From the NCBI GenBank assembly GCA_001797615.1, contig MGPV01000029.1, positions 30,583 through 94,582 on the forward strand: a DNA stretch of 64,000 bases, given 5' to 3'. The notes under the pieces are model-generated. The model was not told where the DNA came from and ran no database searches. It saw nothing but the letters and a program-made list of their open reading frames with translations. Source of the stretch: Deltaproteobacteria bacterium GWC2_65_14 (GTDB taxonomy: Bacteria > Desulfobacterota > Deferrimicrobia > Deferrimicrobiales > Deferrimicrobiaceae). Positions 1-64,000 of the stretch are shown one piece after another; the stretch's first letter is position 1; each line of letters starts with the position of its first letter. Made by a program: the position numbers and the translations under genes.

Positions 1-630
1 CAGCCCCCGGGTCGGAAGGGGAAGCGCCTGTCCGAGATGGGCGAAGACCCCGACGATCCGGGGGACGACGAAAGACATCAGGAAGATGACCACCAGGGCC
101 GCGACGGAGGCCATCAGGACCGGGTAGGTCAGCGCGGAGCGGACCCGGTTCCTCGTGCGGGACTGCTCCTCCAGGTGGTCGGCCAGCCGGGAGAGGGAGA
201 GCCCCAGCGTCCCGCTCTCCTCGCCGGCCCGGACCATGCTCGCGTAGAGCTCCGGGAAGCGTTCCGGATGGGACTCCACGGCGCGGGCGAGCGAGGCGCC
301 CCCCCGGACCGCCTCCGCGACGTCGGCGAGCACCGCGCGGCTTTCCGGGTCGTCCACCTGTGCGGAGAGGGAGGTGAGCGCCGAGACCACCGGGACGCCG
401 GCGCCGACCAGGGTGGCCAGCTGCCGCGTCAGCAGGGGGAGAACCTCCTGCCGGCCCAGGAGCGAGAGCGACGGGAAGATCCTCCCTTTCCCGGTCTCCA
501 CCGAAAGGGAGAGGGGGTACATCCCGTCGGCGCGCAGCTTCCCCCGCGCGGACAGGAGGGTGTCGGCGTCGAGGACTCCCTTCCTCTCGACGCCCTCCCG
601 CGTCACCACCGTGTACCGGAAGGTGGGCAA
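1..630 (-). CDS. gspF: Type II secretion system protein GspF, N-terminal part (gene runs off the left edge)
   Basis: The minus-strand frame is open from a TTG at ~630 (GGAG-type RBS upstream) to the window edge. My translation reads LPTFRYTVVTREGVERKGVLDADTLLSARGKLRADGMYPLSLSVE...VESHPERFPELYASMVRAGEESGTLG, a typical GspF/PilC N-terminus. It follows gspE in the canonical C-D-E-F order. It is absent from the ORF track because it has no in-window stop. Confidence 0.8.
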   Translation of the reverse strand, partial: MPTFRYTVVTREGVERKGVLDADTLLSARGKLRADGMYPLSLSVETGKGRIFPSLSLLGRQEVLPLLTRQLATLVGAGVPVVSALTSLSAQVDDPESRAVLADVAEAVRGGASLARAVESHPERFPELYASMVRAGEESGTLGLSLSRLADHLEEQSRTRNRVRSALTYPVLMASVAALVVIFLMSFVVPRIVGVFAHLGQALPLPTRGL

Positions 631-637
631 GGCGCTC

Positions 638-2167
638 CTACTCCTCCCGCGTGACGCGGAGGACCTCCTCCACGGAGGTGATCCCTTCGCGGACCTTCGC
701 GGCGCCCGACGCCAGGATCGTCCGCATCCCCCTGGCCAGGGCATGCTCCCGGATCCCTTCCGAGTCGGCCCGGGTCAGGATGAGCGCCCGGAGCCGGTCG
801 TCGACGACCAGGATTTCGAAGATCCCGGCGCGGCCCCGGTAGCCGGTGCTCATGCAGGCGGGGCATCCGGGGGCCTGGTAAAAGCTCCCCGAGGGCGATC
901 CGGCCAGCCCGATCTCCCTCCACTGCTCCGGGGACGGGGAATAGGGGACCCGGCAGTCGAAGCAGAGACGCCGGACCAGCCGCTGGGCGATCACCGCCGT
1001 GAGGGAGGAGGCGACCAGGAACGGCTCGATCCCCATGTCGACCAGGCGGGTCACCGCGGAGGCCGAGTCGTTCGTGTGCAGGGTGGAGAGCACCAGGTGG
1101 CCGGTGAGCGAAGCCTGGATCGCGATCACGGCCGTCTCGGGGTCCCGGATCTCCCCGACCATGATGATGTCGGGGTCCTGGCGAAGGATCGACCGAAGGC
1201 CCGAGGCGAAGGTGAGATGGATCTTCGGGTTCACCTGGATCTGGCCGATCCCCCGGATCTGGTACTCGACCGGGTCCTCGATGGTGATGATGTTCTTGGT
1301 CCCCGAGTCGAGGCGGCGCAGCGCGCCGTAGAGGGTCGTGGTCTTTCCCGACCCGGTGGGGCCGGTGACCAGCAGGATCCCGTTCGAGCGGGAGAGGATC
1401 CGCAGCATGGTGGAGAGGTCGCCGGGGTCGAGCCCGACATCCTCCAGCCCGAGCAGCAGGCTCGACCGGTCGAGGATCCGCAGCACCGTCCGCTCGCCGA
1501 ACGAGGTGGGGACGACCGAAATGCGGATGTCGATCTCCTTCCCCCCGACCCGGATCCGGATCCGCCCGTCCTGGGGGAGACGCCGCTCGGCGATGTCCAG
1601 GCCTGCCATCACCTTGATCCGGGAGACCACGGGGGCGTGCCACTTCCGGGGCGCCGTGACCATCGGGTAGAGGACCCCGTCGATCCGGTTGCGGATCGCC
1701 AGCTCCTTCTCGTAGGGCTCCACGTGGATGTCGCTGCTGCGCTCCCGGATCGCCCGGAAGATCAGGGAGTGGACGAACTTGATCACCGGTCCCTCGTCGG
1801 GCGACTCGAGCAGGTCCCGGGTCTCCTCGATGGCCGCCTCGACGTCGAGCTCCCACTCCCCGGAGAGCCCCTCCACGATCTCCCGCTCGGGGGTCTGGAC
1901 CTTCTCGTAGGCGGAGTCGATCATCCGCAGGATCGTCTCGGGCGGGATCGGAACGACCCGGACCGGCCCGACGAGGAAGCGGGTCTCGTCGATCGCGAAC
2001 GAATCGGACGGGTCCCCAGCGAGCAGGACGAGCTCCCCCTCCGGCCCCGTGCAGGGGAGGAGCAGGTGCCTTCGGGCATACCCGATCGGGATCTTCCCGA
2101 GCAGCCCGACCTCCGGCGTATACTCCGGGGAATCGGAGGGCGGTCGCTGGTCCGTCGACTGGCTCAT
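638..2167 (-). CDS. gspE: Type II secretion ATPase GspE
   Basis: 509-aa ORF with Walker A GPTGSGKTTT, the GspE/PilB N-terminal domain and a C-terminal tetracysteine motif (CFDCRVPY...CPACMSTGYRGR). It is flanked by gspD and gspF. Confidence 0.92.
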   Translation of the reverse strand: MSQSTDQRPPSDSPEYTPEVGLLGKIPIGYARRHLLLPCTGPEGELVLLAGDPSDSFAIDETRFLVGPVRVVPIPPETILRMIDSAYEKVQTPEREIVEGLSGEWELDVEAAIEETRDLLESPDEGPVIKFVHSLIFRAIRERSSDIHVEPYEKELAIRNRIDGVLYPMVTAPRKWHAPVVSRIKVMAGLDIAERRLPQDGRIRIRVGGKEIDIRISVVPTSFGERTVLRILDRSSLLLGLEDVGLDPGDLSTMLRILSRSNGILLVTGPTGSGKTTTLYGALRRLDSGTKNIITIEDPVEYQIRGIGQIQVNPKIHLTFASGLRSILRQDPDIIMVGEIRDPETAVIAIQASLTGHLVLSTLHTNDSASAVTRLVDMGIEPFLVASSLTAVIAQRLVRRLCFDCRVPYSPSPEQWREIGLAGSPSGSFYQAPGCPACMSTGYRGRAGIFEILVVDDRLRALILTRADSEGIREHALARGMRTILASGAAKVREGITSVEEVLRVTREE

Positions 2168-4389
2168 GGCTTCTCCGTGGGGGCCCTCTCCGGGAAGATC
2201 CTCTCGATCTCCCCCTTGTGCTGTTCGATGAACCGGTCCATCCTTCCCTGCTGGTCTCCGGTGATCTTCGTCATGTCGGCCGGGTTCACGATGACGCGCG
2301 GGGTGAGGAAAAGGAGCAGGTTCGTCTTCTTCCTGGAGACCGACTGGAACTTGAAGAGGTTCCCCAGGAGAGGGATGTCCCCCAGGAGCGGGATCTTTCG
2401 CTCCAGCTTGTTGAAGGTCTCCTGCATCATCCCGCCGATCACCACGGTGTCGCCGTTCTTCACGAGGACGCTGGTCTTCGCGGAGCGCTTCGTGGTCGTG
2501 GGCCCGACGGTGGAGAGCGCAAGGAGGGTGTCTCCCTTCACGGCGGAGGACTCCTGGTAGATCTCCAGGTTCACGAACTCGCTCTCGTGGATATGGGGGG
2601 TGATTCGCAGGATGATCCCGACGTCCTTGCGCTCCACGGTGTTGATGACGTTCGCGAGGTTCGTGCTGTCCCGCGACTGGCTGGTGATGAACGGGATGTT
2701 CTCGGCGATGATGATCTCCGCCTCCTTGTTGTCCAACGTCAGCAGATGCGGGGAGGAGAGCACGTTCACGTTGTCCCGGCTTTGGGCGGCGCGCAGGACC
2801 GCCGTGATCGCGGGGATCTCCGTCCCGTCCGGGAGCACGACGTTCCCGGCGATCCCGGCCGCGATCAGCCCGGTCCCGGAGAAGAGGAGCGGGTTCCCGG
2901 TGGCCAGCGACGCGAGCAGGGCGTTCAGGTTCCCCTGGAAGTCGAAGTTCGTCCCTCCCAGGACCGCCCCGCTCCTCCCCGTTTCCGCGGCGCCGCGGAA
3001 TTCCACGCCGAGGTCGCGCCCCTTGTCCAGGTTGATCTCCATGACCAGCGCCTCCACGTAGACCTGCCGGCGCCGGATGTCGAGCTTCTTGATGACCTCG
3101 ACCAGCGTCTGGTAGTCGTTCGGCGAGGCGATGACGATCAGGGAGTTGGTCGCCTTGTCGGCCGTGATCTTGACTCCCCCCTCCAGCTCCGCCGTGATGA
3201 CCCCCTTGATCGTGCCCGGAGGCTGGCCGGGGACGGTGGACCTTGCGGCCGACGACGAATCCGAGAGCGACGAGAGGACCTTGGCGGTCTCCTCGGCGGT
3301 GGCGTTCTCCAGGTAGTAGACGTTGATCTTCCCGGTGTTCTCCGGGGTCGGGATGTCGAGCCTGCGGATCAGGTCCTCCACGTCGTTCAGCACGTCCGGG
3401 ACCGCGAGGGCGAGGAGACTGTTCGTCCGGGTGTCCGGGAGGAACTTCGGCACGTTCCCCCGGGCCCTTCCCGGCAGGACCCGTCCGCGGGCTCCGGGGA
3501 CCTGCGGGGCGCCCGCCTGCTGGTAGAGCGAGTCGAGCATCCGGGCGACCTCCGCGGCGGAGGCATGCCGGAGCGGGAAGATCCGCAGCGTGCTCCCGGT
3601 TCCCTCCTGGTCGAGCTCCGCCAGGATCTTCATGAGCCGGTCGATGTTCGACCGGGAGTCGATCACGATCAGGAGGTTCGAGGTGGGAAAGGAGGTCAGC
3701 AGCCCGTCCTTCGAGATCATCGGGGTCAGCAGGGCGACGACATCCCCCACGTCGACGTATTGGAGAGGGATCAGGCGGGTAACGACCTTTGAGCCCGGCG
3801 CGTCGCTCCCCTCCCGTTCGGTGGGCATGCTCTCCTGCTTGGCGTCCCGCATCAGCACGATCTTGATCGTGTTCTCCTGCTCCACCGTGGCGAAGCCCTT
3901 GACGTGGAGGACCGACAGGAAGACGTTGTAGGCCTCCTCGAGGGTGATCCTGCGGGGGGAGATGATCGTGATCTTTCCCTGCACCCGCTCGTCGAAGATG
4001 AAGTTTTTCTTCGTCTGCTCGCTGATGAACTTGATCAGCACCGGAAGGTCCACGTCGGTGAAATCCATCGAGAGGTAGACCGGGGTGCGGGGGGTGGGCT
4101 GCGACTGGTTGTCGGCTGCGGGTCCCGGGGCCGGCGACTCGGGGATCGGGGCCTCGCCCTGCGTCGCCGGGGCGGCCGGAGGGGGTCCGGCCGAGGGGGT
4201 TCCCGCCTCCGGGGAGGTCGGAGTCTGCACCGCCGGGGGTGATTGCACCTCCGTGGAGGTCGGGGTCTGCACCGCCGGGGGCGATTGCCCCGCGGGAGGG
4301 GACTCCTCGGCCGCCCGTGCGCCTGAGGTGATCAGCCAGAGGGCCGCCGCAGCCAGGACCATCTTTCGCATCGCGCTCTCCCTGCTCAT
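2164..4389 (-). CDS. gspD: Type II secretion outer-membrane secretin GspD
   Basis: 741-aa ORF with signal peptide, N0-N3 domains and the C-terminal secretin domain (…VVIGGMMQET…IPLLGDIPLLGNLFKFQS…). It overlaps gspE by 4 nt. The N-terminus carries a Pro/Thr-rich 14-aa tandem repeat. Confidence 0.93.
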   Translation of the reverse strand: MSRESAMRKMVLAAAALWLITSGARAAEESPPAGQSPPAVQTPTSTEVQSPPAVQTPTSPEAGTPSAGPPPAAPATQGEAPIPESPAPGPAADNQSQPTPRTPVYLSMDFTDVDLPVLIKFISEQTKKNFIFDERVQGKITIISPRRITLEEAYNVFLSVLHVKGFATVEQENTIKIVLMRDAKQESMPTEREGSDAPGSKVVTRLIPLQYVDVGDVVALLTPMISKDGLLTSFPTSNLLIVIDSRSNIDRLMKILAELDQEGTGSTLRIFPLRHASAAEVARMLDSLYQQAGAPQVPGARGRVLPGRARGNVPKFLPDTRTNSLLALAVPDVLNDVEDLIRRLDIPTPENTGKINVYYLENATAEETAKVLSSLSDSSSAARSTVPGQPPGTIKGVITAELEGGVKITADKATNSLIVIASPNDYQTLVEVIKKLDIRRRQVYVEALVMEINLDKGRDLGVEFRGAAETGRSGAVLGGTNFDFQGNLNALLASLATGNPLLFSGTGLIAAGIAGNVVLPDGTEIPAITAVLRAAQSRDNVNVLSSPHLLTLDNKEAEIIIAENIPFITSQSRDSTNLANVINTVERKDVGIILRITPHIHESEFVNLEIYQESSAVKGDTLLALSTVGPTTTKRSAKTSVLVKNGDTVVIGGMMQETFNKLERKIPLLGDIPLLGNLFKFQSVSRKKTNLLLFLTPRVIVNPADMTKITGDQQGRMDRFIEQHKGEIERIFPERAPTEKP
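4213..4288. repeat. In-frame 42-bp tandem repeat (about 1.8 copies, 2 mismatches) inside the gspD 5' region
   Basis: ggaggtcgg(a/g)gtctgcaccgccggggg(t/c)gattgc recurs at 4213 and 4255. It encodes the repeated peptide VQTPTS(T/P)E… in the GspD N-terminal linker. Confidence 0.8.
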
Positions 4390-5294
4390 CGGATTTCGTA
4401 CGTAAGGGTGTTCTTCTGTCCCTGCCGGAGGACGTCGACCGTCACCCGTTTTTCATCCTTGAGGTTCTGGAAGATCGTGTACATCTTCTCGGGGCTGTTC
4501 AGCTCGACGGCGTTCACCCGCTGGATGACGTCTCCCGTCCGGAACCCCAGCTGCTCGAAGGCCGACCCGGGGCGCAGGGCGGCGAGGCGGTACCCCGCCG
4601 ACTTGTTTCCCTCGAAGTAGGGGATGATCCGGGCCTGCGTCATGAACTGGTTGATGTTCCCGGTCAGTTCCTCGACGGTCGCCTCGTCCAGCGAGAAGGC
4701 GTTCTCCCCGAGCCGGTTCACCTGGATCCCCCCGGCCGCAGCTCCCGGCGCGGGTCGGACCTCCCGGGAGCGGGCGGCGGCGGGGGAGGGAGAAGGAGGC
4801 GGCGCCGATCCCCGGGTTTTCGAGCCGACCGGGAGCAGTTCGAGCTTTTCCTCCCGTCCGCCGCGGCTCAGCAGCACATGGGACCGCTCGATGGAGGCCA
4901 CCCGGACTCCCGGCTCGATCTCCTGCTGTTCCCGTGTGAGTAGGGGATCGGACATCCCCTCCGCCCACAGGATCGCCCTCCGCAGCATTCGCAGTTCCGA
5001 GGAGATGGTCCCCAGGAGCGTGTACCGGGTGCTCGATTCCGGGACGGCGGTCCCCGCCTCCGCGTTGTGGCGGGAGGGGATCCCCATCCCCGCGGAGGGG
5101 GCGAAGATGTTGGTCCACTGGTCGGGGGGAACGTTGGTCCTGTTCTCCCCCGTCATCCGGGGATCCGCGGGCGCGGGCGCGGGGGGGGGAGCGTAGTACC
5201 GGACCGACAGGTACCGGCTCGCCGCAAAGCCGAGAGAAACTGCGGTAATGACGAGCGAAACAGCCAGGATTGCGAAAAAAACCGGTTTTTGCAT
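4386..5294 (-). CDS. gspC: Type II secretion protein GspC (N-terminal TM anchor, C-terminal PDZ domain)
   Basis: 302 aa with an N-terminal hydrophobic helix (FFAILAVSLVITAVSLGF), a Pro-rich linker and a C-terminal PDZ-like segment (…GYRLAALRPGSAFEQLGFRTGDVIQRVNAVELNSPEKM…). It is the first gene of the C-D-E-F cluster and overlaps gspD by 4 nt. Confidence 0.8.
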   Translation of the reverse strand: MQKPVFFAILAVSLVITAVSLGFAASRYLSVRYYAPPPAPAPADPRMTGENRTNVPPDQWTNIFAPSAGMGIPSRHNAEAGTAVPESSTRYTLLGTISSELRMLRRAILWAEGMSDPLLTREQQEIEPGVRVASIERSHVLLSRGGREEKLELLPVGSKTRGSAPPPSPSPAAARSREVRPAPGAAAGGIQVNRLGENAFSLDEATVEELTGNINQFMTQARIIPYFEGNKSAGYRLAALRPGSAFEQLGFRTGDVIQRVNAVELNSPEKMYTIFQNLKDEKRVTVDVLRQGQKNTLTYEIR

Positions 5295-5364
5295 TCCACC
5301 CCCGTCGGGCCCGATCCAATCCAGACATTTTCATCCGAATCGGAGGCTTCCGTCAACTGCCGGG

Positions 5365-5781
5365 CTATTCCCCGATCACCTGGACGATGATCTCCCGCGA
5401 TCTCTTTCGATTGTCGAAATCGATGAAGACGATCTGCTGCCAGGTCCCGAGTGCCATTTTCTTCTTCAAAAATGGGATGGTGAGGGAAGGTTTCAGCAGG
5501 GCCGCCCGGACGTGGGAGAATCCGTTTCCGTCGCCCCAGCGCCGGTCGTGCTCGTAGGGGACGTTCGACGGGACGAGCGTCTCGATCACCCGGGCGAGGT
5601 CGCTGACCACCCCGGGCTCGTACTCGATCGTGGTGACGGAACAGGTGGACCCGGGGCAGAATACGGTGACCGACCCGTTCTCGATGCCGGAGTTCTCCGC
5701 CTCCGCGGCCACCTTCCCGGTGACGTCGACGATGTCGCAGAACCCCTTCGTGGAGAGCACGAACTTTCCCGTGTGCACCAT
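5365..5781 (-). CDS. yjbQ: YjbQ/UPF0047 family protein (secondary thiamine-phosphate synthase-like)
   Basis: The ORF track gives 5365..5823. The likely start is the internal ATG at 5781, with a GAGGTG-type RBS (MVHTGKFVLSTKGFCDIVDVTGKV…). The 138-aa length and STKGFCDIT-like motif are typical of YjbQ. Confidence 0.75.
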   Translation of the reverse strand: MVHTGKFVLSTKGFCDIVDVTGKVAAEAENSGIENGSVTVFCPGSTCSVTTIEYEPGVVSDLARVIETLVPSNVPYEHDRRWGDGNGFSHVRAALLKPSLTIPFLKKKMALGTWQQIVFIDFDNRKRSREIIVQVIGE

Positions 5782-5898
5782 GGAACACCTCGCCGGATCG
5801 GGATCTCCCTTTCCTTGTACCACGATCCGGCGGGGGAGGCACCCGGGCCGCCGCCCCGGCCCGGGCTCTGGTTCGGAGAAAGAGGCGAGCTTCCCGGA

Positions 5899-6375
5899 TC
5901 AGATCCGGAGCCAATCCTCCTGGAGGACATCCCCGCGCAGCCCGACGACCACCGCCTTGACCGGCACCTTCCGGGAGCTCTCCTCCCAGGCGTTGATCGC
6001 CATCTGCGCCAGTCCCCGGCAGCAGGGGACCTCCATGATGGCGACGGTGAGCGACTTGATGTTCGACTCCTCGAACAATCCCTTGAGCTTCTCGGCGTAG
6101 GCCTCCTGCCCGCCGTCGAGCTTCGGACAGGCGATGGCGAGCGCCTTCCCCTTGAGCATGTCCTGGTGGAAGCTCCCGACGGCGAACGGGACGCAGTCGG
6201 CGGCCAGGAGCACCTCCGCTCCCTGGAAGTAGGGAGCGGCCGGGGAGACCAGGTGGAGCTGGATCGGCCACTGGCGAAGCTCCGAAGGGACCCGGGCGGC
6301 CTCCGTACCCCCCTGGTCCGGTTTGTCGTCGTACGCAATCGTCCTGGAACTCGGGCAACACTGGGAACCGCTCAT
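5899..6375 (-). CDS. Small cysteine-rich hypothetical protein (possible metal/redox-binding)
   Basis: ORF track 5899..6468. The likely start is the ATG at 6375, preceded by AGGAGG (MSGSQCCPSS…). The Cys pattern is CC…ADCVPFA…IACPKLDG…EVPCCRGL. I recognise no family with confidence. A weak DsrE/TusD-like flavour is only a guess. Confidence 0.5.
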   Translation of the reverse strand: MSGSQCCPSSRTIAYDDKPDQGGTEAARVPSELRQWPIQLHLVSPAAPYFQGAEVLLAADCVPFAVGSFHQDMLKGKALAIACPKLDGGQEAYAEKLKGLFEESNIKSLTVAIMEVPCCRGLAQMAINAWEESSRKVPVKAVVVGLRGDVLQEDWLRI

Positions 6376-6449
6376 CGTAACCTCCTGTCCGTTCCGCGTC
6401 CTCAATGGGATGCGAAGGATCAATGTTCTTCCATTGTTTTCCGGGAGAG

Positions 6450-6519
6450 ACCGTCGTTTCCTTGACAAGGGTCAAGCCGGATACAATAAGGTTCATCCCT
6501 GCGCAACAAGGAGGCAAAG
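6450..6519 (+). promoter_or_regulatory. Putative promoter and strong RBS of the decayed acyl-CoA dehydrogenase gene
   Basis: TTGACA, then a short ~14-nt spacer, then TACAAT, then AAGGAGG 6 nt before the ATG at 6520. The spacer is suboptimal. Confidence 0.4.
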
Positions 6520-7195
6520 ATGTACGATTTCATGCTCTCCGAAGAGGCGAAGTCCACGGTCCGGGAGGTCCGCGAATTCGTCCGGGACGAGGTGCCGCCC
6601 GAGTATCTGCGGGCGATGGACCGGGACGAGATCCGCTATCCCCGGGAATTCGTCGAAAAACTGGGGGGAAGGAACCTGCTCGGCCTGCGGTTCCCGAAAC
6701 GGTGGGGCGGGAGGAACCTGCCCTGGACGGCCGAAATCGCGGCGATCGAGGAGACCGGCGTGCTCGGGACGGCGCTGTGTTGCGCGTACGTGATGCCATC
6801 GATGGTCGGGGAGGCGCTGGACAAGTTCGGCACGGAAGAGCAGGGCGGCCCGGTCCGTGGATGCCGACTCCCCCAACATGCGCCGGATCGTCAGCGAGGC
6901 GAAGAAGTTCGCGACCGACACGGCCTGGGAGGTGGCGAACCAGGCGATGCAGGTGATGGGGGGGATCGGGTACACCGACGTCTACCCGATCGAGAAGGCG
7001 GTCCGGGACATCCGGCTCTCCCAGATCTGGACCGGCACGAACGAGATCATGAGCCTGCTGATCCAGCATGAATATTTCCAGGAGGTGCTGGAGAGTCCCT
7101 CCGACCGCAGGGACGTCGAGCAGGACGCCATGCACGCCGACGACTCGGAGAAGGTCTACGCGGACGAGGACCAGAAGAAGGGGATGGCGCGGTAA
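6520..7195 (+). pseudogene. Acyl-CoA dehydrogenase pseudogene with an internal deletion and frameshift
   Basis: The frame starting at 6520 encodes an ACAD N-terminal domain up to …LDKFGTEEQ (~108 aa) and then loses similarity. A different frame (6857..7195) encodes only the extreme ACAD C-terminus (…[43 protein letters not shown]…). The total span is ~225 codons against ~380 for intact ACADs, so ~150 residues of the middle domain are missing. Confidence 0.8.
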
Positions 7196-7219
7196 AAAAA
7201 AGGCCTCCTTGCGGAGGCC
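7194..7219 (-). terminator. Rho-independent terminator (native tRNA-Glu terminator displaced by the insertion)
   Basis: An A8 run on the plus strand is followed by the hairpin GGCCTCC-TTGC-GGAGGCC (7202-7219). On the minus strand this reads as hairpin then U8. It lies immediately distal to the displaced tRNA-Glu 3' fragment. Confidence 0.75.
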
Positions 7220-7225
7220 GGAGAG

Positions 7226-7273
7226 TCCTGGCGGTCCCACCGGGGTTCGAACCCGGGTTTTCGCCGTGAGAGG
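7226..7273. repeat. attR-like direct repeat: displaced 3' part of tRNA-Glu (48 bp identical to 11089-11136)
   Basis: tcctggcggtcccaccggggttcgaacccgggttttcgccgtgagagg is identical at both sites. It covers the 3' acceptor, T-arm and part of the anticodon stem of the minus-strand tRNA-Glu. Confidence 0.9.
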
Positions 7274-7511
7274 TGGACAGGCTCCGCGTGGGGCTCCTGA
7301 AAGGCCGGCCGCATGCGCCCGGGCGGGCGTGGAACCCGAACGCGAAGGCGCGGCACGATGAATCGGAAGAGAGACGGAAGGCCGGGGCGGAAAAGGCGGC
7401 GCGGAGACAGGAGTCGAAGCCTTATGCCGTGGGGACGGTGATCTCGGTCCTCTCCCTCTTGAAGCGGATCGCCAAGCGGGCGCTTTCCAGCTTCTCCAGC
7501 TCTACACGGGG

Positions 7512-7991
7512 TTGCGGCGGGGCGAGGTGCGGAAACTCAAGTGGACGGACGTGAATCTTGAGCGCGGCTTCATCCATATTCGCGATCCCAAGGGGGGCGT
7601 GGACCAGGTCATCCCGTTGTCCGACGCCGCGCGGGACCTGCTCTCGGAACATCCGCGTGAGGAGCGCAGCTCCTATGCCTTCGCCGGCGACCGGATGGGA
7701 AGCCCCCGGGGGATGCGTCAGATCTCCGAGGCATCGAGGAAGATCCGCGACGCCGCCGAGCTGCCGCCGGAGTTCCGCCCGAATCATGGGCTCCGGCACA
7801 CGTTCGCCTCGCATCTCGCGAGCCCGGGCGAGGTGGACCTCTACACGCTCCAGCGGCTCATGACCCACAAGAGCCCGATGATGACGCAACGGTACGCGCA
7901 CCTGCGCGACGAAACTCTCAAGCGCGGCGCGAACGTCATGTCCCGACTTGTGGCGGCAGCCGAGGAGAAGGTGGCCGAGAAGGCCGAATGA
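7512..7991 (+). pseudogene. int: Tyrosine recombinase/phage integrase, C-terminal catalytic domain only
   Basis: The 159-aa ORF starts at box I (TGLRRGEVRKLKWTDV). It contains HGLRHTFAS (HxxR) and MTQRYAHL (catalytic Tyr). An in-frame stop lies ~50 nt upstream. I find no N-terminal SAM-like/arm-binding domain in any frame of 7274-7511. Confidence 0.65.
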
Positions 7992-7995
7992 CCGG

Positions 7996-9096
7996 CTATT
8001 CCGGTTGGAGCAGCGAGTAGCTTGTACTTCGGCCCCCGGCCGGGTCCTTCGCCAGGATTCCGCGGTCCACGAGGTCGACGATGTCGCGCAAGGCCGTATC
8101 CTGCGAACACTTTGCCATCTTCGCCCATTTCGACGAGGTCAGTTTGCCTTCTATCCCGTCCAGCAACTTGTTGAGCATCAAGTTTTGCCGCTCGTTGAAC
8201 GATGCTCCGCCATGGGAGCCCCAGAAACGGGCCTTCCGGAACACCTCGGCAAGCGTTCTCTCCGCTTCGTCGAAGGAGCGTTCCAGGCACCCCAGGAACC
8301 AGTCCAGGCGCTCCGTGATGTCAAGCGTTCCCTTCTGCGTCTGTTCCAACCCCCCGTAGTAGGCGTTCCGTTCCTGCCGCATCTGGGCCGACATGCTGTA
8401 GAACCTCTGTGGGCTTTGCTCCGAGCGGGCAAGCGTCATGTCTGCGATAGCTCGGGCGATGCGCCCGTTGCCGTCGTCGAAGGGGTGTATGGTCACGAAC
8501 CACAGGTGCGCGATGCACGCGCGCAGCACAAGATCCGTCCCGTCGCCTCCGTTGAACCAATCGAGGAAGGCCGTCATTTCTCGCTCGATCCGGTCGGCAG
8601 GCGGCCCCTCGAAATGTACGCGTTCGTGGCCGAGCGGTCCGGAGACGACCTCCATGGAAGCATCCCGCCAGGTGCCGGCGTTGATCTTCCTGAGGCCGCT
8701 GTAGCCGGTCGGAAACAGCGACGCGTGCCAACCGAACAGTCTTTCCCGGGTCAGAGGCTTGTCGTAGTTACGCGTGGCGTCAAGCACCATCTCGACCACA
8801 CCCTCGACCTTCCTGTCTTCCGGCGTCAAGGCGCCGATGTCCACGCCCAGCCGCCGGGCGACGGAGGAACGCACCTGATCCTTGTCCAGGATCTCCCCTT
8901 CGATTTCGCTGGACTTAAGGACTTCCAGCGTCAGCGTACGCAACTCGGCTTCTTTCCGGAGAGTAAATCCCAGTGCCTGCATCCTTCCGATCAGCCGATC
9001 CTGTTTGTGGCGGACCGCGGTAAGTCGTGGGAAGATGGCTTCCTGGTTCCAACGGAATCGAGGCCAGTCCGGCAAATCGTAGATATAGTTGTTCAT
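7996..9096 (-). CDS. fic: Fic family protein (class II, intramolecular inhibitory helix; probable AMPylator)
   Basis: 366 aa. It has the Fic motif HPFDDGNGRIAR, an N-terminal Fic_N region with the inhibitory motif SSEIEGE ([S/T]xxxE[G/N]), and a C-terminal winged-helix-like tail. Confidence 0.88.
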   Translation of the reverse strand: MNNYIYDLPDWPRFRWNQEAIFPRLTAVRHKQDRLIGRMQALGFTLRKEAELRTLTLEVLKSSEIEGEILDKDQVRSSVARRLGVDIGALTPEDRKVEGVVEMVLDATRNYDKPLTRERLFGWHASLFPTGYSGLRKINAGTWRDASMEVVSGPLGHERVHFEGPPADRIEREMTAFLDWFNGGDGTDLVLRACIAHLWFVTIHPFDDGNGRIARAIADMTLARSEQSPQRFYSMSAQMRQERNAYYGGLEQTQKGTLDITERLDWFLGCLERSFDEAERTLAEVFRKARFWGSHGGASFNERQNLMLNKLLDGIEGKLTSSKWAKMAKCSQDTALRDIVDLVDRGILAKDPAGGRSTSYSLLQPE

Positions 9097-9107
9097 TCAC
9101 CGCACCA

Positions 9108-9140
9108 CATGCGGAGATTATAGCCGATATTCTCCGCATG
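9108..9140. repeat. Palindromic element H1 (10-bp stems CATGCGGAGA / TCTCCGCATG, 13-nt loop) overlapping the putative fic promoter
   Basis: A perfect inverted repeat is seen directly. On the minus strand the loop contains TATAAT (plus 9117-9122). With TTGCCC at plus 9140-9145 and a 17-nt spacer, this makes a sigma70-like promoter ~14 nt upstream of the fic ATG. Confidence 0.7.
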
Positions 9141-9186
9141 GGCAACCTCATTATCTGGTTCAAAGACCGGATCAGCACAGAACCGC

Positions 9187-9221
9187 AGAAAATGCGGAGA
9201 ATAAGGCCCATAATCTCCGCA
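9187..9221 (-). terminator. Palindromic element H2 (8-bp stems TGCGGAGA / TCTCCGCA, 13-nt loop) with downstream U-tract: terminator of the SEC-C gene
   Basis: It has the same stem sequence and a similar loop to H1. On the minus strand the hairpin is followed by TTTTCTG. It lies 8 nt after the SEC-C stop codon. Confidence 0.65.
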
Positions 9222-9228
9222 GCCGACG

Positions 9229-10596
9229 CTACTCTTTTTCCAACCCCAACCGTTCCCACAGGAATCCGAAGTCGAAGGGTTCTCCGCCCCCTCCCCGCGC
9301 CTTTCTCGCCTCATGGAGCTCGAAATCCTTGAGCAGATCGATCACCGCCTGTCGCCCCTTCTTCGTCCGGACCGCGGCCTTCGGAGTTTTCCCGCCGAGC
9401 GCCGGCACAGGCTCGTCGGGCCACCGTTCGTAGTGGCGTCTTAAGAATTCCCGCTCTACTTGGGCTTTCAATTCGGGAGGAATCTCCTCCCTTGGTGATT
9501 TTTTTGCCGCCGCCATTGCCTTGGGCGACATGGGGTCCACAATCTCACGCGCCTTGAATCGGATGGCCGTTCCCGCGATCTTCTCCAGCCATCGGCGCGC
9601 CCCGTCGGCGAGTTTGAGCGTGGGGCAGAAGACTTCGAGGGTATCCGAAGACTTCTTCGTCAAGGATGCCCGGGAGCGGCGCATCTGGTCTTTCATGGGC
9701 TCGAACCGAATCCAACCTTCGTCGATGTCGCCGTCCACATCCGGCTGTGCGGAGAGAACGGCGGTGAGTGCATCCCAGTCGGTTACGGTGAAATGGTCGA
9801 CGGTGAGCGAGACAGGATCCCCCGTCGATGCATGCACGACCTGAGGGAACTGCGGCACCTCCGTGTACTGCTCCAGCCAGTAGTCGGCGATGGTCGTGCC
9901 GACGACTTCGCGGTAGATTTCGTCGTCGACGGTTTTCTCGCGCGCCAATTCGTCGAGGATCTCTTCCCGGCACTCGAGCGGTCGACGGCGGTCCAGGGGA
10001 TAGATGGCGCCGGTCAAGACGTAGCCGTCGGGCCGGCGGGCAATCCGCGCTCCGAAGATGTCCCACTTGACCAGGCTCTTGGAGGCAGTTCGCTCGGTCA
10101 CCTTCACAACCGGCGCGTCGATTCGAAGCAAGTCCTTGATATCGAGTCCTTCACCCGGCGTCAAATGCTGAACTTCATAAAGGCTCAGCGGGTTCTCGCC
10201 AATCGCCTTCAGCCACTCCCTCCCTTGTGCGGGCAACAACGGGCCACCTGGCCCCAGGGCAAGATCGACGGCGCGGACGCGTTTGCCTTCGACGTCGAGA
10301 ATGGCATCAGCAACGAGCCACTCCCCGATGTTGATATCCAGCATTCCTTTCGGGCCGGGCGGGAGGGCGTGGATAATATCGAGTTCCTCCTGGTCGAAGC
10401 CGCCAAGGTAGGTTTCGACGATCGCGTCGTCCACTTCCTCATCGTAATGCGTTTTCAGCCACGCGATCGCGGCGGCGACGGCCGCGTGTTCGTCGCCCGA
10501 AAGCGACACGGCCGCCCGGTCTTTTTCGATGCAGCATTTCTTGTATTTCAGCCCGCTGCCGCACGGGCACGGATCGTTTCGGCCAACCTTGTCCAT
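9229..10596 (-). CDS. SEC-C motif (metal-binding) domain protein, function unknown; co-transcribed with upstream MazF-like gene
   Basis: 455 aa. The N-terminus has [16 protein letters not shown] (SEC-C/YecA-type Cys4 motif). The remainder is acidic and Trp-rich with no catalytic motif I recognise. A GGGAGG RBS sits 11 nt before its ATG, inside the 55-nt gap after the toxin gene stop. Confidence 0.75.
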
Positions 10597-10651
10597 CGGA
10601 TCACGGACCTCCCGCCGGGAACTGGCGCTCTATCGCAAGCTTATGTTCCTA

Positions 10652-10966
10652 TTACTTCCCATCGGTGCCTTTTATCTTTATCCGATCCAGACGGCAAGTG
10701 GCAACCGTCGCCATCATGTCGCATTTCGCCCACGTGGGCCTGTCGGCGTAATGCCCCGGCAATGACCGAGGATCCATGCGGTGGTGGTGGTCCTCGACCG
10801 GATTGGGAGCGGTAGTGCTGAGCGGAACGATCGTGACAAGCTCCACCCTCCGCCGCCTTCCCGATATTACGATTACCGGCCGGGTTTTTACCATCTCGGG
10901 CGCCTTGAAACCGGAGAAGTCACAGACCAGGAGCGTTCCGGCATCCGGATGGAATGTGAGCGCCAT
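10652..10966 (-). CDS. mazF: MazF/PemK-family endoribonuclease toxin homologue (no cognate antitoxin gene detected)
   Basis: 104 aa. It aligns by eye to E. coli MazF: PDAGTLLVCDFSG~PDMGDLIWVDFDP, EMVKTRPVIVIS~EQAGHRPAVVLS, LVTIVPLSTT~MCLCVPCTTQ, and C-terminal …ATCRLDRIKIKG. The upstream 124 nt to the tRNA contain no ORF with a start codon. Confidence 0.8.
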   Translation of the reverse strand: MALTFHPDAGTLLVCDFSGFKAPEMVKTRPVIVISGRRRRVELVTIVPLSTTAPNPVEDHHHRMDPRSLPGHYADRPTWAKCDMMATVATCRLDRIKIKGTDGK

Positions 10967-10974
10967 GGCAAGGA

Positions 10975-11003
10975 AGGGTATCCTTGGTGGAAGGAAGTGT
11001 CAA
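10975..11003 (-). promoter_or_regulatory. Putative promoter of the mazF-like/SEC-C operon (TTGACA-17-TACCCT), near-leaderless
   Basis: Minus-strand TTGACA is at 11003-10998, the spacer is 17 nt, and a weak -10 TACCCT is at 10980-10975. Only ~8 nt lie between the -10 and the ATG at 10966. No SD is present. Confidence 0.45.
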
Positions 11004-11004
11004 C

Positions 11005-11028
11005 GGTATGAGTAATGGTATGAGTAAC
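11005..11028. repeat. Tandem 12-nt direct repeat (ggtatgagtaaT ggtatgagtaaC) abutting the -35 of the toxin promoter; candidate operator
   Basis: Seen directly. It sits immediately upstream (minus-strand sense) of the TTGACA box. Confidence 0.7.
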
Positions 11029-11088
11029 CCCGTCAGAATTCGGCCAAAAAAGAAGGAGAACCGCAAGTCTGCGATTCTCCGTGGTAAT

Positions 11089-11136
11089 TCCTGGCGGTCC
11101 CACCGGGGTTCGAACCCGGGTTTTCGCCGTGAGAGG
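11089..11136. repeat. attL-like direct repeat: element-supplied 3' part of the reconstituted tRNA-Glu gene
   Basis: 48 bp identical to 7226-7273. Confidence 0.9.
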
Positions 11137-11167
11137 GCGGTGTCCTAGTCCACTAGACGATGGGACC
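11092..11167 (-). tRNA. tRNA-Glu (anticodon CUC), CCA encoded
   Basis: The reverse complement reads GGTCCCATCGTCTAGTGGACTAGGACACCGCCCTCTCACGGCGAAAACCCGGGTTCGAACCCCGGTGGGACCGCCA. It has a 7-bp acceptor stem, anticodon loop CTCTCAC and T-loop GGTTCGAAC. Confidence 0.9.
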
Positions 11168-11170
11168 TTC

Positions 11171-11245
11171 TGGCTGAGGAGCCAGGATTCGAACCTGGAA
11201 AACCTGGTCCAGAGCCAGGCGTGATGCCGTTTCACCACTCCTCAA
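11171..11245 (-). tRNA. tRNA-Gln (anticodon CUG), CCA encoded
   Basis: The reverse complement reads TTGAGGAGTGGTGAAACGGCATCACGCCTGGCTCTGGACCAGGTTTTCCAGGTTCGAATCCTGGCTCCTCAGCCA. The acceptor stem has U1-G72, the anticodon loop is CTCTGGA and the T-loop is GGTTCGAAT. It lies 3 nt from tRNA-Glu. Confidence 0.85.
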
Positions 11246-11348
11246 CGGAACTGGCAGGATAGCCGAGCATGCCTCCTCCCGTCAAGCGGGATTCCGCAAC
11301 GGACGCCCCGTTTTGACTCGATCCCGGCGGCATGCTATTTCTTTACGG

Positions 11349-13055
11349 ATGCAGACCCCGGAAGGAACGGACCGGAAGGATTTTCTCCGGGAAATCGTCC
11401 GGCAGGACACGCGGGACGGCCGCCACGGCGGCCGGGTCGTGACCCGCTTTCCCCCCGAGCCGAACGGCTACCTCCACATCGGCCACGCCAAGTCGATCTG
11501 CCTGAACTTCGGCATCGCGGAGGAGTTCGGCGGGATCTGCCACCTCCGGTTCGACGACACCAACCCGGAAACCGAGGACGTGAAGTATGTCGAGTCGATT
11601 CAGCGCGACGTGCGCTGGCTCGGTTTCGATTGGAAGGACAAGCTCTTCTTCGCTTCCGACTATTCCGGGCGGCTCTATGAATTCGCCGTCCGGCTGATCC
11701 GGGACGGCAAGGCCTACGTGGACAGCCAGAGCGAGGAGGAGATCCGGGCGAACCGGGGAACCGTCACCGAGCCGGGGACCGAAAGCCCGTACCGCGGCCG
11801 CACCGTGGAGGAGAACCTCGACCTCTTCGCCCGGATGCGGGCCGGGGAGTTCCCCGACGGGGCGCATGTGCTGCGCGGCAGGGTGGACATGTCGGCGGCC
11901 AACATGAAGATGCGCGACCCGCTCCTCTACCGGATCCGGCACGCCACACACTACCGCACCGGCGACTCCTGGTGCCTCTACCCGATGTACGACTTCGCCC
12001 ACCCGCTCTCCGACGCGATCGAGGGGATCACCCACTCGAACTGCACGCTGGAGTTCGAGAACAACCGGGCGGTCTACGACTGGCTGCTCGACTGCCTCTT
12101 CGCCGAGCCGAGGCCCCACCAGTACGAGTTCGCCCGCCTGAACCTCGACTACGCGGTAATGAGCAAGCGCAAGCTGCTTCAGCTGGCGGAGGAGGGTCTG
12201 GTCACGGGGTGGGACGATCCGAGGATGCCGACGATCGCCGGGATGCGGCGGCGCGGGTACACCCCGGAGGGGATCCGCCTCTTCGCGGAGCGGATCGGCG
12301 TGGACAAGGCGAACAGCCGGGTCAGCATGGAGATCCTGGAGGACGCGATCCGGGACGACCTGAACGCCCGCGCCCCCCGCGTCATGGCGGTCCTTCGCCC
12401 CCTCAAGGTGACGATCGGAAACTACCCGGAGGGGAAGGTCGAGTGGCTCGAGGCCGGATACTGGCCCCGCGACATCGACCGGGAGGGCTCCAGGAAGGTT
12501 CCGCTCTCACGGGTAATCCATATCGAACGGACCGATTTCCTCGAGGATCCCCCCGCCGACTGGATCCGGCTCAAACCGGGCGGGGAGGTGCGGCTGCGCA
12601 ACGGCTACTTCATCCGCTGCGAATCGGTCGAAAAGGACCCGGCCACGGGGGAGGTGGCCGCTCTTCGGTGCAGCTACGACCCGGCCTCCCTCGGGGCGCC
12701 GTCGAAGGGGCCGCGGAAAAAAACCACCGCCGTCCAGTGGGTCTCGGCCGCGCATGCGCTTCGGGCCGAGGTGCGTCTCTACGACCGGCTCTTCACCGAG
12801 GCGGACCCGGAAAGCGCGGGGGAGGAGAGGGGTTTCCGGGATTTCCTGAACCCGGCCTCGGTGGAGATCCTCACGGGCTGCATGCTCGAGCCGGGGCTTG
12901 CGGACGCCTTGCCCGGCGAACGCTTCCAGTTCCTGCGCCACGGGTACTTCATCGCCGACGAGACCGACTCGCGCCCCGGGGCTCCTGTCTTCAACCGGAT
13001 CGTCGGCCTGAAGGACCGGTACAGGGCGGGGACGGCGCAGCCGGGCCGGGAGTAG
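11349..13055 (+). CDS. glnS: Glutaminyl-tRNA synthetase
   Basis: Class I motifs RFPPEPNGYLHIGHAKS and VMSKR. The C-terminal anticodon-binding beta-barrels match GlnRS, not GluRS. The ORF track starts at TTG 11313. ATG 11349 (MQTPEGTDRKDFLREIVRQD…) fits the GlnRS N-terminus better. Confidence 0.9.
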   Translation: MQTPEGTDRKDFLREIVRQDTRDGRHGGRVVTRFPPEPNGYLHIGHAKSICLNFGIAEEFGGICHLRFDDTNPETEDVKYVESIQRDVRWLGFDWKDKLFFASDYSGRLYEFAVRLIRDGKAYVDSQSEEEIRANRGTVTEPGTESPYRGRTVEENLDLFARMRAGEFPDGAHVLRGRVDMSAANMKMRDPLLYRIRHATHYRTGDSWCLYPMYDFAHPLSDAIEGITHSNCTLEFENNRAVYDWLLDCLFAEPRPHQYEFARLNLDYAVMSKRKLLQLAEEGLVTGWDDPRMPTIAGMRRRGYTPEGIRLFAERIGVDKANSRVSMEILEDAIRDDLNARAPRVMAVLRPLKVTIGNYPEGKVEWLEAGYWPRDIDREGSRKVPLSRVIHIERTDFLEDPPADWIRLKPGGEVRLRNGYFIRCESVEKDPATGEVAALRCSYDPASLGAPSKGPRKKTTAVQWVSAAHALRAEVRLYDRLFTEADPESAGEERGFRDFLNPASVEILTGCMLEPGLADALPGERFQFLRHGYFIADETDSRPGAPVFNRIVGLKDRYRAGTAQPGRE

Positions 13056-13067
13056 CCGAAGAAAGCT

Positions 13068-14474
13068 TCAGGACACTTTCCCGATCCGGTCGGAAGCCGC
13101 CGAGAGGCGGCGGATCACCTCGTCTTTTCCCAGGATATCCATCACCTCGAAGATCCCGGGGGACACCGTGCCCCCGGTCAATGCCACCCGAAGTGGCTGA
13201 GCAATCTTCCCAAGCTTTTCCTGGCGTTTTTCCGCTATACGGTGAAGTATCGGTTCAATGGTCTCGGGGGTAAATTCCGCCATGGGGGCGAACGCGTTTG
13301 CCAGTTCCTCGAAGAGTCCGGCCGCCTCCTTCGTGAGGAACTTTTCCGCCGCCTTCGGGTCCGGCTCCTTCTCCCGGAAATAGTACTCGGAAGACTCCGC
13401 CATCTCCGCCAGCGTCTTCGCGCGCTCCTGGAAGGTGCGGACCGCCTTCGCCAGCCAGGGGGAACTTTCCGTCTCGATCCCCCGGGCACGCAGGAAAGGG
13501 ACCAGCAGATCCGCCAGCCGCCGCGGATCGCCCGACTTGAGGTAGTGGGCGGAAAGGTGCAGCAGCTTCTCCGGGTCGAACCGGGAGGGGGATTTCCCGA
13601 CGCTCTCCAGGGAGAAGATCCGTTGCAGTTCCTCCACCGAGAAGATCTCCTGGTCCCCGTGCCCCCATCCCAGCCGCACCAGGTAGTTCACCATCGCCTC
13701 GGGGAGAAATCCCCGCTCCCGGTAGGACTGCACCGAGACGTCGTCCTGCCGCTTCGACATCTTTCCCCCCTCGATCCCGAAGATCAATGGAAAGTGGCCG
13801 AACTTCGGGAGCGGGTGGCCGAGCGCTTCGTAGAGCAGGATCTGCTTCGGGGTGTTGTTCAGATGGTCGTCGCCTCGCAACACATGGGTGATCCCCATCG
13901 CCGCGTCGTCCACGACCACGACGAAATTGTAGGTCGGCGAGCCGTCCGAGCGGAGCAGGATCAGGTCGTCAAGCTCGGCGTTGTCGTAGGTCACCTCCCC
14001 GCGCAGGAGGTCGTCGACGATCGTTTTTCCGGAGGGGGGGGTCCGGAACCGGACCACGTGGGTCTTCCCGGCCGCCTCCGCGGGAGGCAGGTTCCGGCAC
14101 CGGCCGTCGTACCGCGGCTTCTCCCCCCGGGCCTTCATGGTTTCCCGGCGGGCGTCGAGCTCCTCCGGCGTGCACACGCAGCGGTAGGCTTTCCCTTCGG
14201 CCAGCAGCCGGTCCGCCTCGCGGCGGTAGAGGTCGATCCGCTCCGTCTGGAAGAAGGGGCCCTCGTCCCAGGAAAGGCCCAGCCAGCGCATCCCGTCGAG
14301 GATCGCCTGCGCCATCTCCGGCGTGGACCGTTCCTTGTCGGTGTCCTCGATCCGCAGGAGGAACTTCCCGCCGTGGCGCCGCGCGAAGAGCCAGTTGAAG
14401 AGGGCGGTGCGGGCCCCCCCGATATGGAGGTATCCGGTGGGGCTGGGGGCGAAGCGGGTGACCACGGTCGGCAT
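13068..14474 (-). CDS. gltX: Glutamyl-tRNA synthetase
   Basis: TRFAPSPTGYLHIGGARTALFNW, KMSKRQ and the bacterial GluRS C-terminal domain. ORF track start is 14486. The ATG at 14474 (MPTVVTRFAPSPTG, GAGAGG RBS) is more typical. Confidence 0.9.
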   Translation of the reverse strand: MPTVVTRFAPSPTGYLHIGGARTALFNWLFARRHGGKFLLRIEDTDKERSTPEMAQAILDGMRWLGLSWDEGPFFQTERIDLYRREADRLLAEGKAYRCVCTPEELDARRETMKARGEKPRYDGRCRNLPPAEAAGKTHVVRFRTPPSGKTIVDDLLRGEVTYDNAELDDLILLRSDGSPTYNFVVVVDDAAMGITHVLRGDDHLNNTPKQILLYEALGHPLPKFGHFPLIFGIEGGKMSKRQDDVSVQSYRERGFLPEAMVNYLVRLGWGHGDQEIFSVEELQRIFSLESVGKSPSRFDPEKLLHLSAHYLKSGDPRRLADLLVPFLRARGIETESSPWLAKAVRTFQERAKTLAEMAESSEYYFREKEPDPKAAEKFLTKEAAGLFEELANAFAPMAEFTPETIEPILHRIAEKRQEKLGKIAQPLRVALTGGTVSPGIFEVMDILGKDEVIRRLSAASDRIGKVS

Positions 14475-14534
14475 GGGACCTCTCATCGTTCCGGTGGTTT
14501 GCGGTCCGGACGGGGGGCGGGGAATGCGTTTCCG

Positions 14535-15341
14535 TTACGTGAAGGCCAGGCCGGCATACCCCACGACCTGCCCGCGGTCCCCGCTGACGTCGCCGGAAGT
14601 GGCATATCGTACCAGACGGGCGGAGGTTGCGCCAAGGGCGAGGGAGGCGAACAGGACGACGGCGGCGGGGATGGCGCCGCACATCGAGATCCGCTCCGAG
14701 CGGACCGTGCGCAGGAGCGCCTCCGGGTCCAGGGCAAGCATGGCGTCGATCGCCTTTTTGTCCTTTTCGCGGGCGACCGGGTCCGGCTCGTAGTGGGACA
14801 TGTCGGAGCTGGCGATGAGCAGGACCGGCTCCGGATCCTCCCCGACGACCCGCGCGGCCGATTCTCCCAGCGCCCGGCAATCGGAGGGGGAAAGGTCGCC
14901 CAGCGCGACCGGGACGAAGTAGAACTCCGGCCGGAACCTCCGGAGAAAGGGAAGCTGCACCTCCAGCGAGTGCTCGTCCCGGTGGGCCGAGGGGTCCTCC
15001 CGAAGCAGGGGGGAAGCCTCGATCAGGCGGTCGGCGAGTCCCTCGTCGATCGGGACGTCGCCCCAGGGCATCTTCCAGGCCCCCCGCCCATGGATCGCCG
15101 CCTCCGCCCCCCGGCCGGTGTGGTTGGGGCAGAAGATGATGTGGCGCAGGGGGATTTCGATCGAGGAGAAGAGGGCCCCCGCGACCCCTCCCGAGTAGAC
15201 GTAGCCGGCGTGGGGGGCGACCACCCCCTTGGCGGGGATCTTCTCCGGCAGGTCGGCGGTGAGGGTCCGGACGGCGCGGTCCAGCTCCCGGGCCGATCTA
15301 GGATAAAAACTCCCTGCCACGGCGGGGTTTCGGATCGTCAT
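14535..15341 (-). CDS. MEMO1-family protein (AmmeMemoRadiSam system protein B-like)
   Basis: The 268-aa C-terminal part of a longer track ORF, starting MTIRNPAVAGSFYP…, with His-rich MEMO motifs (APHAGYVYSG, CPNHTG, SSDMSHY). The upstream 5' extension in the track is a GC artefact. Confidence 0.8.
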   Translation of the reverse strand: MTIRNPAVAGSFYPRSARELDRAVRTLTADLPEKIPAKGVVAPHAGYVYSGGVAGALFSSIEIPLRHIIFCPNHTGRGAEAAIHGRGAWKMPWGDVPIDEGLADRLIEASPLLREDPSAHRDEHSLEVQLPFLRRFRPEFYFVPVALGDLSPSDCRALGESAARVVGEDPEPVLLIASSDMSHYEPDPVAREKDKKAIDAMLALDPEALLRTVRSERISMCGAIPAAVVLFASLALGATSARLVRYATSGDVSGDRGQVVGYAGLAFT

Positions 15342-15416
15342 GAGACATGATATACCACAAACGACGGACGGAGCCGCGGGCGCAGGCCCGGGGGCCCCCG
15401 GGGGCGGAGTGGTTCG

Positions 15417-15470
15417 CACGGAATCCCGCACGGAATCCCGATTGACAGCCGGGAGGCGGTTCCATATAGT
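15417..15470 (+). promoter_or_regulatory. Promoter of the yceD-rpmF-plsX-fab operon with a tandem 12-bp repeat just upstream
   Basis: TTGACA (15442-47), a 17-nt spacer and TATAGT (15465-70). Tandem cacggaatcccg x2 (15417-15440) abuts the -35. An AGGGAAG SD lies before the TTG start at 15501. Confidence 0.7.
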
Positions 15471-15500
15471 ATTTGTTTTAATTATTAGGGAAGTGCGTCT

Positions 15501-16043
15501 TTGTACATCCGTGTGACCGAAATCCCCCGGGAAGGGCTGGACGTGCCCGGAACGCGGGGAAACGCCTGGGTCGGGCATCTGCTCGAGGGGATGGACTCGT
15601 CCCCCCTGACCGGCTGCAAGGTTCTCTCGGCCACCCTCTTCCTTTCGCTCGAGGGGAGGGAGCTGGAGACGAACGGCTCCTTCGTGGCCGAGGGGGAGTG
15701 CCCCTGCGACCGGTGCTCGGAGCCGGTGAAGGTGCGGATGGAGAGGGAGTTCCGGACCCGGTTCGTCCCGAGCGACCGGGGCCCGGCGGGGTCGGGGGAA
15801 CTGGAGCTCATGCCCGACGACCTCGATCTCGGGTTCTACGACGGCGCCGGGATCGAGGTGAACGATATTTTCCGGGAACAGGTCGTCCTCGCAATCCCGG
15901 CGAAGGTTCTCTGCCGGGAGGAGTGCCGGGGACTGTGTCCCAGCTGCGGGGCGGACCGGAACCGGGAACCGTGCGACTGCCCGGAGGAACCCGGGCGGAA
16001 ACCATTCGACGTGCTGAAGACCCTGTTGCAGGAAAAGGAGTAG
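15501..16043 (+). CDS. yceD: YceD/DUF177 family protein (large-subunit rRNA accumulation protein)
   Basis: 180 aa with paired CxxC motifs (CPCDRC…CPSCG…CDC). It is in the conserved position upstream of rpmF-plsX. Confidence 0.8.
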   Translation: MYIRVTEIPREGLDVPGTRGNAWVGHLLEGMDSSPLTGCKVLSATLFLSLEGRELETNGSFVAEGECPCDRCSEPVKVRMEREFRTRFVPSDRGPAGSGELELMPDDLDLGFYDGAGIEVNDIFREQVVLAIPAKVLCREECRGLCPSCGADRNREPCDCPEEPGRKPFDVLKTLLQEKE

Positions 16044-16046
16044 AGA

Positions 16047-16223
16047 ATGCCGAATCCGAGACGACGCGGCTCCAAGTGCCGGCGGGACAAGCGCAGGACC
16101 CACAAGAAGCTCGCCAACCCCGCGACGAGCACCTGCTCACAGTGCAAGCAGGTCAAGAGACCCCACGCGGTCTGCCCGAATTGCGGAACGTACAACGGCC
16201 GGGAAGTCATCGCCAAGGCCTGA
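16047..16223 (+). CDS. rpmF: 50S ribosomal protein L32
   Basis: 58-aa ORF missing from the track (below its size cutoff): MPNPRRRGSKCRRDKRRTHKKLANPATSTCSQCKQVKRPHAVCPNCGTYNGREVIAKA. It lies between yceD and plsX. Confidence 0.9.
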   Translation: MPNPRRRGSKCRRDKRRTHKKLANPATSTCSQCKQVKRPHAVCPNCGTYNGREVIAKA

Positions 16224-16245
16224 CGGTTTTCCGCTCCCGCATCCG

Positions 16246-17253
16246 ATGAAAATCGTGGTGGACGCCATGGGAGGGGACCGCGCCCCCCGGGAGGTGGTCC
16301 GGGGAGCGGTCCTGGCGGCGCGGGAGTACGACCTCCGTATCGTGCTGGTGGGCGTGGAGGCGCAGGTGCGGGAGGAGCTTCGCTCCGCGGGGAGTACGGA
16401 CGAGCGGATCGAGCTGGTGCACGCCCCGGAAGTCGTGGGGATGGATGACGCCCCGGGGGTTGCTCTCCGGAGGAAGAAGGAGTCCTCGATCCGGGTGGGG
16501 CTGAACCTGGTGGCGGAGGGGAAGGCGGCCTCGTTCCTGAGTGCCGGGAACACCGGCGCCGTCATGGGGGCGGCGCTGGTGGTGCTGAAGAAGATCCGGG
16601 GGGTCGACCGCCCGGGGCTCGCGGCGACGATCCCCACGCCGACCGGTCCGATCGTCCTGATCGACGCCGGGGCGAACGTCGACTGCAAGCCGGCGACCCT
16701 GGTCCAGTTCGGCTGCATGGGGGAGACCTATGCGAGGAAGATCCTGGGGATCCAGAGGCCCAGGGTCGGCCTGCTGAGCATCGGCGAGGAGGATTCGAAG
16801 GGGACCGACCTCACCCGCGAGACCTCGGTCCTGTTCCGGAAGACCGGGCTCTCGTACGTGGGGAATGTCGAGGGGCGCGACTTTTTCGCCGACCGGGCCG
16901 ACGTCTTCGTCTGCGACGGGTTCGTGGGGAACGTCGCCCTGAAGACGATGGAGGGGATGGCGGTCGCCCTGGGCCATTTCCTGAAGGAGGAGATCCTGAA
17001 GTCTCCGCTCGCGAAAGTCGGCGCCCTGCTCGCCGGGAAGGCCATCCGGGGGGTGCGCGACCGGCTCGACTATGCCGAGCATGGAGGGGCACCGCTGCTG
17101 GGAGTCCGCGGCGGGGTGGTGGTCTGCCACGGCTCCTCGGACGCCCGGGCGATGAAGAACGCGATCCGGGGCGCGGGGTCGATGCACACCTTCGGAGTGG
17201 AGGAGGAGATCGCCCGTTCGATCGCCGGGAACGGGCACGAACAGGTAGGCTGA
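16246..17253 (+). CDS. plsX: Phosphate acyltransferase PlsX
   Basis: MKIVVDAMGGDRAP… typical PlsX; conserved position. Confidence 0.93.
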   Translation: MKIVVDAMGGDRAPREVVRGAVLAAREYDLRIVLVGVEAQVREELRSAGSTDERIELVHAPEVVGMDDAPGVALRRKKESSIRVGLNLVAEGKAASFLSAGNTGAVMGAALVVLKKIRGVDRPGLAATIPTPTGPIVLIDAGANVDCKPATLVQFGCMGETYARKILGIQRPRVGLLSIGEEDSKGTDLTRETSVLFRKTGLSYVGNVEGRDFFADRADVFVCDGFVGNVALKTMEGMAVALGHFLKEEILKSPLAKVGALLAGKAIRGVRDRLDYAEHGGAPLLGVRGGVVVCHGSSDARAMKNAIRGAGSMHTFGVEEEIARSIAGNGHEQVG

Positions 17254-17274
17254 GCCGGGCAGGGGGGGGAAATC

Positions 17275-18252
17275 GTGGGATCGAAGATCATCGGGGTGGG
17301 GATGCACGCCCCGCCGAAAAAACTGACGAACGAAGACCTCGAGAAGATCATCGACACGTCCGACAGCTGGATCATCGAGCGGACGGGGATCAAGGTCCGC
17401 CGGATCGCGGAGCCGGGCGCGGCGACGTCGGACCTCTGCGTGGAGGCGGCGCGCCATGCGCTCGAGGACGCGGGGGTCGGGGCGGAGGAGCTCGATTTCA
17501 TCCTGGTGGGAACCTGCACGCCGGACATGCCGCTCCCCTCGGTTGCCTGTTTCACGCAGATGAAGATCGGCGCACGGAAGGCCTTCGCGGTCGACCTGAA
17601 CGCCGCCTGCTCGGGATTCCTCTACGCGCTCACCACGGGCGATGCGCTGATCCGGGCGGGTCAGGGGAAGACGGGGCTCGTCGTGGGCGGCGAAATCCTG
17701 TCTACGGTCACCGACTACACGGACCGGGGTACCTGCATCCTCTTCGGCGACGGCGCGGGGGCGGTCGTTCTCTCGGAATGTCCGGACGGCGAGGGGATCC
17801 TCTCCTGCCATCTCCACTCCGACGGAACTCTCTGGGAGCTGATCCACGCCCCCGGTGGGGGGACGGTGCACCCGTACTCGCCGGAGGTCGATGAGAAGTG
17901 GATGCACGCCATCCGGATGTCGGGGAACGAAGTCTACAAGCACGCGGTGACGCGGCTGGTGGAGGTTTCCCAGGAGGCGCTGCGTCACAACGGCGTGGAC
18001 ATATCGGAGGTCTCCCTGTTCGTGCCGCACCAGGCGAACAAGCGGATCTTGGACGGCGTCGCGAAGCGCCTCGGCATCTCCGAGGAGAAGGTGTTCGTGA
18101 ACGTGTCGGAGTACGGGAACACCTCGGCCGCCTCGATCCCGATCGCGCTGGCGGAGGCAAAGCAGCAGGGACGGCTCCGCGAGGGAGACCTTCTCCTGAT
18201 GGCCGCGTTCGGCGGAGGACTCACCTGGGGCTCCGCCCTCGTGCGGATGTAG
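17275..18252 (+). CDS. fabH: 3-oxoacyl-ACP synthase III
   Basis: Active-site Cys context AACSGFLYAL; conserved His/Asn region. Confidence 0.93.
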   Translation: MGSKIIGVGMHAPPKKLTNEDLEKIIDTSDSWIIERTGIKVRRIAEPGAATSDLCVEAARHALEDAGVGAEELDFILVGTCTPDMPLPSVACFTQMKIGARKAFAVDLNAACSGFLYALTTGDALIRAGQGKTGLVVGGEILSTVTDYTDRGTCILFGDGAGAVVLSECPDGEGILSCHLHSDGTLWELIHAPGGGTVHPYSPEVDEKWMHAIRMSGNEVYKHAVTRLVEVSQEALRHNGVDISEVSLFVPHQANKRILDGVAKRLGISEEKVFVNVSEYGNTSAASIPIALAEAKQQGRLREGDLLLMAAFGGGLTWGSALVRM

Positions 18253-18286
18253 GAACAGGGCTTCGGAGAACAAAAGGATATCGCGC

Positions 18287-19246
18287 ATGGGCGACCGCCC
18301 CGCCATCGGACTGCTCTTCCCCGGCCAGGCCTCCCAGTTCCCGGGAATGGGTAAGGAGCTGCACGACGCCTACCCGGCCGCCCGGCAGGTCTTCGAGGAG
18401 GCCTCCGCCGCGCTGGGGCAGGATATCGCGGCGCTCTGCTTCCGGGGCACGGAGGAGGAGCTGCGCCTCACGGAGAACACCCAGCCCTGCATCTTCACGG
18501 TGAGCGTCGCCGCCTTCCGGGTGCTCGAGCGGGAGGCCGGGATCGAGCCGCTCTGCGCCGCCGGCCACTCGCTGGGCGAATACTCCGCGCTGGTCGCCTC
18601 GGGGGCGATGCCGCTCGCGGAAGGGGTGCGGATCCTTCGGAACCGGGGGCGGTACATGCAGGGGGCGGTGCCGGTCGGGAGGGGGGCGATGGCGGCGCTG
18701 ATGGGGCTGTCGCTGGAGGCGGTCGAGACGGTCTGCCGGGAGTCGTCCGCCCACGGGGTGGTCGAGCCGGCGAACCTGAACGGGGGAGATCAGATCGTGA
18801 TCTCCGGAAGCGCGGAAGGGGTGGCCGCCGCCTGCCAGGCGGCCAGGGCCGCCGGGGCGAAGCGGGCCGTGCTCCTCCCGGTGAGCGCCCCGTTCCACTG
18901 CTCCCTCATGAAGCCGGCGGCCGACCGTCTCTCCCCGGAGCTGGCCGCGATATCCTGGAGCGCGCTTCGGTTCCCGGTCGTCGCGAACGCCAGCGGATCC
19001 TCCTACCCCTCGGAGCGGGAGGCGGCCGGGATCCTGGTGCGCCAGATCGTCTCCCCCGTCCGCTGGGAGGAATGCGTCCGCCGGATGCGCGCGATGGGGG
19101 CGAAGGCCTTCCTGGAGGTCGGCCCGGGGAAGGTCCTCTCGGGGCTGCTTAGACGGATCGACCGGGAGGCCCCGGCGGCCGCCTTCTGCGCGCCTCAGGA
19201 ACTGGAGGCCGTCCGCGCGCTGGCGGGCGGTTTTTTTCTCTTGTAG
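18287..19246 (+). CDS. fabD: Malonyl-CoA:ACP transacylase
   Basis: GHSLGEYSALV active-site motif. Confidence 0.93.
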   Translation: MGDRPAIGLLFPGQASQFPGMGKELHDAYPAARQVFEEASAALGQDIAALCFRGTEEELRLTENTQPCIFTVSVAAFRVLEREAGIEPLCAAGHSLGEYSALVASGAMPLAEGVRILRNRGRYMQGAVPVGRGAMAALMGLSLEAVETVCRESSAHGVVEPANLNGGDQIVISGSAEGVAAACQAARAAGAKRAVLLPVSAPFHCSLMKPAADRLSPELAAISWSALRFPVVANASGSSYPSEREAAGILVRQIVSPVRWEECVRRMRAMGAKAFLEVGPGKVLSGLLRRIDREAPAAAFCAPQELEAVRALAGGFFLL

Positions 19247-19290
19247 GTTCCGGCACGGCAGGGGTAGAACCATCGGAAAGGGGGAACGGG

Positions 19291-20299
<1,009 letters not shown>

Positions 20300-20349
20300 C
20301 GCTGCCGGCGGAGGAAAGGAACGCCGGTCGGGCTGCACGGAGGTTGCGG

Positions 20350-21588
20350 ATGCGCAGGGTTGTCGTCACGGGGTTGGGAATGGTCACGCCGCTGGGCGTC
20401 GGCACGGGGCCGACGTGGGAGGCGATCCTCGCCGGGAAATCGGGGGTCGGTCCGATCACGAGGTTCGACGCCTCGCAGTTCCCGACCACGATCGCCGCGG
20501 AGATCAAGGGGTTCGTCCCCGAGGACTTCGTCGACCGCAAGGAGATCAAGCGGATGGATCGCTTCATCCACCTGGCGATGGCGTCCGCGCATCTGGCCAT
20601 GGAGGACGCCGGGCTTTCCATCGACGGGGAGCTGGCTCCCAGGGCCGGCGTCTTCATGGGAAGCGGTCTCGGCGGGCTCTCGACGCTCGAGCGGTACCAC
20701 CAGGCCTACCTCGAGGAGGGGGTGCGAAAAATCAGCCCCTTCTTCATCCCGATGCTGATCTCCAACCTTGCCCCTGGGCACATCGCGATCAGGTACGGCG
20801 CCAAGGGGCCGAACATCACGACCACCACCGCCTGCGCCGCCTCCAGCCATGCCGTCGGGGAGGCGCTCATGACGATCCGGCGGGGGGTCTGCGACGTGGT
20901 GATCGCCGGAGGATCCGAGGCGACGATCACTCCGATGGGGCTGGGGGGGTTCTGCGCCATGAAGGCCCTTTCCTCCCGCAACGGCGAGCCGGAGAAGGCC
21001 TCGCGTCCCTTCGACAAGGACCGGGACGGCTTCGTCATGGGGGAGGGGGCGGCGATCCTGATCCTGGAGGAGCTCGAGTTCGCCCGGAAACGGGGGGCGA
21101 AGATCTACGCCGAGCTCTCCGGCTACGGTGCCTCGGGGGACGCGCACCATGTCACGGCCCCGCCGCCGGGCGGGGAGGGGGCCGTCCGGTGCATGCGGGC
21201 GGCGCTCGAGGATGCGCGGGTGAGGGCGGAGGAGGTCGAGTATATCAACGCCCACGGCACCTCCACTCCGTACAACGACCAGTTCGAGACGATGGCGATC
21301 AAGACGGTGTTCGGGGAGCGTGCGCGAAACCTCATGGTGAGCTCCACGAAGTCGATGACGGGACACCTGCTGGGGGCCGCCGGCGCGATCGAGGGGGCCT
21401 TCTGCGTGCTCGCGCTGCGCGACGGGGTGATCCCTCCCACGATCAACTACACCACGCCCGATCCGGAGTGCGACCTGGACTACGTTCCCAACGCGGCCCG
21501 GAGGAAGGAGATCCGGTACGCCCTGTCGAACTCCTTCGGGTTCGGCGGCACGAACTCCTGCCTTCTCTTCGGGCGGTTTTCCGGGTAG
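20350..21588 (+). CDS. fabF: 3-oxoacyl-ACP synthase II
   Basis: KAS II with Cys-His-His regions (TACAASSHA…, HGTST, GHLLGAAG). The track starts at TTG 20344. The ATG at 20350 is the likely start. Confidence 0.92.
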   Translation: MRRVVVTGLGMVTPLGVGTGPTWEAILAGKSGVGPITRFDASQFPTTIAAEIKGFVPEDFVDRKEIKRMDRFIHLAMASAHLAMEDAGLSIDGELAPRAGVFMGSGLGGLSTLERYHQAYLEEGVRKISPFFIPMLISNLAPGHIAIRYGAKGPNITTTTACAASSHAVGEALMTIRRGVCDVVIAGGSEATITPMGLGGFCAMKALSSRNGEPEKASRPFDKDRDGFVMGEGAAILILEELEFARKRGAKIYAELSGYGASGDAHHVTAPPPGGEGAVRCMRAALEDARVRAEEVEYINAHGTSTPYNDQFETMAIKTVFGERARNLMVSSTKSMTGHLLGAAGAIEGAFCVLALRDGVIPPTINYTTPDPECDLDYVPNAARRKEIRYALSNSFGFGGTNSCLLFGRFSG

Positions 21589-21592
21589 CCGC

Positions 21593-22090
21593 ATGACGAA
21601 GGACCTCTACCCCGTCGCCGTAGCCTCCGACCATGCGGGGGTGGAGATGAAGGCGGGGATCCTGCGGGAGCTGGCGGAGTCGGGCTACCCGGTCGAGGAC
21701 CTGGGTCCCGGAGACGGGTGCGCCGTGGACTACCCGGATTACGGGGAGGCGGTCGCGGAGCGGGTCGCCTCGGGGGCGGTCCGGCTGGGAATCCTGGTCT
21801 GCGGAACCGGGGTCGGGATGTCGATCGCCGCGAACAAGGTCCCCGGGGTGCGAGCCGCCCTCCTCTACGACGACACGACCGCCCGGTATGCGCGCCGGCA
21901 CAACGACGCGAACGTGGTGGTCTTCGGGGCGAGGACCATGCGGCCCGAGGAGGTCCTGTCGCGGCTCCGCCTGTTTCTTTCTGAGACGTTCGACGGGGGG
22001 CGCCACGAGGGTCGGCTTTCCAAGATCCGCAGCATAGAGCAACGCCGGGGAGCGCCGGCCGTGGAAGGAGCCATCGGATGTCCCACCTGA
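21593..22090 (+). CDS. rpiB: Ribose-5-phosphate isomerase B
   Basis: VAVASDHAG…[16 protein letters not shown], typical RpiB/LacAB. Confidence 0.85.
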
Positions 22091-23340
22091 AGGCGGTCGA
22101 TCCCGAGATCTACGAGGCGATCCGGAAGGAGACGGAGCGCCAGGCCCACACGCTGGAGCTGATCGCCTCCGAGAACTTCGTGAGCGAGGCGGTGCTGGAG
22201 GCCACCGGCTCCGTGCTGACGAACAAGTATGCCGAGGGGTACCCCGGGAAGCGGTACTACGGCGGCTGCGAGTTCGTCGACCGGGCCGAGTCGCTGGCGA
22301 TCGAGCGGGCGAAGCAGATCTTCGGGGCCGAGCATGCGAACGTCCAGCCCCACTCCGGCTCCCAGGCGAACATGGCGGTCTACCTCTCCGTGATGAGCCC
22401 CGGCGACACGATGCTGGGGATGAACCTCTCCCACGGGGGGCACCTGACCCACGGCAGCCCGGTGAACTTCTCCGGGAAGCTTTTCCAGGTGGTGGCCTAC
22501 GGGGTCCGGCCGGACACCGAGAGGATCGATTTCGACCAGGTCCGGGAACTCGCGCTCAAGCACCGCCCGAAGCTGATCGTCGTGGGAGCCTCCGCCTACC
22601 CGAGGATCATCGACTTCAAGCCCTTCCGGGAGATCGCCGACGAGTCCGGCGCGATGGTGATGGCCGACATCGCCCACGTGGCGGGGCTGGTGGCGGTCGG
22701 GCTGCACCCGAACCCGGTTCCCTACTGCGAGTTCGTCACCACCACGACGCACAAGACGCTGCGGGGTCCCCGGGCCGGGATGATCCTCTGCCGGGAGGAG
22801 ATGGCGAAGAAGCTCAACTCCTCGATCTTTCCGGGGATCCAGGGCGGACCGCTCATGCATGTCATCGCCGCCAAGGCGGTGGCGCTGAAGGAGGCGATGA
22901 CGCCGGAGTTCCGGGAGTACCAGAGGCAGATCCTCGCGAACGCCGCGGCGATGGCCCGGGCGATCGCGGCCCGGGGGTTCCGGCTGGTCTCCGGCGGGAC
23001 CGACAACCACCTGATGCTGGTGAACCTGAAAGAAACCCCGCTGACCGGAAAAGAGGGGGAGGAGGCGCTGGAGCGGGTCGGGATCACGGTGAACAAGAAC
23101 ACCGTCCCCTTCGAGACGAGGAGCCCCTTCATCACGAGCGGGGTCCGGATCGGCACCCCCGCGGTGACCACCCGCGGGATGAAGGAGCCGGAGATGGAGC
23201 GGATCGGCGCGATGATCGCGGAGATCCTCTCCTCCCCCGGGGACGCCGCGACGGAGAAGCGGGTCGCCTCCGAGGTCCGGACGCTCTGCGAGCGGTTCCC
23301 GCTCTACCCGGAACGGCTGGCTTCCCCCGCCGGGAGGTAG
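22078..23340 (+). CDS. glyA: Serine hydroxymethyltransferase
   Basis: …[15 protein letters not shown]-lysine motif; 420 aa. Confidence 0.95.
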
Positions 23341-23344
23341 AACG

Positions 23345-23815
23345 ATGCAGACGGGTCCCCGGGTCCGCCCCGACTGGGACACCTACTTCATGGAGATGGC
23401 GAGGCTCGCCTCCCTGCGCTCCTCCTGCCTTCGACGCGCGGTCGGCGCGGTGCTGGTCCGGGACAAGCGGCTGCTGGCCACCGGGTACAACGGCGTCCCC
23501 TCCGGCGTCACCCACTGCGAGGAGACCGGCTGTCTCCGGGAGAAGCTGGGCGTTCCCTCCGGGGAGCGGCACGAGCTCTGCCGGGGGCTGCACGCCGAGC
23601 AGAACGCCATCATCCAGGCCGCGCTCCACGGGGTGTCCACGAAGGGGGCGGTCCTCTACTGCACGAACCTTCCCTGCATCATCTGCGCGAAGATGCTGAT
23701 CAACTCCGGGGTCCGGAAGATCTACTACCTCGACGGCTACTGCGACACGCTCACCGAGCAGATGCTCTCCGAGGTCGGCCTCGACCTCGTCCGGGTGGAG
23801 AGGAGCTCCCCGTGA
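23345..23815 (+). CDS. dCMP deaminase (ComEB-like cytidine/deoxycytidylate deaminase family)
   Basis: Zinc-binding motifs HAEQNAI and PCIICAK. Confidence 0.85.
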
Positions 23816-24288
23816 AGTGCCCCCGGTGCGGCCACGCGGACAACAAGGTGGTCGACTCCCGGGTGGGCAAGGAGGGGGACGTGATCCGGAGGCGGCGGGA
23901 GTGCCTCTCCTGCCAGCGGAGGTTCACCACCTACGAGCGGATCGAGGAGGAGCGTCCGCTGGTCGTGAAGCGGGACGGCCGGCGGGAGCCCTTCGACCGG
24001 CAGAAGATCCTCTCGGGGATCCTGAAGGCCTGCGAGAAGCGGCCGGTGAGCTACGCCACGATCGAGCGGGTGGTGGATGGACTGGAGGCCGGATTCCAGG
24101 CCTCCGGGGAAAAGGAGATCTCCTCGATCCAGATCGGGGAGCGGGTGATGGCGGCGCTCCTCTCGCTCGACGACGTGGCCTACGTCCGGTTCGCCTCCGT
24201 CTACCGCCAGTTCAAGGACATCAGTCAGTTCGTGGAGGAGATCAAGACGCTGATCTCGGAGTCTCCCGAACGCCCGCCGAAGCCGTAG
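23812..24288 (+). CDS. nrdR: Transcriptional repressor NrdR
   Basis: [17 protein letters not shown]…[12 protein letters not shown] zinc ribbon plus ATP-cone; GTG start. Confidence 0.92.
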
Positions 24289-24292
24289 CCGG

Positions 24293-25429
24293 ATGGATTT
24301 CCCACGCCCCGAGTTCATGCGGCTCGCCCTCCGGCTGGCCCGGAAGGGGATCCCCCGGACTTCGCCGAACCCCGCCGTCGGGGCCGTCCTCGTGGGCGGA
24401 GGGAAGGTCGTGGGATCGGGATACCACCGGTCCGCCGGGATGCCCCACGCGGAGATCGAGGCGATCCGCGACGCCGGACGCCGGGCCCGCGGGGCCGACC
24501 TGTACGTCACCCTCGAGCCGTGCGCCCACACCGGGAGAACCGGCCCCTGCACGGAGGCGATCGCGGCGGCCGGGATCCGGAGGGTCGCCTCGGCGATGGA
24601 GGACCCGAACCCGCTCGTGCGGGGGAAGGGGTTCCGAGGGCTTCGGAAGGCCGGGATCCTCGTCCACTCCGGATTGCTCGAGCGCGAGGCGCGCTTCCTG
24701 AACGAGCCCTTCTGTCGCTGGATCGTCGCCGGCCGCCCCTTCGTGACGCTGAAGCTTGCCCTTTCCCTGGACGGGCAGATCGCCGCCGCGTCGGGGGGCT
24801 CCCGCTGGATCACGGGGGAAAAGGCGAGGAGGATGGTCCACCGGATGCGGGCCAAGAGCGACGCCGTCCTGGTCGGGGGAAAGACCTTCCGGGCGGACGA
24901 CCCGCTGCTGACCGCCCGGGTGCCGGGGGCCCGGGACCCGGTGCGGGTGGTGCTGACCTCGGATCTTTCCGGCGCGGCGCGGAGCCGGATGATGCGGGAA
25001 CGGGGGAGAGGCACCCTCTTCGTATGCCCCAAGGGGGTTCCCGCGCGGTCGGTCGACCGCCTGCGGGAGGGCGGCGCGCGGGTGCTCCTGCTTCCTTCCC
25101 GCAACGGGCGCGTCGGCGCGGGGGTTTTCCTTGCGGCGCTGGGGCGGGAAGGGATAACCTCGTTGTTGGTGGAAGGTGGGGGGGAGACGGCCGGATGGCT
25201 CGTGTCGGCCGGCGCCGTGGACCGGTTCGTCCTCTTCGTCGCCCCCCTGCTGTTGGGGGAAGGGGTCCGGTCGCTCGCCGGTTTCGCCGCCGCCGCTCCA
25301 GGGAAGGGGAAGCGGCTCTCGTTTACATCGGTGCGCCGGGTGGGGGAGGACCTCATGATCACGGCGGAGCCTGCGAGGCGTCCGAAAGGCGCAACGGCCC
25401 GGAAACGGGCGAGAAAGGTCGGAGGATAG
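24293..25429 (+). CDS. ribD: Bifunctional riboflavin biosynthesis deaminase/reductase RibD
   Basis: HAEIEAI…TLEPCAHTGRTGPC deaminase motif plus reductase domain. Confidence 0.9.
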   Translation: MDFPRPEFMRLALRLARKGIPRTSPNPAVGAVLVGGGKVVGSGYHRSAGMPHAEIEAIRDAGRRARGADLYVTLEPCAHTGRTGPCTEAIAAAGIRRVASAMEDPNPLVRGKGFRGLRKAGILVHSGLLEREARFLNEPFCRWIVAGRPFVTLKLALSLDGQIAAASGGSRWITGEKARRMVHRMRAKSDAVLVGGKTFRADDPLLTARVPGARDPVRVVLTSDLSGAARSRMMRERGRGTLFVCPKGVPARSVDRLREGGARVLLLPSRNGRVGAGVFLAALGREGITSLLVEGGGETAGWLVSAGAVDRFVLFVAPLLLGEGVRSLAGFAAAAPGKGKRLSFTSVRRVGEDLMITAEPARRPKGATARKRARKVGG

Positions 25430-26065
25430 ATGTTCTCGGGGATCGTGGAGGATGTGGGCACCGTCGTATCCCTGACCCGGCGGGCGGGAGGAGCCCTGCT
25501 GCGGGTGGCGACGGCGCTTCCCCTTTCCGAGGTCCGGATCGGGGACTCCGTCGCCGTATCCGGCGCCTGCATCACGGTGACCGGGAAGGAGGGGAAGGAG
25601 TTCACCGCGAATCTCTCCGCGGAGACCCTCTCCCGCACGACCTTCGGCACGTACCGGACCGGTACCCGGGTGAACCTCGAGCGGTCGCTCTCCCTTTCCG
25701 CCCGGCTGGACGGGCACCTGGTCTACGGCCATGTCGACGGGACCGGAACGGTGCGCGAAATCCGCCTTGAGGGCGATTCGCGGGTATTCCATATCCAGGC
25801 CGATCCTTCTATAATGAAATTCGTGGTATACAAAGGCGCGGTGGCCGTGGACGGCGTCAGCCTCACGGTCAGTTCCGTCCGAACGGACGGGTTCGAGGTC
25901 GCCCTGATTCCCCTGACTCTGGGGCGGACGACATGGGGGGGCATGCGCCCCGGGGGTCCGGTCAACGTGGAAACCGACATCGTCGGGAAATATGTCCTGC
26001 GGTTTCTCGAGGGCCTTGGGGACGGCGTGTCCAGGGATTTCCTGAAAAAACATGGATTCGCGTAG
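25430..26065 (+). CDS. ribE: Riboflavin synthase alpha chain
   Basis: [10 protein letters not shown]… with lumazine-binding repeats. Confidence 0.9.
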
Positions 26066-26081
26066 GAAAGGGAAGAGGAGC

Positions 26082-27287
26082 ATGCCGCTGGCGGCCATCG
26101 AGGAAGCGCTCGGAGAGATCCGCGCGGGGAGGATGATCATCCTCGTCGACGACGAGGACCGGGAGAACGAGGGCGATCTGATGATCGCGGCGGAGCACAT
26201 CGCTCCCGAGGCGATCAACTTCATGACCCGGTACGGGCGGGGGCTTGTCTGCCTGAGCATCACCGAGGAGAGGGCGAGGCAGCTCCAGCTCCCCCAGATG
26301 GTGCACGAGAACTCCTCCCCCTACGGAACCGCCTTCACCGTGTCGATCGAGGCGCGCAAGGGGGTGACCACCGGGATCTCGGCCCACGACCGGGCGACGA
26401 CGATCCGGGCCGTGATCGCGGAGAAGACGCGTCCGGAGGACCTGGTGCGCCCCGGCCACGTCTTTCCGATCGTCGCGCGAAAGGGAGGGGTGCTGGTCCG
26501 GACCGGGCAGACCGAGGGGTCGGTCGACCTGGCGCGGCTGGCGGGGCTGACCCCCGCCGGCGTGATCTGCGAGATCATGAACGAGGACGGGACGATGGCG
26601 AGGATGCCCGACCTCGAGATCTTCGCGCAGGAGCACCGGCTGCGGATCGCCTCGATCCGGGACCTCGTGGAATACCGGATGCGGACGGAGCGGCTGGTCA
26701 CCCGGGTGGGGGAGACGCGGCTGCCGGTCCAGGGAGGGTACGAGTTCCGGGCGATCGCCTACCGGAACACGCTGAACGGGGAAACGCATGTCGCCCTGGT
26801 CAAGGGGGAGATCCAGCCCGACCGGCCGGTCCTCGTGCGGGTTCACTCCGAGTGCCTGACCGGCGACGTGTTCGGGTCGCTCCGGTGCGACTGCGGCGAG
26901 CAGCTCCACATCGCGCTGACGAGGATCGAGACGGAAGGGGTGGGGATCTTCCTCTACATGCGGCAGGAGGGGCGGGGGATCGGGCTGGAGAACAAGATCC
27001 GCGCCTACCGGCTCCAGGACGAGGGCTTCGACACCGTCGAGGCGAACCAGAAGCTCGGCTTCAAGCCGGATCTGCGGGACTACGGCGTGGGGGCGCAGAT
27101 CCTCGTGGACCTGGGGGTCCGGGAGATCCGCCTGCTGACGAACAACCCGAAGAAGATCATCGGCCTGGAGGGGTACGGGCTCCGGGTGGTCGAGCGGGTG
27201 CCGGTGGAGATCCCCCCGACCCGCGACAACATCGAGTACCTCAAGACCAAGAAGGCGAAACTGGGCCACATCCTGGAAGTCGACTGA
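26082..27287 (+). CDS. ribBA: Bifunctional DHBP synthase / GTP cyclohydrolase II
   Basis: [11 protein letters not shown] (RibB) and CxxC…C GTP cyclohydrolase II half. The track starts at 26052, overlapping ribE. The ATG at 26082 ([10 protein letters not shown]) is more plausible. Confidence 0.9.
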
Positions 27288-27298
27288 GGAGGGAGACG

Positions 27299-27757
27299 GT
27301 GAGGACGATAGAGGGAGACCTGCAGGGACAGGGGCTCAAGGTGGCGGTCGTGGTTTCACGGTTCAACGGCTTCATCACGGACCGGCTCGTCGAGGGGGCG
27401 CTGGACGCCCTGCGGAGGCACGGAGTCCAGGAGAAGGACATCTCCCTCGTGAGGGTTCCGGGGTCGTTCGAGCTGCCGCTCGCGGTACGGAAGGCGGCGG
27501 CGGGCAAGGTCGACGCCGTGATCGCGCTGGGGGCCCTGATCCGGGGGGGGACCCCCCACTTCGAGTACCTGAGCGCGGAGGTCACCAAGGGGGTCGCGCA
27601 GGTGACGCTCGATTCCGGGGTGCCGGTGGCCTTCGGGGTCCTCACGACAGACACGATCGAGCAGGCGATCGAGCGGGCCGGGACCAAGTCCGGGAACAAG
27701 GGGTTCGAGGCGGCCGTGACGGCCATCGAGATGGCCCGGCTGCTGCGCCAGATGTAG
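27299..27757 (+). CDS. ribH: 6,7-dimethyl-8-ribityllumazine synthase
   Basis: GTG start after a [42 protein letters not shown]… typical RibH. It sits inside a longer track ORF (26852..27757). Confidence 0.9.
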
Positions 27758-27783
27758 CCGCGGAGGGGCGGGAGCGGACGGGA

Positions 27784-28194
27784 GTGCGGCGGGCGTCTCG
27801 GGAAAAGGTCTTTCAAACGCTCTTCATGATGGATGTCCTGGGGGTTGGCCCGGAGAAGGCCATCCCCCTTTTTGGTCTGTTCGCGGGGGAGCCGCCCGAC
27901 CCGGAATACTACCGGGAGGCCCTCGCCGGCGTCTGGGAGCACCGGGAGCAGATCGACGAGCTGATCGGGAAAGCGGCGGAAAACTGGCGGATCGACCGGA
28001 TGACCTTCGTCGACCGGAACATCCTGAGGCTGGGGGCCTTCGAGATTCTCCACTCGCCCGACGTCCCCTTCGCGGTGGCGATCAACGAGGCGGTGGAGCT
28101 GGGAAAGAAGTTCGGGTCCGGGGAGTCGGGGGCCTTCCTGAACGGCATCCTCGACCGGATCTGCGAAATCACGAACCGGAAAGGGAGCCCGTGA
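27784..28194 (+). CDS. nusB: Transcription antitermination factor NusB
   Basis: 136 aa; conserved post-ribH position. Confidence 0.88.
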   Translation: MRRASREKVFQTLFMMDVLGVGPEKAIPLFGLFAGEPPDPEYYREALAGVWEHREQIDELIGKAAENWRIDRMTFVDRNILRLGAFEILHSPDVPFAVAINEAVELGKKFGSGESGAFLNGILDRICEITNRKGSP

Positions 28195-30764
28195 AGTATC
28201 ACCCGGAGAAGATCGGGGGGAAGTGGCAGAAGCGGTGGGAGGAGGCGGGGGTGTTCCGGTGCCCCGACGAGCTGTCCGCCCCGAAATTCTACTGCCTCGA
28301 GATGTTCCCCTATCCCTCCGGCCGGATCCACATGGGGCATGTCCGGGTCTACACGATCGGGGACCTGATCGCCCGCTTCCGGCGGATGCGGGGGTTCCAG
28401 GTCCTCCACCCGATCGGCTGGGACGCCTTCGGGCTTCCCGCGGAGAACGCCGCGCACCGCCACGGGACCCACCCGGCCGCCTGGACCCGGGAGAATATCC
28501 GGGTCATGCGGGAGCAGCTCAAGGAGCTGGGGATCTCCTACGACTGGGACCGGGAGTTCTCCACCTGCTCCCCGGGGTATTACCGGTGGGAGCAGCTCTT
28601 CTTCCTGTGGATGCTGGAGGACGGGCTCGCCTACCGGAAGCGGGCCCGGCTGAACTGGTGCGACGAATGCCAGACCGTTCTGGCGAACGAGCAGGTGAAC
28701 CGGGACGGGACCTGCTTCATCCACGACCAGACGCCGGTGACCCAGCGGGAGCTCGAACAGTGGTTCCTCCGGATCACGCAGTACGCCGAGGAGCTTCTCT
28801 CTGGGCACGAGGAGCTTCGCGGGGGGTGGCCGGACAACATCCTGGAGATGCAGCGGAACTGGATCGGGAAGAGCGAGGGGGCGGAGCTCTCCTTTCCCCT
28901 GGCGGACGGCGGCGGAGCGATCACCGTGTTCACGACCCGTCCCGACACGATCTACGGGGCCACCTTCATGAGCATGGCCCCGGAGCATCCGCTCGTGCTC
29001 GAGTTCGCCCGGAAGGCGGGGCGCGAGGCGCAGGTCCGGGAGTTCGTCGAGCGGGTCTCCCGGCAGGACCTCGCCTCCCGGTCGAGCGAGGAGATGGAGA
29101 AGGAGGGGATCTTCACCGGCGGCTACTGCCTCAACCCGGCGTCGGGGGAAAGGATCCCGGTCTACACCGCGAACTTCGTGCTCTACGAGTACGGGACGGG
29201 GGCGGTGATGGCGGTCCCGGCGCACGACCAGCGGGATTTCGAATTCGCCCGCAAGTACGGGCTTCCGGTCAGGGTGGTCATCCGGCCGGAGGGGGAGGAT
29301 CTTTCCCCGGAAACGATGACGGCCGCCTACGAGGGACCCGGGGTCATGGTGGAGTCGGGCCCCTTCACCGGGACGCCGAACGAGGAAGGCAAGCGGAAGG
29401 TGATCGCCCTCTTCGAGGAGCGGGGGATCGGGAAGGGGAGGGTGCAGTACCGCCTGCGCGACTGGGGGATCAGCCGCCAGCGCTACTGGGGCTGCCCCAT
29501 CCCGGTCATCCACTGCGAGGCCTGCGGCCTGGTCCCGGTGCCGGAAAAGGATCTGCCGGTGGTCCTGCCGGAGGATCTCCCCTATTCCCGGGAGAAGGGA
29601 AATCCGCTGGCGCTGGCCGAGGAGTGGGTCCGGGTTCCCTGCCCCGCCTGCGGGAAGAAGGCGCGCAGGGAGACCGACACCTTCGACACCTTCTTCGAGT
29701 CGAGCTGGTACTTCCTCCGGTTCATCGACCCGGGGAACGAGCGGGAGCCGCTCGACCCGGAGAAGATGCGGCGCTTCATGCCGGTCGACCAGTATGTGGG
29801 CGGGGTGGAGCATGCCTGCATGCACCTGATCTACGCCCGCTTCTTCCACAAGTACCTTCGGGATCGGGGGCTGGCTCCGGGGAACGAGCCGTTCGCCCGG
29901 CTCCTTTCGCAGGGGATGGTCTGCATGCAGACGATGGAGTGCCCGAAGCACGGGTGGCGCTACCCGGAGGAGGTCGACGGGGAGTGGCGCTGCCGGCAGT
30001 GCGGCGAGCCGGTCGATATGGGGCGCTCGATGAAGATGTCCAAGTCGAAGCGCAACGTGGTCGAGCCCTCCACCCTCGTGGCGAAGTACGGGGCGGACAC
30101 CGCGCGGCTCTTTTCCCTGTTCGCCTCCCCGCCGGAGAAGGATCTGGACTGGAGCGAGGCCGGGGTGGAGGGAGCCTACCGGTTCCTGGGGCGGGTATAC
30201 CGCCTGGTCGCGCAGCGAAAGGATGCGCTCCGGGCTGCAGGTGCCGCCTGGAACGAGACCGACGCGGTCCGGGAAATCCGCCGCGTGACCCACGGGACGC
30301 TCCGGAAAGTGACCAGGGACGTCGAGGACCGGTTCCACTTCAACACCGCGATCTCCTCGATCATGGAGATGGTGAATTTCCTCTATCTGGTGGAGGACGC
30401 CGCCTGGACCTCCCCGGAGACGGCGCCCCCCCTCCGGGAAGCGGTGCGGATCCTGATCGTGATGCTCTCCCCGTTCGCCCCGCACCTCAGCGAGGAGCTC
30501 TGGGAGACGACGGGGAACGAGGGGCTTGCCTGCCGGCAGGAATGGCCCGCGCTGGACCGTGAGGCGGCGCTCGCCGAGGAGATCCTCGTGGTCGTCCAGG
30601 TGAACGGGAAGCTGCGCTCCCGGATCACCGTGGACGCCGGCGCCGGGGAGGAGGAGATCCGGGCGCTGGCGATGTCGGACCCGAAGGTTCAGGAGTTCAC
30701 CCGGGACGGAACCATCCGCAAGGTGGTCTACGTGCCGGGGAAGCTCGTGAACATCGTCCTGTGA
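28191..30764 (+). CDS. leuS: Leucyl-tRNA synthetase
   Basis: 857 aa with HMGHVRVYT and KMSKS motifs. Confidence 0.95.
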   Translation: MKYHPEKIGGKWQKRWEEAGVFRCPDELSAPKFYCLEMFPYPSGRIHMGHVRVYTIGDLIARFRRMRGFQVLHPIGWDAFGLPAENAAHRHGTHPAAWTRENIRVMREQLKELGISYDWDREFSTCSPGYYRWEQLFFLWMLEDGLAYRKRARLNWCDECQTVLANEQVNRDGTCFIHDQTPVTQRELEQWFLRITQYAEELLSGHEELRGGWPDNILEMQRNWIGKSEGAELSFPLADGGGAITVFTTRPDTIYGATFMSMAPEHPLVLEFARKAGREAQVREFVERVSRQDLASRSSEEMEKEGIFTGGYCLNPASGERIPVYTANFVLYEYGTGAVMAVPAHDQRDFEFARKYGLPVRVVIRPEGEDLSPETMTAAYEGPGVMVESGPFTGTPNEEGKRKVIALFEERGIGKGRVQYRLRDWGISRQRYWGCPIPVIHCEACGLVPVPEKDLPVVLPEDLPYSREKGNPLALAEEWVRVPCPACGKKARRETDTFDTFFESSWYFLRFIDPGNEREPLDPEKMRRFMPVDQYVGGVEHACMHLIYARFFHKYLRDRGLAPGNEPFARLLSQGMVCMQTMECPKHGWRYPEEVDGEWRCRQCGEPVDMGRSMKMSKSKRNVVEPSTLVAKYGADTARLFSLFASPPEKDLDWSEAGVEGAYRFLGRVYRLVAQRKDALRAAGAAWNETDAVREIRRVTHGTLRKVTRDVEDRFHFNTAISSIMEMVNFLYLVEDAAWTSPETAPPLREAVRILIVMLSPFAPHLSEELWETTGNEGLACRQEWPALDREAALAEEILVVVQVNGKLRSRITVDAGAGEEEIRALAMSDPKVQEFTRDGTIRKVVYVPGKLVNIVL

Positions 30765-30768
30765 CGCC

Positions 30769-31287
30769 ATGAGGCGGGCGCTCCCTCTGTTCCTCTTCCT
30801 GCTCTTCCTCCTTCCGTCCTCCTGCGGGTACCGCCTCCGGGGCGATCCGGACTCACGGTTTTCCTCCTCCGAAGTTCGGGTGGACCTCCGTCCCTTCGCG
30901 AACGCCTCCCTCTTCCCGGATGCGGGGGCCTTTCTCGCGGGACGCCTGCGGGAGGAGATGCGGCGGGGAGGGTTCCGCGGGATCTTCGACAGGCGAAACG
31001 CCGATTTCCTCGTCGAGGGGACGATCCGGGATGTGCGGGAGGATGTCTCCTCGCACGGGGCGGACCGGTTTTCCCTGGAGCACCGGATGACCCTCCTGGT
31101 CGATATCCGGGTTGTGGAGGGGGTCCGCGGCCGCGTTCTCTGGAAAGAGGAGGGGCTTTCGGAGAGCGCTTCCTATTTCTCCGGCACCGATTTCCAGTAC
31201 ACGGAGGCGAACCGTAGAATGGCGTTCGAGGAGATCTGCCGGAGGATGGCGAGGCGGATCGGGCAGACGCTGCAGGTGCTCCTGTGA
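30769..31287 (+). CDS. lptE: LPS-assembly lipoprotein LptE
   Basis: Lipoprotein signal LLPSSCG; 172 aa; conserved position after leuS. Confidence 0.8.
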   Translation: MRRALPLFLFLLFLLPSSCGYRLRGDPDSRFSSSEVRVDLRPFANASLFPDAGAFLAGRLREEMRRGGFRGIFDRRNADFLVEGTIRDVREDVSSHGADRFSLEHRMTLLVDIRVVEGVRGRVLWKEEGLSESASYFSGTDFQYTEANRRMAFEEICRRMARRIGQTLQVLL

Positions 31288-32210
31288 AGGTGCCCGCCTT
31301 TTTCCGGGGGTGGATTTCGGGAAAGCCGACCCCGGCCTTCCTGCTCGGTGGGGAGGGAACCGGCCTGGCGGAGATGGTCGCGGAGCTCTGGCTCGCCCGC
31401 CTGGCCGGGGAAGGGGAGACGGCGGAGCTGCTTCGCCCGAGCGCGCCCGACATGGAGCGGGAATCGCCCGTCCCGGGCTGGAGGACCCCATCGTTCTTCT
31501 TCCGCTTCCGGGTGGTCCTCCTCCCCGACTTCGCGGAGGTCAAGAAAGGGCCCCGGGCGGAGATCCTCTCCTATCTGGGGACTCCCGATCCGGACGTCCT
31601 GCTGGTGATCCCCTGTTCGGACCGCAATATGATGCGGGGGATTTCGGCCGTTCCGGGGGTTCGCGCGGCCTCGCTCCGGGAGGATCAGGCCGACGGGATC
31701 CTGGCGGAGTATGTTTCCGGCCTGGCGGTCGAGGCCGGGAAGGAAATGGCGGAGGAGGTCGCTCTCTTCCTCGTGCGCTGGACGGGAGGCGATTATCCGC
31801 GTCTCAGGGCGGAAACGGCAAAGGTTCTCGCGTTCGCGGCCGACCGGAAGGAGATCGGGGAGGAGGAGATCCGGCAGGTCTGCGTGTCCGGCGGGTCGGT
31901 CGACCCGTTCCGCATGGCGGACGACCTGATCTCCCGGAACCGGGAGGCCTGCATCGGGCAGTTCCGGCGGTTCGCCGCCTCGGCCGAGTCGTCCGACTAC
32001 CACGCCCTGGTGGGAGCGATCGCCTGGACGGTGAGAAAACGGGCCGCGGGACAGGGGTACCGGCGGGGGGGGCGATCCGGGGCGGTATCCCGTGAGCGGG
32101 CGGGAGAGGTGCTTTCCGCCCTTTCCAGGATCGATGCGGGATTGAAGGGGGGTAGCGGTCTTTCCCCGGAACAGCTGTTCGAGATCCGGATGCTTGGGCT
32201 TCTGCTGTGA
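31284..32210 (+). CDS. holA: DNA polymerase III delta subunit
   Basis: 308 aa; leuS-lptE-holA synteny; clamp-loader delta-like features. Confidence 0.75.
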   Translation: MKVPAFFRGWISGKPTPAFLLGGEGTGLAEMVAELWLARLAGEGETAELLRPSAPDMERESPVPGWRTPSFFFRFRVVLLPDFAEVKKGPRAEILSYLGTPDPDVLLVIPCSDRNMMRGISAVPGVRAASLREDQADGILAEYVSGLAVEAGKEMAEEVALFLVRWTGGDYPRLRAETAKVLAFAADRKEIGEEEIRQVCVSGGSVDPFRMADDLISRNREACIGQFRRFAASAESSDYHALVGAIAWTVRKRAAGQGYRRGGRSGAVSRERAGEVLSALSRIDAGLKGGSGLSPEQLFEIRMLGLLL

Positions 32211-32224
32211 GGAGGGAAGCGGGG

Positions 32225-32503
32225 CTACCCGGCCGAAGCCGTGGACGCCTTGTGGACCGCCCTGGAGAGCCGGGCCACCTTGCGCGCGACCGTTTTCCGG
32301 TGCAGGACCCCCTTGGAGCCGGCACGCCCGATGAGGGAGGCGGCCCTGGAGAGGATTTCTCCCGCCTTGTCCAGGTTCTTTTCCTCGATCGCGGAGCGGA
32401 CTTCCTTGACGGCGGTCTTGACCGTGGAACGGATATGCCGGTTCCTGGCTCGTTTCTTCAGGCTCTGCTTCTGCCGCTTGATGCCCGATTTCAGTCTGGC
32501 CAA
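32225..32503 (-). CDS. rpsT: 30S ribosomal protein S20
   Basis: MARLKSGIKRQKQSLKKRARNRHIRS…. Confidence 0.93.
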   Translation of the reverse strand: MARLKSGIKRQKQSLKKRARNRHIRSTVKTAVKEVRSAIEEKNLDKAGEILSRAASLIGRAGSKGVLHRKTVARKVARLSRAVHKASTASAG

Positions 32504-32554
32504 CGGGATCCTCCTCGGGGTGTCGCCGATTTTCCGGCAAAGGAGAAATTTACT

Positions 32555-33172
32555 ATGAGAGGGTTATCCATGTCAAAGAAAAAGAGTTCCGTAAGGGTGG
32601 TGAACGGTGGAGCCGGTCTGCCACTTTCTTCGGGAGGGGGGCGCGTTTCCCGATCCCGCCCCGTGGAGCTTCCGTTCGGAGTCGCCTGCGCGGTGATGGC
32701 GGAGGGGCTTCTCTGCTCCATCGAGTGGGAGTCCTCGCCTGAAGCGCTGGAGGAAGCACTCGCAACGAAGTACCCGGAAGCGGCGATGACGCGGCGGGGG
32801 GACGGGGTGCCGGGGGATCTCCTCCTGGCGTACGGGAAGGGGAGGGTCATCCGGAGGGAGGAGATCGCCGCCATCCGGTTCGACTGGAGCCGGGTGAGCC
32901 CCTTTTCCCGGGAAGTCCTGAAGGAGCTGGCGAAGGTTCCCTACGGGAAATCGATCACGTACGGGAAGCTGGCGGAACGTTGCGGGAGACCGGGCGCCGG
33001 ACGGGCCGTGGGGAACGTCCTCTCCCGGAACCGGTGGCCGCTTCTCCTGCCCTGCCACCGGGTGCTCGCGGCGGGACAGAGGATCGGGGGATTCGCAAAG
33101 GGGACCGCGGTCAAGGAAGCGCTGATCCGGTTCGAAAGGAACTCGGTGGCGGGCGAAAAGAGTGCCCAATAA
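32555..33172 (+). CDS. ogt: Methylated-DNA-protein-cysteine methyltransferase
   Basis: Active-site PCHRV. ATG at 32555 with an AAGGAG RBS. It lies inside a longer track ORF. Confidence 0.85.
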   Translation: MRGLSMSKKKSSVRVVNGGAGLPLSSGGGRVSRSRPVELPFGVACAVMAEGLLCSIEWESSPEALEEALATKYPEAAMTRRGDGVPGDLLLAYGKGRVIRREEIAAIRFDWSRVSPFSREVLKELAKVPYGKSITYGKLAERCGRPGAGRAVGNVLSRNRWPLLLPCHRVLAAGQRIGGFAKGTAVKEALIRFERNSVAGEKSAQ

Positions 33173-33274
33173 AAAGGCAAACTGTATAACCCGCAATTCC
33201 TGCGCAGCGCGGAGAGGACATCCACAGGGATTTCCCCAGCCAGTCCACAGCCGGTGTGGAGAACGGGGGAGATG

Positions 33275-34048
33275 TCAGCGGGAGATCCGTTTCGCTTTTT
33301 CCCAGAGCCTGTCCAGCGTCTCCATATCGGCGTTCTCGATGGAAACGCCTGATTCCGCGGCGATTATTTCCATAGCCCGGAACCGCTTCTCGAAGCGGCG
33401 GGTCGCCCCGGACATCGCGATCTCCGGGTGGATCCGGAGGAAACGGGCGAGATTTACCAGGGCGAAGAGGAGATCCCCGAATTCGTGCTCGATCTCGTCC
33501 GGATCGCCCCGCTCGATGGCGGTTTTCAGCTCCTCCGTCTCTTCGTCCACCTTGGCGAGCACCTGGCCGCTGTTCTCCCAGTCGAACCCCGCCCGCGCCG
33601 CTTTCTTCGTGATCTTCGCCGCCCGGAGAAGGGAGGGGAAGGTGCGCGGGACGCCTCCGATGATCGAGGCTGGATTCCTGTTCTCCATCGTCTTCTTGAT
33701 ATGGTCCCACTGGAGGGAAACCGCTTCGGGAGTCGCGGCGGTCGCGTTCGAGAAGACGTGGGGATGCCTCCGGATCATTTTCCCGGAGATGGAACGGATC
33801 ACGTCCGAAATGTCGAATTCCCCCCGTTCCCGGGAGATCTGGGCGTGGAAGAGGACCTGGAGCAGCAGGTCGCCCAGCTCCTCGCAGAGCGAGTCGGGAT
33901 TCTTCCGGGAAATGGCATCCAGGACCTCGTACGCCTCCTCCAGGAGGTACTGGCGGAGGGTGGCATGGGTCTGGGCCCTGTCCCACTCGCATCCGCCCTC
34001 GGAGCGGAGCCGCTCCATGATCCCGACAAGCTTGCGGAATTCGTCCAT
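33275..34048 (-). CDS. mazG: Nucleoside triphosphate pyrophosphohydrolase MazG
   Basis: Two MazG EExxE repeats (LEEAYEVLDAI…, EELKTAI…EFGDLLFAL). Start ATG 34048 with GGAGGA RBS. The track's longer 5' extension is an artefact. Confidence 0.88.
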   Translation of the reverse strand: MDEFRKLVGIMERLRSEGGCEWDRAQTHATLRQYLLEEAYEVLDAISRKNPDSLCEELGDLLLQVLFHAQISRERGEFDISDVIRSISGKMIRRHPHVFSNATAATPEAVSLQWDHIKKTMENRNPASIIGGVPRTFPSLLRAAKITKKAARAGFDWENSGQVLAKVDEETEELKTAIERGDPDEIEHEFGDLLFALVNLARFLRIHPEIAMSGATRRFEKRFRAMEIIAAESGVSIENADMETLDRLWEKAKRISR

Positions 34049-34087
34049 ATCGGCTTTTCCTCCGGGTAATGGTATCATATCTCTTTT

Positions 34088-35998
34088 ATGAGGAAGGAAA
34101 ATCCCATCGGTCTCCGCCTCCTTGTCCTCACGATCGTTCTGACGCTCCCCGTATGCATCGGATCCCTGTTCCCGGAGCCTTGCGAGGCGGGAGGCCCCTT
34201 CGCTTCGTATGCGGAATCCGTCCGTGCCCGGGCGGAGAAGGTGGTGGCCGCCGCGGGGCCGGGGAAAGAGGAGGAGCTCGGGAAGCAGGTGCGGCTTCTC
34301 CGCAAGGAGATGCACGCCTACGGGATACTCTCCCTGAACTCCGTCGCGGACCTGGTCTACGAGAAGGCGGTCGGGGAAGGGTGGAAACGCGACGGGGCGC
34401 CGTTTCTGCGGGCGGTGGCCGATGTCGCGCCTCTCTCCGTCCCGATGTGGGCCTGGCTGGTGAAGGAGGACCTGCTCGGCGGCCGCATGCAGGACCTGGT
34501 GCGGGATTTCGACGGCATGGTGGGAGCGGTGCGCCGGTTCGGACCCGCGCTGCTCGGGTACGCATCCTGGCTGATCTCCTTCCTGGCCGCCGCGGTCTGC
34601 TGGTTCGCGGTCTGGGCCTCGATCGCACTCTTTCTCCGTGCCCGTCCCTCGCTCGAATCCGACATCGGCCGTTTTTTCCGGTTTCCGGGCGGGGGCTACC
34701 TGTCCGTCCTGGCGGCGGCGGCGCTCTTTCTCCTCCCCCTCTTCGCCGGGTTCGGGCTGGCGATCGCCGCCTGCATCTGGCTGGCCCTTTCCGCCGCCTA
34801 CCTGCGCCGGGCGGAGATCCTGATGATGACCAGCGTGATTCTATTGCTGGCGGCCCTGCTGGCCGGGGGGAGCGTCCTGCATTCCCTGAAGCGGTTGACG
34901 GGAGAGGTGCAGCGGGGAGGATGGCTGGGAACGGAAGGCTATTTCCCGGAGGAGTGGCCGGACGCCTCCTATCTTCCGATGAAAGGGGAGGAGCGGGCGC
35001 CGATCTCGAGGCTGGTCCGCTTTTCCAGGGGGAGAGCCGCCATGATGGCGGGAAAGGCCGCGGAGGCGGAGAAGATCTGGACGGAGCTGGTTTCCGGGGG
35101 AGGATCCCCGGCGGGGGTCCTGAACAACCGGGGGATCGCGCGCGCGCAGCAGGGGAGACTGGAAGAGGCGCTGGCCGATTTCGAGGAGGCGCTCCGGAAG
35201 GCGCCGGGAGACGGGGCCACGTTATGGAACGCCTATCAGGCCTACCTGCGGCTGTTCAACCTGGAGAGGTCGAGGGCCCTGCAGCCGGAGGCCTGGGAGA
35301 AGGTCCAGGCGATGGCCCCCTACAATCTCCGTCCCGCCGAGATGGAGCAGGGGGAGTGGATCGCGTCGCCCCTGAACGTAGGGGACATCTGGAAGTCCTT
35401 TTTCGCCCTCCGGGGAGACTGGATCCGGGAGGCCGGGGAAAGCGACATCTTCCGCCTCTATTTCCGGCCGCTCTCCGCAACCGTCTCCCTGGTGTTCCTC
35501 GCCCTGGTCTGGCTGATCGCGGGGGCCTGGAAAGTGCTGTCGATGAAGGTCTGGGTGAACCGGACCTGCCGCGGGTGCGGCGTGCGCACCCTCATCGTCG
35601 GAAGCCGGGAGGCCCATGAATTCTGCAACCAGTGCCGGTCCCGCATCGCGGGAGCGTCCAACGACACCGGGGAACCGGACCGGAGGGGACAGGGGATCGC
35701 GATGCACACCGCCTACGTGCGCGCGTGCTCCGTGCTTGTCCCGGGTTCCGGATGGCTCTGGTCCGGGAAGGAGATCCGGACGATGGTCTACGGGATCCTG
35801 CTTTCCCTGTCGCTGGGGCTTCTTTCCTCCTCGATCGGCGCGCTGGATGGCGGGACGATCGTGGCCGACCTCGAGAGAACGGTCACCTTCCTGGCGATCG
35901 GCCTCGCGGCGGTCTTATGGCTCGCGGGATCGGTCGCCGGGCTCCGTTCCTTCCGGAAGATGCAGCGGGAGCTTGGGATCCTGCCGGCGGGGAGGTAG
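34088..35998 (+). CDS. Polytopic membrane protein with TPR repeats and a zinc-ribbon, function unknown
   Basis: 636 aa: signal/TM segment, clusters of hydrophobic helices, TPR-like ARAQQGRLEEALADFEEALRKAPGDGATLWNAYQAYL, and CRGCG…CNQC. Confidence 0.7.
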   Translation: MRKENPIGLRLLVLTIVLTLPVCIGSLFPEPCEAGGPFASYAESVRARAEKVVAAAGPGKEEELGKQVRLLRKEMHAYGILSLNSVADLVYEKAVGEGWKRDGAPFLRAVADVAPLSVPMWAWLVKEDLLGGRMQDLVRDFDGMVGAVRRFGPALLGYASWLISFLAAAVCWFAVWASIALFLRARPSLESDIGRFFRFPGGGYLSVLAAAALFLLPLFAGFGLAIAACIWLALSAAYLRRAEILMMTSVILLLAALLAGGSVLHSLKRLTGEVQRGGWLGTEGYFPEEWPDASYLPMKGEERAPISRLVRFSRGRAAMMAGKAAEAEKIWTELVSGGGSPAGVLNNRGIARAQQGRLEEALADFEEALRKAPGDGATLWNAYQAYLRLFNLERSRALQPEAWEKVQAMAPYNLRPAEMEQGEWIASPLNVGDIWKSFFALRGDWIREAGESDIFRLYFRPLSATVSLVFLALVWLIAGAWKVLSMKVWVNRTCRGCGVRTLIVGSREAHEFCNQCRSRIAGASNDTGEPDRRGQGIAMHTAYVRACSVLVPGSGWLWSGKEIRTMVYGILLSLSLGLLSSSIGALDGGTIVADLERTVTFLAIGLAAVLWLAGSVAGLRSFRKMQRELGILPAGR

Positions 35999-36001
35999 CG
36001 C

Positions 36002-36889
36002 GTGAAGGGAAAGATTACCGACTTCGGCATCCCGGAGATCTTCCAGCTGGTGGCGACCCAGGGGAAGTCGGGCGCCCTGACGATCCAGGGGGACGAACGC
36101 AAGACGGTGTTCCTCTTCACCGACGGGATGATCGTCGACGTGCAGCCGGACCGGCGGCAGGCGCGGGCGGACCTTTTGGGGAACATGATGGTCGACGCGG
36201 GATACCTGACGGAGGAGGAACTTCGCCGCCTTCTCGCAATGCAGGAGAAGGAGGGGAAGAAGCTCGGGGAGCTTCTCGTCGAACAGGGAAAGATCACGCG
36301 GGAGATTCTCTCAAGGTACCTCTATCTCCAGGTGAAGGAGAGCCTGTACCACGCCCTCATGATCAAGGAGGGGGAGTACCAGTTCGAGCTCTTCGCCGTC
36401 CGGCCTCCCTCCTGGATGTCTACCCCGATGCGGGCGGATGTCCTCATGATGGAAGGGGTCCAGTTTCTCGACGAGTATCCGAGGATCCGTGCGAGGTTTC
36501 CGTCCGGAAAATTTCTCGTCTTCCCGAAGAAGGGGATCCGGATCGATTCCAAGGTTCTGCCGTCGGAGGAGAGGGCGGTCTGGAAGGCGGTGGAGTACTC
36601 CAGCGACCCGTACAAGATGTTCCGGAAAGCGTGTCTCACCTGGTTCGAGGGGATCAAGGCCCTCTGGGCCCTGACCGACCGCGGGCTGGTGGAGGTCGTC
36701 GCCGAGGCCGAGGAACGGGAGGATCCCTGGAGGGCCGCGCGGGCGGACCTCAAGCATCGGCGGCGGGTGGCATGGGTCCGCGCCGCGGTGTGGGCGGTCG
36801 CGGCCATGGTCGCGGGTCTGTGGGCGTACATGGTCCTCCTCTCCCCGCGGGCGATCGGGGCCTTCGGCGGATGGGCCGGGTTTTTCTAA
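36002..36889 (+). CDS. DUF4388 domain protein with a C-terminal TM helix, function unknown
   Basis: The N-terminus GKITDFGIPEIFQLVATQGKSGALTIQGDERKTVFLFTDGMIVD matches my memory of DUF4388. It starts 4 nt after the upstream gene, so an operon is likely. Confidence 0.65.
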   Translation: MKGKITDFGIPEIFQLVATQGKSGALTIQGDERKTVFLFTDGMIVDVQPDRRQARADLLGNMMVDAGYLTEEELRRLLAMQEKEGKKLGELLVEQGKITREILSRYLYLQVKESLYHALMIKEGEYQFELFAVRPPSWMSTPMRADVLMMEGVQFLDEYPRIRARFPSGKFLVFPKKGIRIDSKVLPSEERAVWKAVEYSSDPYKMFRKACLTWFEGIKALWALTDRGLVEVVAEAEEREDPWRAARADLKHRRRVAWVRAAVWAVAAMVAGLWAYMVLLSPRAIGAFGGWAGFF

Positions 36890-36905
36890 CGGATCGGAGG
36901 AACGG

Positions 36906-37883
36906 GTGAGGCAGGCAGAACGGCGGGAGGAGACGCTCCGTTTCGACGATTCCGCCCTGCTCGCGGATCTGTTCGGCACCCACGACGATCATCTGAGGAT
37001 CGTGGAGGGGCATCTGGGCGTCTCCTGCAACCCGAAGGGGAACCAGGTCGACCTGTCCGGGGACCCGCTCCAGGTAGAGCTCGCCTCGAAGGTCCTCTCC
37101 GGCCTCTACCACGTCCTCCGGAGGGGGATCCCGGTGACGTCGAACGACGTCGCGGCGGCCCTGCGGATCGTCTGCGCCGACCGCAACGCGGAGGTGTCGG
37201 ACGTCTTCCAGGACGTGGTGTTCCGTTCGTCTCGCAACAAGATCATCACCCCCAAGAGCGTCGCGCAGAAGCGGTATCTCGACGCCATCCGGGAACGGGA
37301 CATCGTGTTCGGCGTCGGCCCCGCGGGAACGGGGAAGACGTTTCTCGCCATGGCGATGGCGGTATCCTATCTCATGAAGAAGGAGGTCCGGCGGATCGTG
37401 CTCGCCCGCCCCGCCGTGGAGGCGGGGGAGAAGCTCGGGTTCCTTCCGGGGGACATGGCGGAAAAGGTGAACCCCTACCTCCGTCCGCTGCACGACGCCC
37501 TCTATGCGATGCTCGAGTACGAGCAGGCGGGGAAGCTGATGGAGCGGGGCGTCATCGAGGTCGCCCCGCTGGCGTTCATGCGGGGTCGGACGCTGAACGA
37601 CTCCTTCGTCATCCTGGACGAGGCGCAGAACACGACCACCGAGCAGATGAAGATGTTCCTGACCCGGATCGGGTTCGGCTCCAAGGCGGTGATCACGGGG
37701 GACATCACGCAGACCGACCTGCCGTCGGGAAAGGTATCCGGCCTGAACGAAGCGCTCTCGATCCTGGATGGGGTGGAGGGGATCCGCTTCTGCCGGTTCA
37801 CCGAGATCGACGTCGTCCGCCATCCGATCGTGCAGGAGATCATCCGGGCCTATGAGCGGCATGAGAAGCGGCCCTCCTCCTGA
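36906..37883 (+). CDS. phoH: PhoH-like ATPase (YbeZ)
   Basis: Walker A GPAGTGKTFLA; PhoH family. Confidence 0.9.
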   Translation: MRQAERREETLRFDDSALLADLFGTHDDHLRIVEGHLGVSCNPKGNQVDLSGDPLQVELASKVLSGLYHVLRRGIPVTSNDVAAALRIVCADRNAEVSDVFQDVVFRSSRNKIITPKSVAQKRYLDAIRERDIVFGVGPAGTGKTFLAMAMAVSYLMKKEVRRIVLARPAVEAGEKLGFLPGDMAEKVNPYLRPLHDALYAMLEYEQAGKLMERGVIEVAPLAFMRGRTLNDSFVILDEAQNTTTEQMKMFLTRIGFGSKAVITGDITQTDLPSGKVSGLNEALSILDGVEGIRFCRFTEIDVVRHPIVQEIIRAYERHEKRPSS

Positions 37884-38352
37884 GCGGCCGGGGAAGCGGC
37901 GCGGGATCAGCCTCCAGCAACGACTGCGGCCGGCTCCGTTCCGTGGGAGGATCCTCAGGAGACTCGTCCGCAATGCGCTCGATCTTCTCGATGCGGCCGG
38001 CGCGGATCTCCGCATCCTCGTCGTCGGAGATGCCGAAATGGCGCGGGCGAACCTGCGGTTCCTCGGCCACGAGGGAACGACGACCGTCCTTACCTTTCCC
38101 GAGGAAGCCCCGGGGCAGGCCGAAGCCGGAAGGATCACCGGAGATATCCTGGTGTCGGCCGATGCCTGCCTCTCCCGGACGGAAGGGTGGCCGGAATCGC
38201 CCGAGGAGAGAGTCTTTTTCTTCATCGTCCATGGGATCCTCCACCTGCTCGGGCAGGATCACCTGGCAGGACGCGGGGAGGCGGTCCGGATGCGCAGGAT
38301 GGAGCTCCGGGTATACCGGAAGGTCCTCGCGAAAGAGCCCGGGCGGGGATGA
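37861..38352 (+). CDS. ybeY: rRNA maturation endoribonuclease YbeY
   Basis: HGILHLLGQDH zinc motif. The start is uncertain (ATG 37852 or 37861, overlapping phoH). Confidence 0.85.
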   Translation: MRSGPPPERPGKRRGISLQQRLRPAPFRGRILRRLVRNALDLLDAAGADLRILVVGDAEMARANLRFLGHEGTTTVLTFPEEAPGQAEAGRITGDILVSADACLSRTEGWPESPEERVFFFIVHGILHLLGQDHLAGRGEAVRMRRMELRVYRKVLAKEPGRG

Positions 38353-39956
38353 AGCCCGGGAAGCGGAAGAAGAAGTCCGGGGGAGCGGACGCTCCCGGGC
38401 CGGGCGCGGGGAAGCGGATCGCGCTTTCCCTCCTCTTTGCGGGTTCCTATGCGCTCGGGATGCCGGGGTACGACGTCCCCGCGCTTCCCTTCGTCTGCCT
38501 GGTGCCGCTTCTCTTCCTGGCGGACGCTTGCTCCGGCGCGAGGCAGGCCGCTCGATGGGGGTTGCTCGCCGGGACCCTGGCCAATCTCCTCCTGTTCTAC
38601 TGGATCGCCTACACGGTGGCGGTGCCCGGGAATCTCGGGTGGGCGCTCGGGGGAATCGCCGCCCTCCTGGTGTCGGCCTACGTGGGGGCCTACGTCTCCA
38701 TGGCCGCCGCGATCGCCTTCCGCCTCCGGGACTCGTTCGGGGAAGCGGGACTGCTCGCCTTTCCGGCGGCCTGGGTCGGCGTCGAATATGCCCGGTCGGT
38801 CCTGTTCACCGGATTTCCCTGGGTGCTGTTCGGCTATTCCCTTACCGAAAGTCTCCTGCTGCGCCAGGCCGCCGACCTGGCGGGAATGGCGGGAATCGGG
38901 TTCCTCCTGGCGTCGGTCAATCTCCTTTTCTTCATCGCCTGCATGCGGCTGGCACGGGGAGCGCGCGTGCGGGCCCTCCTTCCCGCCGCGGGAGCGGCGG
39001 TCCTGGTCGGTTTCCTGTTCCTCTACGGAGCCTGGAAGGTTCGCGGGCAGGAGGGGGCGCCGCGGGGCGCCGGAATCGTCGTGGGAATCGCCCAGGGGGG
39101 GATCGACCAGTCGCTCAAGTGGGACCCGGCGCACCAGCGGGGCACGCTCGACATCTACTCCGGCTTGAGCCGGGAGGCGAAAGGGATGGGGGCCGAGGTG
39201 ATCGTCTGGCCGGAGACGGCCGCTCCCTTCTTCTACGGCTGGGAAACTGCACTGAGCGCCCTGGTGGACAACGTGGCGCTGGAGACCGGGGTTCCGATCC
39301 TCTTCGGGGCTCCCTGGTTCGAGCCGTCCGGCGGCGGAAGGTACTACAACAGCGTGTTCCATATCGATCGGGAAGGCGTGGCGAGGGGACGGTACGACAA
39401 GCGGCACCTGGTCCCGTTCGGGGAATATATCCCGCTCCGGAGCGTTCTGTTTTTCATGAAGAAACTGACCGTGGGGGAGGAGGATTTCTCCGCCGGTTCG
39501 GACCCCTCCCTGTTCGACGTGGGGGGGGCACCGGCAGGGGCTTCGGTCTGCTACGAGGCGGTGTTCCCGGGGATCGTCCGGGACAGCGTGCGCCAGGGGG
39601 CGACCTGGCTCGTCAACGTGACGAACGATGCCTGGTTCGGGGACACGGTGGCCCCCCGGCAGCACCTGGCCATGGCGAGGATGCGGTCGGTGGAGTTCCG
39701 GCGGCCGATGGTCCGGGCGGCGAACTCGGGAATCAGCGCGATCATCGACCGGCGGGGGGAGGTGGTCGCCCGGATCGGAAACGAACTCCGGGGTGCGGCG
39801 GCCGGCAGGATCCATCCCGGGGGGGGGGAGACCATCTACGCGAAAACGGGTGAAATATTCGGGATTTCGTGTACTATAATGACTCTTTTCATTCTGGCGG
39901 CTGCGGGACTTGTTCGACGCGGTGGCCGCGTCGCGGGCACGGAAGAGAGGGAGTGA
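38349..39956 (+). CDS. lnt: Apolipoprotein N-acyltransferase
   Basis: Multi-TM N-terminus plus CN-hydrolase domain (VWPETAAPF…, CYEAVFP). ATG 38349 overlaps the ybeY stop (ATGA). Confidence 0.9.
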   Translation: MKPGKRKKKSGGADAPGPGAGKRIALSLLFAGSYALGMPGYDVPALPFVCLVPLLFLADACSGARQAARWGLLAGTLANLLLFYWIAYTVAVPGNLGWALGGIAALLVSAYVGAYVSMAAAIAFRLRDSFGEAGLLAFPAAWVGVEYARSVLFTGFPWVLFGYSLTESLLLRQAADLAGMAGIGFLLASVNLLFFIACMRLARGARVRALLPAAGAAVLVGFLFLYGAWKVRGQEGAPRGAGIVVGIAQGGIDQSLKWDPAHQRGTLDIYSGLSREAKGMGAEVIVWPETAAPFFYGWETALSALVDNVALETGVPILFGAPWFEPSGGGRYYNSVFHIDREGVARGRYDKRHLVPFGEYIPLRSVLFFMKKLTVGEEDFSAGSDPSLFDVGGAPAGASVCYEAVFPGIVRDSVRQGATWLVNVTNDAWFGDTVAPRQHLAMARMRSVEFRRPMVRAANSGISAIIDRRGEVVARIGNELRGAAAGRIHPGGGETIYAKTGEIFGISCTIMTLFILAAAGLVRRGGRVAGTEERE

Positions 39957-41081
39957 TGGCGACAGGAGTGCTGGGGGAGAAGGCGGACGCGCTCGAAGCG
40001 AGGGTTTCGGCCCTCCGGGGCTATCTTTGAGGTAGACCGGAAAAAAGCCCGTCTTTCCGAGGTGGAGGCGGCCGTCTCGCGGGAAGGGTTCTGGGATTCC
40101 CCGGAGAAGGCGGAGCCGCTCCTGAAGGAGCGGAAAATCCTCGAGACCTTCCAGGCCCGGTGGTCCGGCATCGAGCGGGGGATCGCCGACCTGCGCGCCT
40201 ACCTCGAGCTCTACGAGGAGGCCGAGGATCCCTCCCTGGCCTCCGAGATCGGGCGGCATGCGGAGGGGCTCTACGCGGACCTGGACGCGGTGGAAACGGA
40301 GCGGATGCTCGGCGGGGAGAACGACGAGCGCAACGCGATCCTGACGATTCACCCCGGGGCGGGCGGGACCGAGTCGCAGGACTGGGCGGAGATGCTGCTC
40401 CGGATGTATACGCGGTTCGCCGACCGCAACGCCTACGCGGTGGAGCTGGTCGAGCGTCAGGAGGGGGACGAGGCGGGGATCAAGAGCGCCACGATCCTCC
40501 TTTCGGGGGATCATCCGTACGGGTACATGAAGGCGGAAAGCGGGGTCCACCGGCTTGTCCGGATCTCCCCGTTCGACGCGAACAAGCGGCGGCACACCTC
40601 CTTCGCCTCGGTGTTCGTGTCCCCGGAGATCGACGACGAGGTCCAGATCCAGATCCTCGATTCGGAGATCCGGGTCGACACCCTCCGTTCCGGGGGCGCG
40701 GGGGGGCAGCATGTGAACAAGGTCGAGTCGGCCGTCAGGATCACGCACGTGCCGACCGGGGTGTCCGCGCTCTGCCAGCAGGAGCGGTCTCAGCACAAGA
40801 ACCGCGCCATGGCGATGAAGATCCTCCGGTCCAAGCTCTACGAGATCGAGATGCGGGAGCGGAAGGAGAAGGCGGCGGAAGCCCACAAGTCCAGGAAGGA
40901 TATCGCCTGGGGCTCCCAGATCCGGTCCTACGTCCTGGCTCCCTACCGGATGGTGAAGGACCACCGGACCGGCCACGAGACGGGGAACGTGGACGCGATC
41001 CTGGACGGCGACCTCATGGAGTTCATCCGGAAGTACCTCCTGGGCGGAGGCGAGGAGGGGGAAGGAAAGGCCGCACTGTGA
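39956..41081 (+). CDS. prfB: Peptide chain release factor 2, translated via programmed +1 frameshift at CUU UGA (40025-40030)
   Basis: Frame 1 runs 39956-40027 (MATGVLGEKADALEARVSALRGYL) and ends at an in-frame TGA. It is preceded by the internal SD-like GGGG and the slippery site TAT CTT TGA G. The +1 frame from 40029 encodes the rest of RF2 with SPF and GGQ motifs. The ORF track shows only the downstream part (40062..41081). Confidence 0.9.
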
Positions 41082-41129
41082 GCCCTCCCGCGGCGCAGGG
41101 GGGGGGAGACGGCGGAGGGGGAGAGTCCC

Positions 41130-42617
41130 GTGAAGGATGAATGGAACGAGCTGGTCCTCGAGCGGATCCGGAAAGCGGAGGCGATCCGCCGGGACGGGGG
41201 GAACCCGTACCCCAACGATCAGCGGGTCGGATGGACCGCCTCCGCCGCGAGGAAGGCGGCGGAGGGGAAGAGCGGCGAGGAGCTCGATCGGAATCCGGCG
41301 CGGGTCGACATCGCGGGCCGGATCGTCGCGTTGCGGAATTTCGGGAAGGCGGCCTTTCTCGTTCTCGCCGACCGGACCGGGCGGCTGCAGGCCTACCTGA
41401 AGGAGGACGGGATCGGCGAGGAGGCCTATTCCCGGTTTCGGGAAACCGTGGACGTCGGGGACATCGCCTGGGTGGGAGGCCCTCTCTTCATCACCCGGAC
41501 CGGGGAGCTGACGGTCCGGGCGGAGCGCTTCCGGCTTCTCTCGAAGTCGCTGCGTCCCCTCCCGGAGAAGTGGCACGGCTTGGCGGACGTGGAGACCCGG
41601 TACCGGCAGCGGTACGTGGACCTGATCGTGAACGAGGAGGTGCGGGAGCTCTTCCGGACCCGCTCCCGGATCGTCTCCTTCCTCCGGGACTTCCTGTCCG
41701 CCCGTGACTTCCTCGAGGTCGAGACGCCGATGATGCAGCCGGTCGCGGGGGGGGCGGCGGCCCGCCCGTTCGTGACGCATCACAACGCCCTGGACACGGA
41801 GCTCTACCTGCGGATCGCCCCGGAGCTCTACCTGAAGCGCCTCCTGGTCGGCGGGCTGGAGAGGGTCTTCGAGATCAACCGGAGCTTCCGGAACGAGGGG
41901 ATCTCCACCCAGCACAACCCGGAATTCACGATGCTGGAGTTCTACCAGGCGTACGCCACCCACGAGGATCTCATGCGGCTGACCGAGGAGATGCTCTCCT
42001 CCCTCGCGGTGCACCTCTTCGGCACGGCCCGGGTGAGCGTCCAGGGGGAGGAGATCGATTTCACTCCGCCCTGGGAGCGGGTCACGGTGGCGGAAGCGGT
42101 CGCTCGGTACGGGAAGGTCCCGAAGGAGAACCTTTCCGACCCCGTCTTTCTGTCGAAGATGGCGCGGGAGATCGGCCTCGCGGTGAAAGGGGATCCCTCT
42201 CCCGGAACGATCCTCGCGAAGATCTACGAGGAGGTCGCGGAGCGCAGGATCCGGGGCCCCGCCTTCGTCACGGAGTACCCGACCGAGGTCTCCCCGCTGT
42301 CGCGCCGGAACGACGCGAGGCCGGCGATCGTCGACCGGTTCGAGCTGATCGTCCGGGGGCGGGAGATCGCGAACGCCTTCTCCGAGCTGAACGACCCCCT
42401 CGACCAGCGGGGGCGGTTCGAGGAGCAGCTCCGCCTCCGGGAGGAGGGGGACGAGGAGGCGCACGCGATGGACGAGGACTTCCTTCGCGCCCTCGAGTAC
42501 GGGATGCCGCCGGCGGCGGGGGAGGGGATCGGGATCGACCGGCTGGTGATGCTCTTCACCGACTCTCCCTCCATCCGGGACGTCATCCTGTTCCCGCTGC
42601 TGCGGAAAGAGGGGTAG
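41130..42617 (+). CDS. lysS: Lysyl-tRNA synthetase (class II)
   Basis: 495 aa with class II motifs and OB-fold N-terminus; the prfB-lysS pairing is conserved. Confidence 0.93.
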   Translation: MKDEWNELVLERIRKAEAIRRDGGNPYPNDQRVGWTASAARKAAEGKSGEELDRNPARVDIAGRIVALRNFGKAAFLVLADRTGRLQAYLKEDGIGEEAYSRFRETVDVGDIAWVGGPLFITRTGELTVRAERFRLLSKSLRPLPEKWHGLADVETRYRQRYVDLIVNEEVRELFRTRSRIVSFLRDFLSARDFLEVETPMMQPVAGGAAARPFVTHHNALDTELYLRIAPELYLKRLLVGGLERVFEINRSFRNEGISTQHNPEFTMLEFYQAYATHEDLMRLTEEMLSSLAVHLFGTARVSVQGEEIDFTPPWERVTVAEAVARYGKVPKENLSDPVFLSKMAREIGLAVKGDPSPGTILAKIYEEVAERRIRGPAFVTEYPTEVSPLSRRNDARPAIVDRFELIVRGREIANAFSELNDPLDQRGRFEEQLRLREEGDEEAHAMDEDFLRALEYGMPPAAGEGIGIDRLVMLFTDSPSIRDVILFPLLRKEG

Positions 42618-42623
42618 GCGCGG

Positions 42624-43859
42624 GTGGGTCTCCCGGTCGAATTCTACATCGGCCTGAAGTACCTCCTGGCCAAGCGGAAGCAGACCTTCATCTCCATCAT
42701 CACCATCATCTCGGTGTCGGGGGTCGCCGTCGGGGTGACCGCCCTCATCATCGTGCTCGCCGTGATGGGCGGGTTCGAGCGGGAGCTCAAGGACCGGATC
42801 CTCGGGGCCACCGCCCACGTGCACGTCACAAACCTGGACGGCTCCATCGCCGATCCGGAAAAGGCGCTGGACACCGTGCTGCAGGTGGAGGGGGTCGTCG
42901 GGGCGAGCCCCTACATCTTCTCCCAGGTCATGATCTCCTCCGGGGCCTCGGCGACCGGGGGGATCCTCCGGGGGGTGGACCTGGCCACGGTCGGCAACGT
43001 AACCCGCCTTCCCAGCGACGTCCGGATCGGCCGTCTGGAGGACCTGTGGGATGCGCCGAAAGGGGGACTTCCCAGGGTGATCCTGGGGAAGGAGCTGGCC
43101 GCGAACCTGGGGGTCGCGCCGGGGGACATCGTGGAGGTCATGGTGCCGGGGGGAAACGTGACCCCGCTGGGGGCATTCCCCCGCGTGGACCGGTTCCGCG
43201 TGAGCGGGATCTTCGAGTCCGGGATGTACGAGTACGACTCCTCCTTCGCCTACGTCTCCCTCGCGGAGGCCGGAAGACTGCTGGGACTCCACGGCAGGGT
43301 CACCGGGATCGAGGTGAAGGTGAAGGATATCTACCAGGCCGGAGAGGTCGCCTCCCGCGTGAGGGAGCGGCTGGGCTACCCCTTCTGGGCGAAGGACTGG
43401 ATGCAGAGCAACCGGAACCTCTTCTCCGCGCTGAAGCTGGAGAAGGTGGTCATGTTCATCATCCTCGTCCTCATCGTCATGGTGGCGGCCTTCAACATCA
43501 TCAGCACGCTGATCATGGTCGTGATGGACAAGACGAAGGACATCGCGGTCCTCATGACGCTGGGGGCCACCCGGAAGACGGTCCGAAGGATCTTCGCGCT
43601 CGAGGGGCTGCTGATCGGGATCGTGGGGACCGGCGCGGGGATCCTCCTGGGGGGGGGGCTCTGTTATCTCCTCGCCCGCTACCAGTTCATCCGGCTTCCG
43701 AGCGACGTCTACTACATCTCCACCCTGCCGGTCGACCTCACGCCCGGCATCCTGCTGCTGGTCGGGGCAAGCTCCATCCTGATCTGCTTCCTGGCCACCT
43801 TCTACCCTTCCCTGCAGGCTTCCCGGATCGACCCGGTGGAGGCGATCCGCTATGAATAG
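42624..43859 (+). CDS. lolC: Lipoprotein-releasing system permease LolC/LolE
   Basis: FtsX-like four-TM permease with a periplasmic domain; followed by lolD. Confidence 0.88.
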   Translation: MGLPVEFYIGLKYLLAKRKQTFISIITIISVSGVAVGVTALIIVLAVMGGFERELKDRILGATAHVHVTNLDGSIADPEKALDTVLQVEGVVGASPYIFSQVMISSGASATGGILRGVDLATVGNVTRLPSDVRIGRLEDLWDAPKGGLPRVILGKELAANLGVAPGDIVEVMVPGGNVTPLGAFPRVDRFRVSGIFESGMYEYDSSFAYVSLAEAGRLLGLHGRVTGIEVKVKDIYQAGEVASRVRERLGYPFWAKDWMQSNRNLFSALKLEKVVMFIILVLIVMVAAFNIISTLIMVVMDKTKDIAVLMTLGATRKTVRRIFALEGLLIGIVGTGAGILLGGGLCYLLARYQFIRLPSDVYYISTLPVDLTPGILLLVGASSILICFLATFYPSLQASRIDPVEAIRYE

Positions 43860-44532
43860 CCCCGGCTTCCTCCGCGTCGAAGAGCTCCGGAAGGAGTTCC
43901 TCCTGAGGGTGGGAACCCTCGAAGTGCTCAAGGGGATCTCCTTCACCCTCGATCGGGGCGAGATGCTCGGGGTGGTCGGAGTCTCGGGGGCGGGGAAGAC
44001 GACCCTGCTGCAGATCGTGGGGACCCTCGACCGTCCGACCTCGGGGGCCGTCCTGTACGACGGGCGCGACGTCACGGGGATGGGCGAGGAGGAGCTTGCG
44101 GCCTTCCGGAACCGTTCCGTGGGGTTCGTCTTCCAGTTCCACCACCTGCTTCCCGAGTTCAACGCCCGGGAGAACGTGATGCTCCCCTGCCTGATCTCCG
44201 GAATGTCCTGGGACGAGGCCGGCCGCAGGGCCGAAGGGCTTCTCGGGGAGGTCGGGCTTTCCGGAAGGCTCACGCACCGGGTGGGGGAGATCTCGGGGGG
44301 GGAGCAGCAGCGCGTCGCCATCTGCCGGGCGCTGGCGATGGGTCCCGAGGTGATCCTCGCGGACGAGCCCACCGGGAACCTGGACAAGGAGACGGCGTCC
44401 GGGGTCATGGACCTGCTCGTTACGCTCAACCGGACCCGGGGGATGTCGCTCATCGTGGTCACGCACAACGAGGAGATGGCCGGACGGATGCATCGGGTGA
44501 TCCAGATCGACGACGGGCGGATCGCGCGGTGA
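43852..44532 (+). CDS. lolD: Lipoprotein-releasing system ATP-binding protein LolD
   Basis: ABC Walker A GVSGAGKTT and LSGGEQQRVAICRAL signature. Confidence 0.9.
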   Translation: MNSPGFLRVEELRKEFLLRVGTLEVLKGISFTLDRGEMLGVVGVSGAGKTTLLQIVGTLDRPTSGAVLYDGRDVTGMGEEELAAFRNRSVGFVFQFHHLLPEFNARENVMLPCLISGMSWDEAGRRAEGLLGEVGLSGRLTHRVGEISGGEQQRVAICRALAMGPEVILADEPTGNLDKETASGVMDLLVTLNRTRGMSLIVVTHNEEMAGRMHRVIQIDDGRIAR

Positions 44533-46802
44533 CGGCGCGGAGGAGCGCCGCAACGGCGGCCGCGGCCCTGCTGCTGTACGCGGCGCTGGCCGGGACCCTC
44601 CTTCGGGCGGCCGGGTTTCCCGTCCTCGCGATCGAGGTGCGGGGGGTCAAGCGGGTCGGGGCCGACGCGGTTCGCGCGGCGATGGGGACGCGCGTGGGGG
44701 CCGAGTTCGACCCGGCGGCGGTCCGGAAGGATGTGAAGGCGATCTACCGGATGGGGTACTTCACCGATGTCCGGTTCGACGCCGAGGAGGTGCCCGGGGG
44801 GTACCGGCTGACCGTGATCGTGGAGGAGAAGCCGATCGTCTCCTCGGTGGCCGTCGAGGGGAACAAGGAGGTGGACACGAAGGACCTCAAGGAGGCGATC
44901 ACCATCCGGGAGCGGACGCTGTTCACGGAGGAGAAGGTCAAGGAGTCGGCCCGGAAGATGGTCGAGGTCTACCAGAACCGCGGGTTTTACGACGCCACGG
45001 TCGATTCCTCCGTCCAGGAGGATCCGGACGGAACGCAGCGGGTTTCCTTCCGGGTGACGGAACGGGAGAAGCTGAAGATCGAGACGATCGAGATCACCGG
45101 GAACAGCCAGCTGTCCGCGAGGAAGATCCGGAAGGTGATGGACACGGGGGAGCGGGGGTTCTTCTCCTTTCTCACCGACTCGGGGACCTACAAGAAGGAT
45201 GTGATCGAGAACGATCTCCGCAAGATCGAGGCGCTCTACCAGAACAACGGATTCCTCGAGTCGAAGGTCTCCGAACCGGTGATCCGCCGCGGGCCGAAGG
45301 GGCTTGCGATGACCCTCCACGTGTTCGAGGGGAGGCAGTTCCGGATAGGCACCGTGAGGTTCCAGGGGGAAAGCGGCATTCCGGAAGCGGAGCTCCGCGG
45401 GAAGGTGAAGCTGTCCCCGGGGGAGCTGTTCAGCCGGGAAAGGCTGCTTTCCGACGTGCTCTCCCTCACGACGCTGCTGAACGACCGGGGGTATGCGGTG
45501 GCGATCGTTTCCCCGGGGGTCGAGAAAAGAAAGGACGAGCCGGTGGCGGACGTGACCTACCGGATCGACCGGGGAGAGAAGTACCGGTTCGGAAGGGTGG
45601 AGATCGTCGGGAACACCAAGACGCTGGACCGGGTGATCCGCCGGAACCTCGAGGTGGCCGACGGGCAGATCTATACCGCCACGGGGCTCAAGGAGAGCCG
45701 GGAGAACCTGAACCGGAGCTCCTTTTTCAAGGACATCCGGATCAGCACGGCCCCCTCCGAGGAACGACGGGAGATGGATGTCCGGGTGGAGGTCCAGGAG
45801 GGGCCGACGGGGACGCTGTCCGGGGGCTTGGGGTTCAGCTCCGTGGACAAGCTGTTCGGGGTCGTCCAGGTGAACGAAAACAACCTGTTCGGGCGGGCCT
45901 GGAGGGCCTCGCTGAACAGCCAGTTCGGGGCGCGGCGGACCGTCTTCACGCTGAACTTCCAGGATCCCTACTTCCTCGATACCGACTACAGCCTGTACCT
46001 CAGCGCCTACAACCAGCGGACCGAGTACACCGATTTCGAGCGGAAAGGGTCCGGCGGGAGGGTCGGGGTGGGGCGGTCGTTCGGGAAATATCTCTCGTCC
46101 AGCGTCACCGCGCGGGTCGATACCGTCCAGATCCTCGACCCGGGAACGGCCGTCTCCACCATCCTGAAGGAGGAGTTCAGCAAGGGGACGCAGCAGACGC
46201 ACAGTCTCAACTGGAACCTCGTCCGGAACACCACGGACAGGTACATCGACCCGTCCCGCGGGACCGTCGCCTCCGCCTCGGTGGAATACGCCGGGGGACC
46301 GCTGGGCGGGGACAGCGAATTCGTGAAATACTTCCTGAACGGAAAGATCTTCTTCCCGGTCACCCAAAGCACCGTTCTTTCGGCGAACCTGCTCTGGGGA
46401 CATGCGATCAGCACAGTCGGGGGGCGCGTTCCGATCTTCGAGCGCTTCTTCCTCGGGGGGCCGTACAGCCTCCGCGGATTCGAGTCGCGGACTCTCTCCC
46501 CGACCGACCCGAACACCGGGGAGCGGATCGGGGGGAACAAGGAACTCGTGATGAACCTCGAGTACACCTTCCCCCTGTTCAACGAGATCGGCTTCAAGGG
46601 TGTCCTCTTCTTCGACTCGGGGAATACCTGGCGCCAGAGCGAGTTCCCCTGGGACGGGGAAGACCTGAAATATTCCGCCGGGTTCGGCCTCCGCTGGTAT
46701 TCGCCGATGGGGCCGCTCCGGTTCGAGTGGGGGTGGAACCTGAAGCCGTCTCCCGGAGAGGCGAGGCGGGTGGCCGAATTCACGATCGGAACGGCATTCT
46801 AA
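44529..46802 (+). CDS. bamA: Outer membrane protein assembly factor BamA
   Basis: 757 aa with POTRA repeats and a C-terminal beta-barrel ending …RFEFTIGTAF. Confidence 0.92.
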   Translation: MTARRSAATAAAALLLYAALAGTLLRAAGFPVLAIEVRGVKRVGADAVRAAMGTRVGAEFDPAAVRKDVKAIYRMGYFTDVRFDAEEVPGGYRLTVIVEEKPIVSSVAVEGNKEVDTKDLKEAITIRERTLFTEEKVKESARKMVEVYQNRGFYDATVDSSVQEDPDGTQRVSFRVTEREKLKIETIEITGNSQLSARKIRKVMDTGERGFFSFLTDSGTYKKDVIENDLRKIEALYQNNGFLESKVSEPVIRRGPKGLAMTLHVFEGRQFRIGTVRFQGESGIPEAELRGKVKLSPGELFSRERLLSDVLSLTTLLNDRGYAVAIVSPGVEKRKDEPVADVTYRIDRGEKYRFGRVEIVGNTKTLDRVIRRNLEVADGQIYTATGLKESRENLNRSSFFKDIRISTAPSEERREMDVRVEVQEGPTGTLSGGLGFSSVDKLFGVVQVNENNLFGRAWRASLNSQFGARRTVFTLNFQDPYFLDTDYSLYLSAYNQRTEYTDFERKGSGGRVGVGRSFGKYLSSSVTARVDTVQILDPGTAVSTILKEEFSKGTQQTHSLNWNLVRNTTDRYIDPSRGTVASASVEYAGGPLGGDSEFVKYFLNGKIFFPVTQSTVLSANLLWGHAISTVGGRVPIFERFFLGGPYSLRGFESRTLSPTDPNTGERIGGNKELVMNLEYTFPLFNEIGFKGVLFFDSGNTWRQSEFPWDGEDLKYSAGFGLRWYSPMGPLRFEWGWNLKPSPGEARRVAEFTIGTAF

Positions 46803-46817
46803 CGAGGGGGTAGAACG

Positions 46818-47351
46818 ATGAGGCACAAGAAGGCGGCATTTCTGCTGGTGGTGGCCGCGGCGGCGATGTTGGCCGTCCGCCCGGCCTTCGGGGAGGGGTT
46901 GAAGGTCGCGGTGATCGACGTGAACAGGATCCTGAACGAGTCCGCAGCCGGCAAAGAGGCCCGCAAGAAGATGGAGGCCCGGTACGAGGAGCTGAAGAAG
47001 AGGATCGAGAAGATGAACGAGGAGGCGCGCAAGATGAAGGAGGATCTGGACAAGCAGAAGATCCTCCTCGGGAAGGAGAAGGTGAAGGAGAAGGAGGAGG
47101 CCCTCGCCGCGAAGGTCGCCGAGCTCCGCCAGATGACCCAGGAGTCGGAGAAGGAGATGCAGACCCGCCAGGAGGAGCTCACCCGCGAGATCCTCAAGGT
47201 TGTCGAGGGGAAGATCGACAAGCTGGTGGAGGAGGAGAAGATCGACCTGCTGCTCGAAAGGAGCAGCGGGGTCGTCCATTTCTCCCCCGCCATGGACGTC
47301 ACCGCGAAGGTGCTGGAGCGGATGAACCGGGAGGGCGCCGGTGGGAAATGA
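46818..47351 (+). CDS. skp: Periplasmic chaperone Skp (OmpH)
   Basis: Signal peptide plus Lys/Glu-rich coiled coil; the bamA-skp-lpxD order. Confidence 0.88.
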
Positions 47352-48375
47352 GTTCCGGCTTTCGGAGCTGGCGGAACGGATCGGGGCGCGCCTCGCGGGG
47401 GAGGGCGACGCGGTCGTCCACGGGATCGCCCCCATCGAGGAGGCGGGACCCGGGGAAGTGACCTTTCTCGCGAACCCGAAGTACGCAAGGTTCGTCCTCG
47501 GGACGAAGGCGACTGCGGTCATCGCGAAGGCGACGGTCGAGGGAGCGCAGGCCAGCTTTCTGCTGGCCGACAACCCGTACCTTGCGTTCGCCCGGGCGGT
47601 CGAGGTTTTTCACCCGCCCGAGAGATTGCCGGAAGGGGTTTCCCCGCTGGCGTCGATGCACCCTTCGGCGCGGATCGGGGCCGGGGCGACCGTCTCCCCC
47701 TTCGTGGTGGTCGAGGAGAGGGTCTCGATCGGGGACCGCACCGTCGTCTACCCGGGCGTGTACCTGGGGAAGGGGGTCGTGGTGGGAGAGGACTGCCTCC
47801 TGTATCCCAACGTGGTGCTGTACCACGGGGTCCGGATCGGCTCGCGGGTGATCCTGCATGCGGGGTGCGTGATCGGAAGCGACGGTTTCGGATTCGCCCC
47901 GACCGCGGAGGGATACCGGAAGATCCCCCAGGTGGGAACGGTGGAGATCGGGGACGACGTGGAGATCGGGGCGAACACGACGATCGACCGGGCGGCGCTC
48001 GGCGTCACGCGGGTGTCCCGGGGGACCAAGCTGGACAACCTGGTTCAGGTGGGGCACAACGTGGTGATCGGGGAAGACACGGTGATCGCCGCCCAGGCGG
48101 GAATCTCCGGAAGTTGCAGGATCGGGCGACGGGTGATGATCGGGGGGCAGGCGGGGCTCGCCGGGCACCTCGAGATCGGCGACGGCGTCATGCTGGGGGC
48201 GAAAAGCGGAGTGCCGGCCTCCCTGGACGCCTCGGAATCCAGGGCCTGGTCCGGGATTCCCGCGATGCCTCACCCGGTATGGCTTCGCCTGGGGAAACTG
48301 TTGCCGAAGCTGCCGGAGCTGTTCCGGCGGGTCCGGCGGCTCGAAGAATCCGGAAAGACGAAATCGGAGGAGTGA
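47341..48375 (+). CDS. lpxD: UDP-3-O-acylglucosamine N-acyltransferase
   Basis: Left-handed beta-helix hexapeptide repeats; 344 aa. Confidence 0.92.
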
Positions 48376-48376
48376 G

Positions 48377-48835
48377 ATGTTCGATATCCGGGAGATCATG
48401 AGCGTTCTGCCGCACCGGTACCCGTTCCTGTTCCTGGACCGGATCGTGGAGTGGGATCCGGGCAAACGGATCGTCGGGATCAAGAACGTGACGATCGACG
48501 AGCCCTTCTTCCAGGGGCATTTCCCCGGAACTCCGATCATGCCGGGGGTCCTGATCGTCGAGGCGATGGCGCAGGCGGGGGGGTTCCTGGCACTGAAGGC
48601 CGAGCGGGACGGGAAAAAGATCGCCTACTTCGCCGGGATCGACAACTGCAAATTCCGCCGTCCCGTCGTCCCCGGGGACCAGCTTCGGCTCGAGGCGACG
48701 GTGATGGCCCGGAAAGGGCCGGTATGGAAAATGCACGGGGAAGCCACGGTGAACGGGGTTCTCGTCGCAAAGGCCGACATGACGGCGACCACCCAGTCGT
48801 CCGAGGAGCAGCAGGAAGAGGAAGGTGGACAATGA
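48377..48835 (+). CDS. fabZ: 3-hydroxyacyl-ACP dehydratase
   Basis: FQGHFPGTPIMPGVL hot-dog motif. Confidence 0.95.
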   Translation: MFDIREIMSVLPHRYPFLFLDRIVEWDPGKRIVGIKNVTIDEPFFQGHFPGTPIMPGVLIVEAMAQAGGFLALKAERDGKKIAYFAGIDNCKFRRPVVPGDQLRLEATVMARKGPVWKMHGEATVNGVLVAKADMTATTQSSEEQQEEEGGQ

Positions 48836-49614
48836 TCCATCCGACGGCGATCATCGATCCGGAGGCGCAGATCGGCGCCGATGTCCTGGTGGGCCCCTAC
48901 GCGGTGATCGGTCCGAAGGTGACGGTCGGGGACGGGTGCTCGATCGGCGGGCATGCCATGATCGAGTCCCACGTGCGGATCGGAAAGGGGACCCGGATCA
49001 GCTCCCACGCTTCCATCGGGGCGCCTCCCCAGGACCTCAAGTTCCGGGGGGAGGACACCTGGGTCGAGATCGGCGAGGGGTGCACCATCCGGGAGTATGT
49101 CACCGTGAATCGGGGGACCTCGCAGGGAGGTGGGGTGACTCGTGTGGGGAAGGGCGTTCTGCTGATGGCCTATTGCCATGTGGCGCACGACTGCCACCTA
49201 TGGGACCGGGTGATCCTGGCCAACGCCGCCACGCTGGGGGGGCATGTCGAGGTGGGAACCGGCGCCATCATCGGCGGGCTCGTCGGGGTCCACCAGTTCG
49301 TCCGGATCGGCACCTACTCGATCGTCGGTGCCCTTTCCGGGGTCCCGCTCGACATCCCTCCCTATGTCACGGCGGTGGTGGCGCGGGGAGGGAAGGGAAC
49401 GGGGCTTTACGGATTGAACCTCATCGGGCTGAAGCGGAACCGCTTCTCCCCGGAAACGATCGCGGCGCTGAAGAAGGCCTACCGGATCCTGTTCCGGTCG
49501 GGGCTGACGGCGAAGGAGGCGCTGGCAAGGGTGGAGGCCGAGTGCGGGCCCTTCCCGGAGACGAGACACCTCGTGGAATTCATCCGTTCCAGCAAGCGCG
49601 GGATCCAGAGATAG
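48832..49614 (+). CDS. lpxA: UDP-N-acetylglucosamine O-acyltransferase
   Basis: MIHPTAIIDPEAQIGADV… hexapeptide repeats. The ATG overlaps the fabZ stop (ATGA). The track ORF is artificially extended 5'. Confidence 0.92.
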   Translation: MIHPTAIIDPEAQIGADVLVGPYAVIGPKVTVGDGCSIGGHAMIESHVRIGKGTRISSHASIGAPPQDLKFRGEDTWVEIGEGCTIREYVTVNRGTSQGGGVTRVGKGVLLMAYCHVAHDCHLWDRVILANAATLGGHVEVGTGAIIGGLVGVHQFVRIGTYSIVGALSGVPLDIPPYVTAVVARGGKGTGLYGLNLIGLKRNRFSPETIAALKKAYRILFRSGLTAKEALARVEAECGPFPETRHLVEFIRSSKRGIQR

Positions 49615-49618
49615 AGGG

Positions 49619-50551
49619 ATGATCCGCACGGGAGTCATCGGCGTCGGGTACCTGGGCCGGCTTCACGCCCAGAAGCTGGCCTCGTTCGACGACACCCGGT
49701 TCATCGGGGTGCACGACTCCGACGCGGATCGTGGAGCGGCGGTCGCCGCGGAGTTCGGCACGGAGTCCTTCGCGGATCCGGGCGAGCTGCTCGGGCGGAT
49801 CGACGCGGTCACCATCGCGGTTCCCACCACCTCCCACTACCGGGTCGCCATGCAGGCGATCCGGGGCGGGGTCCACCTGCTTCTCGAAAAACCGATCGCG
49901 GCGAAGGTGCGGGAGGGACGCGCGCTCGTCCGCGAGGCCGCCTCCCGGAAGCTGGTGTTCCAGATCGGCCACCTCGAACGGTTCAACCGCGCCGTGCGGG
50001 ATGCGGCCGCCCTCCTCAAGGAGCCCCGCTTCATCGAGTGCCACCGGCTGGGGCCGTTCGGCGGGCGGGGGACCGACGTGGACGTCGTGCTCGATCTGAT
50101 GATCCACGATCTGGACCTCATCCTCTCCTTCGTCCGCTCCCCCGTCGCCGGAATCCAGGCGGTCGGCGTTCCGGTGATCTCCTCCGCGATCGACATCGCG
50201 AACGTTCGCCTCTCCTTCGCCAACGGGTGCATCGCGAACGTGACCGCAAGCCGCGTCTCGGCGAAGAAGCAGCGCAAGATCCGCATCTTCCAGGAAGATG
50301 CCTACGTGTCCATGGATTTCGTCGAGCAGTCCATCCAGATCTTCCGGAGGAGCTGGCCGCAGGGGCGAGGCGGGCCCGCGGAGATCTCCGGGGAGCTCCT
50401 CGAGACGGAGAAGGGGGATTCCCTCCGGGAGGAGATCCGCTCTTTCCTCGACTGCGTCCGGACGAAAGACTCGCCCCAGGTCACCGGCGGGGACGGTCTG
50501 GCCGCCCTGGAGCTTGCCTTCCGAATCCTCCGGAAGATGAGGAGCCGTTGA
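49619..50551 (+). CDS. gnnA: Gfo/Idh/MocA family oxidoreductase, GnnA-like (candidate UDP-GlcNAc 3-dehydrogenase)
   Basis: Rossmann N-terminus IGVGYLGRLHAQKL…, 310 aa. The position between lpxA and lpxB is where gnnA lies in Acidithiobacillus ferrooxidans. The functional assignment is inference. Confidence 0.6.
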   Translation: MIRTGVIGVGYLGRLHAQKLASFDDTRFIGVHDSDADRGAAVAAEFGTESFADPGELLGRIDAVTIAVPTTSHYRVAMQAIRGGVHLLLEKPIAAKVREGRALVREAASRKLVFQIGHLERFNRAVRDAAALLKEPRFIECHRLGPFGGRGTDVDVVLDLMIHDLDLILSFVRSPVAGIQAVGVPVISSAIDIANVRLSFANGCIANVTASRVSAKKQRKIRIFQEDAYVSMDFVEQSIQIFRRSWPQGRGGPAEISGELLETEKGDSLREEIRSFLDCVRTKDSPQVTGGDGLAALELAFRILRKMRSR

Positions 50552-51702
50552 CCCGCGCGCGAAAGACGCTGTTCCTCGTCTGCGGGGAGCCGTCCGGAGA
50601 GACCTACGCCGTGCGGGTGGTGCGGGAGTTCCGGAAGCGCTTTCCCGGCGCCCCGGTCGAGGGAATCGGCAGCTCCCGACTGGCCTCCGAGGGGGTCCGC
50701 CTCCTGCTCGATTACCGGGGGATCTCCGTGGTCGGGCTGACCGAGGTGATCCGCCACCTCCCGGCGGTCGTCGGGGCGCTCCGCTCCGCCGTGAGGCGGG
50801 CGACGCGGTCCGACGTGGGGGCGGTGCTCCTGGTCGATTTTCCCGAGTTCAACTTCCGGGTGGGAAAGCGGGCACACCGGGCGGGGATCCCGGTGATCTA
50901 CTACATCCCGCCACAGCTGTGGGCGTGGCGGCCGGGAAGGGCCCGGGAGCTGGCGCAATTCACGAGAGGGATCGTCGTGCCGTTTCCCTTCGAGGAGGAG
51001 ATCCTGAGGAGTGCGGGCGCCAATGTCCGGTTCGCCGGGCACCCGATCCTCTGGGAGCTTTCCCCCTACCTGGACGCCGTCCCGGACCGCGACCGGTTCG
51101 GGATCCCCGAGGGAAGGCGGATCGTCGGACTATTGCCCGGAAGCCGGGACGGGGAGATCACCGCGCACCTCCCCGCGATGCTCGGCGCGGCCCGGATCCT
51201 GTTCCGCCGGCATCCGGACCTCCACTTCGCGGTCCCGCTGGCGGTCCCGGCCCTTCGCGGGAGGATCGAGGCCGGGTTGACGGGGAATTCCCTCCCCATG
51301 ACAATAGTGGAGCGGGACAGGTTCCTGCTGTTCCGCGGGATGGCGGCCGCCCTCTCGGCGTCCGGGACGGCGACCCTGGAACTGGCCCTTCTCGGGGTTC
51401 CGCACGTCATCGTGTACCGCACCTCCGCGGTGACCTACCGGATCGGGAAGCGGCTGGCCAGGGTCTCCCGCATCGGGCTGCCGAACATCGTGGCGAAGGA
51501 AACGGTGGTGCCCGAGCTGATCCAGGGCGAGGCGAATCCCGACGCCATGGCGCGGCAGCTGGGGCCGCTGCTCGCGGACGGGGAGCACAGGGAACGGGTC
51601 GTCCGGAGGCTGCGGTCGCTGCGGGAGGCGCTCTCGGGCCCGGGGCCGTCGGAAGCGGTCGTCGACATGCTTGCGGAGGCGGCGGGGGACGCATGGGAAT
51701 GA
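50548..51702 (+). CDS. lpxB: Lipid-A-disaccharide synthase
   Basis: The TTG start overlaps the upstream stop (TTGA). The protein reads …KTLFLVCGEPSGETYAV… and is ~384 aa. The track ORF is extended 5'. Confidence 0.88.
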   Translation: MTRARKTLFLVCGEPSGETYAVRVVREFRKRFPGAPVEGIGSSRLASEGVRLLLDYRGISVVGLTEVIRHLPAVVGALRSAVRRATRSDVGAVLLVDFPEFNFRVGKRAHRAGIPVIYYIPPQLWAWRPGRARELAQFTRGIVVPFPFEEEILRSAGANVRFAGHPILWELSPYLDAVPDRDRFGIPEGRRIVGLLPGSRDGEITAHLPAMLGAARILFRRHPDLHFAVPLAVPALRGRIEAGLTGNSLPMTIVERDRFLLFRGMAAALSASGTATLELALLGVPHVIVYRTSAVTYRIGKRLARVSRIGLPNIVAKETVVPELIQGEANPDAMARQLGPLLADGEHRERVVRRLRSLREALSGPGPSEAVVDMLAEAAGDAWE

Positions 51703-53459
51703 AAATCTACAGGCGGATGCTCGCGTACGTCCGGCCCTACCTGTCGCGCCTCTTCCTCGCGATGTTCTTCATGATCTTCGTCTCGGCCTTCCACGGCGCC
51801 GTCGCCTTCCTGGTGAAACCGGCGCTGGACGATATCTTCATCAACAAGGACGCCACCCGGCTCGCGATCATCCCGGCGCTGGTCCTGGCCGTCTACCTGC
51901 TCAAGGGAGTCTTCGAGTTCGCCCAGAGCTACCTGATGAACGGGGTCGGGCAGCGGGTGATCCGCGACATCCGGGACCATCTCTACCGGCACATGCAGTC
52001 GCTTTCCCTCGCCTTCTACATGCGGCATCCCACCGGCGTCCTGATGTCCCGCGTGACGAACGACGTCGGGCTCATGCAGGGGGCGGTCACGAACGCGGTC
52101 ACGGGGCTGATCAAGGACACATTCTCCGCCGTCTTTCTCGTCGGGGTGGTGTTCTACCGGGACTGGAAGCTCGCGCTGGTGGCGTTGGTCGCCTTTCCGC
52201 TCGCCTTCTGGCCGATCGCCCGGTTCGGGAGGAAGCTCCGCAAGACGAGCATCCGCACCCAGGAGGTGACCGGGGGACTGGCCTCCCACCTGCAGGAGAC
52301 GATCAGCGGGGCGAAGCTGGTGAAGGCCTTCGGGGCGGAGGAGTTCGAGGTCGACCGGTTCGCCACCCGGAACGCCGACCTCTACCGGCTGAGCATGAAG
52401 GTGGTGAAGGTCCAATCGCTCACCTCCCCCCTCTCGGAGATGTTCGCCGGGATCGGAGCGGCCGCCGTGATCTTCTACGGCGGATACAGCGTAGTGAACG
52501 GTCAGAGCACCCCCGGGAACTTCTTCTCCTTCATGACGGCCCTCTTCATGCTCTACGAGCCGGTCAAGCGGCTCTCCGGGGTGAACAACCTGATTCAGCA
52601 GGGGATCGCCGCGGCTACCCGGGTCTTCGAGGTCCTCGACACCCTTCCCGACGTGCGGGAGAAGAGCGACGCGGTCGAACTGGCGGGCGTCCGCCGGGAG
52701 ATCGCCTTCGAGCAGGTCGACTTCCGCTATTCGGAGGGCGGGCTTCCCATCCTGAAGGAGATCAGCTTCCGGACGGAGGTGGGAAGGACGGTGGCGATCG
52801 TGGGGTCGACCGGAGCCGGCAAGACGACGCTCGTCGACCTGCTTCCCCGGTTCTACGACCCGGCGCACGGGGCGGTCCGGATCGACGGGATCGACCTGCG
52901 GGACATGAGGCTGTCCTCGCTGCGGTCGAAGATCGGGATCGTCGGCCAGCACACGATCCTGTTCAACGACACGATCCGGAACAACATCGCCTACGGGACC
53001 CCCGGCGCGTCCCAGGAGAAGATCGAGGAAGCCGCCCGGAGGGCGAACGCCCACCCCTTCATCTCCAGGTTCCAGGAGGGATACGACACGGTCGTCGGGG
53101 AGCAGGGGTTCAAGCTTTCCGGAGGGGAGCGTCAGCGGGTGGCGATCGCGCGGGCGCTCCTGAAGGACGCCCCCATCCTGATCCTGGACGAGGCCACTTC
53201 GGCGCTGGACACCGAGTCGGAAGGGGTCGTGCAGGAGGCGCTCGAGATGCTGATGCGGGGCCGCACGACCTTCGTGATCGCCCACCGCCTCTCGACGGTC
53301 CGGAACGCGGACGTCATTCTCGTGATCGAGGACGGGAGAATCCTGGAGCAGGGGAACCACCAGGAGCTTCTCTCGCGGGAAAGCCGGTACCGCTCGTTTT
53401 ATCTCAAGCAGTTCGAGGAGAGGAGGTCCGGTGCGGAAGCCGGCCGCGGTCCCGCCTGA
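51693..53459 (+). CDS. msbA: Lipid A export ABC transporter MsbA
   Basis: Six-TM domain plus NBD (GSTGAGKTT, LSGGERQRVAIARAL). Start ATG 51693. The track ORF is fused upstream. Confidence 0.9.
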   Translation: MGMKIYRRMLAYVRPYLSRLFLAMFFMIFVSAFHGAVAFLVKPALDDIFINKDATRLAIIPALVLAVYLLKGVFEFAQSYLMNGVGQRVIRDIRDHLYRHMQSLSLAFYMRHPTGVLMSRVTNDVGLMQGAVTNAVTGLIKDTFSAVFLVGVVFYRDWKLALVALVAFPLAFWPIARFGRKLRKTSIRTQEVTGGLASHLQETISGAKLVKAFGAEEFEVDRFATRNADLYRLSMKVVKVQSLTSPLSEMFAGIGAAAVIFYGGYSVVNGQSTPGNFFSFMTALFMLYEPVKRLSGVNNLIQQGIAAATRVFEVLDTLPDVREKSDAVELAGVRREIAFEQVDFRYSEGGLPILKEISFRTEVGRTVAIVGSTGAGKTTLVDLLPRFYDPAHGAVRIDGIDLRDMRLSSLRSKIGIVGQHTILFNDTIRNNIAYGTPGASQEKIEEAARRANAHPFISRFQEGYDTVVGEQGFKLSGGERQRVAIARALLKDAPILILDEATSALDTESEGVVQEALEMLMRGRTTFVIAHRLSTVRNADVILVIEDGRILEQGNHQELLSRESRYRSFYLKQFEERRSGAEAGRGPA

Positions 53460-54798
53460 GGGGAAGCGCGGACGGTTCATCCCCTGGAGCCGGGCGCATT
53501 TCTCGTACAACCTCGGGCTGCGAATCGCCCTCCTGTTGTCGGCGCCCGCATGGATCCCGTGGGTTCTCCTCTCCCGGAAGCGCAGGAAGAATTTCCCGGA
53601 CCGGCTCGGACTCCGGCTCGAACGGATTCCGCCGCCGGCCGGTCGGGAGCGGATCTGGGTCCATGCCGTTTCCGTGGGGGAGACCCTGTCGGCCGTTCCC
53701 CTGCTCCGCGGACTGCGGGAACGCCTTCCGGAGACGGAGATCCTCTTTTCCACCGTCACCCTCACCGGGCAGGAGGTCGCGGAAAAGGCGCTCGGCGGGA
53801 TGACCGACCGGATTTTCTACTTTCCGTTCGACCTGCCGGGGATCTGCGGGAGGTTTCTGGACCGGGTTCGCCCGGACCTGGTCGCGATCCTCGAAACGGA
53901 GATCTGGCCCAACTTCCTCGCGGAGTGCGCGCGGAGGCGGATCCCGGTCGTCCTGCTCAACGGCAGGGTTTCAAAGCGCTCCCTGCGGGGGTATGGGCGG
54001 TTCCGCTCCCTGATGTCCGATGTCCTGTCCTGCATCACCGCGATTTCCGTGCAGACCGAGGAGGATGCGGTCCGCTTGCGGTCGCTCGGGGCCGATCCGG
54101 ACAGGGTGTGGGCCACCGGGAACATGAAGTTCGACCTCTCCCTTCCCCCGCAGGGCGATACCCCCTTTTCCCGCCTGCTCCTCGGGGAAAAGGCGAACGG
54201 TGCCTGCTGGATCGTGGCGGGCTCCACGCACGAAGGGGAGGAGGAGGCGGTGCTGCGGGCATTCGGGAGCGCCCGGAAGGAGAACGGATCGATCCGTCTG
54301 CTGCTCGCCCCCCGTCATCCCGGGAGATTCGGCGCGGTCGAGGAGCTGTGCAGACGGTCCGGGTGGCCGGTGGTCCGGAGAACGAGCATCTCCGGGGACG
54401 GCGGGATCCCCGATGCGCCGGTGGTCCTGATGGACTCGGTCGGGGAGCTCTCGGCGGCCTATGCCGCCGCGGACATCGCCTTCGTGGGGGGCAGCCTCGT
54501 CCCGAAGGGGGGGCACAACATCCTCGAGCCCGCCCTCTTCGGCGTTCCCACGATCGTGGGGCCGCACATGGAGAACTTCCGCGAGATCGCCTCGATCTTC
54601 ACGCGGGGAAACGCCGTGATCACCGTGCGGAACGGGGAGGAGCTTGCCGGAAAGCTCGCGGAATGGGCCGCCGACCCGGCGAAGGCGAGGGCGACGGGGG
54701 ATAGGGCAAAGGCGCTTCTGGGCTCCTTCCGGGGGGCCACCGGGAAGAACGTGGAGATCGTGGCGCGGGAACTGGCCCGTCGAAAGGACGCTCCGTGA
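53431..54798 (+). CDS. waaA: 3-deoxy-D-manno-octulosonic acid transferase
   Basis: 455 aa with a glycosyltransferase N-terminal region (WVHAVSVGE…). It follows msbA. Confidence 0.88.
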   Translation: MRKPAAVPPEGKRGRFIPWSRAHFSYNLGLRIALLLSAPAWIPWVLLSRKRRKNFPDRLGLRLERIPPPAGRERIWVHAVSVGETLSAVPLLRGLRERLPETEILFSTVTLTGQEVAEKALGGMTDRIFYFPFDLPGICGRFLDRVRPDLVAILETEIWPNFLAECARRRIPVVLLNGRVSKRSLRGYGRFRSLMSDVLSCITAISVQTEEDAVRLRSLGADPDRVWATGNMKFDLSLPPQGDTPFSRLLLGEKANGACWIVAGSTHEGEEEAVLRAFGSARKENGSIRLLLAPRHPGRFGAVEELCRRSGWPVVRRTSISGDGGIPDAPVVLMDSVGELSAAYAAADIAFVGGSLVPKGGHNILEPALFGVPTIVGPHMENFREIASIFTRGNAVITVRNGEELAGKLAEWAADPAKARATGDRAKALLGSFRGATGKNVEIVARELARRKDAP

Positions 54799-55784
54799 TC
54801 GGACTCTACGCGCGCGCACGGCGAATGCTCCACCGGTCGGGGGTTTTCCGCGCGAAGCGTCTCCCCAGGCCGGTGATCAGCGTCGGGAACCTCTCCGTCG
54901 GGGGGTCCGGGAAGACCCCCCATGTGCTCTTTCTCGCGAAATGGCTCGCGGGTCTCGGCCTGCGGGTGGCGGTCCTGAGCCGCGGGTATCGGCGAAAGAG
55001 CCGCGGGGTCGTGTGGGTCTCGGACGGCGAGGGTGCGCAGGCATCGGCCGGGGAAGCCGGGGACGAGCCGGCGCTTCTGGCCGCGTCCCTTCCGGGAACG
55101 GCGGTGATCGTCGGGGAATCGCGCTATGAAGCGGGGATGGAATGCCTTCGGAAGCGCGACGCGGACGTCTTTGTGCTCGACGACGGGTTTTCGCATCTCT
55201 CCCTGGAGCGGGATGTCGACATCCTCCTCGTCGACGGGACGATGGGACTGGGGAACGGGAGGACCCTGCCGTTCGGCCCCCTGCGGGAACCCCCGGGGCA
55301 CGCGAGGTTTGCGGACGCCCTCGTGGTCACCCGGTGTGACAGCCCGGACCTCAAGGAACGGGTCCTGTCCGGTCTCCCCTTTCCCGCGGACAGACCGGCG
55401 GCCGCAAGCCGGATGGTGCCCGGGGCGCTGGTCGGAAGAGACGGCGCAGAGGTCCCGGTCCCGGTTGAGGGGGAGGATGTGGCCGCGTTTTCCGGGATCG
55501 CCCGGAACGAGCGGTTCGAAGAGACCCTGAAGACGGCCGGATTCCGCGTGAAGGTCTTCCTTAGATTCGGAGATCATCACTGGTACACACCCCGCGACCT
55601 CGAGCGGATCCGGGCGGAAGCGGGGGGGCTGCCGGTCCTGACCACCGAGAAGGATCTGGTCCGGATTCCGGGACAGGTTCCGTTTCCGGTCCGGGCTCTT
55701 CGGATCGGTGTGGAATTCGTTTCGGGGTGGGAGGATCTCTCGCGCCTCGTACTGGATCGGATCGGGAGGAGTCGGACGGAATGA
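54795..55784 (+). CDS. lpxK: Tetraacyldisaccharide 4'-kinase
   Basis: P-loop VGNLSVGGSGKTP. Confidence 0.9.
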   Translation: MIGLYARARRMLHRSGVFRAKRLPRPVISVGNLSVGGSGKTPHVLFLAKWLAGLGLRVAVLSRGYRRKSRGVVWVSDGEGAQASAGEAGDEPALLAASLPGTAVIVGESRYEAGMECLRKRDADVFVLDDGFSHLSLERDVDILLVDGTMGLGNGRTLPFGPLREPPGHARFADALVVTRCDSPDLKERVLSGLPFPADRPAAASRMVPGALVGRDGAEVPVPVEGEDVAAFSGIARNERFEETLKTAGFRVKVFLRFGDHHWYTPRDLERIRAEAGGLPVLTTEKDLVRIPGQVPFPVRALRIGVEFVSGWEDLSRLVLDRIGRSRTE

Positions 55785-56686
55785 GAGAGCGGTTCTACCG
55801 GGCGGCGTTTCGGGTCCTGGAGGCGATTCCCCTGACGATCCGGGCGGTGCTCTTCGAATGCATCATGATGTGCTTCTGGGCGCTGGATGCCAGGCATCGC
55901 CGGATCGCGCGGATCAACCTGCGGATCGCCTTCCCGGAGATGGGGGAGCGGGAGAAGTCGCGGATCATCGTTCTCTGCTACAAGCGGATGGGAACGATGG
56001 CCGCCGAGTTCGTCCACATTCCCCGGATCGACCGGGCATATCTGGAGAAGCATGTCCGGATCGAGGGGGCCGAGCATCTCCCCGCGGCCGCGGAAGAGCG
56101 GGGACTTGGCGCGCTGCTCCTGACCGGCCACTTCGGGAACTGGGAGCTCGCCTGTCATACGTTCGGATTGGCCGTCGCCCCGGTGGCGTTCATCGCCCGC
56201 CCCCTGAAGGACCGGATCCTGGACCGGATCGTGACCGAGCGGCGGGAGCGGAGCGGGAACCGGGCGATCGTGAAATTCGACTCCGCGAAGGAAGTGATGC
56301 GGACGGTCCGCGGGAAGACTTCGGTGGGGATACTGATCGACCAGAACGTCGACACCCACAAGGGAGTCCTCGTCGATCTGTTCACGAAGAAGGCCTACAC
56401 GACCGACGGGATCGCACGGCTCGCCCTTGCCCTGCGGACCCGGATCCATTCCGTGTTCCTGGTTCGCGACCCCGCGAGGAAATTCCACCATATCCTGCGG
56501 ATCGGGCCCGCCCTTCCGGCCGACCCCGGGGCCCCGAGGGAGGAGGAGGTTCTCCGCCTCACCCGGAGGTGCAACGAGGAACTGGAGAAGGCGATCCGGC
56601 GGGATCCCGCGCAATGGTTCTGGCTGCACCGCCGCTGGAAGACGCGGCCGCCGGGCGAGCCGAAGCTGTACGGGGAATCGGGATGA
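55781..56686 (+). CDS. lpxL: Lipid A biosynthesis late acyltransferase (LpxL/HtrB family)
   Basis: LPLAT motif TGHFGNWEL. The ATG overlaps the lpxK stop (ATGA). Confidence 0.8.
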   Translation: MRERFYRAAFRVLEAIPLTIRAVLFECIMMCFWALDARHRRIARINLRIAFPEMGEREKSRIIVLCYKRMGTMAAEFVHIPRIDRAYLEKHVRIEGAEHLPAAAEERGLGALLLTGHFGNWELACHTFGLAVAPVAFIARPLKDRILDRIVTERRERSGNRAIVKFDSAKEVMRTVRGKTSVGILIDQNVDTHKGVLVDLFTKKAYTTDGIARLALALRTRIHSVFLVRDPARKFHHILRIGPALPADPGAPREEEVLRLTRRCNEELEKAIRRDPAQWFWLHRRWKTRPPGEPKLYGESG

Positions 56687-57261
56687 AGGGAATCGTCTTC
56701 CTGGACCGGGACGGCACGCTGATCGAGGAGGTCGGGTACCTGGCCGACCCCGCGAGACTGCGGGAAATCCCCGGCGCCTCGGATGCGGTGAAACGGCTCT
56801 CCCGGGCGGGATATGCCGCCGCGGTGGTGTCCAACCAGGCGGGGCTCGCGAAGGGAAAGTTCGGGGAGGAGGAGTTCGAGGCGGTGCACCGCGCGTTCCT
56901 GGAGTTGTTCGCGGCGAACGGGGCGCGCTTCGACGCGGTGGAGTATTGCCCGCACCACGCGGACGGAATGGTGGCCCGGTACCGCGCATCCTGCGCCTGC
57001 AGGAAACCGGGGACCGCCATGGCGGACAGGATCCTGCTCCGGCTCGGCCTGCCGCCCTCGTGTACCCGCTTCGCGGTCGGTGATAAAATGAGCGACATGA
57101 TCATGGGAAAGCGGCTCGGCGCCAGGACGATCCTCGTGGCCACCGGATACGGGGAGGAGGAACGAAACGCCGGGGAGCGGGACGGGACCCGTCCGGATGT
57201 CTACGTTCCGGGGATCCGGGAGGCCGTGGACTGGATTCTCGGTCAGGGGGGTGAAGGGTGA
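56683..57261 (+). CDS. gmhB: D-glycero-D-manno-heptose 1,7-bisphosphate phosphatase (HAD family)
   Basis: FLDRDGTLIEE HAD motif I; zinc Cys cluster CPHH…C…C. Confidence 0.85.
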   Translation: MKGIVFLDRDGTLIEEVGYLADPARLREIPGASDAVKRLSRAGYAAAVVSNQAGLAKGKFGEEEFEAVHRAFLELFAANGARFDAVEYCPHHADGMVARYRASCACRKPGTAMADRILLRLGLPPSCTRFAVGDKMSDMIMGKRLGARTILVATGYGEEERNAGERDGTRPDVYVPGIREAVDWILGQGGEG

Positions 57262-58388
57262 GGGATCTTCGCCTCTCTTTCCTTCCGGTCCTCCTGATCG
57301 GAGCCCTTTTCCTCTGGGGACCGGGATGCTTCCGGTCCGCCTACAGGCCGCCGGAGGCGGCTCCCCGGGAGGACGCGCAAAGGACCGCGGAAGCTCCCGT
57401 GCCGGAATCTCCTCCCGAGATGGAAGAGGCGGGGCAGATCCCCCGGCCGGTGCCCGGGCCGGTCGCGGATGGACCGGAAGTTCCGGGGGAGGAGATCCCC
57501 GCCGGGGACGCGGTGGGGTCCTCGCGGATTCCGTCGGAGGTTGCGCCGGAAGAACATGCCGCGGGTCCTGCCCCCGGCAGCGGGACGGAGGCGTCGAGGA
57601 GGGACCCCGTCCATCCGCCACCGCCGGCGGGAAAGACGCAGGGGACCCGGGAGGAGGGGACCCCGGCGCCCGTTTCCACCGAGCGGTACCTGGCTTCGCC
57701 GGAAGGGCCCCCGTGGGTGAAAGAAAGGGAGGAGCTGGTATACCGGGTGGAGTTCCTGGGGCTCACGATGGGGTATGCCCGGTTCTCCCTCCGCGGGAAG
57801 ATGCTGCTGGAGGGGAAGGAGGTCTACCACCTGAGCGTGAGGGCCTGGACCTCGGACCTTCTGTCCATGGTCTACCCGATGAACGACACGATCGAGTACT
57901 ACCTGGACGTGGAGACTCTCGCTCCGGTCCGGCAGGAGCACACCAAGAGCCGGAAGCAGGACGACATCGCCTATTTCGACCAGGATGCGGGGACGATCGT
58001 CTACCGGTACAAGGAAACGGGAAAGGTGCGGAAACGGGTGGAAGCGCTCCCCCTGGTCTACGACCCCGTGTCGGTGGCCTACTATTTCCGGTCGAGGCCC
58101 CTGGCGGAGGAGGAGCCGTCCCGCCACATGTACGCGGGCAGGAAACTCTGGGAGGTCTCGGCGAAGCCGGTGGGGTACGAAAGGATCCGGACAGACCGGG
58201 GAGAATTCGACACGGTGATGATCCGTCCGGTCCTCCGGAGGAACGGGAACCTCGAGGACAAGGGCGATCTCCGCATCTGGATGACGCGGGACGAGCGGCA
58301 TCTCCCCGTCCGCGTCTATGCCAAGTTCAAGAAAATCCGGATCTGGACGCTGCTGGGAGAGCTGCTCCCGGACCGGCAGGGAGGTTGA
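57258..58388 (+). CDS. DUF3108 domain protein (lipoprotein-like, Pro/Glu-rich linker)
   Basis: N-terminal signal ending …GPGC, a low-complexity linker, and a C-terminal ~230-aa domain that I recognise as DUF3108-like. Confidence 0.6.
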
Positions 58389-58389
58389 C

Positions 58390-58554
58390 ATGGACCAGGA
58401 ACTTCTCGAGATCGTGGCCTGCCCGAAGTGCAAGGGATCGCTCCTGCTGACCGCGGACGAAACCGAGCTGCGGTGCGAGCTGTGCAGGCTCATCTACCGG
58501 ATCGACGACGGGATCCCGATTCTCCTGCTGGAGGAGGCTTCCCCGTATGAGTGA
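58390..58554 (+). CDS. Trm112-family small zinc-finger protein
   Basis: [20 protein letters not shown]…[20 protein letters not shown]. The track ORF is extended 5' into the preceding gene. Confidence 0.8.
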
Positions 58555-59614
58555 TCCGGGGTTTTTCGGGAGAGCCTTTGCCCTGATCGATCGCTTACCG
58601 TCCTGCCGGATCCTGGTGATCGGGGATATCATGCTGGACGAGTATGTCTGGGGAAGCGTCCGGAGGATCTCCCCCGAGGCGCCGGTTCCCGTCGTCGCCG
58701 TTTCGCGGGAGACGAAGTCGGTCGGCGGCGCGGCGAATGTCGCGCTGAACATCGCCGGTCTGCGCGCCGGGGTCGAGGTCGCCGGCCTGGTGGGGAACGA
58801 CCCCCCGGGCAGGGAGGTCGCCCGGCTCCTCCGGAAGAGCCGGATCGGGCTGTCCGGCCTCATCCGCGACGGAAAGCGCCCGACGACCGTGAAGACCCGC
58901 GTCATCGCGCACAACCAGCAGGTGGTCCGGGTCGATCGGGAGGGAAGCGAATCGCCGTCGGACGGAGCGAGGAGCGCGCTGCATGCGGCCGTCCGGAAGA
59001 GGGTTCGGGACTGCGACGGGATCGTGCTCTCGGACTACCGGAAAGGAGCGCTCTCCCGGGAGCTCGTGGCGGAAGTCGTGGAAACGGCACGGCGGCGTGG
59101 GATCTTCGTCGCGGTGGACCCGAAGCAGCCCGATTTCTCCTATTACCGGGGATGCACGATGATCACCCCGAACCGGTCGGAAGCGGAGGCCGCGCTAGGA
59201 GGAAAGGAGCTCCCGGGCGACCTGGAGCTCGGGGAAGGGGGAAAGGCGCTGTTGCGCTGCTGCGGGGCGAAGGCGGTCCTGATCACCCGGGGGGAGCAGG
59301 GGATGACCCTCGTCGAGCGAGGGAGCCGGACGGTTTTCCACATCCCCGCGAACGCGCGGCAGGTCTACGACGTGACGGGGGCCGGCGACACGGTGATCGG
59401 GACCTTTGCCGCGGGAGTGGGGGCGGGTGCCTCGATCCGGGACGCGGCCCTGCTGGCGAACGTGGCGGCGGGCGTGGTCGTGGGAGAGGTCGGGACGGTG
59501 CAGATCACGGCGGAGAAACTGGTTCGGGCTCTCCAGGCCCGGGAGCGGGAGCGCGACGCGGCCCTGGAGCGGCCGGCGGGGCGCGCCGGACGGCGGACGA
59601 CTCCACCCCGATGA
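58547..59614 (+). CDS. hldE: D-glycero-beta-D-manno-heptose-7-phosphate kinase (RfaE/HldE domain I only)
   Basis: pfkB-family ribokinase fold with DVTGAGDT motif. There is no C-terminal adenylyltransferase domain. Confidence 0.85.
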
Positions 59615-60144
59615 GCACCCGGACCGAGCCGATGCCGGCGCTCCTGGTGGCATCCGTGATCTACCGGTCGGAGAATCGTTTCGACGAGGGGGCCGGGCGG
59701 CTTGCCGAGGTCTGGGGGCCGCCCTCGCGGGTCAGCGATCCGTTTCCCTTCGACCGGACCGGATACTACCGGAGGGAGATGGGAGAGCCTCTCCATCGCC
59801 GCTTTTTCGTGGGCTCTACCCCGGTCGGCCGGGATGCGCTCCCGGAGATCAAGCGGTCGGCCGAAATCGTCGAACGGGAATTTTCGGAGGAGGGCCGCCG
59901 GACCCTGAACATCGACCCCGGAATCCTCACGGAGGAGAACTTCGTTCTCGCGACCGGGAAGAACTACAGCCACCGGGTCTACCTCCGCGAGGGAGTCTAT
60001 GCCGACCTGACCCTCCTGTACCGGGGGGGGCGATACGTGGGCCTTCCCTGGACCTATCCCGATTACGCAGGCGAGGAGATCCGGAGGTTTCTCGGGGAGA
60101 TCCGGGAGGAGTTCCGCCGGACGAGAACCCCGCAGCCTGGCTGA
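59611..60144 (+). CDS. DUF4416-like hypothetical protein
   Basis: 177 aa. Start ATG overlaps the hldE stop. The family assignment is from memory only. Confidence 0.5.
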   Translation: MSTRTEPMPALLVASVIYRSENRFDEGAGRLAEVWGPPSRVSDPFPFDRTGYYRREMGEPLHRRFFVGSTPVGRDALPEIKRSAEIVEREFSEEGRRTLNIDPGILTEENFVLATGKNYSHRVYLREGVYADLTLLYRGGRYVGLPWTYPDYAGEEIRRFLGEIREEFRRTRTPQPG

Positions 60145-60156
60145 AACGAGGCGACG

Positions 60157-61041
60157 ATGTGGCAGAGCATGACAGGGTATGGACGAGGTGAGGCCCGGGC
60201 GGGGGAGATCTCCGTGACCGCCGAGATCCGCACGGTGAACCACCGTTTCCTGGATCTTCACGTCCGGTGCCCGTCGAAGTACATGGGATGGGAAGTCCGC
60301 GTACGCTCCCTCCTTAGGGAATCGCTTGCGCGCGGGAAGGTGGATCTGTTTCTCGCGGTCCGGGATTGGGGGAAAGCCGGGGCAAGCGTGCAGGTGAACC
60401 GGGAGCTTCTGCGGCGGTTCCTGGACGAGGCCGGGAGAATCCGGGAGGAGCACCGGCTCGAAATGAACCTGTCGGTCCGCGATCTTCTCGGCGTTCCGGA
60501 CCTGTTCGTGTTCGCACCGGAAGGGGACGACGACGCGGAGGAGAACTGGAAGATCGCGGAGGAGGCGGTGCGGGGAGCGATCCGCATGCTTCTCGAAGCG
60601 AGGAGGGTCGAAGGGGAACGGATGCGTTCCGTGATCGGGGAGTCGGTCCGCAGGCTCCGGGAGATCTCGGACGAGATCTCCCCTCTCTCCCGTGAAAACA
60701 AGGAGCTGGCGCTGGCACGGTTCCGGGAGCGGATCGAGTTCCTTTCCGGCGAGGTGGGAACGGACCCGGCGCGGCTTTCCCAGGAAGCGGCCTATCTCGC
60801 GGACCGGCTGGATGTGACGGAGGAGTGCGAGCGGATGGGATCCCACCTCTCCGGGCTGGAGGGGCTGCTCCGGAATCCGGGGGGAGCGGTGGGGAAGCGT
60901 TTCGACTTCCTCATCCAGGAACTGTTCCGGGAGATGAACACGGCCTCGAACAAGTCGGCGCACACCGGGATTTCGGAACGGGTTGTCGAGGCGAAAACGG
61001 AGCTGGAAAAGGTAAGGGAACAGATTCAAAATGTGGAGTAA
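60157..61041 (+). CDS. yicC: YicC family stress-induced protein
   Basis: SMTGYGRGEA…NHRFLD N-terminus. The start may be the ATG at 60169. Confidence 0.88.
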   Translation: MWQSMTGYGRGEARAGEISVTAEIRTVNHRFLDLHVRCPSKYMGWEVRVRSLLRESLARGKVDLFLAVRDWGKAGASVQVNRELLRRFLDEAGRIREEHRLEMNLSVRDLLGVPDLFVFAPEGDDDAEENWKIAEEAVRGAIRMLLEARRVEGERMRSVIGESVRRLREISDEISPLSRENKELALARFRERIEFLSGEVGTDPARLSQEAAYLADRLDVTEECERMGSHLSGLEGLLRNPGGAVGKRFDFLIQELFREMNTASNKSAHTGISERVVEAKTELEKVREQIQNVE

Positions 61042-61043
61042 GA

Positions 61044-61661
61044 ATGCGAAAAGGTAGTGTTTTTGTTGTATCCGCTCCCTCGGGATCCGGAAAGACGACG
61101 ATCTGCAGGAAGCTCCTCGAACGGGTGGAGGACCTCGAGCTCTCCGTTTCCTACTCGACGAGGCCGCGAAAGAGGGGGGAAGCGGACGGGGTGGATTATT
61201 ATTTCATCACACCCGAAGTTTTTGATAAAATGATAAATTCAAAGGTTTTTTTGGAGCATGCCTTTGTGCACGGGAATCGGTACGGGACCTCCCGGGAGAC
61301 GGTGGAGTCGATCGTTTCCCGCGGGAAGGATGCCCTCCTCGAGATCGACGTCCAGGGGGGGCGGATGGTGAAGGAAACGGTCCCCGGGGCGGTCCTCGTG
61401 GCGATTTTTCCCCCGGACCGCGAGGCGCTGGAGCGCAGGCTGGCCGGAAGGGGGCGGGAAACCCGGGAAGAGATGGACGAGCGGATGAAGGCGGGGGACC
61501 GGGAGGGTCTCGAGCTGCGTTCGTACGAGCACCACGTCGTCAACGACGACCTCGAAACCGCGGTTTCGCAGGTGGAATCGATCATTCGGGCCCATCGGTC
61601 CAGGCAAGAAGGGGATGGGCGCCTCATGGGACGGGACAACTCGAGTACCGGAGAGGAATAG
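61044..61661 (+). CDS. gmk: Guanylate kinase
   Basis: P-loop [10 protein letters not shown] and [11 protein letters not shown]. It contains two strikingly AT-rich patches. Confidence 0.92.
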
Positions 61662-61663
61662 CG

Positions 61664-61858
61664 ATGGCCAGAGTCACCGTGGAGGATTGTCTGCATCACG
61701 TTACGAGCCACTTCGAACTGACCGTGGTGGCGGCCAAGCGGGCCAAGCAGCTTCTGGGCGGACAGGGAGCCTCGATCGACACCTCCCAGCGCAGGGACAA
61801 GCCGACGGTGGTCGCCCTGCGGGAGATCGCCCAGGGGACGGTTCGGGTCAAGCGGTAG
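61664..61858 (+). CDS. rpoZ: RNA polymerase omega subunit
   Basis: [10 protein letters not shown]…; 64 aa. Confidence 0.93.
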
Positions 61859-61872
61859 TCCCGGGAGGCGGA

Positions 61873-64000
61873 ATGCTCCGCCTGAACGACATCGTCGAGC
61901 GGGTCCAGGCCACCAGTGCCGAGGCCGACGTCGAGCTCATCCAGAAGGCCTACGTGTTCACGGCGAAGGTCCACCACGGCCAGCTGCGGGAGTCCGGCGA
62001 GCCCTACCTGATCCACCCCTTGAACGTCGCCTACATCCTCGCCGACTGGAACATGGACGAGGAGACCGTGGTCACGGGCCTCCTGCACGACACGGTGGAG
62101 GACACGGTCGCATCCCGGGAGGAGATCGAGGAGCTGTTCGGACCCACCGTCGCGCAGATGGTGGACGGCGTCACGAAGATCAGCCGGGTCGTCCTTTCCG
62201 ACGTCGCCGACCAGAAGGCGGAATCGCTGCGGAAGATGATCCTCGCCATGGGGCGGGACATCCGGGTGATCCTCGTGAAGCTGGCCGACCGGATCCACAA
62301 CATGCGCACCATCGCGCATCTGTCTCCCGACAGGCAGGCCGCCATCGCGCACGAGACGCAGGAGATCTACGCGCCGATCGCGAGCCGCCTCGGGATGTCC
62401 CGCGTAAAGATGGAGCTCGAGGACCTCTGCTTCCAGATTCTCCACCCCGCCGATTACCGGGAGCTGTCCCGGGCGGCCGACGAACGGAAGCGGAACCGGG
62501 AGGCCCATATCCAGAGCGTGACCGCCCTGCTGGAGAAGAAGATCGGGGACGCGGGGCTTTCGGCGGCGGTCACCGGCCGCTCCAAGAACATCGCGGGGAT
62601 CTTCAACAAGATGGCCCGCCAGGCGATCGAGTTCGAGCAGGTCTACGACCTGATCGGCTTCCGGATCATCATGAAGACGGTCCGGGAGGTCTACGAGGTC
62701 CTCGGGATCGTGCACAGCCTCTGGAGGCCGGTCCCGGGACGGTTCAAGGACTACATCGCGATGCCGAAGGCCAACCTGTACCAGTCGCTCCACACGACGG
62801 TGTTCGGACCGAACTCGGAGATGATGGAGATCCAGATCCGGACCGAGGAGATGCACGCGCTGGCGGAATACGGGGTCGCGGCGCACTGGCGATACAAGGA
62901 AGGGAAGCCGTCGACGGACAAGGGCGACCAGATGTTCGTGTGGCTGCGGCAGATCCTGGAGCTGCAGCAGGAGATGAAGGACCCCCGGGAGTTCCTGAAC
63001 ACGGTGAAGGTGGAGCTGTTCCCGGACGAGGTGTACGTCTTCACACCGCGGGGAGATGTGAAGGGGCTCCCCCGGGGAGCCACCCCCATCGATTTCGCCT
63101 ACGCGATCCACACCGAGGTGGGAAACCAGTGCGTCGGGGCGAAGCTGAACGGAAGAATGGTCCCCCTGAGGACCGCGCTGAAGAACGGGGACGTGGTGGA
63201 GATCCTCACGAGCTCCTCCCACCGGCCGAGCAAGGACTGGCTGAAGATCGCCAAGACGAGCAGGGCCCTGAACAAGATCCGGGCCTTCGTCCGGGAGGAG
63301 CAGCAGGAGCACAGCCTCGCGGTAGGGCGCCAGATCCTCGAGAGGGAGTTTCGGAAATACGGGATTTCGCTGAACCGGGCGCTGAAGGCGCCGGAGTTTC
63401 TCGAGATCCTCCAGGAGAACCGCTTCAAGGGCCCGGACGACTACTTCGTCGCGGTCGGGTACGGGAAGGTCTCCCTCGTTCCCCTCCTGCGGAAGCTGGT
63501 TCCCCCGGACCAGCTGCAGGAGCGGGGGAAGGAAACCCGCCTGGGAGCGCTGATCCGGAAGGTGATGCCGCGCAAGCCGAGCGCGGTGATCGTCAAGGGC
63601 GTGGACGACATGTTTTCCAGGCTGGCGAACTGCTGCCACCCGGTCCCCGGCGATCCGATCGTCGGGTTCATCACCCGGGGGCGCGGCGTGACGATCCACT
63701 CCCGCGACTGTCCGCGGGCGCTGGAGGTCGACCCGGCGAGGTCGATCGACGTGGTCTGGCAGGAGGGGACGAAGGCCTCCCACCCGGTGAAGCTCAAGGT
63801 CATATGCCTAGACAAGCCGGGGCTTCTCGCCGACATCTCGAGGACGATCACGGCGAGCGACGTCGACATCCGGAGGGCCGTCGTGATGACCACGAAGGAC
63901 AAGCGGGCGATCTGCAGCTTCGACGTCTCGGTGAAAGATGCGTCCCACCTGTCCGCCCTCATCAAGGCGATCGAGAAGGTCAAGAACGTCTACACCGTGG
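61873..64000 (+). CDS. spoT: Bifunctional (p)ppGpp synthetase/hydrolase RelA/SpoT (5' part; runs off the right edge)
   Basis: HD domain (HPLNVAYIL…HDTVEDT), synthetase domain, then TGS and ACT-like regions. It has no stop in the window, hence is absent from the track. Confidence 0.92.
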   Translation, partial: MLRLNDIVERVQATSAEADVELIQKAYVFTAKVHHGQLRESGEPYLIHPLNVAYILADWNMDEETVVTGLLHDTVEDTVASREEIEELFGPTVAQMVDGVTKISRVVLSDVADQKAESLRKMILAMGRDIRVILVKLADRIHNMRTIAHLSPDRQAAIAHETQEIYAPIASRLGMSRVKMELEDLCFQILHPADYRELSRAADERKRNREAHIQSVTALLEKKIGDAGLSAAVTGRSKNIAGIFNKMARQAIEFEQVYDLIGFRIIMKTVREVYEVLGIVHSLWRPVPGRFKDYIAMPKANLYQSLHTTVFGPNSEMMEIQIRTEEMHALAEYGVAAHWRYKEGKPSTDKGDQMFVWLRQILELQQEMKDPREFLNTVKVELFPDEVYVFTPRGDVKGLPRGATPIDFAYAIHTEVGNQCVGAKLNGRMVPLRTALKNGDVVEILTSSSHRPSKDWLKIAKTSRALNKIRAFVREEQQEHSLAVGRQILEREFRKYGISLNRALKAPEFLEILQENRFKGPDDYFVAVGYGKVSLVPLLRKLVPPDQLQERGKETRLGALIRKVMPRKPSAVIVKGVDDMFSRLANCCHPVPGDPIVGFITRGRGVTIHSRDCPRALEVDPARSIDVVWQEGTKASHPVKLKVICLDKPGLLADISRTITASDVDIRRAVVMTTKDKRAICSFDVSVKDASHLSALIKAIEKVKNVYTV

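Follow-up and report, generated by a model that had tools for sequence, protein, structure and literature searches.

A probable integrative-element remnant in the tRNA-Glu(CUC) gene of an uncultured Deferrimicrobium-like bacterium

Comparison with tDNA islands and the attachment site

The genomic islands that reside in tRNA genes (tDNA islands) have been defined by Islander (Hudson, Lau and Williams 2015, PMC4383910; Williams 2002 cited therein). The islet described here, which lies in a window of 64 kb (the whole stretch of DNA that was analysed), resembles them in the presence of an intact tRNA gene and a likewise oriented cognate 3' fragment downstream of it, in an interval holding an integrase open reading frame of the PF00589 family (not of the Xer or integron class), here a pseudogene, and in an anticodon-centred attachment subsite ("A") whose block of identity extends as far as the tRNA 3' end. 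Furthermore, the distance of 3,863 bp from the start of one repeat copy to the start of the other falls within the 2-200 kb accepted by Islander. The differences concern the size (3.9 kb against island size peaks of 13.6 and 39.9 kb), the loss of an intact integrase gene and the host, which belongs to an uncultured Deferrimicrobium-like lineage.

We consider it very likely that the islet is what is left of a small integrative element inserted in tRNA-Glu(CUC) by tyrosine-integrase site-specific recombination. The initial annotation had proposed such an integration, by an element carrying its own tRNA 3' segment, and every structural feature that this predicts was found: an intact tRNA followed by a 3' fragment in the same orientation, a tyrosine-integrase remnant starting from the fragment edge, a tRNA 3' end supplied by the element with its own terminator, an anomalous composition and a cargo of toxin or defence type (Table 1).

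The direct repeat is perfect over 48 bp, exactly at the coordinates initially proposed, and corresponds to nt 32-76 of tRNA-Glu(CUC) (the last 45 nt, which comprise the encoded CCA) and the 3 nt that follow. It had been described as acceptor, T-arm and part of the anticodon stem; these parts are indeed included, but the extent was underestimated: the repeat already begins with the final base of the 5' strand of the anticodon stem and takes in the entire anticodon loop before continuing into the 3' strand of that stem, the T-arm, the acceptor and CCA. The attachment site is therefore of the classical anticodon-loop type. When a 25-nt core of the repeat was searched with up to 3 mismatches, two sites only were found in the window, where shuffled sequences lead one to expect 0, and no third tRNA-Glu remnant occurs between the two copies, even with 3 mismatches allowed. 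ARAGORN and Rfam both call the tRNA-Glu(CUC) (Rfam 56.7 bits versus a gathering score of 29), and neither calls a tRNA at the distal copy. The tRNA-Gln(CUG) and tRNA-Glu(CUC) genes probably form one transcription unit.

Table 1. Features of the islet and its borders (positions in the window)
Feature	Position	Strand	Evidence
Acyl-CoA dehydrogenase (ACAD) pseudogene, left flank	6520-7195	+	Pfam; PDB 3nf4_A residues 16-116, 324-382; GC3 0.87-0.95
Intrinsic terminator immediately behind the displaced fragment (GC stem of 7 bp, GCAA loop, T8)	7194-7219	-	dG -17.1 kcal/mol, z -3.2
Displaced tRNA-Glu 3' fragment, distal repeat copy, attR core	7226-7273	-	48/48 identity
Integrase pseudogene, N-terminal remnant (GTG at 7273 or 7288)	7273-7473	+	Aligns to P0003 residues 1-59
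Integrase pseudogene, catalytic domain, other frame	7467-7991	+	Pfam PF00589 2.9e-26; tblastn 72% to P0003 residues 105-275
Fic protein (DUF4172, Fic and C-terminal domain), SoFic-like	7996-9096	-	Pfam; PADLOC SoFic 6.2e-40; phrog_5978 1.7e-70
Two ~40-nt units, each with palindrome TGCGGAGA-N13-TCTCCGCA	9099-9221		Repeat and fold search
SEC-C-motif protein, 455 aa	9229-10596	-	Pfam SEC-C
PemK/MazF-like toxin, 104 aa	10652-10966	-	Pfam PF02452 3.1e-10 (40.7 bits, cut-off 23.1); phrog_15698 1.9e-31
Tandem 12-nt repeat GGTATGAGTAAT/GGTATGAGTAAC, element arm beside the intact tRNA	11004-11027	+	2 exact copies, 0.23 expected
Element-borne intrinsic terminator and T-run, now ending the rebuilt tRNA-Glu	11055-11080	-	dG -25.2 kcal/mol, z -5.2
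Proximal repeat copy, attL core, 3' part of the functional tRNA-Glu	11089-11136	-	Repeat search
Intact tRNA-Glu(CUC), integration target	11092-11167	-	ARAGORN, Rfam
tRNA-Gln(CUG), 3 nt upstream of tRNA-Glu	11171-11244	-	ARAGORN, Rfam

The integrase pseudogene

Even though the integrase had been described as a catalytic-domain fragment only, and the catalytic domain is indeed present, ~60 N-terminal codons also survive in another frame, which begins at the repeat edge. In the closest longer homologue, P0003 (281 aa, 72% identical), residues 1-59 align at 7294-7473 and residues 105-275 at 7467-7982, in different frames, with ~45 codons (~135 nt) deleted between the two remnants in addition to the frameshift. 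The catalytic frame has a stop at 7359-7361, and we found no uninterrupted open reading frame with core-binding and catalytic domains, as a functional integrase would require. The frame at 7467-7991 keeps the RRGE, HGLRHTFASH and RYAHL blocks, which hold the catalytic Arg, His-x-x-Arg and Tyr and are invariant in the family alignment. The arm-binding N-domain that relatives of 335-418 aa possess is missing from the integrase; P0003 lacks ~60 core-binding-region residues found in family members of that length, and scores far below all Xer and integron cut-offs in NCBIfam. Among the relatives compared, none carried this exact element in intact form.

In archaeal SSV-type and in Mx8-type elements, attP is located inside the integrase gene. 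The islet recalls this arrangement in that the int frame touches the att core, with the GTG at 7273 overlapping the last base of the repeat. However, different from those elements, the int frame contains a TGA within the core (7267-7269), as it does in L082, and the opposite arm of the islet encodes nothing integrase-like. On these two grounds a layout of the SSV or Mx8 type was rejected, and it follows that the int gene was not split by integration.

Cargo genes, terminators and composition

Fic, a SEC-C protein and a MazF-like toxin had been recognized as the cargo, and Pfam agrees on all three (DUF4172 and Fic; SEC-C; PemK_toxin). SoFic is a single-gene anti-phage defence (PADLOC PDLC03963), whose mechanism and AS1 antitoxin are described in PMC12249575. 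The islet Fic shares with it the canonical HxFx(D/E)GNGRxxR motif (HPFDDGNGR at the active site), the N-terminal inhibitory (S/T)xxxE(G/N) motif (SSEIEG) and a C-terminal domain; the motif stretch of its translation is HPFDDGNGRIAR. The PADLOC SoFic match is full-length, with Fic residues 8-360 on profile positions 14-349 of 361, and the NCBIfam SoFic equivalog NF046030 gives 31.8 bits versus a cut-off of 550. Judged by these profiles, the protein is SoFic-like and not an equivalog. Different from SoFic, the islet Fic leaves no room for a downstream AS1-like small gene, since it converges on int within 5 nt, and it has two palindromic candidate operators upstream. The first of these ~40-nt units overlaps a promoter-like -10 element for Fic; the units are conserved ahead of Fic in L086, and L001 presents one unit only.

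The C terminus of the SEC-C protein is weakly ParS/Xre-antitoxin-like (20.8 bits, below the cut-off of 24.5), a hint of an antitoxin that we treat as a lead only, and its AF2 model (pLDDT 86) has no structural relative in the PDB. The SEC-C gene is the cargo common to the tRNA-Glu islets of the relatives. As to the PemK/MazF-like toxin, no MazE-type antitoxin is recognizable beside it, the 120 nt upstream comprising only the terminator and the tandem repeat and the downstream neighbour being the SEC-C gene; from this gene context it would be an orphan.

The hairpin and U8 terminator that the initial annotation had placed after the distal copy is real (7219-7194 on the minus strand), and on the plus strand no T-run follows the hairpin; the second terminator, at the proximal copy, had escaped that annotation. 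Since the left flank with the ACAD pseudogene is not syntenic with the relatives, the terminator at the distal copy is a candidate for the pre-islet terminator of tRNA-Glu, and may alternatively be the arm of an older, vanished element. An arm homologous to the one with the second terminator is present in L176/L177 and L093, and tandem repeats equivalent to that of the islet, a candidate arm-type integrase site or operator, are found in L093, L176/L177 and L095. The arm adjoining the intact tRNA, made of terminator and tandem repeat, travels with the SEC-C islet rather than the tRNA; L176 has it after the fragment.

The islet had been suspected of codons lower in GC than those of its flanks, and the GC and GC3 profiles confirmed it. 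Its GC content is 61.4% versus a window mean of 66.6% (sd 1.7, in 3.8-kb segments), the lowest-GC segments of this length in the whole 64 kb fall in the islet, and GC3 is 0.70-0.79 in the islet genes versus 0.85-0.95 in the flanking genes, a deficit of ~0.1-0.2. The GC3 of the ACAD pseudogene is host-like; this gene has lost ~200 codons, and what is left, the N-terminal domain and the final ~60 residues of the C-terminal one, is spread over different frames. The deletion and frameshift in the integrase gene, together with two strain-level indels that both fall within the islet (none in the flanks), support the idea that the islet is immobilised and decaying.

Relatives, proposed origin and alternative explanations

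Integrase ancestry, whose absence among the relatives would count against an integration event, was instead found by comparison (P0003, P0024, proviruses and L176). In L082/L083, P0003 adjoins a tRNA-Glu fragment with the same junction as in the islet, GAGAGG/TGGAC. P0024 (60% identical), in L095, lies ~400 nt downstream of a tRNA-Met fragment, or ~260 nt if measured to the upstream ATG, taken as the true start. Furthermore, the ends of the proviruses L097, L099, L102 and L103 carry integrases of the same family with a tRNA 3' fragment upstream in the same relative orientation, and the layout of fragment followed by int is shared by at least six family members. In a sister species, L176 and L177/L178 share 6.3 kb at 99.54% identity, beginning with nt 29 of the tRNA; on the upstream side of this nucleotide, tRNA-Glu is completed in L177, and in L176 its place is taken by an element with a full-length integrase of the family (418 aa, int418) at its end. 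We read this alignment as a polymorphism within one species, in which the same position of tRNA-Glu is either occupied or unoccupied by an element other than the islet. L094 has no island: its identical tRNA-Glu leads into a terminator of its own and then into ordinary genes.

No empty site was found for the islet itself, for which L094 and the L176/L177 polymorphism are surrogates only: of the conspecific contigs, L001, L087 and L088 are occupied and all the others, L089-L091, stop at or inside the repeat, and an explicit empty-junction pattern gave 0 matches in the JGI metagenomes. The islet is covered from end to end by two independent assemblies (L001 and L088), which makes an assembly artefact that joins unrelated contigs unlikely. 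The stretch from the integrase pseudogene (int') to Fic is 90% identical in nucleotides to L086, where the GlnRS and gsp genes are only 73-78% identical, an excess that looks like a transfer signature. The SEC-C gene adjoins tRNA-Glu in many relatives, with an identity of 75-87% versus 73-80% for housekeeping genes; its divergence is only slightly below theirs, and thus part of the islet could be old. An old islet would fit poorly with an unselected fragment still identical at 48/48 positions, unless there was gene conversion or continued movement of the element family.

It is possible to propose the following course of events. In the free circular element, attP would consist of three parts in a row: the arm with the tandem 12-nt repeat and terminator, the 48 bp that copy the 3' part of the tRNA, and the beginning of int. 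A crossover in or adjoining the anticodon loop would join the 5' third of the host tRNA to the 3' copy and terminator of the element, so that the tRNA would have stayed functional, and the host's own 3' part and terminator would be displaced by 3.86 kb, beside int. The ~135-nt deletion with its frameshift would later have killed int, and the islet would be locked in place because the integrase gene is broken. The cargo still expressed would be of addiction or anti-phage type, namely a SoFic-like AMPylase with palindromic operators, the SEC-C protein and the orphan toxin.

The distal copy could instead be a partial tRNA pseudogene, born of local duplication or recombination and lying beside an integrase remnant by coincidence. 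This explanation is strongly disfavoured, and we give it hardly any credence. The failure to recover an empty site in conspecific contigs or JGI metagenomes would suit it, as would the large deletion in the neighbouring ACAD gene, which marks the region as rearrangement-prone; however, the int frame starts at the repeat edge, with the same junction in an independent element of another species, at least six family members repeat the layout, the repeat boundary falls at the anticodon loop, a canonical crossover subsite (PMC4383910), and the fragment is in direct orientation downstream of the tRNA, with compositionally foreign sequence in between. We also regard as improbable that the 3.8 kb are a composite, to whose older part, the SEC-C islet, an int-Fic module (and PemK) was later added by successive integrations or cargo swapping, with loss of the internal att remnants. 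The identities are mosaic, int'-Fic matching L086 at 90% with no SEC-C match there and SEC-C matching L176-L181 at 75-87% with no Fic; PemK is seen in this strain only, Fic occupies the slot between SEC-C and int, which in L177 is taken by a DUF4143 ATPase, and tandem arrays demonstrably form at tRNA-Glu. Yet the two copies enclose no internal tRNA-Glu remnant, the order of arm, cargo, SEC-C, cargo, int and core matches the single-element design of L177/L178, and a tandem model would put the newest integrase nearest the element of the intact tRNA, not distal with the older cargo proximal.

Cis-mobilizable elements (CIMEs) and tandem accretion at the att sites of ICEs and islands are known from streptococcal ICESt-type systems. 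Like a CIME, the islet is flanked by two att sites and lacks a functional recombination module, and the relatives L176 and L179 show tandem arrays at this same tRNA in which a newer, integrase-bearing element lies beside an islet whose integrase is missing or dead. A CIME-like hitchhiker, with both att sites kept, putatively excised, moved or accreted in trans by full-length integrases of the same family with this tRNA-Glu site as target, would refine the main explanation without contradicting it, and we hold it rather doubtful. In its favour, both att cores are intact and identical and a functional recombinase is absent, int418 is active at the same tRNA position in the sister species, giving the tandem order tRNA, new element, fragment, SEC-C islet, and nested tRNA-Glu remnants occur (three in L179, two in L082). 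Moreover, the int' remnants are 86-90% identical in nucleotides across lineages whose core genes are 73-80% identical, which is odd for a pseudogene inherited vertically; recent independent integrations with parallel decay would explain these identities equally well. Different from the described CIMEs, host and integrase family are others, and the window contains no cognate intact integrase nor any second integrase of the islet family. The circular junction was not found in the viral collection, and the attP arm of int418 differs from the islet arms, so that cross-recognition is at most putative.

As the remnant of a tyrosine-integrase element in tRNA-Glu(CUC), the islet is a textbook-type genomic island in an uncultured groundwater bacterium, and no new phenomenon. 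For its family, we suggest, as a tentative and rather unlikely generalization, minimal elements of ~4-6 kb in Deferrimicrobium-like bacteria, specific for tRNA-Glu(CUC), in which SEC-C would be the only recurrent cargo and the defence or toxin slots around it would vary. In such elements, expression of int would possibly be wired across attP, with the tandem repeat and a presumed promoter on the other arm, in which case integration would part both from int, and those with dead integrases would persist by hitchhiking on full-length family integrases that recognize the same core.

A duplicated tRNA-Glu segment flanked by terminators

The perfect 48-bp direct repeat reported in the initial annotation was recovered to the nucleotide at both of its positions (see the table). 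It corresponds to nucleotides 32 to 76 of tRNA-Glu(CUC), with an encoded CCA, and to the next 3 nt. From the final base of the anticodon stem's 5' strand, it continues through the entire loop and the 3' strand of the stem into the variable region, T-arm, and acceptor end. Such a site, in which the identity block extends as far as the 3' end, is defined in the Islander paper as an anticodon-centred ("A") attachment site (PMC4383910). With 3 mismatches allowed, a 25-nt core of the repeat is confined to these 2 places in the window and is absent from shuffles. No tRNA is called by ARAGORN or Rfam at the distal copy.

The hairpin with a U8 tract beside the distal copy, also noted initially, was seen on the minus strand, the only one on which it acts as a terminator, the tRNA fragment being the one feature that lies upstream of it there. 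A second terminator, overlooked in the initial annotation, adjoins the intact tRNA-Glu and, under the integration model, would have been brought in by the element. As relatives show no synteny on the left flank, the distal terminator may be either native or the arm of an older element. Its homology to the hairpin following the tRNA fragment in a relative's contig (L179) was rejected, the likeness (about 60%) being too weak.

Features of the islet and its surroundings (window coordinates)
Feature	Coordinates	Strand	Evidence or remark
ACAD (acyl-CoA dehydrogenase) pseudogene	6520-7195	+	
Terminator hairpin + T8	7219-7194	-	dG -17.1 kcal/mol, z -3.2
Distal repeat copy	7226-7273		48 bp
Integrase remnant, N-terminal part	7294-7473		P0003 residues 1-59
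Integrase remnant, C-terminal part	7467-7982		P0003 residues 105-275
DUF4172+Fic protein	7996-9096	-	Pfam
Palindrome units	9099-9221		
SEC-C-motif protein	9229-10596	-	Pfam; C terminus ParS/Xre-antitoxin-like, sub-threshold
PemK/MazF-like protein	10652-10966	-	Pfam
Tandem repeat	11004-11027		
Terminator of intact tRNA-Glu	11080-11055	-	dG -25.2, z -5.2
Proximal repeat copy	11089-11136		48 bp
tRNA-Glu(CUC)	11092-11167	-	ARAGORN + Rfam
tRNA-Gln(CUG)	11171-11244	-	ARAGORN + Rfam
GlnRS	11313-13055		

Integrase remnant, cargo, and small repeats

The initial annotation had limited the integrase to a catalytic-domain fragment; this domain is present (Phage_integrase, Pfam 2.9e-26), but more of the protein survives, as alignment with its closest longer homologue, P0003, also covers an N-terminal part. 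The two aligned parts lie in different frames, the loss amounting to a deletion of about 45 codons (~135 nt) plus a frameshift. In the full-length integrases of the family (335 to 418 aa), the core-binding region is complete and the N terminus bears an additional arm-binding-like domain; both are lacking in P0003 and the window integrase. Because the integrase frame begins directly at the repeat edge (GTG 7273 or 7288), an SSV/Mx8-like split integrase was first suspected; it was ruled out by a TGA inside the core in this frame, and the only open reading frame of the opposite arm (10984 to 11148) shows no integrase similarity. A junction match to the core-binding motif of the family (VDRLR) was judged fortuitous, since the N terminus of P0003 aligns with that of the family, with an internal gap of ~60 aa.

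The cargo identities proposed initially (Fic, SEC-C protein, MazF-like toxin) were borne out by Pfam. The Fic protein has a full-length match to the PADLOC SoFic profile (6.2e-40), scores far under the cut-off of the NCBI SoFic equivalog, and in translation retains the HPFDDGNGR motif and the SSEIEG inhibitory motif. Among functionally uncharacterised families of phage proteins, both PemK and Fic have full-length relatives. The SEC-C protein, the sole real unknown of the locus, has a confident AF2 model, for which no relative was found in the PDB. Furthermore, no other 3.8 kb in the window has a GC content as low as that of the islet (61.4%, compared to 66.6 ± 1.7%), and the lower GC of its codons, suspected from the start, is evident at third positions (GC3, 0.70 to 0.79 in islet genes versus 0.85 to 0.95 in flanking genes). 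The search of plasmid databases returned relatives for the Fic gene only (65 to 70% nt), and that of phage databases returned nothing meaningful.

Upstream of Fic lie two units of ~40 nt, each holding the palindrome TGCGGAGA-N13-TCTCCGCA, the first unit overlapping a promoter-like site (TTGCCC-17-TATAAT). This palindrome, kept together with Fic in the relative's contig L086 (7378 to 7406), probably represents an autoregulatory Fic operator. On the element arm beside the tRNA, GGTATGAGTAAY occurs twice in tandem, with a similar pair in L093 (~205 to 229), GGTTCCAACAC twice in L176 and L177 (L177 ~3475 to 3500), and, between a consensus promoter and the integrase start, GTTATGAGTG twice in L095 (~9840 to 9865), all four being contigs of relatives. 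These arm-side tandem direct repeats, with units of 10 to 12 nt, recur among loci and are candidates for arm-type integrase sites or for operators; in a circular form of the islet, they would sit upstream of the integrase gene, across the att core.

Conspecific contigs and related loci

Every conspecific contig is either occupied or ends at or inside the repeat. Across 10.5 kb, identity to the ENA groundwater contig L088 is 99.95%. That to the JGI contig L001 is about 99.9%, with two indels: a 35-nt deletion at the integrase and Fic 3' ends (window 7958 to 7991; L001 ~3997), which trims the final codons from the integrase remnant so that the two calls overlap, and the loss of one palindrome unit upstream of Fic, leaving a single one (L001 2851 to 2890). 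The location of both inside the islet fits relaxed constraint. Three short contigs from independent assemblies (L089 to L091, window 6252 to 7257) end at or inside the repeat, L089 and L090 after about 30 nt of it and L091 five nt short; such ends are expected of a repeat or an assembly-graph branch and are no proof of an empty-site allele.

The ACAD pseudogene beside the islet lacks about 200 codons, and its remnants lie in different frames (N-terminal domain, matching residues 16 to 116 of 3nf4_A; C-terminal tail, matching residues 324 to 382). The fragment is identical to a protein recorded for Deltaproteobacteria bacterium GWC2_65_14. Its GC3 is host-like, and the lesion is fixed across all conspecific contigs. 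As a synteny anchor it was dropped: among other homologues whose context is available, the closest (L092, 81%) sits in an unrelated neighbourhood. The homologue search seemingly lists proteins of similar length only, so that intact ACAD orthologues are not among them. Upstream of the type II secretion genes, the conspecific contig L087 (1 to 4175) carries an E1-E2 ATPase, an FKBP, and a T2SSE fused to a response-regulator domain, a gene set different from that of window 1 to 1031, with 99.5% identity from window position 1032 on, which indicates a strain-level rearrangement.

The empty site that the initial annotation proposed to seek in close relatives was not found for the islet. In 185k species genomes, GlnRS-anchored loci yielded distant relatives only (the closest GlnRS match, a Candidatus Deferrimicrobium MAG, is 79% identical and has no tRNAs beside its GlnRS); exact-protein look-ups returned conspecific contigs that are occupied or truncated; and an explicit empty-junction pattern gave 0 matches in JGI metagenomes, as did the circular/attP junction in viral contigs.

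Integrase relatives lie downstream of tRNA fragments as well. P0003 (281 aa, 72% identity; L082/L083) has a tRNA-Glu 3' fragment upstream, with the same junction as in the window (GAGAGG|TGGAC). P0024 (60%; L095), whose element carries a D5-type primase, is separated from an upstream tRNA-Met 3' fragment by about 400 nt, a distance of only about 260 nt when counted from an upstream ATG presumed to be its true start. Provirus-end relatives from IMG/VR are likewise preceded by tRNA 3' fragments in the same orientation.

In L177 and L178, the order is Memo, GltX, tRNA-Gln, and tRNA-Glu, then a terminator and a tandem 11-nt repeat, followed by SEC-C, a DUF4143 ATPase, an integrase remnant (90% nt to that of the window), and a PIN toxin-antitoxin pair. 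L176 (7234 to 13509) is 99.54% identical to L177 (3364 to 9655) over 6.3 kb, beginning exactly at tRNA nucleotide 29, upstream of which L176 holds a different element, with a terminal full-length 418-aa integrase of the window integrase's family abutting a 48-nt fragment. The two contigs, which derive from different samples, represent a natural occupied/unoccupied polymorphism with tandem accretion at the same tRNA-Glu position in a sister species, and their comparison assigns the terminator-plus-repeat arm to the SEC-C islet rather than to the tRNA. Moreover, progressively shorter tRNA-Glu 3' pieces are nested in L179 (three; 1466 to 1513, 1691 to 1710, and ~2503 to 2519) and L082 (two; 9834 to 9850 and 9933 to 9980); these are fossil att sites of serial integrations, with toxin-antitoxin genes in between. 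In L094, an identical tRNA has a terminator of its own, after which come ordinary genes. Taken together, these loci identify tRNA-Glu(CUC) as a repeatedly used hotspot in the clade.

The position of GlnRS varies among relatives (window compared to L082, L086, L179, L177, and L180). Most have the order gspC, GlnRS, island array, tRNA-Glu, tRNA-Gln, GltX; in the window and L094, GlnRS lies between tRNA-Gln and GltX, its usual place being occupied in the window by YjbQ/AF_0155 and the ACAD remnant. No simple inversion or excision explains this shift.

Origin, age, and significance of the islet

A classical integrase-mediated insertion at an anticodon-loop subsite, followed by inactivation of the integrase gene, is very probably the origin of the islet. 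That the distal copy is a chance tRNA pseudogene is effectively excluded. Two refinements of the insertion model are possible, namely, that the islet, with its broken integrase gene, was mobilised in trans as a CIME-like (cis-mobilizable) element, and that it is of composite origin. The segment from the integrase remnant to Fic is 90% identical (nt) to L086, where GlnRS and gsp genes reach 73 to 78% only, whereas SEC-C follows host divergence more closely (75 to 87% versus 73 to 80%). The former value and the displaced fragment, which is unselected and still identical to the tRNA at 48/48 positions, suggest that the islet arrived after the species had split. Its family has probably long been moving about in the clade, and the cargo around SEC-C has been exchanged (Fic here, an ATPase in L177, PemK only here).

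In every defining respect, the locus agrees with the tDNA island class of Islander (PMC4383910) and is a small, dead example of this well-known class. Taken alone, it is of little consequence. As a clean example, it illustrates how a tRNA-targeting island restores its target gene together with a terminator and later decays, and it is modestly useful for anchoring annotation in an uncultured lineage (Rifle-type groundwater Deferrimicrobium relatives). The locus also marks tRNA-Glu(CUC) as a hypervariable hotspot gathering toxin-antitoxin and defence genes in the clade, and flags the SEC-C family, widespread, confidently foldable, without a structural relative, and a recurrent rider on these islets, as a candidate for a defence or addiction role.
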